Source of the DNA: Stegostoma tigrinum
Lineage: Eukaryota
Assembly (NCBI RefSeq): GCF_030684315.1
Contig: NC_081396.1
Span: 5,766,001-5,830,000, forward strand
Length of the DNA: 64,000 nucleotides
Direction: 5' to 3'
Positions 1 to 64,000 of this stretch are shown here, piece after piece. Below the pieces are notes generated by a model. That model searched no databases, had not been told where the DNA came from, and saw only the letters and a program-made list of their open reading frames with translations. The stretch's first letter is position 1; each line of letters opens with the position of its first letter. The position numbers and the translations under genes were made by a program.

Positions 1-587
1 GCTTGTTGTAGTGTAATTACAGAACAACAGGACATCATCACCCTCATTCACTGAAATTGCAGCCGCTGTTTGTGAGACAGAATCTCCACGACAAAGTCCT
101 GAAAGAATGGAGAGTTTCAGAAAATTGAATAACAGACTTCAACATTCTGTCGCTCAGAATCAGCCCATTAACCGTCATCACTAACATGAGAAATGAATCA
201 GGGAAGTTGAACTACAATCCGTTATGAGGAGGTCATTTCCTGAAACTTAAAGGGAAAGCTGAAAACAGTTGGTGGATTTTAAACTCTCCCCTCGGTTGAA
301 TCACCGTTTTGTCCTCCGTCCTGACTGAATGTCCAGCCTAACTCTTCCACTGTCATTCACTCAGGTACGTTTGCTGATTTCTCTCAAACTCTGCTCACTG
401 TTCGGACATGTTTATATCCATTTGGTTTTCATTTGGGGAGAATGTATTGCTGCTTCCATGTTGCCGATACTGCTTGAGCAAATGGAATTCATGGCAAAGA
501 GCTGAAGCATAGAAAGAGACAACTTTTCAACCTACCCATGAGAAGAGCTGCTACTGGGAGAAGCAAACGCAGAGCTCCAGGCGACAT
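1..587 (-). CDS. TCR alpha/delta-type V segment, copy A (leader exon 536-587; V exon 1-98, cut off by window edge)
   Basis: Leader MSPGALRLLLPVAALLM(G) with phase-1 GT donor; acceptor ...ctttcag at 99-100; exon reads LCRGDSVSQTAAAISVNEGDDVLLFCNYTTTS; 1-98 identical to 36494-36591. Confidence 0.9.
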
Positions 588-2379
588 GTTTGCAGACAGA
601 TCACGACGGAAGTGAGCAGAACTGGCCGAAGATAAGTTGGGTTTCAGCAAGTGTTGGAAACAGGTTGAGTCATTTCCGGATCTCCACTCATTGGTTCATT
701 GTTGGCAAACACAACAGATGGCAGCCAATGAGCTCCAAGATCCTTTGTTCTTCGATTTAACAAAGCCGTTTCAAACTCCTTCGACGACACTGTGTGGAGC
801 TGGAGGAACACGACAGGTCAGGCAGCATTACAGAAGTTTCATTAACTTCACACCGTTGTGCCTGACTTCAGCATCTGCAGTAATTGCTATCTTCAATCCC
901 CTCCATATCATGGCTCTTCTGAGAAAGGACCAAAGTTCGGAAGAAGGTTTGCAGTGCCCGTAAAGTTAACTCAGTTATCTCTTCACAGTTGATGCTAGAC
1001 CTGCTGAGTTTCTCCAGCTATTCCTGCTTTTGCTTCAGATTTCAAGCACCCGCTGTGCTTTCTTATTTTTGCTTAAGGAGCTGTAGAATTTGCAGACAGG
1101 TGGATCTCACTGACAATGAGATCGATGGTTGGCTTATTAACTTGCGCGAGACAGGGAGCCCTGGGCAATTTATATAAACAGGAGGCTGTGAATCTTCTAA
1201 TTTCAGGGGACTGACTCTGAGCTGGCTGGCCACAGCCAGTGTAGTCAGTATGTGTGAATGAAGGGCCACTTGGTGAGGAAATGTCGGCCTCCGTCCAGTC
1301 ATTTCAGGAGCAAAATAAATTTGCTCATTAATAAACAGCGTTTTGGACAGAGGTCAAATCAAATGTTGTCCCGTAACAGTTATCATTTCTGTAAGCGAAA
1401 CCAGTGAAGGGACTTTGTTCGAGTATCAGAAATGCGTTTCCCCACTTACAAGGTGCTCTTGGACTTTGTAGACTCCCTGCAACTGATGCAGAGGACCAGA
1501 AGGTCTGAGACATTGCATATAGTAATGAGAAAAATAGCCAAATATATAAAGAAACAAGCAAATTTCTAATGAACTAAGCAGTAGAATGGAATGTTGCTTT
1601 TGCTGCATTTACTGGGTAAGATCCATTGCTACCAGATTTGGTTAAATTTTCTTATTGACATTGTAAATGTAACACCAGTACCTGTATCAGATGCACTGCA
1701 GTGGTTCAAATCGATTTTCATTGCCATATTGTCACGGGCAATTAGAGATGGAGGCTCACGTGGCTAGTCACGCGTGCACAAGAATAATGGATTTTTAAAA
1801 ATACATATTGTTGTAAAGTCTCCTTCATCGAAATGGGAGTGGGGCAACAGCAGACATACACGTCAGTGCACAGTCCAAATTGTGATTGAAGTGAAGGTAT
1901 CACTGCCGGGATTACAGGTGACACAAGAACAAAGCGGAAGAAAAGTGGTGAGGATGACTGAAATAGTCTACAAGAAGACAAACGTTTCTACTGTTTCAGT
2001 GAATTTGAATATAGCATACACTGGCGTGGCCTCTGGGATGTTTGCGGTGCCAGGAAGTTAACAATTTATGAAAGTGGCAAAACCAAATGATGAATTTTCT
2101 GGAAGCGTTCTTTAGATGAAGGCACAATGACTGAGTTTTTCGCCCTCCTGCCGCACAGAAGCCGAGATATAGGTTCTACAGCAGCCTCAGGTGGCAGTCT
2201 TTGGGAGTTTGCACACTCTACCTTTGCTTGCTTGGAATTCCTGCGGGTGCTTTAGTTCCCTCCCACAGTCGACAGTTTAAGTGTTTTAGCCAGAGGGTCT
2301 GCAGGGTACAGGGATTGGCAGAATGTTCTTCAAAGACTCGATGGTCCCAATGGCCTTCTTCCACACTGTAGGGGTCAAA

Positions 2380-3000
2380 TGATTAGATCGTGTTACTGTT
2401 GATATGTGGGATTTCGGCGTGGCAGCCAGACAAGAGTTTATACCCGTTCCTAGTTTCCCTTGAGAAGGTGGTGGGGAGTTGCCTTCTTGAACATGTGCAG
2501 TCCTCCTGTTGTGGTTCGACTCGCAATGCACTTACGGAGGAAGTTCTAGGATTTTGACCAGGCAGCAATGAAAGAACAGCAATATATATCTAAGTCAGGG
2601 GGGTACGTGGTTTGGTGGGGAACTCACATTTTGCGGTAATCCCATATATTTGTTGCCCCTTGCGCTTCCAGATTGAAATCGTCGTGTGTTTGGAAGTTGC
2701 TGTCTGGTGAATTCCAGCAGCCGATACTGTCGGTAGTACACACTGGGCATCCATGGTGGAGGCGGCAGATGTTTGTGGATGTTGTGCCAATCAGGAAGGC
2801 TGCTTTCTCTTGGATGGGGTAAAGCTTTTGGAGTGTTGTTGGGCTGCTCTCATTCAGACAGGTGGGGAGTATTCCATCACACTCTTGACCTGCGCATTGT
2901 ACATTGTAGGGAGGTTTTGGGGAGTCACTAGTAATGTTGCTCGTCGCATATTCCACGCCTCTGGCCTGCTCTTGTAGCTATTCTCTTTATGTAGTGAGTC
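2380..3000 (-). mobile_element. Degenerate non-LTR retrotransposon 3' part (CR1/L2 group)
   Basis: Remnant peptide SSPTTLQKLYPIQEKAAFLIGTTST; related copies at ~39230-39960, 52820-53530, 56140-56830. Confidence 0.6.
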
Positions 3001-3002
3001 CA

Positions 3003-3140
3003 CATGGAGCAATTCATGGAAGTAATTCCCAATGTACTGACAACATTCGTTGGTAGAAGTTGTGTGACTTCTCCTTCTCCAGTCACCTCTGTGGACACCA
3101 GAGTGTAAAGCAGCAGGAGGACTCTACAAATTCAGAGCAT
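3003..3140 (-). pseudogene. Truncated V pseudogene of the intronless-leader family
   Basis: ML*ICRVLLLLYTLVSTEVTGEGEVTQLLPTNVVSTLGITSMNCSM: stop at codon 3, sequence ends just after the first Cys where a LINE fragment abuts; homologous to 40570-40684. Confidence 0.75.
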
Positions 3141-3849
3141 TATCGGATTGCAGGAGCAGAGGCTAAAGCAGTTATCAACAGGGGAAGCGAGGATCAATAT
3201 TATATCGATAAGAGTAAACAGCTTGAAGAATGCCTCACTTCACATCGAACTCAGAACCGCTGTCATGGTGAAGTTGCAGAAGCAGAAAAGACTTGGCGTT
3301 TGTTTTTGTGATAAACCTCTCACACTGGTAGATTCTCACACTGTCTGCAAGGTCATTCTTCATTCAGCCCCCATCTTCAATATGAATTCAGATGCACACT
3401 ACCATCTAGTGGCGTCAACAAGTAATTGCGACGTTCAAATTCAAAAACAAGTTCGAATTGATCGGATGCTGCTCAATACAAGCAGATATATCCTGCTTCC
3501 CGGTATAACACTGCGAAATTCTGCATTTCAACTTCAATTGAATCATTCAACAACTTGATACTCCTTTCCAGCCGCATTGTACCCAATACCTTACTCCACA
3601 CTGTGATCACTCTCAGTGCACTGAGAGAAATAGCCCCACATTTCGTCTTAATATAATATTTTGTGCTTTGAAACGGTGTGCATCATCGGACTGATTCCAT
3701 GTGAATACTTATTTCTGTCCAAACAAAGTGTGCTGGGAAATTTGCGAAGAGAAACACGTTTCATCACACTGGAATATCGTTTGGCTGGTGTTAAGAAGGG
3801 CACAACTGACGAGATGCTTTCTGTGCACACGGTCGGTCTGTGCCACCCC

Positions 3850-4270
3850 ACGCGGCACTTCAAGTGGCTGCGTAGGGTTTCACACTTACACATATCTCCT
3901 TCTGAAATGTAGATGTGCAAAAGAAGTCTGGAGGAAGATGCAGTGTCTTTTTTTTATCGAGGTTTCTTCCGAGCAACTCGATGACTCGGGGCTCTGTGCT
4001 GTTTGGGTTTTTCCTCGGGACGCAACCCAAGGAAAGCTTCCACCGTGCCTGGAAGGCCATCAACTCTGCGAAAGACTTTCTATCGTCTGCCTGAAACCTG
4101 TTGCGCTTCCAATGCAAAGAGTTGACCTCGACCAAGTGCTGCAGACCGGCACATTCTAGGGTCTGGGACTACATGCAGTGGGAAGCACTAAAGCTTGGGG
4201 CAACTGCTGCCAAGGTGCAGTGGAGAAAGGCCACTGTCTGAGGTCTTCCTGCTGAAGGTAAATGGGGTTC
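3850..4270 (+). mobile_element. L1/Tx1-like LINE 3' fragment (RT zinc-binding region)
   Basis: YLLLKCRCAKEVWRKMQ resembles HLLxxCxxAxxVW; homologous to 42400-42790. Confidence 0.6.
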
Positions 4271-4573
4271 TGTTCAGTTATCAAACACTCCTCGTGTGTC
4301 AAATATGTATAAGTATTAATATTGTGTGTGTAAGAGCTGTCTGGTTTTTTGGACTGAGTCCAAGCCCAATGTTTTGTTTATGTAAATGGGACACAACCTC
4401 ACAGAACTCAAATGCTCTTGTGGAAATGAATATACACAGAGATGTTTTTCTAAATAAAATATCACATCGAACTAAGAAAGTGTACATTTATTTCTGTTAT
4501 GTACAGCATTTCCACAGGAAGAGCTTTATTGACAGTTCATTACAATAAATCATTCAGCTGGGATCTGACTGGA

Positions 4574-4844
4574 NNNNNNNNNNNNNNNNNNNNNNNNNNN
4601 NNNNNNNNNNNNNNNNNNNNNNNNNNNNNNNNNNNNNNNNNNNNNNNNNNNNNNNNNNNNNNNNNNNNNNNNNNNNNNNNNNNNNNNNNNNNNNNNNNNN
4701 NNNNNNNNNNNNNNNNNNNNNNNNNNNNNNNNNNNNNNNNNNNNNNNNNNNNNNNNNNNNNNNNNNNNNNNNNNNNNNNNNNNNNNNNNNNNNNNNNNNN
4801 NNNNNNNNNNNNNNNNNNNNNNNNNNNNNNNNNNNNNNNNNNNN
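4574..4844. other. Assembly gap (271 N)
   Basis: Run of N; the equivalent position in duplicate B (43130-43225) is a CT/CA microsatellite. Confidence 1.
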
Positions 4845-5976
4845 ACACAGGCAGAAATTTTCTATACTTGCGATTATGTGGGATCTGGCAGGATTGATAC
4901 AGAAATGGAGGCATGGATGGATTGGAATGAAAGGGAGCAGGAGACGAGGAACAGAATCAGGCTATTTGATCAGGCTATTTGGCCCTCTGAGCCTATTCGA
5001 CCATTTGACAATGGCTGATATGTTACTCAACGCCATTCTTCTAACTTCTTCCTTTAACCTTTGATCCCATTACTAGAAAGGAACCGATTCATCTCTATGT
5101 TACGTTCACTCAACGATTTGGTCTCCACAGCCTTGCGCAGTCATGAGTTCCACAGATTCACTAAGCTCTGAGTAAAGAAATTCCTCCTCATCTCAGTTCT
5201 CAAGGGTTGTCCCTCCAGTCTGAGGCTGTGCTAACTGGCCCCAGTCTCTCCAACTAGAGGAAACATTTTCTCCACGTCCACACTATTCAGGCCTCTCAGT
5301 ATTCAGTAAGTTTTGGTCACATCTCCCCTCCTCCTTCTAAACTCTATTGATCCAGACCCACAGTCCTCAACCACCTCCTACATGACCAGCCCTTCATCAG
5401 TGGGATCATTTTTGTAAATCTCCTGAGAACGCCCTCCAAGGCCAATACGACCTTCCTTAGATATGGAGCTCAAAAATGTTCACAACATTCCAATTGCTGT
5501 TTATAAAAGCCTTATAAAGCCATAGGAATATGCACTCCTGCATTCGCATGCTAGCTCTCTCAAAATGAATGTTAAAATGGCATTTGTCTCATAAATTGCT
5601 AACTCACAGAGGCATACATGCCGAAACAGGCCCTTGGTTCAAACCCATCCATGCTATTCAGACATCCCAGTCTGATTTAGTCACATTCATATACTTGCCA
5701 AGATTAAAATTTTTGTCTCTTTGTGTCTGCATTTCGTGTCTGAGTGCTTGTATGCGCGTGTATCTGTGTGAGCGTCTGTCTATGTGTGTTTGCAAATGTG
5801 CGCCTCAGTGGGTCTGTCTGCATGTGCATTTCTGTCTGTGTGTAGTTACCTTTTTTAAATGTGTATTGCATTGTGGGTTTATGTCTGCGTGCAATGGGGG
5901 ACATGTGGGTGGAGGCTGAATGAATCAGTGCCATCGCGTCTCTCCATGTTGCTCTATTCTGATTAAAATTATACAA

Positions 5977-5995
5977 TGCCGCCACCTGCTGGCGG
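5977..5995 (-). promoter_or_regulatory. Candidate CTCF-binding site
   Basis: Reverse strand CCGCCAGCAGGTGGCGGCA fits the CTCF core CCASYAGRKGGCRS. Confidence 0.55.
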
Positions 5996-6629
5996 TTCGA
6001 TGCAGCAGCACACGGGATAGACTTTTGAGAAGGCCTTTCTGATCCCCAGAGGGTTCCTCTTGGGAATTTTCCACTGGGCTACTTTGCAGCAGAGCAGAGC
6101 CAAAACTAAGAGACATAGATTAAAACTAAGGAGCCATGGTTTATGGCAGACATGAGAGGAATCTATTTTGAGGCAGGCAAATTCATGGCATCATCGTTGG
6201 CTCTGCTGCAGAGGGAGAGAGAAATAGGCACAGAGATGCAAGAGCTATAGGGGATTCAATTGTAAGGGGAATATACAGATGAGAGTGTGTTGCCTCCCTG
6301 AACCTCGGGTCCTGGATGTCTTGAAGAAGATCAAGGACAATCTTGAGGGGGAGGGCGAACGGTGAGTGGTCATGATACAAGGCCATGATACATATTCACG
6401 ACAAAGGTCAAAAAAAAGGAACAAGGCCATAAAAAGAAAATATAGAGAACTGGGCGGAAAATTGAAATGTAGACACTTAAAGGTCGTTATCTCAGAATTA
6501 TGATCAGTGCCACGAGCTGGTCAGGTTAGAAACAGCAGGAGAAATAGGATGAACATGTGGCTGTAAAACTGGTGAGACGGAGAGGGTTTCAATTTCATGG
6601 GGCATGGGGACCATGAGGTGGGAGGTGGG

Positions 6630-7840
6630 ATACTGATGGGTTGCAGGATGAGGCATTCCACTCTCGCACATCCCAGAAGTCCACGTTCTACAGTGGTTGA
6701 GAACGCCCTTGAGCCTGTCTCCCGCATTTCCCATAACGCATTCCTCACACCCCGCCTCCGCCACAACCGCCCCAAGATGGTCCCCCTCGTTCTCACATAA
6801 CACCCCACCAACCTCCGGATATAACGCATCATCCTCCGACACTTCTGCCAACTACAATTCGACCCCACCACCCAAGACATTTTTCCATCCCCACCCCTGT
6901 CTGCTTTCCGGAGAGACCACTCTCTCCATGACTCCCTTGTTCACTCCACACTCCCCTCCAACCCCACCACACGCGGCACCTTATCTTGCAACCGCACGAA
7001 GTGCTACACTTGCCCCCACACCTCCTCCCTCACCCCCATCCAAGGTCCCAAAATGACCTTCCATATTCAGCAGATGTTCACCTGCACATCTGCCAATGTG
7101 TTATACTGTATCCATTATACCCAGTGTGGCTTCCTCTACATTGGCGAAACCAAGCAGAGTCTTGGGGACTGCTTTGCAGAACACCTCTGCTCGGTTCGCA
7201 ATAAACAACTGCACCTCCCAGTCACGAACCATTTTAACTCCCCCTCCCATTCCTCAGACGACATGTCCATCATGGGCCTCCTGCAGTGCCACAATGATGC
7301 CACCCGGAGGTTGCAGGAACAGCAACTCATATTCCACTTCGGAACTCTGCAGCCCAATAGTATCAATGTGGACTTCATAAGCTTCAAAATCTCCCCTTCC
7401 TCCACTGCATTCCAAATCCAGCACAGCTCGTCCCCTCCCACCACTGCATCCCAAATCCAGCCCAGCTTGTCTCCGCTTCCCTAACCTGTTCTTCCTCTCA
7501 CCCATCCCTTCCTCCCACCTCGAGCCGCACCTCCATCTCCTACCGACTAACCTCATCCCGCCTTGGCCTGTCCGTCTTCCCTGGACTGACCTATTCCCTC
7601 CCTGCCTCCCCACCTATACTCTCCTCTCCACCTACCTTCTTTTCTCTCCATCTTCAGTCCGCCTCCCCGTCTCTCCCTATTTATTCCAGAACCCGCTCCA
7701 CATCCCCCTCTCTGATGAAAGGCCTAGGACCGAAGCGTCAGCTTTTGTTCTCCTGAGATGCTGCTTAGCCTGCTGTGTCCATCCAGCTTCACACTTTGTT
7801 ATCTTGGAATCTCCAACATCTGCAGTTCCCATTATCACGG
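6630..7840 (+). mobile_element. Penelope-like element, 5'-truncated (GIY-YIG endonuclease and 3' pLTR with hammerhead-like core)
   Basis: CTSANVLYCIHYTQCGFLYIGETKQSLGDCFAEH; 3' end ctgatgaaaggcctaggaccgaagcgtc. Confidence 0.85.
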
Positions 7841-7849
7841 TAGGTAAGT

Positions 7850-9370
7850 CCTCAGGTCGTCAGGGGATGTACAGCATAATGTAGAAACAGGCAAATGAAC
7901 AAACTTTGGAGCATTGACAGACATCTTTGTATCCTCTTTGGCAACAGGTGATGTCCCCGAGGACTGGAGAATAGCCAATGTTGCCCCATTGCTTAAAAGG
8001 GTACTAGGGATAATCCAAGAAAATACAGGCCTGTCAGCCTTTGGCCAGTGGCAGGGAAATTACTGGAAAAGTTTCTCATGCAAAAGATCTGTACGCATGT
8101 CGAAGCAAATGGACTTAGTGGTGATAGATAACATGGTTTTGTGCAGGGGCCCATGCCTTAGTAAGTTGATCAACATTTCTGAGGAGTTAATGAAGATGAT
8201 TAATGAGGGGAAAGTAGGTGATGTTCTCCACATAGACATCTGTCAAGCCTTTAACTAGGTCTGTCATGACAGGCTAGTACAAAAGGTAAAGTCACATGGG
8301 TATCAGGGTGAACTGGAAAGATGGATACAGAACTGGCTTAGTCATAGTAGACATAGAGTAAGAATGTTTGTTCCGAATGGAGGGATAGTCTAGGGGTGTT
8401 CCACAAGGATCAGTTCTGAGACATCTACTGTTCATGGTCTACATAAATAACTTGGAGGAAAACATGGCTGGTCCAATTAGTAAGTTTATGGTCCTTACAA
8501 AGATTGATGTAGATGCAGTTCGTGAGGCGGATTGTCAGCGGATACAGCAGGATATAGATCTTATGGAGGTTTGGGCAGTAAAAAGGCAGCTGGAATTTAT
8601 TCCGGGCAAATGTGAGCTGATGTATTTTGGAAGATCAAATACAGGTGGAAATTATACACTGAATGCCAGAACCCTTAGGAGTATTGACATGCACAGGGAT
8701 CCGAGTTTGCAGATCCACAGATTGTTGAAGTTGACAGCGAATGTAGATGAGGTAGTAAAAAAGGTTAATGGCATGCTTGCCCACATTGGAAGGGGCAGTG
8801 AGCATAAGGATAGACAAGAAATGCTGCAGCTTTATATAATTTTAGGCCACATTCGGAATATTGTGTACATTCCGATCATCACAATAACAGAGGATGTGAA
8901 TGCTTTGGAGACGGTGCAGGGAATAGGGATTTTTAGCTATGAAGAATCGTTGGATAGACTGGGCTTGTTTTCACTAGGATGCAGGATGTTGAGGGGTCGC
9001 CTGATAGAAGTTTGACAGATTTTAAATGGCATGGATCGAGTGGAATGATTGAAGTTTTCTCTCAGGATGGAGGTGTCACTTACCAGGGAACACAGTTTGG
9101 TGGTGTGAGAGTGGAAGTTTAAAACAGATCTGCAAGGTATGTTTTTCACACAAAGGGAGTTGAGTTCCCAGAATGTGCTGCCAGAGTAAATGGTGGAAGC
9201 GGGCACAATAGCAGCATTCACGAAGCACCTGGACGACTATGTGAATAGGAAGGGAATAGAGGGGTAAGGATTCTGTAAGTGAAGACAGTTTTAGTGTGAA
9301 AAGGCACAATATGGTGGTGCACAAGTGAAGGCGAACAGGTCTGTTTCCGCGCTGCATTGTTAATTGTTCT
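7850..9370 (+). mobile_element. CR1 LINE fragment (RT, degenerate)
   Basis: GDVPEDWRIANVAPL, DCQRIQQDID, YEESLDRLGLFSL; stops and frameshifts. Confidence 0.9.
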
Positions 9371-10789
9371 TTGGAAACAGCCTCCAATGCCATTTGACTT
9401 TCCATTTATATGCTGCCCAACACTGTTCGCGCTTTTCCAGCTATGGCCCGACTAGTAACTTCCACGCATTTTTTTAACAATACTTTGTGTTAAGAGAATG
9501 AACTTATTTGGAGAAAGGTGGAAATGTTTTACACATAAGGTTGGGGCTGAGACAGCAACTTGGACTACAAATCGTTTTGGCCTTCTAGCAAAAATTGGAG
9601 TTACCTCCCTGAAAATATAAATTCCTCACAATGCCTCACATCTATTTTCACACCTGGAAAATGAAATCGAAGGGATTGGTTCCTCATAGTTTATGTCTGT
9701 GGGAGAAAATTCTGTGCATAAACGCTAAATACTTTGACCAAAACTGATTTACTTACACAGTAAAAATCAAAAGATCTGCAGATGTTGCAAATCAGAGAAC
9801 AAAAGCAGAAATTGCTGGAAAAGCTGAGCAAGTTCTGAGGAAGGGTCACTTGACACAAAACCATAGCTGATTTCTTGCCGGACTGGCTGAGCTATTCCAG
9901 CAATTTCTGCTTCTGTTTCTGATTTGCATACAGTCATACAGCTCACAAATAGGCCATTGTTCAAACCAGTCCATGCTGAACATGATCCGAAATGAACCTA
10001 ATCACCCCTGCCTGTTCCTGGCCCATATCCTTCCAAACTTTTTCGATTCACGTACTGAGCTAAGTGTCAGTTAAACGTAATATAACCCACGTCAGCCACG
10101 TCCAAAGGAGATTCATTCCACATCTGAACGACCGTTTGTATAAAATTCGCCCCCATGATTTTTTTCTCAAGTCTTTCTCTTTCTTGATCTCCAGCAATTT
10201 TCTTTTAAACGTTCTAATCTATGACAGTGAAAACATAACAAATCCATTGAAACAGTTCCATCTTCTACGCCAATTTTTTGTGAACTCCACACCATGTTCC
10301 TGTCAATCAGATCAATCATGAGCTTTTCGCGTGGTAAAGCAGTTTCAAAATAGTCATTGGCCCTTCTGCATCTCATTCATTTGCGCAACGTATGACAGCT
10401 TTCTGCCATAAGACTCTCTGCCTTTCATTGAGAGGTTCACTGGAGAGTTCCTCCTCCAGCTCCAAGCTCACCAAGCCTTCCAGTTTTCTTTCCCCTCAGT
10501 GATGATGAATAAGCTCAAACTTTACGAATCTACAAGTACTTTCTGTGAGAAATATCCATATGATTTCAAAAAAAAACGAGAGCAGCCCCATGCCAACTGT
10601 TGGAGAAAATCAAATGCAAACTTTTTGTTTAATCTTCTCAACCTTCCTTCCTTTCAGCGATTCAGATGAAATTTGACAAATCAGGCCACAAACAGGAAAG
10701 TGGAGAGCGCGGTCAGGCCGGCAGAGCAAAACCCTCTAACCCTCCCATGGCACCCACTATCAGAATGAATGTGGTTCATTTCTGGATGT

Positions 10790-11195
10790 GATTAGCAGCA
10801 GCAATAACAGCATAACGCACTCCTGTAATCCTTTGCGAGCTCCCTGGTGTCTCTAACGGCTGGACAATACAGCGATTTGTATCGCACACTGAGAGCAACT
10901 GAACGGTCTTCCCACCAAGCCCCCCCTCCCGTTCCCCTGTGTAAATGCGTTGCTGTGGCAGCAGGTTGGATGATTGACTGATCTGCTTCCCACACTCGGA
11001 GTAGGTGATTGGCCTCTCCCCGGTTTAAACTCGCTGCTGTGTCTGCAGGTTCAACAACCGAGTAAATCTTTTTCCGCACTGAGAACAAATGGACAGCCTT
11101 TCTCCACTGTGAATCCGATGTCAAGGGGCCAGAATAAACCACTGGGAAAAACACTTTCCCACACTCACAGCATGTGAACAGCAAATCAACCGTGT
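10790..11195 (-). pseudogene. C2H2 zinc-finger pseudogene (3' fingers only), paralog of 45953-46627
   Basis: FTCCECGK and degenerate HTGE linkers with frameshifts; 3' flank homologous to 44550-45950. Confidence 0.8.
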
Positions 11196-12500
11196 GCATT
11201 TCCAGCAAATTTTTATGACGAGCTGTTGTTGAAAATGCCTCCCCTTTTCTCACGGATAAAGACAACTCAAACTCCAGCTTGTCTGCCAATTCCAACAGCT
11301 TTGCCTTGCTCACATTTCGTAAAACTCCCAAAGTCACGTCTTCACCCTCCAAAACGCTCTCGGTGACTGAAAGAGCCATTACTGTACAAAGCATTCCATG
11401 TTCGAAACACCCGAATTCAGCACCCGAAACAAAAGACACTCACACATACTATTCGCTGCCTTTCAGTCAACAACCAGTTCTGGGCGCCCTATTATAGGAA
11501 AGATGTGGATGCTTTGGAGAGGGTTCAGAGGAGGTTTACCAGGATGCTGCCTGGACTGGAGGGCTTATCTTATGAAGAGAGGTTGACTGAGCTCGGTCTC
11601 TTTTCATTGGAGAAAAGGAGGAGGAGAGGGGACCTAATTGAGGTATACAAGATAATGAGAGGCATAGATAGAGTCGATAGCCAGAGACTATTTCCCAGGG
11701 CAGAAATGGCTAGCACGAGGGGTCATAGTTTTAAGCTGTTTGGTGGAAAGTATAGAGGGGATGTCAGAGGCAGGTTCTTTACGCAGAGAGTTGTGAGAGC
11801 ATGGAATGCGTTGCCAGCAGCAGTTGTGGAAGCAAGGTCATTGGGGTCATTTAAGAGACTGCTGGACATGCATATGGTCACAGAAATTTGAGGGTGCATC
11901 CATGAGGATCAATGGTCGGCACAACATTGTGGGCTGAAGGGCCTGTTCTGTGCTGTACTGTTCTATGTTCTATGTTCTAACCTGAAACCTAAATTTGAAT
12001 TATAGAATGAGGTATTGTACGAGCTCCCAGTTTGTTAAAGACCAGACTCTCTCAAAATATTTTAAGAACGCTGGACCCCAACTTTTTCTTCTTCTAAATG
12101 TAGATGTGAAACTGTTCCATATGTGAGGCATGTGGTCAAAGCACTCGACGTCAAGAGAAGCCCAATTTATTTAAACTCTACATTCAAAATACAAACAAAA
12201 CAAAAAGGAATTTAGAAGAACTTAACGATTGGAAAACTAGGTACAGTACGTATTAGTCACTAACTGCCCCAAAATAGCAATTTCACTTAAACACAACACT
12301 TGGCAAAGAGGTAAATTCATGCACAAATATGACGTGCAGTTTCCAACTCCAGAAGGGATCAACATGAAGAGAGATTTCAGACAAAGTTATGGTTAAGAAA
12401 TATTCACTGAAGCTTGCAGACCTCTGGGACGCTAACAGCTTCAACAGCTACAGCTAAAATAAACTTTAAAATCCTGATCTGGGCGAACTGGTAACTCACC
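11195..12500 (-). mobile_element. Gypsy-type LTR retrotransposon remnant: LTR (~12033-12500), PBS (12017-12029), gag N-terminus (~11200-11380), interrupted by a CR1
   Basis: Minus strand TAACA-aac-TGGGAGCTCGTAC resembles LTR end plus tRNA-Pro PBS (TGGGGGCTCGTCC); downstream MALSVTESVLEGEDVTLGVLRNVSKAKLLELADKLEFELSLSVRKGE is gag-like. Confidence 0.55.
11475..11978 (+). mobile_element. Young CR1 LINE 3' end
   Basis: Intact QFWAP..KDVDALERVQRRFTRMLPGLEGLSYEERL...; (TTCTATG)n tail. Confidence 0.95.
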
Positions 12501-13633
12501 TTCTGTTTTTCCACCTGCTGAAATTTAGCAGGTCTGGCAGAATCTTTGGAACATGTTACAAAGGAGATACGTTGAAATCCGAACAGTAACTCTTTCTGTC
12601 TCAGTGAATGCTGCCAGTCCTGCCTAGTTCTCCGACACTTTATAGCACTTCATCATTTCATAGACATCTTGGAAGTTTCTTTTTTGTTGATTTGATACGA
12701 ACTGAGAACGAGTGGAATCCTCCTGCTCTGCACAGGAATTGGCTTTAACAGACTTCAACTCCTCTGGAGCTCAGTGGCACACACAGAAAACGTTTAGCTG
12801 AGGTTTCAGGAAAAGAAAAGAACAAAACTCAGTCACAGAAAAAACTGAAAAGAAGAGACGTGGATATTCACGGCACATCACACACCATTAGTTACTGATA
12901 AAGTTTCAGATGAGACTCTCAGAAAAAAAAGTTTCCACCACCAGCACCAGGCCCTGTTACAGAGAGGGAGAGAAAAGGTGCTTCATTAACGGTTGGTGGA
13001 ACAGGTGGATTGTCCCTAGAAGAGTGTCAGACTATATTCTCTCCAGTTTAGAAGAACGGGCAATAATGTCATTCAAACATATAAAATCTTTCTTGGTTTC
13101 AATTATAGCAACAGGCAGAAGGGCTGTTGCAGAAAATGTTTGTTTAAACTTTTGGGAAAATTTGTTTGCCTTATCAATTGTATATGTTCACCACAATATT
13201 CTCACTGAACTATATCGTCCAGTAATCCGGTGATCAATTGCAAGCCTGACTGAAGATGCCTGGTTTGAGGTACAGGTTTCCTGATCAGATCTTTGATCGA
13301 GGTCCCATCAACTTGCTCAGCATTGTACAATCATCAGTACCGATGAATTAAAATGAGGACTGGGCGGGGCAAGGTGTAATAGAACGAAATGTTGGGCATG
13401 GTGGAGTGGGGAGGTTGATTTTGGGGTTCTCCCGGAATTCCACCTCCACAGTCTTTGCTCAAAGCGTATCACTGGATGGAAACAACGTCACAGCGCACAG
13501 CTCATTCATGCGGGACCAAGGAGAACTGCAGCGATTACTGAGGGAACATGCACCCACATTCAGCTACAACTCCACCCTAGTGCATTCGGTCAATGTGAGA
13601 GGGGATTACATATTCAGATCACATGGCAGATGA

Positions 13634-13643
13634 AGTGACGTAA
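13634..13643 (+). promoter_or_regulatory. CRE-like decamer upstream of the NAR-TCR V leader
   Basis: AGTGACGTAA about 220 bp 5' of the ATG, similar to the TCR V-promoter decamer AGTGAYRTCA. Confidence 0.4.
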
Positions 13644-13858
13644 AACTCGAGGTTCGCTCCTTAAAACCTTCCCGTTTATTCAGATAAGACAAGTCTTGAG
13701 ACCCTGAATCCATTGGCCCATCGATCACCTCAACGGACACTGATAAATGCAAGTCAAGCCCATCCTCCTGCACCAATTCATTGCAGATCACCACCCAGTC
13801 TCGCAGAGTCGCCTGTTGCTTCCCATCACCAAAACCATCAACTCCAAGCACGGGAACG

Positions 13859-14335
13859 ATGTACATTCTCCTCGTTTTGATCTTATGTCTCTGTTTGCCC
13901 AGTAAGTACAGATCACGGGAAACTACATTGTGCATAATTGAAATTACCTTACTGCCCGAGCTCGTCCGAGTCGCAGACCGAGGCTGGGGTTTTAACCCAG
14001 TCATGAGGGTCTCTTCTAATTCTCACTCACCTCACTCTGTTTAATGTCTAGGTTATTTCAGTCAGTCGGTGACACAGAGCCCGGGAACAGTGACCAGGAA
14101 GGAGTGCCAGTCCGTCAGCATCTTCTGTGAGTTCAGTAGCACTTATTCAGGTGATCAATTTAGGCGTGGGCATTTCTTCAAAAAAACGCAGACGGCGAAG
14201 GATTGGGAGCGGATCACCAGCAGCGGGAGATTTGTTGTGTCCACGAATGAAGCACAAAAGACATTTTCCTTGGAAATTCGGGATATCAGAGTTGAAGACT
14301 CTGCCACCTATTACTGTAAGGCTCAGTTCTACAGG
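13859..14335 (+). CDS. NAR-TCR V segment (IgNAR-like V): leader exon 13859-13901, V exon 14052-14335
   Basis: MYILLVLILCLCLP(S)YFS-QSVTQSPGTVTRKECQSVSIFCEF...GHFFKKTQTAKDWERITSSGRFVVSTNEAQKTFSLEIRDIRVEDSATYYCKAQFYR; GTAAGT donor, AG acceptor, phase 1; NAR-type CDR2 deletion, F in place of the conserved W, extra FR1 Cys, YYCKA. Confidence 0.93.
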
Positions 14336-14373
14336 CACAGTGATGGCCCTCGGCTTCTCGTCGCATAAAATCT
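14336..14373 (+). other. RSS of NAR-TCR V (22-bp spacer)
   Basis: CACAGTG 14336-14342 + 22 nt + ATAAAATCT (6/9 consensus). Confidence 0.8.
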
Positions 14374-14708
14374 CTCACTGGAGATCACCTCAGAAACAAA
14401 TTGAAAACCAAGTGAATCTTCCGGAAATTCCCACAATTCTGTCTCCCAGTTTTTCCCTACAGTTCAACTTATACTGAGTTTGGACAATTGTCAACAGCAT
14501 CTTGAGTTTCACAGGTTCCAAGTACATTCAGATGGCGAAGTCTTTCCCTGGATTACTGCGCGTGATTGCAAATTCGGAAAGACTGACCACGTTCAGAGGA
14601 TGCTCACACGAGCCGGGATCTTGTTCTAACTGGAATCCAGAAATGTAGTCCAGATGTTTCAGTAATGTCCCCACATCAGTTCTTCGAACATTTAACACAG
14701 GCTTGGAA

Positions 14709-14759
14709 CATTGTGTAAGGCTGGGGGAATGCACAGTGAGAAGGGGCCGACGAAATTTC
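14709..14759 (+). other. NAR-TCR D segment (coding 14716-14731 TAAGGCTGGGGGAATG) with flanking heptamers
   Basis: CATTGTG (14709-14715) and CACAGTG (14732-14738) flank a G-rich 16-mer between V and J; 3' RSS has an 11-12 nt spacer and weak nonamer; 5' nonamer poor. Confidence 0.72.
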
Positions 14760-15070
14760 TCTGGATTGATAATGTAGAAATTCTCCAGCTCCTACCGTCA
14801 ATTGAGGGCCTGAACTTCGCTTTGTTGCAGTATGGGTTCATTTACTTTCATCTCCACCAACCAATATTGTTTTTTGTTAGATTCTCCTCTATTTGTGTGA
14901 AGTGAACATCTTCCGCCCGCACTCTGCATTATTTTCAGTAAGGTCAGAAAATGAGATTGAATCAAAGGAAACTTGGGCACGTCGAGTATTGGTTATTTCT
15001 GTAAATCACCAAAATATATGAACTGTTCAAACCGCGTAATGATGATTCCATTTCCCTTTGAGGTATTGTT

Positions 15071-15159
15071 TGTTCTTGTACAGGGGAGACTGTGAGGAGC
15101 ATCACTGTGATACGATGACTATGTAGATGGATCCGGGTCGGTGCTGATTGTCACAGCTG
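15071..15159 (+). CDS. NAR-TCR J segment (15110-15159) with 5' 23-RSS
   Basis: TGTTCTTGT (15071-15079) + 23 nt + CACTGTG (15103-15109); YDDYVDGSGSVLIVTA (NAR-type xGxG without F/W); phase-1 GTAAGT donor at 15160. Confidence 0.9.
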
Positions 15160-17916
15160 GTAAGTCAGTCCTCTCTTCACCATTCTATACTCTGTCGTGG
15201 TGAATGTTCAGTTTATTACCGTGACCTTTCATTGCATCGAAATTAAAGCAAACATTTTGCAAACAAAAAAATCATCTGCATTGCAGTGTCCGAATTGTTA
15301 GTTGAATACGAGAGCTGGGATCCGATTTGCTCAGGCGAAAGACTATGAAACCTGGTTACGAGTCGAAAATTTCACTGCATGTAGGGCATTATTAGTCCAA
15401 CAGTCAACAGTAACTTGTGACCGAAGGGACACAGCGTACCGCTCAGGTCAGAGGAGTTGCATCGTGGAGCACAAACGGGGCAGGAATTTAAGTCTGGGGT
15501 GTAAGGTCCAGAGTGGGAAAACATGATAAAAACATATGCCTCACGAAAGAATTGAAACAATCACCTAGCGAACATCCAACATTTGTGATCCAGCGATATG
15601 TCAAGATGAATGTTCAACATTGGGGAATTGTTGAGATGAATGATCGATATGGCATTTTTCTCAATGGTTCTTATATTTGTTTTCATATAACCAATCATGC
15701 TCCTAACATTCCAGACTTAGACGTGGATGTGAGCCCATTTTTATTTTAAGTACAGCTCGTTGAGATGTCACTTTGCTGTAATGTAGCTGCTGAAGGCAAG
15801 AAATGCAAACTGAAGAAATACTCATTCAGAACAAGAAAGTAAAAGCTCCCCAAAAAGAATTGATGACAATTTCTGGGCCATCAATCAAAGTATCACCCCT
15901 CACCAGTGTGTTTCGTGAGCCATATGGAGGAGAAGGCCTGGAATCGTGGGTAAAGGTTTGCTCGCCTTACTTGAGGCTGGAACGGTTTACTTTGGAGCAG
16001 GTGTGGAGAAGATTCATCATTCAGTCACTGAAGATGACATTGTTCTCCATTGTGGGGTGATTGTGAAGTTTGAGCTGCATTGCTCGGCGTTTAGAAGAAG
16101 GAAATGTGATCTCATTTAAATATTAACAATTGTTAAGTGAGAGATGCTCAGTGGAATTTAGCCGCGCTGAAAAGTAGACAAAGGGGTCACAGTTTGAGAC
16201 TGAGAGATCAGCAAATATAACTGAGAAGACATGATATAATTCAGTCGATCATTTGTCTTGATACTGTGGCATTCTGTAATTCAGAAAGTAGCAGAGGCCC
16301 AAAGCCTGACAAATTTCGATGGGTCGCTCTTTCCTCTGAGAACCAGGGAAGCAACACGAGACTTCCTGGAAATCTTAGTACCATGATCTAGCAAATGGGG
16401 TGAATGAGACTGAGCCAAGAGCATCGAAACATTAATATATCATGCTCAATGACAGAATAAACCAAGTCATGAACGTGGAGAAATATATAAAATGAGATGG
16501 TAGAATGTAAAACTTGTCTCATGAGAGATTGGAGAACATGCTATTGTGTCATTAATGGAGGGTTTTGAAAACGCAGGGAGGAGAACAGAATACACTTACA
16601 AAGCATGCTAGATGGGCAATGTAAATCAGATTTCAGACTGGGGCGGGCGCATCACTGGGGCCGATTGACCTGACTCGTGTCTTAATATTTAACGCAAAAT
16701 AAAAACAGAATAAACTCCAGTCAAAGTACCCAAAAGAGAATAAATCTGTTCAAATAATTGAAACTGAGGGAGATCTGGAGGGGAAATCCCATCAATAACA
16801 GAAAAACTTCTCAGCAAACAATACGGACTAAACACAGATGATGACTGAACGGTGTTGGCACGATTGAATGAAAGGAAAACGGGACAAAGGAAACCCAGAA
16901 ATAAAACGACACTAATCGAAAATGATGCACGTTGGTGGTAAACAGATAAGGAAGTGACCTGATTTGCAAATAAAATTTCATGTAGATCAAAACTCGGGTG
17001 GAATCTTCTGTGAAAAGTTAAACTCCAGGGAATAATTGAGTTAATCGCTGCGGAACAAACACGTGCATATCGGTGCAAACCAGTTGGATGACCTTTGGGC
17101 ATTTAATTGTGGAAATTGATTATACAGTGATAGCCATACAGCACGGAAATGTGAGCTTGCATCCAAGTGGTCCTTGTCAGCCAGGTGTCCGAAACTGAAG
17201 TAATATCATGCGTCTGCGTTTGGTCTGTATCCCTCGAAACATTTAGCATTCATTTACATGTTCCAAATATGCTTTCATTGCTTTAACTGCACCTGCCTCG
17301 AACACTAACTCTGGGAATTCATTTCATGTACGCGCCACTCTCTGTGTGCAAAAGCTGCCCCGTCAGGGCCGTTAAAAATCTTTTCCATTTCACCTTAAAC
17401 CTTCGCCCTCCAGCTTGGAAAGTAAATTTAAGAAGTTCCCTCGGACTTATCTGCCAACAGAATAAGTAGAATTTAAAAAGTCCCCTCGGGCTTATCTTTC
17501 GACAGAATAAGTAGAAGCAGAAGCGTAACATTCACCACAGAATCATTCCCGATGCCATTCAGCCCCCAACTGACTCCTATCCTCTTCTGATTGCTCCCAA
17601 GGTCCTGGTATACTCCCCATAGCCCTGCATTTTCTGACTGATTCTGCTGCTGTCGATTACCCATTTGAAACGTACAGCTGAATCAGTTTCTAACCCCAGT
17701 TTTGAAAACGTATTGCTCATCATTAGAATAAAATAAATCAAACAAAGGGTCGTCTGATCGCCTAATCAGCTTATTATTTCGATAAAAGGGAAATAGGTTC
17801 AAATGGGCTATCAAGTCATTGAAATGCCACAAAAAAAGAGAACAATCCCAGTGATGTCCAATTTCTCCAAGAAACAGAGGCTGAAGAAAGTAATGGTGTT
17901 CAATATCATTCCACAG

Positions 17917-18196
17917 ATTCCGACTACCTGCTCCCCAAGAGTCCGCCTCTGCAAACCCCTCTTGTTGGTGCCACTGTTACCATAAGCGCTGAATATTCAG
18001 GATTGTGTCAGTACTCAGTTTATTGGTACAGACAGTCTCCAGGAGAGGCTCCGAAATTCCTTCTCCAAACAGGCGCTTCTGTTGCTGAAGGAAGAATTTC
18101 TGCTTCCATTGATCCTGAGGCGAAAATCGCTCGGTTAGTTATCTCTCGAACACAGTTGAGTGATTCTGCTGTTTACTACTGTGCACGGAGACGGCG
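17917..18196 (+). CDS. Leaderless supporting TCR-delta V segment of NAR-TCR
   Basis: Acceptor ttccacag at 17909-17916, in phase with the J donor; (D)SDYLLPKSPPLQTPLVGATVTISAEYSGLCQYSVYWYRQSPGEAPKFLL...LSDSAVYYCARRR; CDR1 Cys; no leader exon seen. Confidence 0.88.
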
Positions 18197-18525
18197 CACA
18201 GTGATACACAGGACGGAGAGAGTTTCACAAGAACCTGAACACGGTGGGGATTACCAACACAGTGATACAGAGATCGGAGAGACCTGCACAAAAACCTGAA
18301 GATGGTGAAATTACAGACACACAGTGACACAGAGCACAGAGAGAGCTCTTCAAAAACCCGGACATGGTGGAGATTACAAACACAGCGATCCGGAGCAGGA
18401 AAAGAGATGAATCAGAACATGATCATAGTGCGATGACAGACATAGTGGTGCAGAGATAGCCGTCCAAAGGTCTGAACATAGTGAGGGTTACAGACGCAGA
18501 GCACGGACAGAGCGGCATAAAATCA
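18197..18525 (+). repeat. Tandem ~61-bp repeat, each unit carrying a 23-spacer RSS
   Basis: Heptamers at 18197, 18258, 18320 (CACAGTG), 18381 (CACAGCG), 18441 (CATAGTG); nonamers ACAAGAACC (18227), ACAAAAACC (18288), TCAAAAACC (18350), each after exactly 23 nt. Confidence 0.92.
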
Positions 18526-18870
18526 TGTGTGCAGAGGTTTGTACAGCTGAAATCTGAGCCCGGGGTTGGGGTGAAGAGCGCGGGATGGTTTGTCGTCAAA
18601 TTCTGCACGTTTGATAGCAATTATTGTTCGGCAATGCACTGGTGATCGAGAAAAAGTCTCACTCATTGGAAGAATTCTGATTTTTTCTGTAAACTAGTAT
18701 CTCAGGTAACTTGCAGAATATTACACGCTTTTTTGGGAAATCAATCATTAAAAGAGATGTCCTGTCATGTTTTCCGTACGGAGCAGTTATTCGGAACGGG
18801 TTCATCAATAACTTGAGTGTTCCAGTTGGATAATCATTGGAACAGGAAATGCAAACTGGACTATCGGAAA

Positions 18871-21758
18871 CCAAAGATAACAGTGTGTGGAGCTGGATGA
18901 ACACAGCAGGCCGAGCAGCATCTCAGGAGCACAAAAGCTGACGTTTCGGGCCTAGACCCTTCATCAGAGAGGCGGATGGGGTGAGGGTTCTGGAATAAAT
19001 AGGGAGAGAGGGGGAGGGAGGAGATGGACCGAAGATGGAGAGAGGAGAAGATAGGTGGAGAGGGGAGTATAGGTGGGGAGGGGATAGGTCAGTCCGGGTT
19101 GGACCGACAGGTCAAGGAGGTGGGATGATGTTAGTAGGTAGGAGATGGAGGTGCGGCTTGAGGTGGTGGGAAGGTATAGATGAGATGCAGAACAGGTTAT
19201 GGAGGCGGGGACGAGCTGAGCTGGTTTTGGGAAGCAGTGGGGGGAGGGGAGATTTTGAAGCTTATGAAATCCATATTGAGACCATTGTGCTGCAGGGTTC
19301 CCAAGCGGAATATGAGTTGCCGTTCCTGCAACGTACGGGTGGCATCATTATGACATTACAGGAGGCCCAGGATGGACATGCCGTTTCAGGAATAGGAGGG
19401 GGAGTGGAAATGGTTTGCGACTGGGAGGTGCAGTTGTTTATAGTGAACCGAGCAGAGGTGTTCTGCAAAGCTGTCCCCAAGCCTCTGCGTGGTTTCCCCA
19501 ATATAGAGGGAGCCACAACGGGTACAGCGAATGCAGAATACCACATTAGCGAATGTGCAGGTGAACATCTGCTTGATATGGAAAGTCATCTTGGGGCCTG
19601 GGATAGGGGTGAGGGAGGAGGTGTAGGTGCAAGTGTAGCACTTCCTGCGGTTGCAGGGGAAGGTGCCAGGTGTGGTGGGGTTGGAGGGGGAGTGTGGAAC
19701 ACACAAGGGAGTCACGGACAGAGTGGTGTCCCCAGAAGGAAGGCAAGGTTGGGGATGGAAAAATGTCTTTGATGGTGGGGTCGGATTGTAAATGGCGGAA
19801 GTGTCAGAGGATGATGCATTGTATCCGGAGGTTGGTGGGGTGGTATGTGAGGACGAGGGGGATTCTCTTAGGGCAGTTATAGAGGAGGCAGGGTGTGAGG
19901 GATGTGTTTCAGGAAATGCGGGAGACACGGTCAAGGGCATTCTCGACCACTGCCAGGGGAAGTTGCAGTCCTTTTAGAACAACGACATCTGGGATGTACG
20001 GGAGTGGAATGCCTCATCCTTGAAGCAGATGCGGCGGAGGCGGAGGAATTGGGAATAGGGGATGGAATTTTTGCAGGAGGGTGGGTGGGAGGAGGTGTAT
20101 TCTAGGTAGCTGTGGGAGTCAGCGGGCTTGAAATGGACATCAGTTTCTAGCTGGTGGCCTGAGATGGAGACAGAGAGGACCAGGAAGGTGAGGGATGTGT
20201 TGGAGATGATCCAGGTGAATTTGAGGTTGGGGTGGAAGATGTTGGTGAATTCGATGAACTGTTCAAGATCCTCTTGGGAGCAGGAGGCGGCGCCAATACA
20301 GCCATTAATCTAACGGAGGAAAAATTGGTGTTTGGGGCCTGTGCAGATGCAGAAGAGGGACTGTTCAATGTCACCTACAAAGAGGCAGGCATTGCTTGGG
20401 CCCATGTCGGTATCCGTGGCCATCCCCTTAGTCTGTAGGAAGTGGGAGGAATCGAAAGAGAAGTTGTTGAGGGTGAGGACGAGTTCGGCTAGGCGGATGA
20501 GAGTGTTGGTAGAGGGGGACTGGTCGGGCCTGCGGGACAGGAAGAAGTGGAGGGCCTTGAGGCCATCTGAATGGGGAATGCAGGTGTATAGGGACTGTAC
20601 ATCCATGGTGAAAATGAGGTGTTGGGGACCGGGGCATTGGAAGTTCTGGAGGAGTTGGAGGTCGTGGATGGTGTCGCGGACATAGGTAGAGAGTTCCTGG
20701 ACCAAGGGGGAGTACAGATAGGTGGAGATGAGTTCGGTGGGGCAGGAGTAAGCAGAGCCAATGGGTCGACCAGGGCAGGCGAGTTTGTGGATTTTTGGGA
20801 AGGAGATAGATGTGGGTGGTGCGGGGTTGGGGAACAATGAGGTTGGAGGCTGTGGGTGGGACGTCCGCTGAGGTAATGAGGTTTGGATGATGATGGTTTG
20901 GTGCTCGGGGGGGGGGGTGGGGTCATGATCCGGGGGCAGTAGGAGGAGGTGCCGGAGAGTTGGCATCTGGTCTCAGCAATGTAGAGGTCAGTGCCATACT
21001 ACATTGCGCCTCCCTTGTCTGTGGGTTTGATGGTGTGGTTGGGATTGGAGCAGACGGAGCGGAGGGCTGCACGTTCTGCAGGGGAGAGGTTGGAATGGGT
21101 GAGAGTGGTGGAGAGGTTGAGGAGATTGCTATCTCGACGGCTGCTGGAGATGAATAAGTCGAGGGAGGAAAGGAGGCCTGGGGCGGGGTGTCCAGGAGGA
21201 GGACTTGTGTTGGAGGCAGGTGAAGGTCTCAGTGGAGGGAGGGTTCGGATCACGGTTAGAGAAGTAAGCGTGGAGGCGGAGGTGGCAGTAGAACTGCTCG
21301 ATGTAAAAACGTGACTGGTATTCGTTGATGTGTGGGTGGAGGGGTCAAAGGTGAGCCCCTTGCTAAGGACTGACTGTTCGTCCTTAGTCAGGGGGAGGCC
21401 TGGGGGGATGGTCTGACCCTAACCCTAACTCTAACACTGTCGCAGCCGCACCTCCCTTTCCAACCTACTAACCTCATCCCACACCCTTGATCTGTCCGTC
21501 CTCCCCAGACTGACCTATCCCCTCCCTACCTGCCCACCTATACTCTCCTCTCCACATATCTTCTCCTCTATCCATCTTCGGTCCGCCTCCCCCTCTCTAC
21601 ATATTTATTTCAGAACCCTCTCTCCATCCCCCTTTTCTGATGAAGTGTCGAGGCACAAAACGTCAACTATTGTGCTCCAAAGATGCTGCTTGCTCTGCTG
21701 TGTTCGTCAAGCTCTACACTTTGTTGCGCAGATTCTCCAGCATCAGCACTTCCCATCA
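18871..21758 (-). mobile_element. Penelope-like element (RT and GIY-YIG, degenerate) with inverted pLTR copy at its 5' end
   Basis: IKPTDKGG, FTMDVQSLYTCIPH, QTKGMAT..MGPS, CGSLYIGET; 21440-21758 is an inverted copy of the 3' region; TATCGGAAA flanks both ends (18862-18870, 21759-21767). Confidence 0.9.
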
Positions 21759-23319
21759 TATCGGAAAACAGCAAAGGCTTGGGACATAATTGGGTTCCAC
21801 CTTCATAGAGGCGGCCCATAGAAAGTTAAATAGCATTCTTCTGAGCTCTACAAATTCATGGTTTTAATTTTCGCTTTCTTTTATGAAATGAAGATGAATG
21901 TAAGTAAACATTCTGACATAAATGAGACATTTAATCTCCAAAAACCATGTTTCCAAGCATGACCTCGTCAGGTTCTGTCACTGCTCCCAGGAAGATCTAA
22001 CCAAAAGCATAAATTCACTCAAATTGAACATCGACTTCCAAAGATCAGTAATTCTGACAGATCAACACTCTCGGGAATGTTCTATTAGTTTTTCTTTAAC
22101 TTTACTTTTTGGCTATCGAGGTGCACTACTATATTAAATTCAAATGAATGCAAACTTTCACAGTCTGTTCCACTTTATTCCTGCAAGTAGTTTGTTCTAA
22201 TTGTGGTTTGTGTCATCGTGGAAGCTTGTCCCAAAGCCTCTCAGAAGTCGTTTTGTTTCAGTAGATGCAGTTTCCGCTGTGGTTTTACAGTTACTTACTG
22301 GGCGCTGACTCTTCAACAGCTCTGACAATTTCACTTCCCTCCAAAACGTTGTCTGATTCCTTCCCGTGTTCTCTGGGACGAGTTTCGTCTGAAATTTATA
22401 ACATGCTCAACCTTCGCAGCAGGGAAAGGAAACTTGCCCAATTTGACAGCTCCAGTGTTTTTACGTCGTGATAGCCCCTCTCTGCTCTCCGGTAATGAAT
22501 GCAGGTCATGTACTCCTTCAGACCTTTCCCACTCTGTCGTGTTCTATTCTGCTCTGACCTGTCTTTTTATGAGTGCACTATTCTTCATATCGCTGTCTGT
22601 TCTTTTAGTAAACTTTGGCATTCATGGCTCTTTCCCGTGGAGTCACGCCCAAAATAGATTTTCCGAATTCATTTCACTTAGCTAGTGTACAATAAAAAAT
22701 ATTTCTGTTCAGTCACATCCTGGTTCCACGTTTAGCGTAGAAAAGAAAGCCAATCTGTTCAAACTCGTCAGAAGGAGATTAATTGTTGCTAGTCCCAATT
22801 TTGGCAAGAGAATACGTCATCGCTGATCATGCATGAAAGTAAAATTTAGAAACACAGAAGGAGATTCCAACCTCGAGATTGGACTGCCATTTCCTACGAT
22901 GGTAGTTCATCTTCTCATCACCCATGGAGTGGCCTGGAGGAGTAAAACTCCAATTTGACTCAAGAAACTCGATATCATCTCGTAAAAAGCTTGGTGTGCA
23001 ATGCCTCCAGAAATGTTCAATCCCTGCATAATAGATGCCAGTAAGAGAAGTTTTACCATCTATAGCATACATTGCAGAAACAAAGAAAATTGGAACTTAA
23101 GTGAGTTTCCTTTGGCCTATTAACAAATTTTGATGAGGATAGGAACAAACTTAAATGCTTTGTATTATAGACGTGGCTCTGTCTTCGGTAGTGAATTGCT
23201 CGTCCTCAGTATTATTTTGCTAACGTCTGTCAACTCATTATAATGCTATGGTTGTGCCTCCAGTGTACTTTCCCAGGTAATAAGCATTATTTTACAAGCT
23301 CTGTCTCCGTTGAGGCCAT

Positions 23320-24085
23320 GATATTCCCGATGTGGTGTCCTCTACATCGGGGAAACCAAGCAGAGTTTTGGGAACGGCTTTGTGGAACACCTACGGTCTA
23401 ACGAGTGGGAGGTGGTTTTGAAATGGTTCCCAACTGGGAGGTTCCGTTGTTTGTTGTGAACCATTTCAACACCCCAACCCGCACATCCTTCGACAACATG
23501 TCCATCCTGAGTCTCCTGTAGCACCACAACGATGCCACCCAAAGTTTGCAGGAACAGCTCCTCAGATTTTGCTTCAGAACCCTGCAGCACAATGGTATCA
23601 ATGTGGGCTTCACAATGTTCAAAATGTCCCCTCCCCAAAATGCATCCCAAAACCGGTCGAGCTTGCCCCCACCTCCCTAATCTATCCTTCCTTCCACCTA
23701 TCCACTCCTACCACCTCAAGCCCCACCCCTATCTCCAAATTATGAGCCTCATTCTACCCCGCCCCCTGACCTGTCCTTCCTCCCTGGAGGAACCGATCAC
23801 CTCCTTAACTCACCACATAAAATCACCATTCCTGGCTCCAAACCCGCACCTTTACCCCGTCTGTCTTCTCTACAAATATCTTGTCCTTTATCCGTTTTCT
23901 ATTCACCTCCTCCTCTCTCTCTCTCTCTCTCTGTTTCAGAATCCCCTTCCCTTTCCCCATTTCTGAAGAAGGGTCTAGACGTGAAACATCAGCTTTTCTG
24001 CTCCTCTGATGCTGTTTGGCCTGCTGTGTTCGTCCAGCTCTATGCCATGTTATCTCAGAATATCCAGCATCAGCAGTTTCTACTA
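23320..24085 (+). mobile_element. Penelope-like element 3' fragment
   Basis: CGVLYIGETKQ remnant and the same 3' pLTR/hammerhead-like tail. Confidence 0.75.
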
Positions 24086-25549
24086 TCTCTGTATCAGTCC
24101 TTGTTCCCTTCTCTAGCAATTGCAATTTAATTCCCGGTGTAAGTACGTCCCCTGCTCAGTCACTGATGCTCCAGAAAATGTTTGTCATATTTGTCTAATT
24201 CCATAAATGTATTGCCTTCCCTTTCATGATTCGGCAGAATTTTTCCAACATACAACGTTCTGATTTTAAGGGACTTCAACTCGCCTCCAGTGCATACATT
24301 ACATTTATTCGAGACTATTTTTGTCATACCAAATAGTGGTACATTAATCACAATTTCATTGTAATGAAAGGCAAGCTGTTCTTGAATTTTGTATCTGGTA
24401 TATTTATCGAAATTTTTTCGATTAGACACTGAACAGCGAATTGTGTTGAATGAATTTGCATGAATGTTAAACTGAAATATTGTCACAGATTAGGCTGCAT
24501 TGCAATTCAGTAAAATGCAAACGAGGATTTTAATCCACTGTTGGATTAATTGTTTATCATCGTTGTAAAATGCCTACTTTTCATGGATCTCATTGCAATA
24601 TTTGAATATGCTTTACTGTGTGACAGTATCTTATGAGATGGTTTGTCATGTAAACGTACATTCAGTGATCACATGAGTCTACAGTGCGTTCCATGTTCGG
24701 ATATAACAGAGTTCACAATAGATAGCACCATTATTAATGTAGTCTTTGAAATTATTTAGAGTTTAGTCTGAAGATGCAAGGCGTTTAAGCCGTTGTTAAT
24801 TTGCTTCTCTGCTGCACAGTTTCACAATTTTGGACATTTGTATTTTAAATAAAAGCCAGTGAAGACACACTTAGCCTAGAGCCACATCTCTGCACGTATA
24901 AAACACTGGAGCAATTTAGAAAATCAATTCAGTCCGAGGAATAAGAAATATTGTCAACATGTTTGATCAACGGAGCGCCTGAAAGGAGGTGACAGGAGCG
25001 GAGCAGCTGAAGTCATAATTCCAACGATTAGGGCTTTACTCATTAAATCTGGTTGGAAGTGCCGATGTGAGGGATATGAGGGAAACAGAACAGAAGTTAA
25101 CATAAGGTTTCAGACAGTTGTTTGATTTTACTGGAATGGTTGCAGATAGGCGCTGGAGCTTCTGCAATTGAGAAACATGAGATAGCAAAGTTTGGTACAT
25201 CACTGGTGAGGAGCCAATTTTTGTCACCGTGTTATGGTTTGAAGGATGGTTGGTGCTTGGCATAAGTCACTTCTTGGGCATCACAATATTCCATTTACCC
25301 TGAATTGACCAAGTTGTTATTGGCATTTACTTGGTGTCCAGAGAATATCTGTTCCCGGGTCTGATCGCATGAACAGATGTGTCATAAAGTAGTGTTATGC
25401 TGCACCAAATGTGCGACATTTGTCAATAGATCCAAATTATGCGGAGACTCGAAAGGGCAATGTAGTTGTTGAAGATTGTAAAAGTTTCCAGGAGAGAACT
25501 GCCGGTGTTTGGAGTGAGCTCACTGATATCTGTCTCTGTTGATAACGCA

Positions 25550-26450
25550 CTGTGAACTTGTTACCGCTTCTCATCCAACATGATGACGGTCCGGTCTCTC
25601 CCGTTGCATCACTTACCATCTGGTGGCGATCACAGAAAGTGATTTCCTTGTCATCACAAGCATCTTTGTCACCACAGTCATCGTCAACCGAATCAGCTGC
25701 AACATCACCCAGGAAAGTGTCTTGCCCACCACTCCTGCGTGCACTCTCGGCGGCTTGATGGTCTATTCCACCATTGATTCCGTTGTCTGGCTGACAGTCG
25801 CCCTTGCCATTGACTGTTTGATGGTCATCTGCCACCAGAAGCTGGAAGCCAGGCACTGCACCAAGAAAACTGCATCACTGATCACTGGACTGATCTGCAC
25901 CTTGAGCCATATCAAGAACATTCCTTTACTAGTTTGCATTTCAGTCATTTTTTTCATTTTGGACGAGGTTCCCTGGTTTTGCAGTTTCTACGACAATTTC
26001 TACACCTGGCCAGCTAGTCAGGCTTATGGTTGTTTCTTTCACATCATTACTCCTTTTCTCTCGTTTTTCCTCTTCCTGCTGCGCGACTTCGTGTCAAGGA
26101 GACCCATCCAGCAGCGAGCAGAACACTGAGGAGGCTCTGGGGCGCTGGAAAGAGATGACACGCAGGAATGGCCAACCACAAGAGATCCATTGCCCTGCTG
26201 TATGTCATCTCGCTAAACTTCCACATCCTGTGGTTTCTCCTTGTCAGACATTTTATTTACGTGTTATTTAAAGATAATTGTTACTTCAGTGGGGACAATT
26301 TCAGTGACCCTCACTAGATCCTCCAAGAGACACCCAAAATAATTTGTCGACTTCATTCCTGCAACAACGTCTTCAACTATGTGGTGTCTCAAGGGAAGCT
26401 GGAGAAAGTTCTGATGTATCCCGTCGCCACTCTCACCACTTTCTTGAAAT
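25550..26450 (+). pseudogene. GPR139-like GPCR pseudogene (paralog of 31390-32852)
   Basis: SDFLVIT, SVVWLTVALAIDC, ARHCTKKTAS, SCNNVFNY align with the intact paralog; frameshifts and stops. Confidence 0.85.
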
Positions 26451-27539
26451 GATGTGGGGTTGGAAAATCCCCTCAGATTGCTTTTTTCTTCCCAACACAC
26501 AGTGAGCCAGTGTTCACTTCTCCCATGTACTTATGATTCAGCAATCTTATTTTTTAAAATGCTCCAGTCGTAAAGGGGGAGAGAGCGCAATCTTCTGCTT
26601 TACTGATACTGAGGGAATGCAGATCTATTGGAAATGCTTGACTGCCAGATTAAAGGTGAGCTCGGGATTACAGTCCACCTTCCCTGTTTTGAATCCCCTC
26701 CTGTCTCATTCTGCTAGCATTTGTTGATTCATTTCTTTCCCTCCTGATTATTTTTTTCCTACTTTTTTCCCTCATCCATTCCCATTGTTTACTAATTCCA
26801 TTCCTTCCAGATTTGTTTCACTTTTGTCTCCATTCTTGACGTTCTTTCATTTGTCAGGGCTATCATTTCGATCCATCACACTCTCTATTTCACCAAGTCT
26901 TCGATGAAACATGCTGCAAAAGAAGACCTACTGTTTGAGTGACGTTTCTTTCATTACAGCTGTCCAACGTGAGGATCAAAGCAGGCAGGTAGATCGGGTA
27001 GCATCAATAGAAGGTGACCGGGTTGAACTGGACTGACAGCTCTCCCTTCGTACTCCAGACACAGTAGCCTGGTACAGACAAACACTGACAGGGGCTCTGA
27101 CATTGATCGGGTCCATGAACCAGGGCAATGAGTCAATAGACCGCCACACGCTGACCATTCACAGATCGAATACGTCCAACGTCATCTGTATAGATGGAAC
27201 CGCAATCTGGATGACACAATGATCTAATGTGCAAAGCAGGCACAGTGAGACAAAGTGTGAAACCCGTTGTGCTATAACTTGGCAGTGCTAGGTCTCTGCT
27301 GGCCCATTTCACATTTACCAGAAGGTAAGTATTACAAATAATAGGGATATTGCAAAATCTCGCTTTCTGTTCCTGAAGCATCCAACGGGATGATGCTACA
27401 AAACCTTGTTACCCCAGACAAAGTGTATGAAGTATCTTACATTTAAGATAAACTGATGGACACAAAGATGTCTTTACCTATAGCATGTCACGACAGAGGG
27501 ATATGCGACATAAGTAGTAGAAAGATTGAATTATAGAAG

Positions 27540-27830
27540 CCCTACAGTGTGGAAACAGGGATTCAGCCCAACAAGTCCATGCCACCCCTCGAAAGAGCAT
27601 CCCACCCTGACCCATTGCCCCACGTCGACATTTCCCTTGTCTAACCCACTAACCTAAACGCCCCTGGGCGACATGGGCAATTTAGCATGGCAAATCTACG
27701 CAACCTGCACAACTTTGGACGGTGGAAGGAAACCGGAGAATGCAGAGAAAACATATGCAGAAAGGGGGAGAATGTGCAAACTCACACAGAGAGTCACCGA
27801 GGCCGAAATTGGGCCCTCATCACTGACACT
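27540..27830 (-). mobile_element. V-SINE (HE1-like); other copies at ~2110-2380, 38910-39190, 43290-43800, 53680-53965
   Basis: Conserved core tgtgtggagtttgcacattctccc...tccggtttcctcccac. Confidence 0.75.
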
Positions 27831-29699
27831 GTCAGTCAGTTCACCAATCACGCTGCTCAATACATCTCTCCACGTTTAAGCATGAAAGCACAGAAGCAAT
27901 GTTTAAAGTATCTGCGAATGGTGAGAAAGGCTCCACCACTCTCATTGTTAACACAGTCCAGCTGTCAGATGCTTCGGTGTGGTACAGTGGGGTGAACCAC
28001 AATGAAACAAGAGTGTGAGGCTGCGCAAGAACTTATTCATTCCGAGGATTCAGGAGACGACAAGACAGCAACTGCAGATTCTAATTCAAGGCAAGGAGAA
28101 CATTTCAATATGTAACTAAAATGCGTAAAATATGTGCAATTTAAAGAATTACAATATTTCACAACAGCGAGTTTTGTTCCCACAATTGTGTACATAATGA
28201 GCCCTACCCAAAACAAAATATCCCTGTACTTGACCAGAGCTGTCATTTTCTGTGAAGCTTTGATCACAAAGTTATCCTCGAACTTATCATGTAACTGTTT
28301 CCTGTTTCATATTCTGCATCTATTATTCCTGCGACAGCACAGGGAAAGATGCATTTTGCTCTCAAACAATGCAACTGCAAATGAGCAATTGAAAAAGGAT
28401 ATTTATTTTGTTTCACTCTTCTACTGAACAAAGCAGTTTCTGATCATACAGAGATGGAGATTTTCCCAGCGCCTAATCAATGATTAAACCATTTCAGCCA
28501 CAAACATTGACACAGTATTGTGTCTCTTTAACACTATTATTCAATTAACATGATGGCTGTGTAATGCGAAAAAATGATGTGGTCTCGTTTGCAAGAACTG
28601 TGGATACTCGGATTTTTGCATAAGCAGAAAAAGGAATTAATGCAACAATACTTGAGACATCGTTAATTTTTAAAGATACATAGTTTTATGTAGCATACCA
28701 CTGACTGCTGTCTATGGAATTGGAAGGACACAAAATCGTCAGATGAATACAGGTACAATTACAACGTTGCAAAGACATTTCGGTACGTTTTTGCAGAGGT
28801 AAGGCTTGGATGGATATGTGTCAAATGCAGGCAGGTGGGGCAAGTTTAGTTTGAGAACATGCTCAGTGTGGAAGTTCTGGACTGAGGGGGACTGCATCCA
28901 TGCTGTGTGACTCAAAGGCTCTGTCAATAGAAATTGAGATCGAACCTCGATAATAATCAAGAAGGACAGGCATGTACAATCATGCCAAAGAACAATATAC
29001 CCTGAAGAACAACAGCAATATTTGCACAGTATGACGTTAATGCAACGGTCAAGGAGGTAGGGATCATTAAAACCTTATTCGGCTCCTTGAAGAATACAAT
29101 CGAGGCAAAGACAGATGTGCAACATGCGAGGTAGTGGGCTGGATTATTCAGATTTGTTCAAATTAGAGTTTGTTGAAACACCAGCACAGACCAAAGCTAA
29201 ATTGATATTACGGGGATTCGTGAAACAATTGTCAGGCCTTACTAACACTCGCACAACCATGCCTACAAATCAAGGATGCAGGCACATTTTCAATAATAAT
29301 GGGGACCGAGTACAACAATCATAGAATTAGTGCTGTCTGAAATGCACTTCGTGCAAGCAACTGGTAGCATATCATCAGAGTCAGTTAAAATGCAAGCAAA
29401 CGCAGAATAACCTAGATAAATTTCAGAGACTAGTCAATGCTTAATAATACTCAAGGCGAGGTGAAAAGCCAACACAGGCAGAGTCTGGAGATTTTGTGCA
29501 ATGAAATCAGGGCTTGTCTCAACATTAACAAGGGCCCACATTTCATTGCCAAGTTACATTACATCAATTTTGGAGAAAAATGAGTCCAAAACGATTGATT
29601 TTTTTCTTTCAGATTATTCCAGTCTACATTATGAACCAGCCAAATGGAGACAAATTGCTAAAAATGTGAAATTTGCACTTATTTTTGCACAGACGTGAA

Positions 29700-30900
29700 G
29701 AAATCGTTCACGATGCTTCATCTGGTGCGCATGAGGTAGGTGCAGAGAACTTCCCGATAATCAAAATTGGAGGAGTCCAGAAAATCAGTGCTGAAAGCAA
29801 GTTTCAAATCATTGCACCCAACTTTACCCAGGAGTGCAAAATGGCCAATCTGTGCGGCCTCTTGCTGAGGTCCCAGCATTACATCAAGGCTGTGTACCTT
29901 GAATCTTGTATTCACTTCACCCTGAAATGAAGACCAAGTTTTCATTTGCAGACCTCATTGCATTCTTCACCAGAGTCCGAACTAGTAGTGAGTCATGAAG
30001 TAAGAGCCCCAGATCCCTTTAAACGCCTGTACTTCCCATAATTCACAACGTGAGAAACATTCTACCTGGTGTGTTACCTACTAATGTGGATAAAGTCAAA
30101 ATAATATATTATGTACTATCTGCCGGGTTCATTCCAATACAGGTAGTTTGTCTCGACCCCATTTCAGCCTCCCTGTGGCTGCCAGGAATGACATTACCAC
30201 CCAGTTTTATGACAGCAATAAAATTAGAAATCTTGTGATTGCTTCCCACATACAATCATGACATAAAATGTCAAACTCTGCTGCCCAATGAAGATGTTTG
30301 TTGCGCTCCCACTGCTATTGGTGGTCCAACCTCAAATTAGTCAATTTATTTCTACTGTTTGATTTCTCCGCATTAATTCATGGCAATATAGAAACATCAA
30401 TCTCGCATTCTCCAATTTTATTTCCTGAATTCCTTGTGGGATGTTATCCAGAGCTTTCAAAAGTTTGAATAAACCTTTTGGGTACACATTTATTGGCTTT
30501 CCGTATAACTGTCCCAAACAAATTCGTGTGAGTTTGGCCAATCTGTTTTCCCTTTAATAACCCCATATGGACTCAGCACAGTGATGTAAGTATTTTCGAA
30601 GTGCCTACTTATCACTTGTGTTTTTATATGATTTGACATTTTTCCCAATGCTGACACTGAACAGCTCTTAGTCAATTACTTCTTCGCCCGCCAGTCTTAA
30701 ATAGTGGTGTCTTTCTAATCCCCAGATACAATGTCTGGAATTTCTCCAGCTTCCAACGACGACAATCATTGTACTGATGGTCTCTCCAGCCAAATCGTTC
30801 AAGACTGTGGAATGCAGCCCATCTCGGGCAGGGGTCTATCAACCTTTTGTGCAAGACGTATTCTGTTCTCATGTGCCAAAGAATTTATAAGCGCTGCCTC
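29700..30900 (-). mobile_element. Highly degenerate DIRS/Ngaro-like tyrosine-recombinase retrotransposon remnant
   Basis: Collinear remnants: RT (MGC..S..LERF; YGVIKGKTDWP/TRICLG), RNase H (VIPGSHREAEMGSR), YR (FKVHSL...EAAQIG...LAF). Confidence 0.45.
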
Positions 30901-31389
30901 CTCCTCAGACATCATACTATATTGGTAAACCATTATTTCAAACTGTTCCGTTGTAAATATAGATGAATGTTAATATATCAGCATCGTGGAACGAAAACAT
31001 TGACTTAATCTGACAGCTAAAGATATGGAACACTTGGGATAGTCGCAGATAATGCCTGAGGTTTCATTCAGATCAGGCATAAGGCCTCAGCTCCAATTTT
31101 GCCATGGGCACTCTGTTTAATGGAGACATCAAAACATGTGAAAGGGAGCTTCATAATTTCTGCGTAGCTGTTCAGGTCAAATGTGTCCGTAACTTTGCAT
31201 CTTCCCAGCGTTACATAGCAGACATGAAATCGTAATTAATGCTATTTGTTCACTGAACTGAAAATCAGGTACATGTTCCAATTTACTTGTTCCTCTGGAG
31301 ACCCTGATGTTGGATAAATGAGAGACGTTTAACTGTGACTCAGAGCTGAGGTGAGGACTTTCGAGAATTCCATTAGTTCATCACAAGTG

Positions 31390-32852
31390 ATGCATGGCCC
31401 AGCAAATGGCCCGTTCTATGCCATTTACTATCCAACTCTGGCTGTTATTGGTGTCCCTGGTAAGTAACGGGTACCAAATTCCTTTTTTTAAGTACAACAA
31501 AATCTTTCTGTTCCATTTCAGGAATAGCTTTTTTCAATTTTCTGATATTCCCAGCTGAAAGGACCTCAGCCCAGATCACGATATACATATGGGGAATGTA
31601 AAGTTGTACTTAACATTTTTAAGATGCAGCAAGATCATATCCCACCTGTTACACTCAGATTTAATGTAACAATTGTTTATTACATTATTGATTTGTGGAT
31701 TGTAATGGATAGTATTGACTGAATGTGGATCAGATATGCTGCTGAAGATTAAATTTTGTTGCAATGCTGGAAGCTACAAGCTAACGTTTTTGGGGTTATA
31801 TGGAATAATCAGCTATCACTGTGTTCAAACGTTTCATGCATAGATTTCTTGAATACTTCGAAGAAAATTATTGCAGATCTGTAATTACACTAAAGCTTAA
31901 AACTATATGTAATGATTACTCAAACCAGCTCAATAATGGTTTGCAATTTCTCACAGCCAACTTGCTGGCCATCGTTGTACTGTTACGAGGACGGTGTGGA
32001 CTCTCTCGGTGTACTACCTATTATTTGATGGGGATAGCAGTGAGCGATTTTCTGGTTATCATCACTGGGTGCATCCTAAATCGGATTGGTGGCATTTATT
32101 TCCGGCACAGCGCCCTGTCCACAACAAACGCCTGTGCACTCAGCACTGTGATGATCTATGCCAGCCGAGATGGTTCAGTCTGGCTGACAGTGGCCTTCAC
32201 CATCGACCGCTTTGTCGCCATTTGCTGCCAGAGTCTCAAGGCCAGGTACTGCACCGAGAAAACGGCCTCATTGTTCATCGGAGTGGTTTGCGTCCTGAGC
32301 TGCGTCAAGAACCTGCCTTCCTACTTCGTCTACCAGCCCTTGTACGTTGTGGATGGCGTGTCCTGGTTCTGTGAATTCAGAGACGCATACTATAACTCAC
32401 CTGCATGGAAATCCTATGACTGGCTGAATCACATCTTGACGCCTGTTCTCCCATTTCTTCTTATTTTGCTGCTCAATGTCTTGACTGTCAAATACATCTT
32501 AGTGGCCAGCAGTGCTCGGAGGAGGCTCCGGAGCAGGGCGAGCCATGGAGACCCAGAGATGGCCAATCGCAAGCGGTCTATTGTACTGCTCTTCACCATC
32601 TCGCTGAGCTTCCTCCTTCTATGGGTCACCTATGTCGGGCGCTTCCTCTATGTGCGGGTTACTGGTGTAACCTACTTCAGTGGCTTGGATTTCACTCACC
32701 CGCAATTCATTCTCCAAGAGACCACCAACATGCTGCAGATACTCAGTTCGTGCAACAACATCTTCATTTATGCAGTATCCCAGAACAAATTCCGAGACGA
32801 GCTGAAGAAGGTTCTGGTGTCTCCCTTCACAACTCTCACCGGCTGCAAATAA
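31390..32852 (+). CDS. Class A orphan GPCR, GPR139/GPR142-like; exons 31390-31459 and 31957-32852 (321 aa)
   Basis: Exon 1 MHGPANGPFYAIYYPTLAVIGVP with GTAAGT donor; exon 2 ANLLAIVVL, SVWLTVAFTIDRFVAIC, 7 hydrophobic segments, NNIFIY; phases compatible. Confidence 0.9.
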
Positions 32853-33419
32853 TTTTGTCATGTTGTTTTGCTTTCACCAGGATGGATCAGTGTGAAATGC
32901 GTTCTCCTTCTCTCTCACTTAAATTTTTAAAATACTTGCGTGTTTATGCTTTTCCATTCGAGAAATGAACAGTTAGATTGTCAGCCTTGAAATGCGTTGT
33001 TGCTAAAACTAACACAATGTAAAACTACCAGAAGCTGTGCATTTCAGGGTGAGAAGCTAAACCACAGTCTGTGTTCGTGATCAGTATTTTAGATTTCTAA
33101 TGGTCTGGGACATTTCATTTGATATTCAGCTCTTTACGTCCTTCCCTCTCAGTAGCCATTCTTCCGTCAATCCTTTGTTCCATCGCCCTCATTCATGTCT
33201 CAGGACTATTGCATCTATTTCTCTGAATCTGTCACTTTTAACTTCACTTTCATACTGTACTGACGAACAGCCCATTATGACATTGATCTTGGCTGTTTTT
33301 ATTTTTTTGCCTGGATTGTACGATCTGTGCGATCATTCAGTAATGCTCAGATTTAGGTTATATCTTTCACATTAACAGCAGATCCAGATAAAGTCTCACC
33401 ACCACTCCCCCCCTCGGCT

Positions 33420-33422
<3 letters not shown>

Positions 33423-33487
<65 letters not shown>
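33423..33487. repeat. (AC)n microsatellite
   Basis: About 32 AC units. Confidence 0.98.
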
Positions 33488-33488
<1 letters not shown>

Positions 33489-33672
33489 CACGTTGAATAA
33501 CGTGCTCCACCTTCCCTCTACCACAAAATAAATCAAAGTTGATTAAAGTGATTAACGTTAATCGAGCCAAACAGTGAGGATATTTTGCATGTTCTTCAGA
33601 CAAGTAATTACATTTTCCAGTCCGAACAATCGTTTCTCTCTTGTCCCTGCGTGAAGATTCCTAATGGAGAAA

Positions 33673-33690
33673 GTGCACCACCTAGTGGGA
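33673..33690 (-). promoter_or_regulatory. Candidate CTCF-binding site
   Basis: Reverse strand CCACTAGGTGGTGC, one mismatch to CCACTAGGTGGCGC. Confidence 0.45.
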
Positions 33691-34379
33691 GATTCGGAGA
33701 AATGTGGTGAGTCAATTTTCAGTCACTGAAACCTTGATTGACTGGTCTTCATTCTTCAAGGAAAACTATATTCTGATGTGTAGAAACTATTCCTGCTCTA
33801 CTGCAAATTTTGTGGGCATCAACATTGTTATTTACTTATTTTGAATATCACTAAGTCATTAAAACAAATGTTTAATCTATTTTAAAAAACATGAAAAATT
33901 GTGTAATATTTTCTTGGGATTTGAAATGTGACCAACAAGTCTGATGCTTATGATTCAAACTCAAGTAAAGATCGGAATCACGGAGGTTCCAATACTCGTA
34001 AATGTTGAAATTGGAACTGTAAGATTCCCCTCATGACATACTTTTAATTTCGCAATGACAGTCAACTGGGACAGACAGTTATGACGAAGAGTCACCGGGC
34101 TGGATAAGTTGATTCTCATTTGTCCTCACAGCTGCTGCCAGACCTGCAGAGTTTCGTAAGCAATTTGTCTTTTGTTTCAAATCTACAACATCCGTAGGTC
34201 CTTGTTTTATTGCTACTGTATACAGGTAATAAGTGCAAACACAACTAATGATATTCTACGGTAAACTGAAAGATTCTGAACAAAAAGTGCACATTGACAA
34301 AATTCAAGAGTTTTTTGTTTGCACAACTCTACGATTTGACTAAGTGCACGATTTTAGCCATTGCTATGTTGCATCTGGA

Positions 34380-35345
34380 GCACAGTAAAGGTTTTTGTTA
34401 CAACTGACAGACACAGTATTACAGTTGCAGAAAGGATGTTTGGGGACTCGTCAAGTGAGGTAGTGTGGGCTGAGGTTAAAAACAGGAAAGGAGAGGTCAC
34501 CCTGTTGGGAGTTTTCTATAGGCCTCCGAATAGTTCCAGATATGTAGAGGAAAGGGCAGCAAAGATGATTCTCGATAGGAGTGAGAGAGACAGGGTAGTT
34601 GTCATGGGGGACTTCAACTTTCCAAATATTGACTGGGAACACTATAGTTCGAGCACTATACATGGGTCAGTTGTTGCCAGTGTGTGCAGGAGGGCTTCCT
34701 GACACAGTATGTAGATAGGCCAACAAGGGGAGAAGCCACATTAGATTTGGTACTGGGTAATGAGCCCGGCCAGGTATTAGATTTGGAAGTAGGTGAGCAC
34801 TTTGGTGATAGCGATCACAATTCTGTTATGTTTACTTTAGTGATGGAAAGGGATAGGTGTATACCACTGGGCAAGAGTTATAGCTGGGGGAAAGGCAATT
34901 ACGATGAGATGAGGCAAGATTTAGGGAGCATAGGATGGGGAAGGAAACTGCAGGGGATGGGCACATTAGAAATGTGGAGCTTATTCAAATAAAAGCTCCT
35001 GTGTGTCCCAGATAAGTATGTACCTGTCAGGCAGGGAGGAAGCTGTAGAGTGCAGGAGCCGTGGTTTACGAAGGAGGTGGAATCTCTGGTCAAGAGGAAG
35101 AAGAAGGCTTATGTTAGGATGAGATGTGATGGCTCAGTTAGGGCACTTGAGGGCTATGAGGTAACCAGGAAAGACCTAAAGAGAGAGCTCAGAAGAGCCA
35201 GGAGGAGACATGAGCAGGTGTTGGCGGATAGGATCAGGGTAAACCCAAAGGCTTTCTATCGGTATTTAAGGAATAAAAGAATGATGAAAGTAAGATTAGG
35301 CCCAATCAAGGATAGTAGTGGTAAATTGTGTGTGGAGTCAGATGA
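34380..35345 (+). mobile_element. CR1 LINE ORF2 fragment (APE endonuclease region)
   Basis: GVFYRPPNS, MGDFNFP, TLDLVL, SDHN, NPKAFYRY. Confidence 0.9.
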
Positions 35346-36248
35346 GTTTTTATCCATAGATTTCCACACTTTTCAAAGAAAATCTGTCGAAGAGACTGAA
35401 TTAAATTACACACCAAAGGTGCAGACTTCGAGGTAAAGAGATTTCATTCGTGAAACAGGTTTCACTGTATTTGAACACCCAGAGTCAGGAATGTCTCTTT
35501 TGTGACTTACGACCAAACTAGGAATCAGTTTCTCTCAAATGTTGTCAGAGGGAAAAGAGGAACCCACTGGTCTGTGCACAACTTAAATGTCCACATCTGA
35601 ATTGCTGGCAAAGGATGAAAAATGCTTTTGTCTGCGATGAAAAATGTTAATTTCCATTCAGCCAAATAGCAAAAGACTCAATTGACTGAAGCTTTCACTG
35701 GAGGCCCTGACTCATTAAACAGGCACGATAAAATGCTTTTAATTATGTGTGTGAGTTTTTCAGGTATGAGTTACATCCCACTTCCTTACTAGTATTTTCG
35801 AGCAAGTCTGCATTATCTTGGGCCTGCGCATCTCTCACTTGTCAATCTGGAACTGTAACGTGAGGGAAAGGAGCAAGAACCACAACGTGCTTAACAATAA
35901 TCAGTTTGGTCCAGTGTTTTATTTCTCGCATCCTGCTTCACGTCGCTGTCTCTCAAACCCAGTTCCGTCTATTACTGGAGGATTTTGCTTGATCAAAACC
36001 AATTTCTGAATTTTCGATGGGACCTCATTGCTGTAATTTGGAACATCATGAAAGACACAAACTCAATCATTTGTTTCGTAGTCACGAAACTGACGGCACG
36101 AGATTATTTCAACGATAGATTTCTAAGGATGAAAGTTTTGTGTCCGAATTAGAAGTGTGAAACATCACAGTGAATTCGGGAACTACTTCAGATCCATTCC
36201 TATCTCACTGTTTGCCTGATGTAGTATCGTGATCAGTGGCGCCCTCAG

Positions 36249-36287
36249 AGTTTTTGTACAGGGTCAGCTCAGTTCTGAGTGACTGTG
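36249..36287 (-). other. 23-RSS of V copy B
   Basis: CACAGTC + 23 nt + ACAAAAACT on the minus strand. Confidence 0.9.
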
Positions 36288-37067
36288 GGGTTCAGTGCGC
36301 AGAAATACACTGCGGAGTCTGATAGTTCTGTTCTCAACACTCTCAGCTGGATAGTGCGGTTCACATGATCAAAATCCGAGGAAAGCCGGTCATTCAGTAA
36401 GCTCGCTCGATTCTCACTATATCGGTTTTTCTGCAGTAGAAAATGTGTGGAGCCGCTGGAATGTTGACGGTACCAGAACAGGTAAGGGTTGCTGCTTGTT
36501 GTAGTGTAATTACAGAACAACAGGACATCATCACCCTCATTCACTGAAATTGCAGCCGCTGTTTGTGAGACAGAATCTCCACGACAAAGTCCTGTAAGAG
36601 TGGAGAGAATAACAAGCTTCAACATTCTATCGCTCAGAATCAGTCTGTTACCCTTCATCAATAACATGAGAAATGAATCAGGGAAGTTGAACGACAATCC
36701 GTTATGAGGAGGTCATTTCCTGAAACTTAAAGGGAAAGCTGAAAACAGTTGGTGGATTTTAAACTCTCCCCTCGGTTGAATCACCTTTTTGTCCTCAGTC
36801 CTGACTGAATGTCCACCCTAACTCTTCCACTCTCATTCACTCAGGTACGTTTGCTGATTTCTCCCAAACTCTGCTCACTGTTGTTGCATGTTTATATCCA
36901 GTTGGGTTTTATTTGAGGAGAATGTATCGCGGCCTCCATGTTGCCCGAACTGCTGGAGGAAATGGAATTCACAGCAAAGCGCTGAAGCATAGAAAGAGAC
37001 AACATTTCAACCTACCCATGAGAAGAGCTGCTACTGTGAGAAGGAAACACAGAGCTCCAGGCGACAT
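36288..37067 (-). CDS. TCR alpha/delta-type V segment, copy B (leader 37016-37067; V exon 36288-36591), apparently functional
   Basis: MSPGALCFLLTVAALLMG-LCRG-DSVSQ...LFCNYTTTSSNPYLFWYRQ...LSDSAVYFCALNP; canonical C, W, C; GT/AG phase 1; 23-RSS. Confidence 0.93.
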
Positions 37068-40000
37068 GTTTGCAGACAGATTACGACGGAAGTGAGCAGA
37101 ACTGGCCGTAGATAAGTTGGGTTTCAGCAAGTGTTGGAAACAGGTTGAGTCATTTCCGGATCTCCACTCATTAGTTCATTGTTGGCAAACACAACAGATG
37201 GCAACCAATGAGCTCCAAGATCCTTTGCTCTTCGATTTAACAAAGCCGTTTCAAACTCCTTCGACGACACTGTGTGGAGCTGGAGGAACACGACAGGTCA
37301 GGCAGCATTACAGAAGTTTCATTAACTTCACACCGTTGTGTCTGACTTCAGCATCTGCAGTAATTGCTATCTTCAATCTCCTCCATATCAGGGCTGTTGT
37401 GAGAAAGGACCAAAGTTCTGAAGAAGGTTTACAGGACCCCTAATGTTAACTCAGTTATCTCTTCACATTTGCTTCTATACCTCTGATAATGGGAAGTGCA
37501 GATGCTGGAGAATCCAAGATAACAAAGCGTGGAGCTGGATGAACACAGCAGGCCAAGCAGCATCTCAGGAGCACAAAAGCTAACAAAGTGTGGAGCTGGA
37601 TGAACACAGCAGGGCAAGCTCCTTTGTTATCTTGCTTCGACACCTGCTGAGTTTCTCCAGCTATTCCTGCTTTTGTTTCAGTTTTCAAGCACCCGCAGTG
37701 TTCTCTTATTTTTGCTTAACGAGCTGCAGCGTTTGGAGACAGGTGGATCTCATTGACTATGAGATCGATGGTTGGGCTTGTTAACTTGGGATCGTCAGGG
37801 AGCCCTGGGCAATTTGTATAAACAGGAGGCTGTGAATCTTCTTATTTCAGGGGACTGACTCTGAGCTGGCTGGCCACAGCCAGTGTAGTCAGTATATGTG
37901 AATGAAGGGACACTTGGTGAGGAAATGTCGGCCTCCGTGCAGTTATTTCAGGAGCAAAATAAATTTGCTCATTAATAAACAGCGTTTTGGAGAGAGATCC
38001 AATCGAATGTTGTCTCGTAACTGTTATTATTTCTGTAAGCAAAACCAGTGAAAGGGAATTTGTTCGAGTCTCAGAAATGTGCTTCCCCACTTAAAAGGTG
38101 CTCTCGGACTTTGTCGACTCCCTGCAACTGATGCAGAGGACCAGAGGGTCTGAAATATTGCATACAATAACGAGAAAAATCACCAAATATATAAAGAAAC
38201 AAGCAAATTTCTAATGAACTAAGCAGTGGAATGGAATGTTGCTTTGGCTGCATTTACTGGTAAGATCCATTGCTACCAGATTTGGTTAAATTTTCTTCTT
38301 GTCATTGTATATGTAACACCAGTTTCTGTATCAGATGCACTGCAGTTGTTCAAATCGAGACCGCACCGTCACATGGTCACGGACTATTAGAGATGGAGGC
38401 TCAGGTGGCCAGTCACGCGTACACAAGAGTAATGGATCTTTAAAAAATACACATTGTGGTAAAGTCTCCTTCATCGAAATGGGAGTGGGGCAACAGCAGA
38501 CATACACGTCAATGCACAGTCCAAATTGTGATTGAAGTGAAGGTATCACCGCCCGGATTACAGGTCACACAAGAACAAATCGGAAGAAAAGTGGTGAGGA
38601 TGACTCACGGACTATTAGAGATGGAGGCCAGCACTGCCTGCCCCGCCCATACAAGCACAGAGATGCACGATCCAAATCCTGACTGAAACTGATGTACTAT
38701 TACCAGATATACAGATGTCTCAACAATTAACGAGAAGGCAAGCCGTGAGGATGACTCCACGAGCCTACAAGATGACAAGTATACATTTTCTGTGAGTGTG
38801 ATTATACTGTTCTCTGGCGGGATTGCTAGGAAATTTGCGGTGTGAGAAAATTAACAATTTATAAGTGGTATAATACCAAATGATGAATTTTCAGGAAGTG
38901 TTCTTGAGACGAAGGCACAATGACTACGAGGTTAGCCTTGCTGACACAAAGCAACAGAGACCCAGGTTCGATACCAGACTCAGGCTAAAGTCTTTGGTGG
39001 GGGGCGCTTGCACACCCTCAATCTGGCTGCTTGGATATCCTCCGGCTGCTCTAGTTCCCTCCCACAGTCCACAGGTTAAGTAAATTAGCCACAGGAGATG
39101 CAGCGTTAAGGGAGTGTGCAGGATGTACTTTAGAGGCTTGCTGTCGACTCAACGGGCCCGATGCCCTGCTTCCACACTGTAGGGACTCTGTGATTGGATT
39201 GTGTAACTTTGATTTTTTAAAATTATTTATTCATTTATGGGTTGTGGCCGTCAGTAGCTTTCCAGCATTTATTACCCACTCCTAGTTTCCTTTGAGAATT
39301 TTGTGATGAGTTGAATCATGAACGCAATTCCCAATTCGCAAACAACCACCCACGAAGGGAGTTGCATCAATTCACCTCAGGGTGAAAAACAGCAGGAGAA
39401 CTGTACAAATTGGTGCAGTCCACCTGCTGTAGGCTGACCCACCACGCCCTCAAGAAGGGAATTCACGTGTTTTGACCCAGTGACGAAGAAAAAGCAGCGA
39501 TATATTTCCAAGTCAGGATCGTGAGAGTCTTGGTGGGGAGCTTACAAATAGCGGGATTCCCGTATATCTGCTGCCCCTTGCTCTTCCAGATGAAAGTCGT
39601 CATGGGTTTGGAAGGTGCCATCTGGTGAATTTCTACAGGGCAACTGTTGGACAGTACACACTGAGAGTTGGTCGTGGAGACAGTCGATGCTTGTGGATGT
39701 AGTACCAATCAAGTAGGCTGATGGGGTCAAGCCTTTGAGTGCTGTTGGGGCTGCACTCTTCCAGACAAGTGGGGAGCACTCCATCACGCTCTTGACCCAT
39801 GCCTTGTAGGTGAGGAGTCAGGAGATATTTGACTCACCGCAGGATTCCTAGCCTCTGGCCTGCATTACAGCCATGTTTATGTGGTGAGTCCAGTTTAGTT
39901 TCCAATCAATGAAACCACTAGGATGTTGATAGTGGCATATTCAGTGACAGTTACACCATGTTAAAGGTAAGATCACCATATTTCCTTCATGCATCCTTCA

Positions 40001-40334
40001 ATTGTGATTTCACCTGATCTTTAAACTCCCTGCATCATGTTCGTTTTTTTTTTCACTTCCTTCCATTTCTTCTCCGACAATTTCTCACTATTCTATCCAC
40101 TGCAAGTATGATTGCTGTATCTCCTTTCGCTTTTCTCCGTCAATGTTCCTGCCTGGCAAAATATATTTTCTTCACCTCCACCCGCATATCCAACTGTCTT
40201 CCTGCCTGAACATCTTGCTGTTCCAAACTTTCTGTCGTATTTTAGTCTCATTTCCCTTATATTGGATTATTGGAGTCGAGAATTAGTAACACAGATACAT
40301 CAAAATCAGCACAGCAGAACCCGGACTCTGTGCA

Positions 40335-40684
40335 AGTTTTAGTATGGACTCTCCTGCTGTTTGTGACGCTGTGCCCTCGTTGGCACAGAGGTAGGTTGCG
40401 GTGTCATTAAGTCTGGCATCTTTCATAGCCAAGGTACTGAGTTTGTCATCTCTGCTGCTGGAAGCGGTAACCCTCTCACTCTGATCAACTGCTCTTGTGG
40501 CCATCATCAGATGCTGGGGTGGCAGGCCTGGAAGCTGCCAGTACCAAAACACGATGTTAAATGTACTGGCAATGGAGCAAGTCATGAACGTAATTCCCAA
40601 TTCGCAAACAACCACCCACGGTGGAACTTGCATCAGTTGCCTCAGAGTGAAAAACAGCAGGAGAACTCTGCAAATTCGGAACAT
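40335..40684 (-). CDS. TCR V segment with leader fused to V (no intron) plus 23-RSS; ORF or pseudogene
   Basis: MFRICRVLLLFFTLRQLMQVPPWVVVCELGITFMTCSIASTFNIVFWYWQLPG...DTATYLCANEG (40374-40684); CACAGCG (40367-40373) + 23 nt + ACTAAAACT (40335-40343). Confidence 0.82.
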
Positions 40685-41104
40685 TATCAGATTGCAAGTA
40701 CAGAGGTGTAAGTAATTGTCCACGAAGTTCTCTTGAGGACCGGGGATAAATATTGTCCGAGGAAACAGCTTGAATAATGCCTGCTTCACACCTCACTCAG
40801 AGCTGCCTTCTTGTTGAAGTTGCAGAGGTACGTGTATGAATTCATGAGAAAAGATATCATCTCCCTCAATGAGACGCGGAACAGGGAGAGCGAGGAAAGT
40901 AGAGATAACACAGTGTGGAGTAGGAGGGACTCAGGAGGCATCAGAGGAGCAGGAAAGTTGATGCTTCGGCTCAGAACCCTTCTGATTCTGACACAAAAAC
41001 TCAACTTACCTGCTCCTTTGATGCTGTCTGGCCTACTGTGTTGTCTCTGACTCCAGCATCAGCAGTTCTTACTAACTCCGAGCGGGTAAGTTAGCGGCTG
41101 ACAG

Positions 41105-42790
41105 ACAATGCCATGGCTGATTGCAGACCACAAAATCCCGTTAGCGATTGCCTACATGCAGAAAATGGAGATGGATGCCTGTCTCATCAGTCTGGACCAG
41201 GAGAAGGCCTTTGAGGTGAAATCACACACGTACATGTGGGACTTACTCTCCAAAACGAGCTTTGGGGAGGGAATCTGGAACCGGATCCAACTGTCGTACA
41301 CTAATGTTGTTATTGCAGATGGAATCAATGGATGGGAATCAAGAGCAGATCTAGAGTCAGGCAGGGCTGCCCAATCTCTCCTGTCCTGGTTGCATGTTTA
41401 TAGAGCTGTTGGCTGAGTTCATCAGGAATAAAGCGAGCCTGAGAGGAGTTAATATTCCAAACAGCGGAGGCCTGCAGGTCAAAACCTCTCTGTACATTAC
41501 CATTTTCTGCTCAGATCCACCATCTGTGCACAGGCTCATGAGCATCCGTGACCAGTTTGAACTGGCCTCTGGAGCCAAGGTAAATTGAGATACAAACTGG
41601 GCCAACTGATCTTTCATTCTCTTCACCATCAGGGCAGATTAGCCTAAAGGTGCTAGGAACGTGGTCCGGAGGGGCTGGGGCATGTGCAAAAGCTTGGCAG
41701 GAGTGCATTGCCAAAGTGAAGCAAGGACTGATCTCGTGGGAGCAACACTCCCTCTCCATTGGAGTAAAAAGCCTGGTCATCAGGTACAAGGTACTCTGTC
41801 TGTCACTGGACATGGTGCAGATCTGGGCCACTCCCTAAAACTCCGCCATTTCAGTCACCCCAGCCATTTTCCAATTCATCTTGAAGCCTGGCCATATCTG
41901 CAGGAGCTCTATGTCCACAACCCTGGATAAGGGCATGAAGAGCGTGCCCAACGTTCCCCTTCTCATTTTGGCCACCTATGGATTCGGTTGCATCAGGCTG
42001 TACGCAGACCCTCAGTAACCAAACACCAAGCACCACTAAATACTGAGGTTCTACCTGTCCCCGGTGTCACGAAGGATGGGACCAGCCTCGCTGCCACGGA
42101 AGACTCCAAGTCTTTGGACTGTTCCGTATCACCTGTCCTTCAACGAGAAATTTGCAAAGAAGAACACCTTTGGCCACGTGTCCATCAGGAAGTAGTCAGC
42201 ACAGAGCGTCCTCCAGACTCTGATGGAAAAGGAGGATGGATCCTGTTGTGTGGTTCACTGAGCAGACCAGCAAAGTCATTTGGCAGAATGCCTGATCACC
42301 AACATTTTCTAACAAGCACCGGAGCATCGCTTGGTTGGTCGTGAGGAGGGCACTACCTGTTAGATCCTTTACATGTGCCCAGTCAGTCTGCACCAGCACT
42401 TGCTGCCCCTTGAAGTGGCTGTGGGGGGTTTGAGACTGTCTCAGATCTCCTTCTGAAATGTGCCTTAAGGTGCAGTCGCTTTGTCCAAGTTTGTCCTAAG
42501 CAGCTCCGTGACGCGCGACTCTGTATTCTACATTTTCTTCTCCGGGTCATCCTCTAAGAAAAACACCAACCATGACTGGGGGACCATCAACTCAGTGAAA
42601 GACCCTCTATGGTCTGCTGAAGCTTGTTGGTCTTTCTGAGCAAGGAGTTGGCCTTGGCCAAGTGTTACAGACTGGCACATTCTAAGGTTCAGCACTATTT
42701 TCTGAAGGAGACACTAAAGCTTGGGGGAGCTGTGGCAAAGGTGCACTGGAGAAAAACCAGTGTCTGAGGTCTTCCTGGTGAAGGTAAATG
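41105..42790 (+). mobile_element. L1/Tx1-like LINE ORF2 fragment (degenerate RT)
   Basis: LISLDQEKAF, FGEG..RIQLSYTN, FELASGAKVN. Confidence 0.8.
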
Positions 42791-43164
42791 GGGCCGGGGT
42801 GGGGGGGGGAGGCATTCAGTTCTCAGACACTCCTAGTGCGTCAAATACACATAAATATTAGTATTGTATGTGTAAGAGTGGTCTTTGGTTCTTTTGGATA
42901 GAGTCAAAGTCCAATGTTTGCTTATTTGCTTGTTATGTAACTGTTCTGAACTGAACTGCTCTTCTGACAATGTATATATAGAAATTTTTTTGAATATATT
43001 TTTGAAATAAAAAAGTGAATATTTATTTCTGTTTTGTACAACATTTTCACAATGAAGAGCAATATCGATAGCTCATTACATAATTCATTCAGCTGGGATC
43101 TGTCTGACATCACAATCTTTCTCTGCCTTTCTCTCTCACAATCATTTTCTCTGTTTCGCTCTCG

Positions 43165-43195
<31 letters not shown>

Positions 43196-43456
43196 TCACA
43201 CACACACACACACACACACACACAGGCCGACACACATACACAGAGAGCATCTCCTTCCACTAGAGGGTGTAGTGCATTCTTTACACTGATGATGAGAAGG
43301 AAGTGGAATCTGGGTTCGATTCCAACCTTGCACAACTGTCTGTGTGGAGTTTGCCTGTTCTCCCCGTGTCCGGGTGGGGTTTCCTCTAGGTGCTCCGGTT
43401 TCCTCCCGCAGTCCAAAGATATGCAGGTCAGCTGGATTGGCCAGGCTAAATTACCC

Positions 43457-43675
43457 AAGACAACAAAATGTGAGGCTGGATGAACACAGCAGGCCAAGCA
43501 GCATCTCAGGAGCACAAAAGCTGACATTTCGGGCCTAGACCCTTCATCTGATGAAGGGTCTAGGCCCGAAACGTCAGCTTTTGTGCTCCTGAGATGCTGC
43601 TTGGCCTGCTGTGTTCATCCAGCCTCACATTTTGTTGTCTTGGATTCTCCAGCATCTGCAGTTCCCATTATCTCT
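43457..43675. mobile_element. Miniature palindromic Penelope-derived insertion inside a V-SINE
   Basis: 94-bp arms (43455-43548 and 43550-43643, 1 mismatch); TSD CAGGCTAAATTACCC at 43442-43456 and 43676-43690. Confidence 0.9.
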
Positions 43676-43829
43676 CAGGCTAAATTACCCGTAGTGTTCG
43701 GGAATGACTAGATTGGGGGGGAGGTGGTTCTGGGTGGGATGCTCTGAGGGTCAGTGTGGACTTGTTGGGCTGGAGGGTCTGTTTCCACACTGTAAGGATT
43801 CTATGATGTTGAAATTAGACAGGGAGCAG

Positions 43830-44550
43830 CAGAACCCCTGGGAGCATTGATGTGCGGTGTGATCTGGATGTGCAGGTCCACACATCATTGACAGTGGCAA
43901 TGCAGGTAGGTCCGGTAGTCACCAAAAAGCCTATGGCATGCATGCCTTCATTGGAAGCAACATTCAGTATGAGGATGCTGCAGCTTTATCGAACTTTAGG
44001 CCACACTTGGAATATTGCGTACATTCTGGTCACACTACCAGAAGGATGCGGACGCTTTGGAAAGGATACAGAAATGGTTTACCAGGATGTTGCCTGCTGT
44101 ACGGGAGTTCAGCTATGAAGAAACGTTGGATAGGCTGGGTTTGTTTTCACTGTACCACAGGGAGGTGGAAGGGGTGACCTGATAGGAGTTTATAAGATTG
44201 CGAGCGGTATGGATAGAGTGGAAAGTCTGAGGCTTTCTCTCACGGTGGAGGGGTCAATTAGCAGGCGACACAGGGGTTCAAGGTGCGAGGCGGGGGGACT
44301 GTAAAAGAGATCTGCAAGGCACATTTTTAACACAGAGGGTGGTCAGTGCCTGGAATACGCTGCCAGAGTAAATGGTGGAAGCAGGCAAAAAAGCCGCATT
44401 CAAGGAGCACCTGGACGAACACGTGAATAGGAAGGGAATAAAGGGATATGGATCTTGAAAGTGAAGACAGTTTTCGTATGGATGGGCAAAATGTGTCGAC
44501 ACAGGCCGAGTGGGCCAACCGGCCTGTTTCCATGCCATATTGTTCATTGT
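43830..44550 (+). mobile_element. CR1 3' fragment (counterpart of 8690-9370)
   Basis: RPHLEYCV remnant and CR1 3' UTR. Confidence 0.8.
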
Positions 44551-45952
44551 TCTTTGGAAGCTGCCTCCAATGCCAGTATATCTCTCCAAAGATAAGAGGT
44601 CCAAAACTGTTCACAGTATTCCAGCTATGGTCCAACTAGCAACTTTGACACAGACTTTTTTTCTGGAGAGAGGTTCAAAGCTTTTCCAAAAAGGTTGCAG
44701 CTGAGCTGAAATACAAATCTTTCTTGCCTTTCTTGCATGGAGTGACTTCCCTGAAAATATGAATTCCTCAGAATCCCTCACATCTATTTTTCATGGTAAA
44801 TGCATTTGAATGTATTAGAATTTCTCACAAGTTTCCCTGTCTGGCAGGACATTCTCTGGAGAAACACAAGACATTTTTACCAACACCGATTTACTTATAC
44901 AATAAAAAACCGAAAGGATGTTGTAATCAGAAAACAAAATCAGGAATGCTGGAAAAGCTCAGCAAGTTCTAAGGAACGGGCATTCGACCTGAAACACTAA
45001 CTGATTTCTCTCCACAAATGCTGCCAGACTTGCTGAGCTTCCCCAGCAATTTCCGCTCATGTTTCGGATTGACTTGTAGTCATGCAACCCAGAAACAGAC
45101 TCTTTGGTCCAACCAGTCCATGCTGAACATAAAGCCACACTAAACTAGTCAACCCTGACTGCTCCTGGCCCATATCCCTCCAAACCTTTCCTATTCATGT
45201 ACTTATCTAAGTGTCTTTTCAGTGTAATAGTTCCGACATCCACCACTTCCTCCGGAGCTCCATTCCAAGCACAAACCACCCTGTGTAAAAATTATGCCCC
45301 TCGTTTTTATTCAAATCCTTCTCTTTCTTGATCTCCAAAGTTTGCCTTTCAATATCCCACTCTATGACAGTGAAAATATAACAATTCTATTGAGCCAGTT
45401 CTATCTTCTGCACCAGCTTTTTGTAATCTCCATTCCATGTTCCTGTCAAACAGATCAATCACGATCTTCTCACATGGTGACGCAGTCTCAAAGTGTTGGA
45501 TTGGCCCTCCTATACCTCATTCATCTGTCCCACGTGTGACAGCTTTCTGCCACAAGACTCTCTGCCTTTCATTGAGACGGCCGCTGGAGAGTTCCTCCTC
45601 CAGTTCCAAGCTCAGCAAGCCTTCTGTTTTCCTTTCCCCTTGGCGACGACAAACAAGGTGCAAACTTTACAAATCTACAAGTACTTCCTGTGAGAAGTAT
45701 CGACACGGTTTAAACAAAACGATGCGGCCAGCTCCATGCCAACTATTGGAGAAAGTGAAATGCAAACTTTTATCTTCCTAACCTTCGTTTCATTCAGTGA
45801 ATCAGATGAACTTTGAGACATCAAGCCACTAGCAGCAAAGAGGAGAGCGCGGCCAGAGCGAAACCCTCCCAGGGCACCCACTGTCAGAATGAGCGTGGTT
45901 CAGCCCTGGATGTGATTAGCAGCGGCAATAACAGCATAACGCACTCCTGCTA

Positions 45953-46627
45953 TCATTTGTGAACTCCCTGGTGTCTCTGTAGGCTGGACAATCGAGTGAA
46001 TTCCTTCCCACACTGCAAGCAGCTGAACGGCCTCGCCCCAGTGTGAATCCGTTGGTGTAGCAGCAGGTTGGATGACTGAGTGAACTCCTTCCCACACTCG
46101 GAGCAGGTGAACGGCCTCTCCCCCGTGTGAACTCGCTGGTGTGTTTGCAGGTTGAACAACCGAGTGAATCGCTTCCCGCACTTAGAACAAACGAACGGCC
46201 TCTCCCCGGTGTGAATCCGCTGATGAGTGAGCAGGGTGGACGACTGAGTAAATCCTTTCCCGCACTCACAGCAAGTGAACGGCCGCTCCCCGGTGTGAAC
46301 CCGCTTGTGTCTCAGCAGGCTGGTTGAATCGGCGAATCCCTTCCCACAGTCAGAGCAAGGGAATGGCCTGTCCTGGGTGTGAACTCGCTGGTGCGTCAGC
46401 AGGGTGGATATATCGGTGAATCCCTTCCCACACTCGGAGCAGGTGAATGGCCTCTCCACAGCATGGACTTGCCGGTGTCTCAGCAGATTGGAGAGAGCGC
46501 TGAATCCTTTCTCGCACACCGAGCAGGTGAATGGCCTCTCCCCCGTGTGACTGCGCTGATGAATCTCAACTGCAGATGGAGAACAGAAGCCCTTCCCACA
46601 GTCCCCACATTTCCAGGATTTATTCAT
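45953..46627 (-). CDS. C2H2 zinc-finger protein (8 fingers, 224 aa ORF)
   Basis: Eight CxxC..H...H units with TGERPF linkers; candidate upstream acceptor ttttacag at ~46983. Confidence 0.9.
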   Translation of the reverse strand: MNKSWKCGDCGKGFCSPSAVEIHQRSHTGERPFTCSVCEKGFSALSNLLRHRQVHAVERPFTCSECGKGFTDISTLLTHQRVHTQDRPFPCSDCGKGFADSTSLLRHKRVHTGERPFTCCECGKGFTQSSTLLTHQRIHTGERPFVCSKCGKRFTRLFNLQTHQRVHTGERPFTCSECGKEFTQSSNLLLHQRIHTGARPFSCLQCGKEFTRLSSLQRHQGVHK

Positions 46628-47449
46628 GCTGACAGCGTTCTCATTGTCTCTCCGGGTTTACCAGTCAGTTCAAAACTTGCCCACACCCAGAACGTGCATC
46701 TGGTTTCCCTCTGCTGTAAATTGCACAATATTTTTCCAGGCTGTTCAACTAGTTCAAGGTTTTCACTGGCACTGAAACATTCTTACTCAGGTCTGAGTGT
46801 CACCATCCTTTTCCATTCACACCGACTTTTAAAACCTCGATGCAGACTGAACAGTGGATCACTTCTTCTTTCACAGCTTAAAGCCTACATCGTTCAGATC
46901 CCGAGGAATCGTGCGATTCTGTCAGATCTTGTCGTGATGTTAGTTTCAGATTCCTTCCGACAAATCGTCCCCTTCAAACATCCTGTAAAAGCAGGTTTAA
47001 AACGTCATCACTGTCTGTGCAAGATAAAAAAAAATGAAATCTTCTAAAGTTGATATTTCATGCTTACTGACAAGATTTCTGCTCACTGTTGGTACAGACT
47101 CGATGGGCTGAGGTGCCTCTTCTGGACTATATCATTCTATGCTTGTGTACTGTCTGGCCGAAAGTACCAAACAGGTTCTTTAGGGCCTGATCAAAATGAT
47201 TATTGGAAGCCACATACACTTCACTATGTAACTAATTTATTGAGTTAAAATATTGAATCCATGCAAGAATTAGTGTTGCTGGTTTATATTACTGATATAC
47301 CCCAATGAGGAAAAGTCTGATAATGCTTAAGCTCAATGCTATAGCTTGTTCGCTGAGAAATACATGCCGATTACTGGACTAAAAATGTACAATTTACAGA
47401 ACTGTACCACTTGATTAAAGACCTGGGGGGAGGGGGGTTGTCAGGAAGA

Positions 47450-48330
47450 TGATTAGGCATGCATTGGAACTCACTACATAGTGAAGAAGGTTTTCTAAGA
47501 TCACAAAGGGATCTTGATCAAATGGATCAATAGGTTGAAAAATGGCAGAACGAGTTCAAGCTGGATAAACGTGAGGTATTGCATTTTGGTACAATATAAA
47601 GAGGCAGGCCATACAATTAATGGTAGGGCATTGGGTAGTGTTGTAGAACAGTTGGGCCTAGGGTTTCAGGTCCATAGTTCTTTCAAGTTTGCCTCACTTA
47701 TAAACAGGGTGGTTACAGGCATTCAGCACGCTTGCCTTCATTTCTCACAAGTTTGAGTGTAAGAGTTAAGATACCATGTTGAGCTTGTATAGGACATTGG
47801 TGAGGCGTCTTCTGGAGTACTGAGTCCAGTTCTGGTCACTCAGCAATGGAAAGGATATTAGTAAACTAGAGAGGGTTCAGAAGAGAGTTACCAGCTTGTT
47901 GCCTGTTATGAAAGGTTTGAGTTGGAAAGAAAGGCTGGGACATTTTTCACTGGAGTTTAGGAGGTTGACAGGTGACCTGAAAGAGGTATATAAAATCATG
48001 AGAGGTAGAGATAGGGTTAATTGTACCTGTCTTTTCCCGAAGATGGGGGATTTCAAGACTAGGGTGCACGTTTTTAAGGTGAGAGGAGGGTGATTTTAAA
48101 AAGACTCGAGAGGAATTTTTTTCTAACACTGAGGGTGGTTCGCATGTGGAATGAAATTCCTGTGGAACTGGTGAATGTGGGCACAGTGACAACATTTAAA
48201 AGACACAGAGATAAGGGATATGGGCCAGGAGCTGGCAGGTGGAACTATTTTATTCTGGGATTATGTTCAGCATGGCCTGTTGGACCAAAGGGTCTGTTTC
48301 CATGCTGTATGGCTTTATGGCTATGAATCT
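47450..48330 (+). mobile_element. CR1 3' fragment
   Basis: LTGDLKEVYKIMRG, RVVRMWNEIP. Confidence 0.85.
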
Positions 48331-49024
48331 ATATGAGGGTGGTAAAAGTGGCAACAATTATTTGCAACAATTGACTTAAAACTAAAAAGTTTCAACAATA
48401 ATTTCAAAATAAAATTTGATGAGCAGTTGAGGGAAATGAACTCTCTGGTGACGGGTATACAGAGAGGGAATGAGAGCAACTGGATTGCTTAAGAGTCAGG
48501 ACAGATTCAGGTTACTGAATGGATTCCAGTACCATAACGAGTCCATCTTTGAAATATAGAATTTCCAAACAAATCTCATTCAAGAGTAGAAACAATAACA
48601 CAGATGTTATAATTGAATGATATCAAATATGTATAATACAGCACAATGAGGCATATCTTAGTATTGATTTAAAGCCTCATTACATGTCAGCTCATTCGTG
48701 GGAACCACCCCTTTTAGCTTTGAACGTTAGAAAAAGACGCCATTCTTTTAACCAAATAAAAGTGTCAAGCTGAAGGAGTGAAGGGTGTCAACGTCTTTCC
48801 CAGAACAGGAGACCTGGACCAACCTTAGTGTGCACCCTCCCCGAATTCATTTCCCTTCTTGCAACTCAGCAATTTAAATCTGGAATGAGGAAAGAAATGG
48901 AAAGTGGAAAAATAAAACAGTGCTATGCTCACAGAGGAAGAACATTCAATCTGGGTGACGCTCCACCTTCATTCAGAGAGGAGAGGCAACAGAAGCATCC
49001 AACCTCCGCATTCAGACAATAAGG

Positions 49025-49150
49025 GAGTTCTGATTGGCTGGAAGACCGACTCACTTCCGGTCCTCCAACGTTTTCCATTGGACAATAGTGTAGCTCATCA
49101 ATGAAGATACGAAGAGCTACACCCCACTTCCACATGTGCGGTTCCGGGCC
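49025..49150. promoter_or_regulatory. Probable promoter of the 45953-46627 ZNF gene
   Basis: ATTGG (CCAAT) boxes around ACTTCCGGT (ETS motif), upstream of the ZNF on the - strand. Confidence 0.45.
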
Positions 49151-50429
49151 ACTGTCTGAGTGGCAGATAGAGCGGTTTCACTGGCGCAGTGTCTTGTGGG
49201 TGCTACAGCCATATTGTGCAATGGGTACCGAAAACCACAACTGTACGAAACAAGGATGAAGATTGGAAATGCGGTGCACAGTCACCTGGTGCGATTAAAG
49301 GACGTGAGTAGTCACTGGATTTGAATGTGAGGGACCCCACTCCTGAGAAAAGAATTTGTTAAGTCCAGTCGTAAAGAATTCTTTTATTCATTCACAGGAT
49401 GGGGGCATTTCTGGCTAGACAGCATTTATTGCTCATCCCTAATTGCCCACAGGGCAGTTGAATCAACGACATTGCTGAGAGTCAGGAGTCACGTGGAGGT
49501 CAGACCAGGTAAGGAGGGCAGTGTCCTTCCACAAAAGGACATTTGTGAACTAGAGATAGTAGGAACTGCAGATGCTGAAGAACCTGAGATAACAAGGTGT
49601 AAAATGATTTCTGAAGAAGGGTCTAAGCCTGAAACGTCAGCTTTCCCGCTCCTCTGATGCTGCTTGGCCTGCTGTGTTCATCCAGCTCCACACCTTGTTA
49701 TCTCACATTTGTGAACTAGATGGGTTTTTTCAACAATCAACAATGTATTCGCAATCATCATTAGACTCTTGATTCCAGATATTTCTTGAATTCAAATTCC
49801 ATCATCTGCCGTGGCAGGTTTTGAAACCAGATTAACAATCCAGCAATAGTACTATTCGGTCATCACCTCCCAGGCACAAAGAATGAGCTGGCTGACTCAC
49901 TGGGGACAGCAATGTGGGACTGTGAAACTGAACAGTCAGTGCCTCCCGAGGAGGAGAACTGAAGGGAAAAGTGGAAGATCATGAGAATGCTACTTGTTAG
50001 TTGAAAACGTTACCAAAGGTGCACAGATTGTGATGGAGATGGTGGCAGCTGTGCTTGTCTATCCAACCTCGGTTGTTATGGACTCGGCTCCAACCACCAT
50101 GGTGGCTAATGAAGCCTTGGAGGTCACAACCACACCCGAGGTCCCAAACTCCACTTTATGAATGGCCATTCTAAAACTAAAGTAGTAACCTTTGCATTTA
50201 GCTTCACAGCAGATATAAACCATTCAGCCCTTCAAGCTGGTTCCACCATTCAATATGATTACAGCTGATCATCCAACTCGGTACCCCATTCCTACTTTCT
50301 CCCTATAACTTAGGGGTTTCTGCAGTCCAAAGTTCTGTAACTAACTCCTCCTTGAAAATATTCAACGCTTTGGCCTCAACCACTTTCTGTGACAGAAACT
50401 CCATCGGCTTACTAATCTCTGCATTACGT

Positions 50430-51310
50430 AATAGAGGAAGTATGGTTAGTACGTTTGTCGATGACACCAAAATTACTGGTGGACAGCGAAGAGGGTTACT
50501 TCGGCGTAAAAGCATGGAATTTGATTTAGATAAATATGAAGTGCTGCAATTTGGAAAGGCAAATCAGGGCAGGACTTAGACACACGGTAAGGTCCTGGGG
50601 AGTGTGGCCAAATGAAGAGACCTTGAGGTGCAGGTTCACAGTTCCTTGAAAGTGGAGCTGCAGGTAGACAGGGTAGTGGAGAAGGCGTTTTCAATTCTTG
50701 CCTTTATTGATCAGTGCACTGAGTATAAGAGTTGGAAGGTTATGTCGCATCTGTGTAGGACATTGGTTATGCTACTTTTGGAATACTGAGTGCAATTCTA
50801 GTTTCCTGATACAGGAAAGATGTTGTAAAACTTGAAGGGGTTCAGAAAACATTTACAAGGATGTTGCCAGGGTTAGTGGGTTTGTGCTTTTGGGAGAGGC
50901 AGAGTAGGCTGAGGCTAGTTTTCATCAGAGGCTGAGGGGTGACTCTATAGAGGTTTATAAAATCTTGACAGGCATGGATAGGGTGAATAGCCAAGGTCTT
51001 TTCTGCAGAATAGGGGAGTCTAAAACTAGAGGACAAGAGCTTAAGGTCAGAGGGACAAGATTTAAAAGGAACTAAAGCAGCACCAGTTTTATGCAGCGGG
51101 TGGTGCGTGTTTGTAATGAACTACCACGGGTGGTGGTGAAGACTGGTACAATTAAAACATTTAGAAAGCATCTGTAGGTACACGTACAGGAAGGGTTTAG
51201 AGGGATATGGGTCAAATGCTTGCAAATGGGACAAAATTAACTTAGGATATCTGCTTGGCATGGAAGACTTGGACCGAAGGGTCTATTTCCACACCGCAAA
51301 GCTCTAGGAT
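50430..51310 (+). mobile_element. CR1 3' fragment
   Basis: VSTFVDDTKI; degenerate CR1 C-terminus and 3' UTR. Confidence 0.8.
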
Positions 51311-54199
51311 TCTAAATTTTCCCTCATTGCTATCCTAAATGGCCGACACCCTCTATTCTTGTACATTTACCATGGCCTGGATTCCCAGTCATTGGGAACT
51401 TTCATCCTACTTTTACTGCTCAACAACACCACCAAACATCATGTCACAATCTGACAGAGGTCACTTGACCCACTGGATCAGACTGTCATCTGTCTTTTAC
51501 CTGGAAGAAGAAATGACCGTAAGGAACTACTTTACAGCGTAGCATGGATGAAATAGCTGGAAAGACACACACACACACCACTGAGAAAATATATTCTAGT
51601 GCACTTACTGCACAAAAGGAATGTAACAAATTACACATTATTACCCACAAACGCAGAAATTGCTAGAAAAGCTCAGCAGGTCTGGCAACATCTCTGGAGA
51701 GAAATCAGAGTTAATATTGAGTCCAGTGACCGTTCTTCAGCAGTGGATTAATGTTAACTCTGATTTTACAGATGCTGGTAGACCTACTGAGCTTTTCCAG
51801 CAATTTCTGCATTTGTTTCTGATTTCCAGCGCCTACAGTCCTTTTCACTTTTACACTGCATTATGAACCTGGTAAATATCAATAACATCTTTTAATATAG
51901 ACAAACTTGAAATCCAGGCTATTTGCTATTAAATATGATAAAGCAATTATAAGATTCCATGGCATTAAACAGATGTATTTTTTACTATCCAAAAACCAAT
52001 CAGACAAACGCTAAATATCCTTAAAACATAACACGAATTAACATCTGGAAAACACATATTGACAGGCAAATTGTCGTGAGTTACAATCTAACTTACACGT
52101 CAAATGGCAGATACAATGGAGTCAATCTTATGAATTGGCACAAAACTCTATTCAGATTTTAGTGATCATTCTCAGGCACAAAGTCATATAAACGCTCTCC
52201 TCTTCAGCATTTAGAGGGATGTGGGCCAAATGCTAGAAATGGAACTAGATTAATTTAAGGTATCTGGTCAGCATGGACGCGTTGGACTGAAGGGTCTGTT
52301 TTCATGTCATACATCTCTATGGCTCAGGGGATATTTAAGCCCTTCTCTTTCTCTCAGCTGGTTTCATCTCCAGCCAAATTCCACGGGTGACACCACAATG
52401 GCATACCTCTGCTCATCCCAGGCTGGATGGCATAGGGTCAATCAATGTTATTTTTGAATAACAGCAACAGTTTCATCTCTTGACTTGAATTCCAGTTTCT
52501 GGGCCTGGCCTTTTCTTCTTAAGGCTTCCTCAGCTTGCCTGTTCTATTTCAGTGGATTCAACCACTACTTTTCCTTTCTTACTGACAAGATGTGGGCTTC
52601 GCTGGCTAGATCAGCACATTTTTAAATGTGATTTACGATGGTTACGTACCTACGTATGATGAAAAGTTTTGTTTCGCATGCAGTACAGGCAGATCACACC
52701 ATACAAAGTGCAGTAGGGGGACAGGACAGAGTGGGGAGCACAATGTTACGGCTGCAGAGAAGGTTCACAAAGAGCAAAGTCAACATTAAATTGAAAATTT
52801 GGGAGGTCCATTTATTGCTCAACATTAAATGATAGTGACCTACCTTTGTGAAATGTCGTAGTCAGTTCTGGGGTGTTAATGCACAATGCAGTTCAGGGGG
52901 AGGTAATTCCAGGATTTTGACCCAGTGAAACTGGAAGCTGGTGAGTGGATTGGAGAGGAACTTGCAGGCAGTATATCGGGTGACCCTATCCTTGTGGATA
53001 GTTGTCACTGTGGGTTTGGAGGGTGCTGTCTAAGGAGCCTTGGGGAATTTCTGCACTGTATCTTGCACACACTGTTGCTGCTGCGTGCCAATGGAGTGTA
53101 TGGATGTGGGTGTGGTGCCAATCAAGCAAGATGCTTCACCCTGGATGGGGCAAGCTTCTTCGGCATTGATGGAGCTGCATTCACGCAGGTAAGAAGAGTA
53201 CTCTATTGCACTCCTGAATTATGCCTTGTAGATAGTGGACAAAGTCTGGGGAGTCAGGAGGCAAGTTACTCACTGCAGGATTCCCAGCCTCTGACCAGAC
53301 CCTGCAACACCACATTTCCACGGCAAGTCCAATTTTAACATCTGGTCAGTGGTAATCCTGGAGATTTCAACAGTGGGGAAAATTCAGGAATTGTATGACC
53401 ATTGAATGACAAGACATGACGTGGTTAGACTGTCTCTTGTTGGAGATGATCATTGCCTGGCATTTTTGTGGCACAAATATTACTTATCACTTATCAGCCC
53501 AAGCAGAGTTACTGTTTGCAGTTGAACTTGGATTGCTTTTAGAGCCCTTAAAAGAAAAAAATTGGGCATAATGTATACGTAACACATTATTGATCAATTT
53601 AAATTTTCTCCAGAAAACTGACACTCGTGCTGGGCTGGAGTTCCTTTCAAACATCTGAAATAAACCCCAATGAAAATAATTCGCAGCACCAGCGACCCAG
53701 GTTCAATGCCATCCCTAGGCAACTGTCTGTGTGGAGTTTGCACATTCTCCCTGTGTCTGTGTGTGTTTCCTCTGGGTGCTCCAGTTTCCTCCCACTCCAC
53801 AGATGTGCAGGTTAGGCAGAGTGGCCACACTAAATTGCCCACAGCATCCAGGGATGTGCAGGCTAGGTAGGTTATCCATGGGAAATGCAGGGATAAGGTA
53901 GGGAGATGGGTCGGTGTGGACTCAATGGGCCAAATAGCCTGCTTCCACACTGTAGGGATTCTAAGATGATTCAGTCCTGAATGTGACTAAAAGCAAAATG
54001 CAATTACTGCTTTGTTTTCGTATTGTGCACTTGCTGTCTCAGAAGGTACAATGACTGAGCATCTAACAGACTGAGAAAACGAACAGTCTCCCATCAGTAT
54101 GAACTCACTGGTTCATCAGCATGTTGCCCTATTAAGTCAGTTCCTTCCCACATTCAGAGCAGGAGCATGGTCTCTTCCCAAGTTGAACTCACTGTTGTG

Positions 54200-54961
54200 T
54201 CAGGAGGTGGGTGACTGAGCGATGTCCCCCCCCACAAACAGAGCAGCCGAACGCATCCTGCCCATGTGAGCTCGCTGGTGACTCAGAACGTCGGATGAAC
54301 GGCGAAACCGCTTCCCACACTTGGAGCAGCTGAAGGGCCTCTCTCCGGTGTGGCGTCGCTGGTGTGCCAGCAGGTTGGACGTGTGAGTGAATCCCTTCCC
54401 ACAGTCTGAGCAGATGAAGGGCTTCTCCCCAGTGTGACTACGTTGGTGTGTCAGCAGGTCCCTTGTGCTTTTAAAGCTGGAGTCACAGTCAGAACATTGA
54501 AAGGGTCTCTTATCGGTGTGAATAAGCTGATGTGATGTCAGATTAGTTAAACAAGTGAATCCCTTCCCACACACAGGACAGGTGAACGGCCTGTCCCCTG
54601 TATGAATACGGAGATGCTCAGTGAGGTTGGATGATCGTCCGAATCTCTTCCCACAGTGAGAGCAAATGAACGGCCTCTCTCCGGTGTGAACCCGCTGGTG
54701 CTCAGTGAGGGTGGATGACTTGGCGAATCCCTTGCCACACACAGAGCAGGTGAACGGTTTATCCCCAGTATGAACTCGCTGATGTGACAGCAGAGTGGAT
54801 AGCTGAGTGAACCCCTTCCCACAGTCAGAGCAGGTGAATGGTCTCTCTCCAGTGTGACTACGTCGGTGGGCTTCCAGCTTGGATGGGTAACTGAATCCCT
54901 TCCCACAGTCCCCACATTTCCATGGTTTCTCTATAGCGCTTACGTCCTTTTGTCGGTCCAT
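54200..54961 (-). CDS. C2H2 zinc-finger protein (8 intact fingers, 253 aa ORF; decayed fingers continue to ~54020)
   Basis: Tandem CxxCGKGF...H...H with TGE(R/K)PF linkers. Confidence 0.9.
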   Translation of the reverse strand: MDRQKDVSAIEKPWKCGDCGKGFSYPSKLEAHRRSHTGERPFTCSDCGKGFTQLSTLLSHQRVHTGDKPFTCSVCGKGFAKSSTLTEHQRVHTGERPFICSHCGKRFGRSSNLTEHLRIHTGDRPFTCPVCGKGFTCLTNLTSHQLIHTDKRPFQCSDCDSSFKSTRDLLTHQRSHTGEKPFICSDCGKGFTHTSNLLAHQRRHTGERPFSCSKCGKRFRRSSDVLSHQRAHMGRMRSAALFVGGDIAQSPTS

Positions 54962-55699
54962 GTTAGATAATCGAACTGAAGACTTATCTACACTGCAGTT
55001 TTACCACAGTGTAAATGCTGTGATGATTTTCTTAGGCCACGCAACATTAAAGTTCTGCTCACAGTCAGTGCACCAGAACACCCTCCTTTGGGTGTGAGTG
55101 TCGTGGTGATTTCCCAGCTATGCTATTGTCTAAGATCTTTTCTCTAAGAGGGTCCAGGTAATTATTTCCGCTTCCACAAAGTTCAAGATTATTCAGATGA
55201 ATCAAGAGACTCTGTCAGATGATGGTGACGAGAATTTCAATTTGAATTTTCTGTGTATAAATTATTTATTTTCAATACCCAATAGGAAGGATTTCCAAAA
55301 ATCGTCGTCCAGGATAATAATGCTTAAATATTTCAGTCTAGAGGCAGTATTTTTCCTCACTTGTTCGCAAACAGCTGCAAATTGGTCCAAAAACACTCCT
55401 CCTTGAACATTTGCTCACGTTTGTCTTTGCTGCATGTAAATCCACGCAAGTGAACCAGCCCTTTGCCCCCTATAAAGATGGCTACCTCACGGACGTGTGC
55501 TTGAACGGCGCCCCGAATAAAGATGACGGCGCTCAATCCAGGCCTAGCCCCGCTGAAAACTCGCAGCCGATTCACCGCACGGGGACCGAATACGGGACAG
55601 TGAGCTTCTAATTCGCATCTAGAGACCTGCATCAAACGTTTACGAAACCTGCCAGACTGCGCTCCAGCTCCACTCTCTCCTGAACTCGCCGTTATCTCG

Positions 55700-55920
55700 C
55701 CTTCCACCGTCTCCTTTCTCCTTCAGCAGCCGCTCTTCGGATCGCTGGGCGGGCACGATAAATCTGCGCATGCGTGGAAAGAAGTCGCGGCCACAGAGGC
55801 CGAACGCTCCGTTCGATTGGTTGGAGCACCCGGGGAACTTCAACCGGCGCTCCCTCTTCCTATTGGTCAGCGTCTGCTGTCAATCACCCGAGCCCCTTCG
55901 TGATCTGGAGTATGCGCAGA
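55700..55920. promoter_or_regulatory. CpG-rich promoter, probably of the 54200-54961 ZNF gene
   Basis: High CpG density, TGCGCATGCG (NRF1-like), two ATTGG boxes; candidate first-exon donor GGCAG/GTTTCG on the - strand near 55647. Confidence 0.55.
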
Positions 55921-56999
55921 CAGGGCCAGAGTTTGTCCATTTCTAGTCATAGTAAGAATGGCAGATGCTGGAGTCAGAGATAACACAGTGTGGAGCTGGA
56001 GGAACACAGCAGGCCAGGCAGCACCGGGGCAGCAGGAAGAATTTTCTGAAGAAGGGTCCCGACCTGAAACATCAACTTTCCTGCTGCCTGGCCTGCTGTG
56101 TTCCTCCAACTCCACACTGTGTTTTGTTGTCCATTTCTAGTTGTCCTTGAGAAGGGGATGGTGAGCTGCTGCTCTATGTCCACGAGTTTGACCTAGCAAC
56201 ACTGGAGGAACTTTTAAACTTATTTCTTCATTCTTCTACTATTTACCTAATATTATGTACTTAAAGATGACACAGTAAATGGTGACATTGTAAATTCTTC
56301 ACTGTACTCCTTGAGAGCACGCAACAATAAAACCTATTTCAGGTATGTTCCCAAGTCTATAACATGAGCAGCTTGCTGGTTTCTGCTTCCTCATGTTTCT
56401 TTCTGCTTTGTCCTGGATGGTGCCAAGCTTCTTGAACGTTGTCGGAGCTGGACTCATCCAGGCAAGTGAAGCATATTCCGTGATACTCCTGACTTACATA
56501 GAAACATAGGAAATAGGAACAGGAGCAGGCTGTTCAACGCTTTGCCACTGAGCACGAATATGGCTGATTATCCAAGGCTACTCCTGTTCAAACTTCTGCA
56601 AACTGGAACTTCCTCCCTAATGGCATTGTGGGTCTACTTATAAAAATTAAATTTCAGTGTTTCAAGAAGTCAGCTCAGCACCAATCATCACCTCGAGGGC
56701 AACTAGAGAAAGGCAATAAATTTTGGCCTAGCTTGCATGATTTAAAGATGTAAGTCACCAGGATGTTGATAATTGAGGAATTCAGCGATGGTAATGCCAT
56801 TGAATTTCAAGCAGAGTTGGTTCTTGTTTCTGATGAGCACTACCTATCATTTGAGTGGAATAAATAGATTTCCAAACAAATAGAGATGACTTGAAGTCTC
56901 AAATGACATTTAACCCTAAAGAGAAATAGAAAATGACAAAATGTCCCCTTGAAACCAAAATGATCTGTTCTTGCTTTCTACACTGTTCTAACAAGGATG

Positions 57000-57540
57000 C
57001 TATTTGCACAGAAACAGACCTTGCAATCTAACCAATCTACATTGACCATAATCGCAAACTAAATTAGTCCCACCTGCATGCGCTTGACCTACATCCAAAC
57101 ATTTCCCATTCATGTACTTATCCAAATGTTTTTTTTCAACATTGCAACTGCACCCACATCCACCACTTCCTCTGGAAGTTCATTCCACACACGAACCGCT
57201 CTCTGTGTCAAAGAATTGTCCCTCATGTCTTTTTTAAACCCCTCTCCTCTCACTTTAAAAACGTGCCCCCTAGTTATGAAATCCCCCACCCTCGGGAAAA
57301 AGCGCCTGCCAATCACCCTATCTATACCCCTCATGATTTCATAAAGCTCTGTAAGGCACCGCTCAACCTTCTGCGCTCCAATGAAAATATTCCCAGCTTC
57401 CCCACCATCTCCTTACAACTCAAATTCTCCATTCCTGGCATCACCCTGGTAAACGTTTTCTGAACCCTCTCCAGCTTAATAATATCCTTCCTATAAAGGG
57501 TGACTAGAACTGGACACAGGGCATCAGAAGAAGCCTCACC
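57000..57540 (-). mobile_element. CR1 3' fragment
   Basis: MRGIDRV...RGHVFKVRGE...RAVRVWNELP. Confidence 0.85.
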
Positions 57541-59079
57541 AACATTTACAATGTGTTTTGTTCACAATGACCCGTTCTGATCTATAAATCCAATAAGCGA
57601 ACAAATGATAGAAGATTACATTGTGAATTCTATTTCACTGTCTCACAACATTTAAAATACAATGAGAACGTTATTCATGGCTATCATTAACGTGAAAGCT
57701 GCTTTTGACAAAGTATGGCATTAAGTAACTTTGGCAAAACTGAAATCATTGGAATTCAGGAGACGATTTTCCCATTGGCCCAGGTCATACGTGAAGCTCT
57801 GCAGACCTGCCACAGACAGACAGTCACAGATAGTGGCAGACAATTAAGAAACTCACTGGAGAAAGAGGATCAACCGAAATGCCCGTTCTTAAAAGATTCC
57901 CAGCTTATCAGTACAAAAGATAAAAGGTTAAAAATTCCAGAAATCTTCAACTAGAAGTGCTAAGCAGATGATCTATTTCTGCCGAGAGGTCTCCAGCATC
58001 ACAGATGCACATCTTCAACCAATTTGATTCATTCTGCAATATCTTAAGCATAAGCTGGAGGCACCGGATATGGGCACTAATGACATTCTAGCAACATTTC
58101 TGAAGACATATTCTCCAGAATATTCTTCAGTGTTAACCCAGCTGTTCCTTTACAACTGCAACCCTGGCATCTCCCCAACAATGTGAAAAATTGCCTAAGT
58201 TTGTGAACAATAAAAAGGACAAAGCCAACCCAGCGAATTACTACCTCTTCAGTCTACACTTGATCAGTAAAGTGATGACACTGGTTATCAACAGTGTTAT
58301 AAGCATCATTGTTGACAATAACCTTCTTACTGACGGTCAGTTTGGGTTCCATCAGTATCCATAAAGCTCCCGACTTCATTAAAACTTTAATTCAAACAGA
58401 GACAAAAAAAAAGTAGAATCCTAGACGGGAGGTGAGGGGGCAAAAAGCCTTTGGCAATGGATTATTATTTGACTGAGTGCAGCAGCAAAGGGCCCTAACA
58501 AAACTGGAATCAATCAGAATTGGAGGGAAACTCCAATTGCTGGAGTTACACCTGTTATGAATCAGATGGTTGCAGTTGTTACAAGACAGTCATCTAAGTC
58601 ACAAGTTAGCTCTGCAAGTATCCAAGGTGGCGTCTGTACAACATTCTGTACAACTTCCACATGATGTCCAAACGATGACACTCAAAGGGCTGAGCAATGA
58701 AGGCAAGTATACAAAACGCCTTCTTAACTACCATCGACATGTGACACAAACTTCAAAGCATTACGTACCAGAACCCTCTGCCTCCCTGTTCTACACCACT
58801 ACCCAGGGCCCGTCTTTTAATTGAATAAGTTCTGCCGTTGTTTGTTTTGTCAAAATGCGAACCACACATTTATCCAAATTAACCTCCATCTGCCACTCCT
58901 TAGCCCATTGACCCAAATGATCAAGATCGCTTTGTACTCTTAGATATACTTCTTCACTGTCGACTACACTACCAATTTTGATGTCATCCAAACACTTATT
59001 AACCATGCTTTTCCTGTTTTTAATGGCATGTATATGGGAAACAGATGTCAATAAAATAGAGAATTCTTCGAAACATGCT

Positions 59080-62000
59080 TCAGATTCTTCTTTAGATCTG
59101 TGGATCTAAACGTTTGTGGCCAACGGGGCCCTGAGCTATGTTCGACTCATCTCCCACACTTCTGCTGTCACCCCATCCTTTCCCTCTCACAACAACAATA
59201 GCGTCCTTCTGTTTCTCACTTACCATCCCACCAGCTTGTGTCCAATAGATTGGAAGCCGCTATTTCCAACAGTCCAACGAGATGCCATGACAATTTCCCT
59301 CCCCTCCCTTGCAAGCATTTCTCAGGGACCATTCCCTCTGGGACACTCTGGTCCACTCCTCTTCCATTCCCAACATCTCCTCACACTCCCACGGCACATT
59401 CCACGCGATTGCAGTGGTTTAAACCTTCCCATTTACCTCCTCCCTCTGAAGGCCCAGACATACCTTCCAGGTGATACAGCCATTCACCTCTACTTCATTA
59501 AATCTAGTCTACTGCATTTCTTGTTCACAATGTGGTCTCCTCTATATTGGGGATGCAAAGTGCAGACTGGGTGACCGCTTTGCAGAACACATTCTGTCGG
59601 CAAAATTGACCAAATTTCCAGTTGCCTCCCACTTCAGCACACCACCATGGTCCCACGCCAATAACTCTGTTGCGGGACTGCTTCAGCATAACCTCAAAGA
59701 ACAACTTCTCAATTTCTGCTTAAGGTCTCGGACTCAATATCGAGTTCAATAGCTTCAGAAACGTTCCATAGACAGCTGCTCTCGCCGCATCTGGAGATCC
59801 ACACTCAGTGCCATGCAGCGTCATATGCAAACACTTGACCTCTCTCTCCAATACCATCACATCACGCTGACCCAGGGTTGCACCACTCCGCAGTTCCAGC
59901 TCATTCGATGCGCTAACAAGAAATCAAGCTAACAAGATGCTTTCAGGCATCAAGTTACACAAGATGCAACAATTCAGAGATACCCATGGCCCCCTGGAAC
60001 CTTCCTCCCCTCCCCTTCACTCTAATCCCTCCCCCAACCCCACTTCCTCTCAGGTATTCACCATCCCTCCTAACCTTCCACTCTGATGCTGAAAGCTCTG
60101 TACTCAGCAAAAGTCTCAGCTTTATCCCTCTGCATCCCCACCTTAATGAAGATATGGTGTCAAACTCATCTTCTGCCATCTTTTCCTCCATGCCCATTAA
60201 TTTGGACAAGAGTCCTTTCTTCATTCCGCAGACCAGCTCCAACAGTCTCCCTCCACCTGGACCCCTCCCGCTGGCCTTTTTCCTGCACTCGATCTGTTCA
60301 TTGAAAATGACAGACATGACATTGGTCACCTTGATTTCTTATCCCCCGCTTCACCCAATCCAACCTATCTCCTTAAGCTCCAAGCCTGGCTTTGTTAACA
60401 AGCCTGCTGACAGGGGGGTGCTGTCGTAGTCTGGCATACCCACCTCTACATTGCTGAGGTTGAGCGCCAGCTCTCAGATACCTCTCCCGATCTTCACTTG
60501 GACCGTGAGTTCACCACAGAACATTGTAACAACTGCAGTCACTGACCTCATTTCATTTGGTGATCACCCTGCCCCCGTCACCACTGCCTCCAAGCTGATA
60601 GTCCCTCAGCCGTGCAGAGCTACCTCCTTCCAAAAATTCAAAAACAGGGGCTGCCTGGGTAGACTCATTGTTTCAGCCTGCACCATAAAACTCATCTCTT
60701 CCTACCTTGTCTGGATCTTTTCTCCCCGAATCCAGTCCCTGCCCATGCACGTCTACAATTCCTCTGATGCTTTACCCTAATTTCCAGTATGCAGGCTCCA
60801 TTCATTAACTCTGGATGTGCAATCCCTTTAGACCAGGATGGTCTTAGGACTCTCCACTTCTTCTTGGAACAAAGGCCTGAACTGTCCCCACTCACCATGA
60901 CCCTCCTCCACTTAGCCAAACTCTTCCTCACCCTCCATAACTTATATTTTAACTCCTCTCACTTTCTTCACTTAAGAAGAGTGGCCACAGATATCTGCAC
61001 AGGCCCCCAGCTGTGCCTGTCTCTTCATGAGGTACATGGAAAATTCCTCTTGTCCCAGTCCTATTCTGGTCGCAACCCACAACTCCTTCCCCAATATATC
61101 GATGATATCATCAGTGCTGCTTCCCTCTCTCATCCGGCATTGGAAAAGTTCAGCGATTTTGCTTCCAAATTTCCACCTCACCCTCACTTTCATCTGGTCT
61201 ATCTCCAACTCCTTCCTCGACATCTCTGTTTCCATTTCTGGGAACAGACTGACCACTAATATCCACTATAAACCCACCGACTCCCACAGCTACCTGGGCT
61301 ATACATCCTTCCTGTAAAGACTCCATTGCATTCTCTAGTTCTTCTGTCTCTGTTGCACGTGTTCCAATGAGAACAACTTCGACAACGGAGTCTCCAAAAC
61401 GTCCAATTTCCACCTCAGCCAATGATTCCCTAGTACGGTTGTCAATAGAGCCCTCAACTGGGTGCAAACCATCTCCCACACGTCCCCTCAACCCCACTCT
61501 TCCCTCCCGCAACAGCATTAGCGTTCCCCTTGTACTTACCTACTATCCTACCAGCACTCACATCCAGAAGATCATCAGCCACCATTTCTGCTACCTCCTG
61601 CGAGATGCCACCACCATACACATATTCCCCTCTCTTCCCTTGTTCGCCTTCCGCAGGGACCGTTCTCTCCAGGACACCCTGTTCCTCTCTTCCTTCACTC
61701 CCACCAGCCTCAAGGCATCTTCTCCTGCAACCACCATCGGTGTAAGACCTGCCCATTCACCTGCTCCCTCCTCAGTATCTATAGACCCAAACGTACCATC
61801 CAGGTAGAGCAGCAGTCACCTGCACTTCCAAGAATCCAGTCTACTGCATTCGCTGCTGACAATGTGGTCTCCTCTATAATGGGGAAACACAGCATAGATG
61901 ATCGCTTTGCAGAACATCTACATTCTGCCCGCAAAAAAAGACCCCGAGCTTCCAGTTGCCTGCCTCTTTAACAAACCACCCTATTCCCTGGCCAACATCT

Positions 62001-62590
62001 CTGTCTCAGGCTTGCTGCAGTGTTCCAACGAAGCTCAATGTATGCTGGAAGAACAACACCTCATTTTCTGCTTGGGGACAATGCAGCCCCCTGGACTCAA
62101 TATTGAGTTCAATAATTTTAGGGCCTGAACTGTCCCATGTCATAGCCCACCACCCCACAGACAAGGCCTTGTTATCAATAGTCTGCCAATATACACTGCC
62201 TATTGTTGGCTACTAAAAGTCTCCATTAACAACTGTTCACCCTTCTAGACAGATGATTATCTACTCCTTTTTCTGTCCACTGCTCTTGTTTTCTTTTCTG
62301 ATGAAGGGTCTAGGCCCGAAACGTCAGGTTTTTTGCTCTTTAGATGCTGTGCTCATCCAGCCCCAAAATTTGTTTTTTCTGTTCTTCTCTTTCTTTGGGT
62401 TCTATCCCCAGCTACTGTTTACTCCTTACTCCTTCCCCCACTATCTTCTGCATATAAACCAATATTTTCCTAGTTAGCATCAGTTCTAACTAACGGTCAA
62501 CAGACCCAAAATGTTAACTCTAGTTTCTCTTCACAGATGCTGCCTGACCCCACTCAACTTTTCCAGCAACTTCTGTTTTTGTGTCAACAA
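59080..62590 (+). mobile_element. Older Penelope-like element(s): EN fragment followed by RT and EN copy
   Basis: CGLLYIGD (59530), NKPADRG, QYIDDII, YKPTDSHSYL; hammerhead-like tails at ~62297 and ~62485. Confidence 0.8.
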
Positions 62591-62759
62591 CGTCAGAGTC
62601 TGAACACCAAAGGTCGATTCTAATGCTGTTGATATTGTGAGATTCCATCCTCTCGTGTTTTTTTACACAGCCCACACCCAGTCCTTCGATGACATCAGTT
62701 GCTTTAACACAGTCAGCCATTCTCAACTACACCCAGGCTCTTTATCACATTAGTCAATA

Positions 62760-63515
62760 AATAGAACAAAGAAAATTACAGCACAAGAACAGGGCCTTCA
62801 GCCCTCCAAGCCTGTGCCAATCCATATCCTCTTTCTAAACATGTTGCCTATTTTCCAAGGATTTGTATCCCTCTGTTTTGTTCCCTGCCTCTTTGTGTAT
62901 CCGTCTAAATATATCTTAAATGACACTATGATGCCTGCCTCTACCACCTCCGCTGGGAACATGTTCCAGGCACCCACCACCCTCCACATAAAGAACTTTC
63001 CACGCATATCTCCCTTCAACTTCTCCCCTCTCACCTCTGAATTGTGACCCCTATTAATTGAGTCCCCCACTCTGGGAAATGAATTCTTGCTATCCACCCT
63101 GCCTGTACATCTCACGATTTTGTAGACCTCAATCAGGTCCCCCCTCAACCTCCGTCTTTCTAATGTAAATAACCCTAATCTACTCAATCTCTCTTCATAG
63201 CTAGTGCCCTCCAAACCAGGCAACATCCCGGTGAACCTCCTCTGCACCGTCTCTGAAGCATCCACATCCTTTTGGAAATGTGGTGACCAGAACTGTATGC
63301 AGTGTTCAAAATATGGTCGAACCAAAGTCTATACAACTGTAACATGACCTGCTAAATCTTGTACTCAACATCCCCGCTGATGAATGAAAGCATGCCATAT
63401 ATCTTCTTGGCCACTCTATCGACCTGCGTTGCCACCTTCAGGGTACAACGGGCCTGAACACCCAGATCTCTCTGTGCATCAATTTTCCCCAGGACTTTTC
63501 CATTTACCGTATACC
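62760..63515 (-). mobile_element. CR1 3' fragment
   Basis: VRPYFEHCIQFWSPH...VQRRFTGMLPGLEG...RGDLIEVYKI. Confidence 0.92.
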
Positions 63516-64000
63516 GTGACGTGGAGCAGGAAAATCACAGCAGGTCAGAAAGCATCCTAGGAGCAGGAAAGTCAATGTTTCGGGCCTAAACCCTTCGCTT
63601 GGCCCAACACGTCTGCACCAACCAAGTTCCCCAAACTAAACTTGTCCCATTTTCGTGAGTTTGGTCCAAATCTCTCTAAACCCTTCCGATCCAAATGTCT
63701 TTTAGATGTTATAATTGCACCTGCCTCCCCCACTTACTCTGCTCTCTCAGATTCTCCAGCATCTGCAGTTCCCCCTATCTCCACCACTTTCTCCGGCAGC
63801 TCCTTCCGTGTACCCTCTGAGTGAAAACGTTACCCTCAGGTGCCTTTAAAATATCCCCCCCCCCTCACCTTCAACCTCTGCCCTCTAGGTTTGGACTCCC
63901 CTGCCCTGGGGCAAGGACCTTGTCTGTGCCCCTCGCGCTGGGTTTCAGTTTTTGTTTGGCATGTTGCATGCTTTCCACAGCAATTAGAATTGAAGGGCCG

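What the first reader, a model, noticed from the sequence alone, without database searches (positions are those of the whole stretch)
13859..18235. Complete germline NAR-TCR cassette (doubly rearranging receptor)
Seen: L, V(NAR)-22RSS, D, 23RSS-J with a phase-1 donor that splices in frame (g+at = Asp) onto a leaderless TCR-delta V with a 23-RSS. Both domains carry extra cysteines: FR1 RKECQ and CDR1 GLCQY. Established: NAR-TCR of cartilaginous fish has a NAR V domain on a supporting V-delta, with a proposed inter-domain disulfide between such cysteines. The cassette uses IgH-like RSS logic (long spacer on both V and J) inside a TCR locus. The ORF track misses the D, the J and the splice.
Basis: partly seen in the sequence, partly recalled or inferred. 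Interest (0 to 1): 0.7.

Follow-up and report, generated by a model that had tools for sequence, protein, structure and literature searches.

The report
Shark NAR-TCR cassette missing core disulfide
This is an intact shark gene cassette for a long-known two-tier T-cell receptor; its lower domain has lost a cysteine that antibody-type domains normally keep, as several other sharks' copies have, but keeps the cysteine predicted to tie it to the upper domain, so it likely still works, though no RNA was available to show it.

Summary
The anatomy is real. Leader, NAR V with a 22-spacer RSS, D, 23-RSS J, a phase-1 splice and a leaderless supporting V-delta are all at the stated places. It is one of 8 such cassettes on G000:C55. 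NAR-TCR has been known since 2006, and this scan already noted sister cassettes on other DNA (e1-9924799, e1-9816335).

One correction: the supporting V has no extra cysteine. Its canonical Cys23 is Ala, and it has an in-frame 7-residue CDR2 deletion that none of 51 homologs has. Across homolog gene models Cys23 is lost in 11 of 51 supporting Vs (all 6 catshark ones, 3 of which also lose Cys104). The CDR1 cysteine is kept in 49 of 51, and NAR V keeps Cys23 in 50 of 50.

The only C-delta lies 4.8 Mb away on the opposite strand, so the second rearrangement would be a large inversion. Frames, splice sites and heptamers are intact despite long divergence, but the D signals are weak and no RNA run was listed. 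Likely a working variant (0.6) rather than a decaying copy (0.33).

The parts
13859..13901 (+). Leader exon (14 codons + 1 nt), GT donor at 13902
14052..14335 (+). NAR-type V exon; FR1 (a-b loop) Cys 14105-14107, canonical Cys 14126-14128 and 14315-14317, Phe in place of Trp41 at 14174-14176
   Evidence: best single-domain PDB matches are VNARs (7spp_C, E 2.5e-16)
14336..14373 (+). NAR V RSS: CACAGTG, 22-bp spacer, ATAAAATCT (3 mismatches to consensus)
   Evidence: score 16.7 at spacer 22, 2.8 at spacer 23
14688..14715 (-). D 5' RSS: heptamer CACAATG, 12-bp spacer, weak nonamer
   Evidence: score 2.1; second weakest of 8 paralogs, below all 26 J RSS used for training
14716..14731 (+). NAR D segment, 16 nt, two of three frames open
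14732..14759 (+). D 3' RSS: CACAGTG with an 11- or 12-bp spacer and a weak nonamer
   Evidence: 13.9 at spacer 11, 4.6 at spacer 12
15071..15109 (-). NAR J 23-RSS
   Evidence: score 21.6
15110..15159 (+). NAR J segment (YDDYVDGSGSVLIVTA), phase-1 GT donor at 15160
17917..18196 (+). Leaderless supporting V-delta exon; Cys23 replaced by Ala (17988-17990), CDR1 Cys 18006-18008, 21-nt in-frame deletion between 18079 and 18080, Cys104 at 18180-18182
18197..18235 (+). Supporting V 23-RSS
   Evidence: score 22.8
18258..18419 (+).

Best explanation
This is a germline NAR-TCR cassette (leader, NAR V, D, J, leaderless supporting V-delta) whose supporting V lacks canonical Cys23 and seven CDR2 residues, and it likely still encodes a three-domain TCR delta chain in which the retained FR1 and CDR1 cysteines would form the inter-domain disulfide. 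Step 1 (inferred from the signals): RAG joins NAR V (22) to D (12/12) to J (23) by deletion, as in an IgH cluster. Step 2 (inferred): the supporting V's 23-RSS joins the 12-RSS of D-delta. D-delta, J-delta and the single C-delta are on the opposite strand 4.82 Mb away (shown), so this would be an inversion that carries the whole cassette with it and flips the intervening Ig constant exons. Step 3 (inferred from phase-matched splice sites): L-VDJ splices onto supporting V-D-J and C-delta. Step 4 (inferred): NAR V binds antigen as an unpaired single domain. The supporting V is a pedestal that can lose its own Cys23-Cys104 bond and part of CDR2, with the disulfide to NAR V likely helping to hold it. 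Identity as a NAR-TCR cassette is about 0.97; the confidence given is for the whole statement, function included.
For: All frames, 4 splice sites and 5 heptamers are intact. The branch to this copy has dS about 0.19 (NAR V) and 0.27 (supporting V). Under neutral point mutation, 0 of 3000 simulations kept all of these intact at d = 0.2, 0.6% at d = 0.1 and 5.7% at d = 0.05, so the copy was constrained for most of its history. Cys23 to Ala needs two base changes in one codon (TGT in 7 paralog positions read as TGT or TGC, GCT here), and the deletion is in frame. Homolog models: supporting V Cys23 lost in 11 of 51 (8 Trp, 3 Tyr), CDR1 Cys kept in 49 of 51. All 6 Scyliorhinus domains have Trp23, and 3 of them also have Ala104, which leaves the CDR1 Cys as the only cysteine. 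In the same protein set NAR V keeps Cys23 and Cys104 in 50 of 50 and FR1 Cys in 49 of 50. The tree needs 4 changes of the Cys23 state (bootstrap 4-5; starred branches force at least 2). Precedent: salmonid TRAV1 lacks Cys23 and TRAV3 lacks CDR2, both are expressed, and 13 of 14 inverted functional TRAVs are expressed (PMC8559430). V genes nearest D-delta have the same inverted orientation.
Against: No transcript was seen. The supporting V is a long branch (0.45 against a median of 0.082). Its dN is 0.178 against 0.064 for the sister branch, and omega is 0.67 with interval 0.33-1.55, which does not exclude neutrality. It deviates at 6 of 39 highly conserved columns (median 2), including two new prolines near the N-terminus, and none of 51 homologs shares the deletion. 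No close ortholog turned up (best about 63% identity). The D nonamers are among the weakest of 8 paralogs. Decay within the last 0.02 substitutions per site would leave it intact 32% of the time. The homologs are gene models and may include pseudogenes; Trp and Tyr are single-base changes from Cys. A second, unnamed set had 0 of 8 losses. All 8 models that run on to C-delta keep Cys23. The two cysteines do not co-vary: the 2 models without the CDR1 Cys keep the FR1 Cys, and the 1 without the FR1 Cys keeps the CDR1 Cys.
Confidence: 0.6

Rival explanations
1. The cassette is a recently disabled copy: segments are still open, but the supporting V no longer folds or the D no longer recombines, so it adds nothing to the repertoire.
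For: Cys23 loss, a unique 7-residue deletion, two new prolines, dN 2.8 times the sister branch, omega not distinguishable from 1. Weak D nonamers. It is the most distal of the 8 paired cassettes found, 4.82 Mb from D-delta. Dead and orphan cassette pieces are common on this contig (L029, L034-L037). By the IMGT rule quoted in PMC8559430 it would be classed ORF, not functional.
Against: Neutral decay over most of the branch would have broken it. The two-base change to Ala and the in-frame deletion are unlikely to fall within a very short recent window. The V, J and supporting V RSS score 16.7 to 22.8. A whole catshark clade lacks Cys23 with open frames.
Confidence: 0.33
2. The supporting V's CDR1 cysteine has taken over as partner of Cys104 inside the domain, so there is no inter-domain bond in this copy.
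For: The domain has exactly two cysteines, and the CDR1 Cys is only six residues from position 23.
Against: From general Ig-fold knowledge (recalled), CDR1 is a surface loop and Cys104 is buried. In 3 catshark models both canonical cysteines are gone and the CDR1 Cys stays, so it does not need Cys104. NAR V here keeps its FR1 Cys, which would be left unpaired.
Confidence: 0.05
3. The NAR V is used without this supporting V, for example by joining its 22-RSS directly to D-delta or to a 12-RSS J, giving a two-domain chain.
For: The 12/23 rule allows it, and IgM/IgW V to D-delta trans-rearrangements are reported in sharks (PMC12227049, PMC5931798, passages).
Against: Its own D and J lie 373 and about 770 bp away and are conserved in 8 of 8 cassettes. 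No evidence for such chains was seen.
Confidence: 0.04

Closest known systems
NAR-TCR, the doubly rearranging TCR delta chain of cartilaginous fish (Criscitiello 2006, not held; seen as described in PMC1845163, PMC5931798, PMC12227049, PMC6795676)
   Same: Leader plus NAR V with a-b loop Cys and no canonical Trp; own D and J; leaderless V-delta with CDR1 Cys; linked to TCR delta D-J-C; cassettes scattered among IgH clusters megabases from the TCR constant region, as in great white shark (PMC12227049 Table S1).
   Different: The supporting V lacks Cys23 (Ala) and 7 CDR2 residues; the D nonamers are weak; expression has not been shown.
Salmonid and other teleost TRAV1 (no Cys23) and TRAV3 (no CDR2), PMC8559430
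   Same: TCR alpha/delta V domains without the first conserved cysteine or without CDR2, reported as expressed. 19 of 291 other V domains in my control set have Tyr23 and look like this type (unnamed, assigned by resemblance).
   Different: Those are ordinary leader-bearing N-terminal V domains. Here the domain is internal, under a NAR V, has a spare CDR1 Cys, and the substitute is Ala.
IgNAR / IgH minicluster
   Same: VNAR-like V; long spacer on V and J with 12-spacer signals on D.
   Different: One D; J splices to a TCR V and not to constant exons; no C1-set exon scored between 4.87 and 8.06 Mb of the contig (lower bound).
TCR mu of marsupials and monotremes (PMC3457774, PMC7615758, passages)
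   Same: Three extracellular domains with an unpaired N-terminal V on a supporting V.
   Different: Uses VH-like domains and its own locus and C region; described as convergent.

Membership tests
NAR-TCR cassette | N-terminal V related to IgNAR V, with a typical leader | tested here: met
   best single-domain PDB matches are VNARs; spliced leader present
NAR-TCR cassette | Cys in the a-b loop of NAR V (PMC1845163) | tested here: met
   RKECQ, 14105-14107; 49 of 50 homolog domains
NAR-TCR cassette | No Trp in the WYRK motif of NAR V (PMC1845163) | tested here: met
   GHFFKK; Phe in 50 of 50 homolog domains
NAR-TCR cassette | Own D and J segments with RSS between the two V exons | tested here: met
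   D nonamers weak
NAR-TCR cassette | Supporting V-delta without a leader | tested here: met
NAR-TCR cassette | Cys in CDR1 of the supporting V | tested here: met
   GLCQY, 18006-18008
NAR-TCR cassette | Linked to TCR delta D-J-C with compatible signals | tested here: met
   same contig; D-delta (12/23) at C55:961073, J-delta (12), single C-delta at 947147-947407, all minus strand
NAR-TCR cassette | Doubly rearranged transcript spliced to C-delta | not testable with these tools
   no RNA holder listed
NAR-TCR cassette | Inter-domain disulfide (putative in PMC1845163) | not testable with these tools
   structure jobs return no coordinates; conservation only
IMGT-functional V gene (canonical Ig V domain), supporting V | Cys23, Trp41 and Cys104 all present (rule as quoted in PMC8559430) | tested here: not met
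   Ala23; Trp41 and Cys104 present. Not filed as an IMGT-functional V.
IgNAR / IgH cluster | Own constant exons downstream of J | tested here: not met
   a TCR V follows J; no C1-set match near the window among 150 scored of 318 candidates

The most novel reading that the evidence does not exclude
In NAR-TCR the inter-domain cysteine is under stronger constraint than the immunoglobulin fold's own disulfide: supporting V domains have repeatedly dropped Cys23 (Ala here, Trp in catsharks and epaulette shark, Tyr in horn shark and smoothhound) and in catsharks Cys104 as well, leaving expressed receptors whose pedestal domain is held only by a disulfide to the NAR V above it. This copy, reached by a 4.8-Mb inversion across the Ig clusters, is one of them.
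Probability: 0.4. Interest if true: 0.6.

Novelty: new variant of a known kind. Interest (0 to 1): 0.38.

Why it matters
The receptor type is known, so the cassette alone adds little. The cysteine pattern adds a handle on an old proposal. The NAR V-to-supporting V disulfide is called putative in the paper I could read, and catshark supporting Vs whose only cysteine is the CDR1 one give a clean natural test of it. If these domains are expressed, they are natural disulfide-free Ig V domains stabilised from a neighbouring domain, which bears on TCR evolution and on building tandem single-domain binders. Use of this cassette would also imply V(D)J inversion over about 4.8 Mb across antibody clusters in T cells.

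Tried and rejected
Expression: no RNA holder listed. The four runs found are DNA-like contigs of one study; they were laid only to check the letters.

Structure: the two-domain fold of a great white shark model (pLDDT 62) and the fold of this supporting V (pLDDT 62) gave V-like strands but low confidence and no coordinates, so neither is used as evidence. No complex prediction was obtained.

Ortholog search: none with Ala23 or the deletion. These searches see annotated proteins only, so this is weak.

Rejected readings: a separate leader for the 17917 V. An assembly error behind the Ala codon or the deletion (the runs may be the assembly's source). A second C-delta near the window (one match each; no match in 70 kb downstream). 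The 11-spacer RSS-like hits at 27060 and 32106, which lie inside a dead V and a GPCR frame and were taken as chance.

Fisher tests (11/51 vs 0/50, p = 0.0005; 11/51 vs 2/51, p = 0.015) treat related sequences as independent, and 3 of the 51 are this species' own paralogs, so I give them little weight. P0050 had no supporting V domain and is not in the 51. L029 was left out of the NAR V rate analysis because it has stops.

Literature: searches for NARTCR, NAR-TCR, shark + TCR delta + canonical cysteine, and doubly rearranging + supporting V showed no report of Cys23 loss in supporting Vs in the passages read. Criscitiello 2006, Deiss 2019, Ott 2021 and a 2024 Immunol Rev paper are not held, and their figures and supplements may already show it, as they may show the RSS spacers.
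Full report
1. Observation. The sequence shows a leader exon at 13859-13901, a V exon at 14052-14335 with CACAGTG-22-ATAAAATCT, a 16-nt D at 14716-14731, a J at 15110-15159 behind a 23-RSS, and a second V at 17917-18196 with a 23-RSS ending at 18235. The J donor is phase 1 and the acceptor gives G+AT = Asp, so J and the second V read in frame. The first V matches VNAR structures best among single domains, and both Vs are V-set domains. No credible leader exists for the second V: 7 open ATG..GT phase-1 candidates lie in the intron, none with hydropathy above 1.5, against 3.86 for the real leader. Four DNA runs of one study carry the same letters, apart from one intronic C>T in two of them; they may be the assembly's source.

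2. Correction. The second V does not have an extra cysteine. Aligned to PDB V domains and to paralogs, its canonical Cys23 is Ala (VTISAEY; GCT against TGT or TGC in 7 paralogs), so it has only the CDR1 Cys and Cys104. It also lacks 21 nt in the CDR2 region, a gap seen in 0 of 51 homolog domains.

3. Genomic setting. The window is G000:C55:5766001-5830000. Searches with the two V domains give 8 paired cassettes on C55, all on the plus strand: one at 2.04 Mb and seven at 5.39-5.78 Mb. This one is the most distal. All 8 have the same order, V-to-D distances of 373-383 bp, 12-spacer D signals and 23-spacer J signals; 7 of 8 have a clear 22-spacer V signal. One C-delta was found, at 947147-947407 on the minus strand, with J-delta (12-RSS) at 950-961 kb, D-delta (12/23) at 961073 and J-alpha below 916 kb. 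The two V genes nearest D-delta are on the plus strand, like the cassette. The supporting V would therefore join D-delta by inversion over 4,823,123 bp. Cassettes scattered among IgM clusters megabases from the TCR constant region are already tabulated for great white shark (PMC12227049 Table S1, part 1 of 2 read). Three database models labelled Stegostoma tigrinum match paralogs L031, L025 and L027 in the supporting V, so the genome is likely zebra shark.

4. Family pattern. Two searches returned 52 proteins, by their names all gene models from shark and sawfish genomes; 51 hold a supporting V and 50 NAR V domains were extracted. In 50 of 51 the NAR J directly precedes the supporting V (the regex counted 49 and I added P0044 by eye). 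Cys23 is missing in 11 of 51 (8 Trp, 3 Tyr), Cys104 in 4 of 51, the CDR1 Cys in 2 of 51. All 6 Scyliorhinus domains, from two species, have Trp23, and 3 also have Ala104. NAR V keeps Cys23 and Cys104 in 50 of 50 and the FR1 Cys in 49 of 50. A tree built with the cysteine columns blanked needs 4 changes for the 12 Cys23-less rows (bootstrap 4-5, at least 2 forced by well-supported branches; few columns). Against this, 8 further supporting-type domains from the unnamed library all keep Cys23, and 22 of 291 other V domains also lack it, 19 with Tyr. Cys23 loss in fish TCR V domains is known: salmonid TRAV1 has Tyr23, TRAV3 has no CDR2, and both are reported expressed (PMC8559430, passages and section 16).

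5. Working or decaying. The supporting V is a long branch (0.45; median 0.082). From pairwise distances among paralogs, its branch has dS 0.265 and dN 0.178 (sister 0.092 and 0.064), omega 0.67 (0.33-1.55). NAR V has dS 0.19 and dN 0.121 and is not clearly faster than its sister. Non-coding divergence from the sister cassette is 0.25-0.31. Neutral simulation leaves frames, splice sites and heptamers intact in 0 of 3000 runs at d = 0.2, 0.6% at 0.1, 5.7% at 0.05 and 32% at 0.02, so only recent decay is compatible. With a matrix trained on 26 J signals of this locus, the V, J and supporting V signals score 16.7, 21.6 and 22.8. The D signals score 2.1 and 4.6 at spacer 12 (13.9 at spacer 11 for the 3' one), against a training median of 21 and a background 95th percentile of 2.9. 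The supporting V deviates at 6 of 39 conserved columns, with two new prolines. Expression could not be tested here.

6. Mechanism. Shown: segments, signals, splice phases, cysteine positions, position and strand of D-J-C delta. Inferred: two independent rearrangements (a local deletion and a long inversion), splicing to a three-domain delta chain, antigen binding by the unpaired NAR V, and an FR1-CDR1 disulfide. That the a-b loop lies at the base of NAR V and CDR1 at the top of the supporting V is recalled Ig-fold knowledge, not a call result. The catshark domains whose only cysteine is the CDR1 one argue that its partner is outside the domain. No co-variation between the two cysteines was seen.

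7. Comparison and novelty. It meets the NAR-TCR features listed in PMC1845163 (passages) and is filed as a NAR-TCR cassette, but its supporting V fails the IMGT Cys23 criterion. Other papers seen: PMC12227049 (passages, section 6, Table S1 part 1), PMC6795676, PMC3457774, PMC3149040, PMC5931798 and PMC7615758 (passages), PMC3964593 (supplement search, no hit). Criscitiello 2006, Deiss 2019 and Ott 2021 were not seen. I found no mention of Cys23 loss in supporting Vs in the passages read from searches, but the primary papers may contain it. Earlier notes of this scan cover sister cassettes, the RSS ladder and the IgM array.

8. Verdict. Observation partly confirmed, interpretation supported. 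A known receptor type; this copy is a variant without the canonical disulfide in its supporting domain, part of a recurring pattern in sharks. Likely functional 0.6, decaying 0.33. Interest 0.38.

Noticed in passing
window 18258-18419: Three spare 23-RSS copies follow the supporting V at 61-62 bp period; the one at 18258 is a perfect consensus and outscores the real one (26.5 vs 22.8). Cutting there would add 61 nt containing a stop in the V frame.
   Followed up: partly
L031 (G000:C55:5734600-5741800): The neighbouring cassette shows the mirror defect: its supporting V keeps Cys23 but lacks the CDR1 Cys (GFDQY), while its NAR V keeps the FR1 Cys; its D 5' RSS is the weakest of the 8.
   Followed up: partly
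L029, L033-L037: L029 has two stops in NAR V but an open supporting V; L033-L035 are orphan or decayed supporting Vs (L034 has Tyr23 and no Cys104); L036-L037 are decayed NAR Vs.
   Followed up: partly
L038 (G000:C55:2929500-2936000): IgNAR-like V and J just upstream of C1-set exons at 2.94 Mb; two heptamers 11 bp apart share one nonamer, so the signal reads as both 12 and 23.
   Followed up: no
window 36269-36712 (minus) and window 1-400: An open TCR alpha/delta-type V with a 23-RSS at 36287 and a possible leader in the same frame; a near-identical copy straddles the start of the window, with a frame difference in the leader region.
   Followed up: partly
window 40283-40792 (minus); 26950-27290 (plus): A divergent open V with a 23-RSS at 40373, and a V pseudogene with stops near 27070.
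   Followed up: partly
window 31809-32852 and 25587-26129: A single-exon rhodopsin-family GPCR frame (7tm_1, E 1e-20) and a shorter similar frame among the V segments.
   Followed up: partly
window 45953-46657 and 54200-55000 (minus): Two C2H2 zinc-finger frames, recognised by motif only.
   Followed up: no
P0005, P0019: Gene models from great white and horn shark have two NAR V-J units before one supporting V; PMC12227049 Table S1 lists a great white 'NARTCR V(gj)V(gi)V' model.
   Followed up: no
window 15439: Intronic C>T in runs X3 and X4 but not X2 of the same sample, likely a heterozygous site.
   Followed up: no
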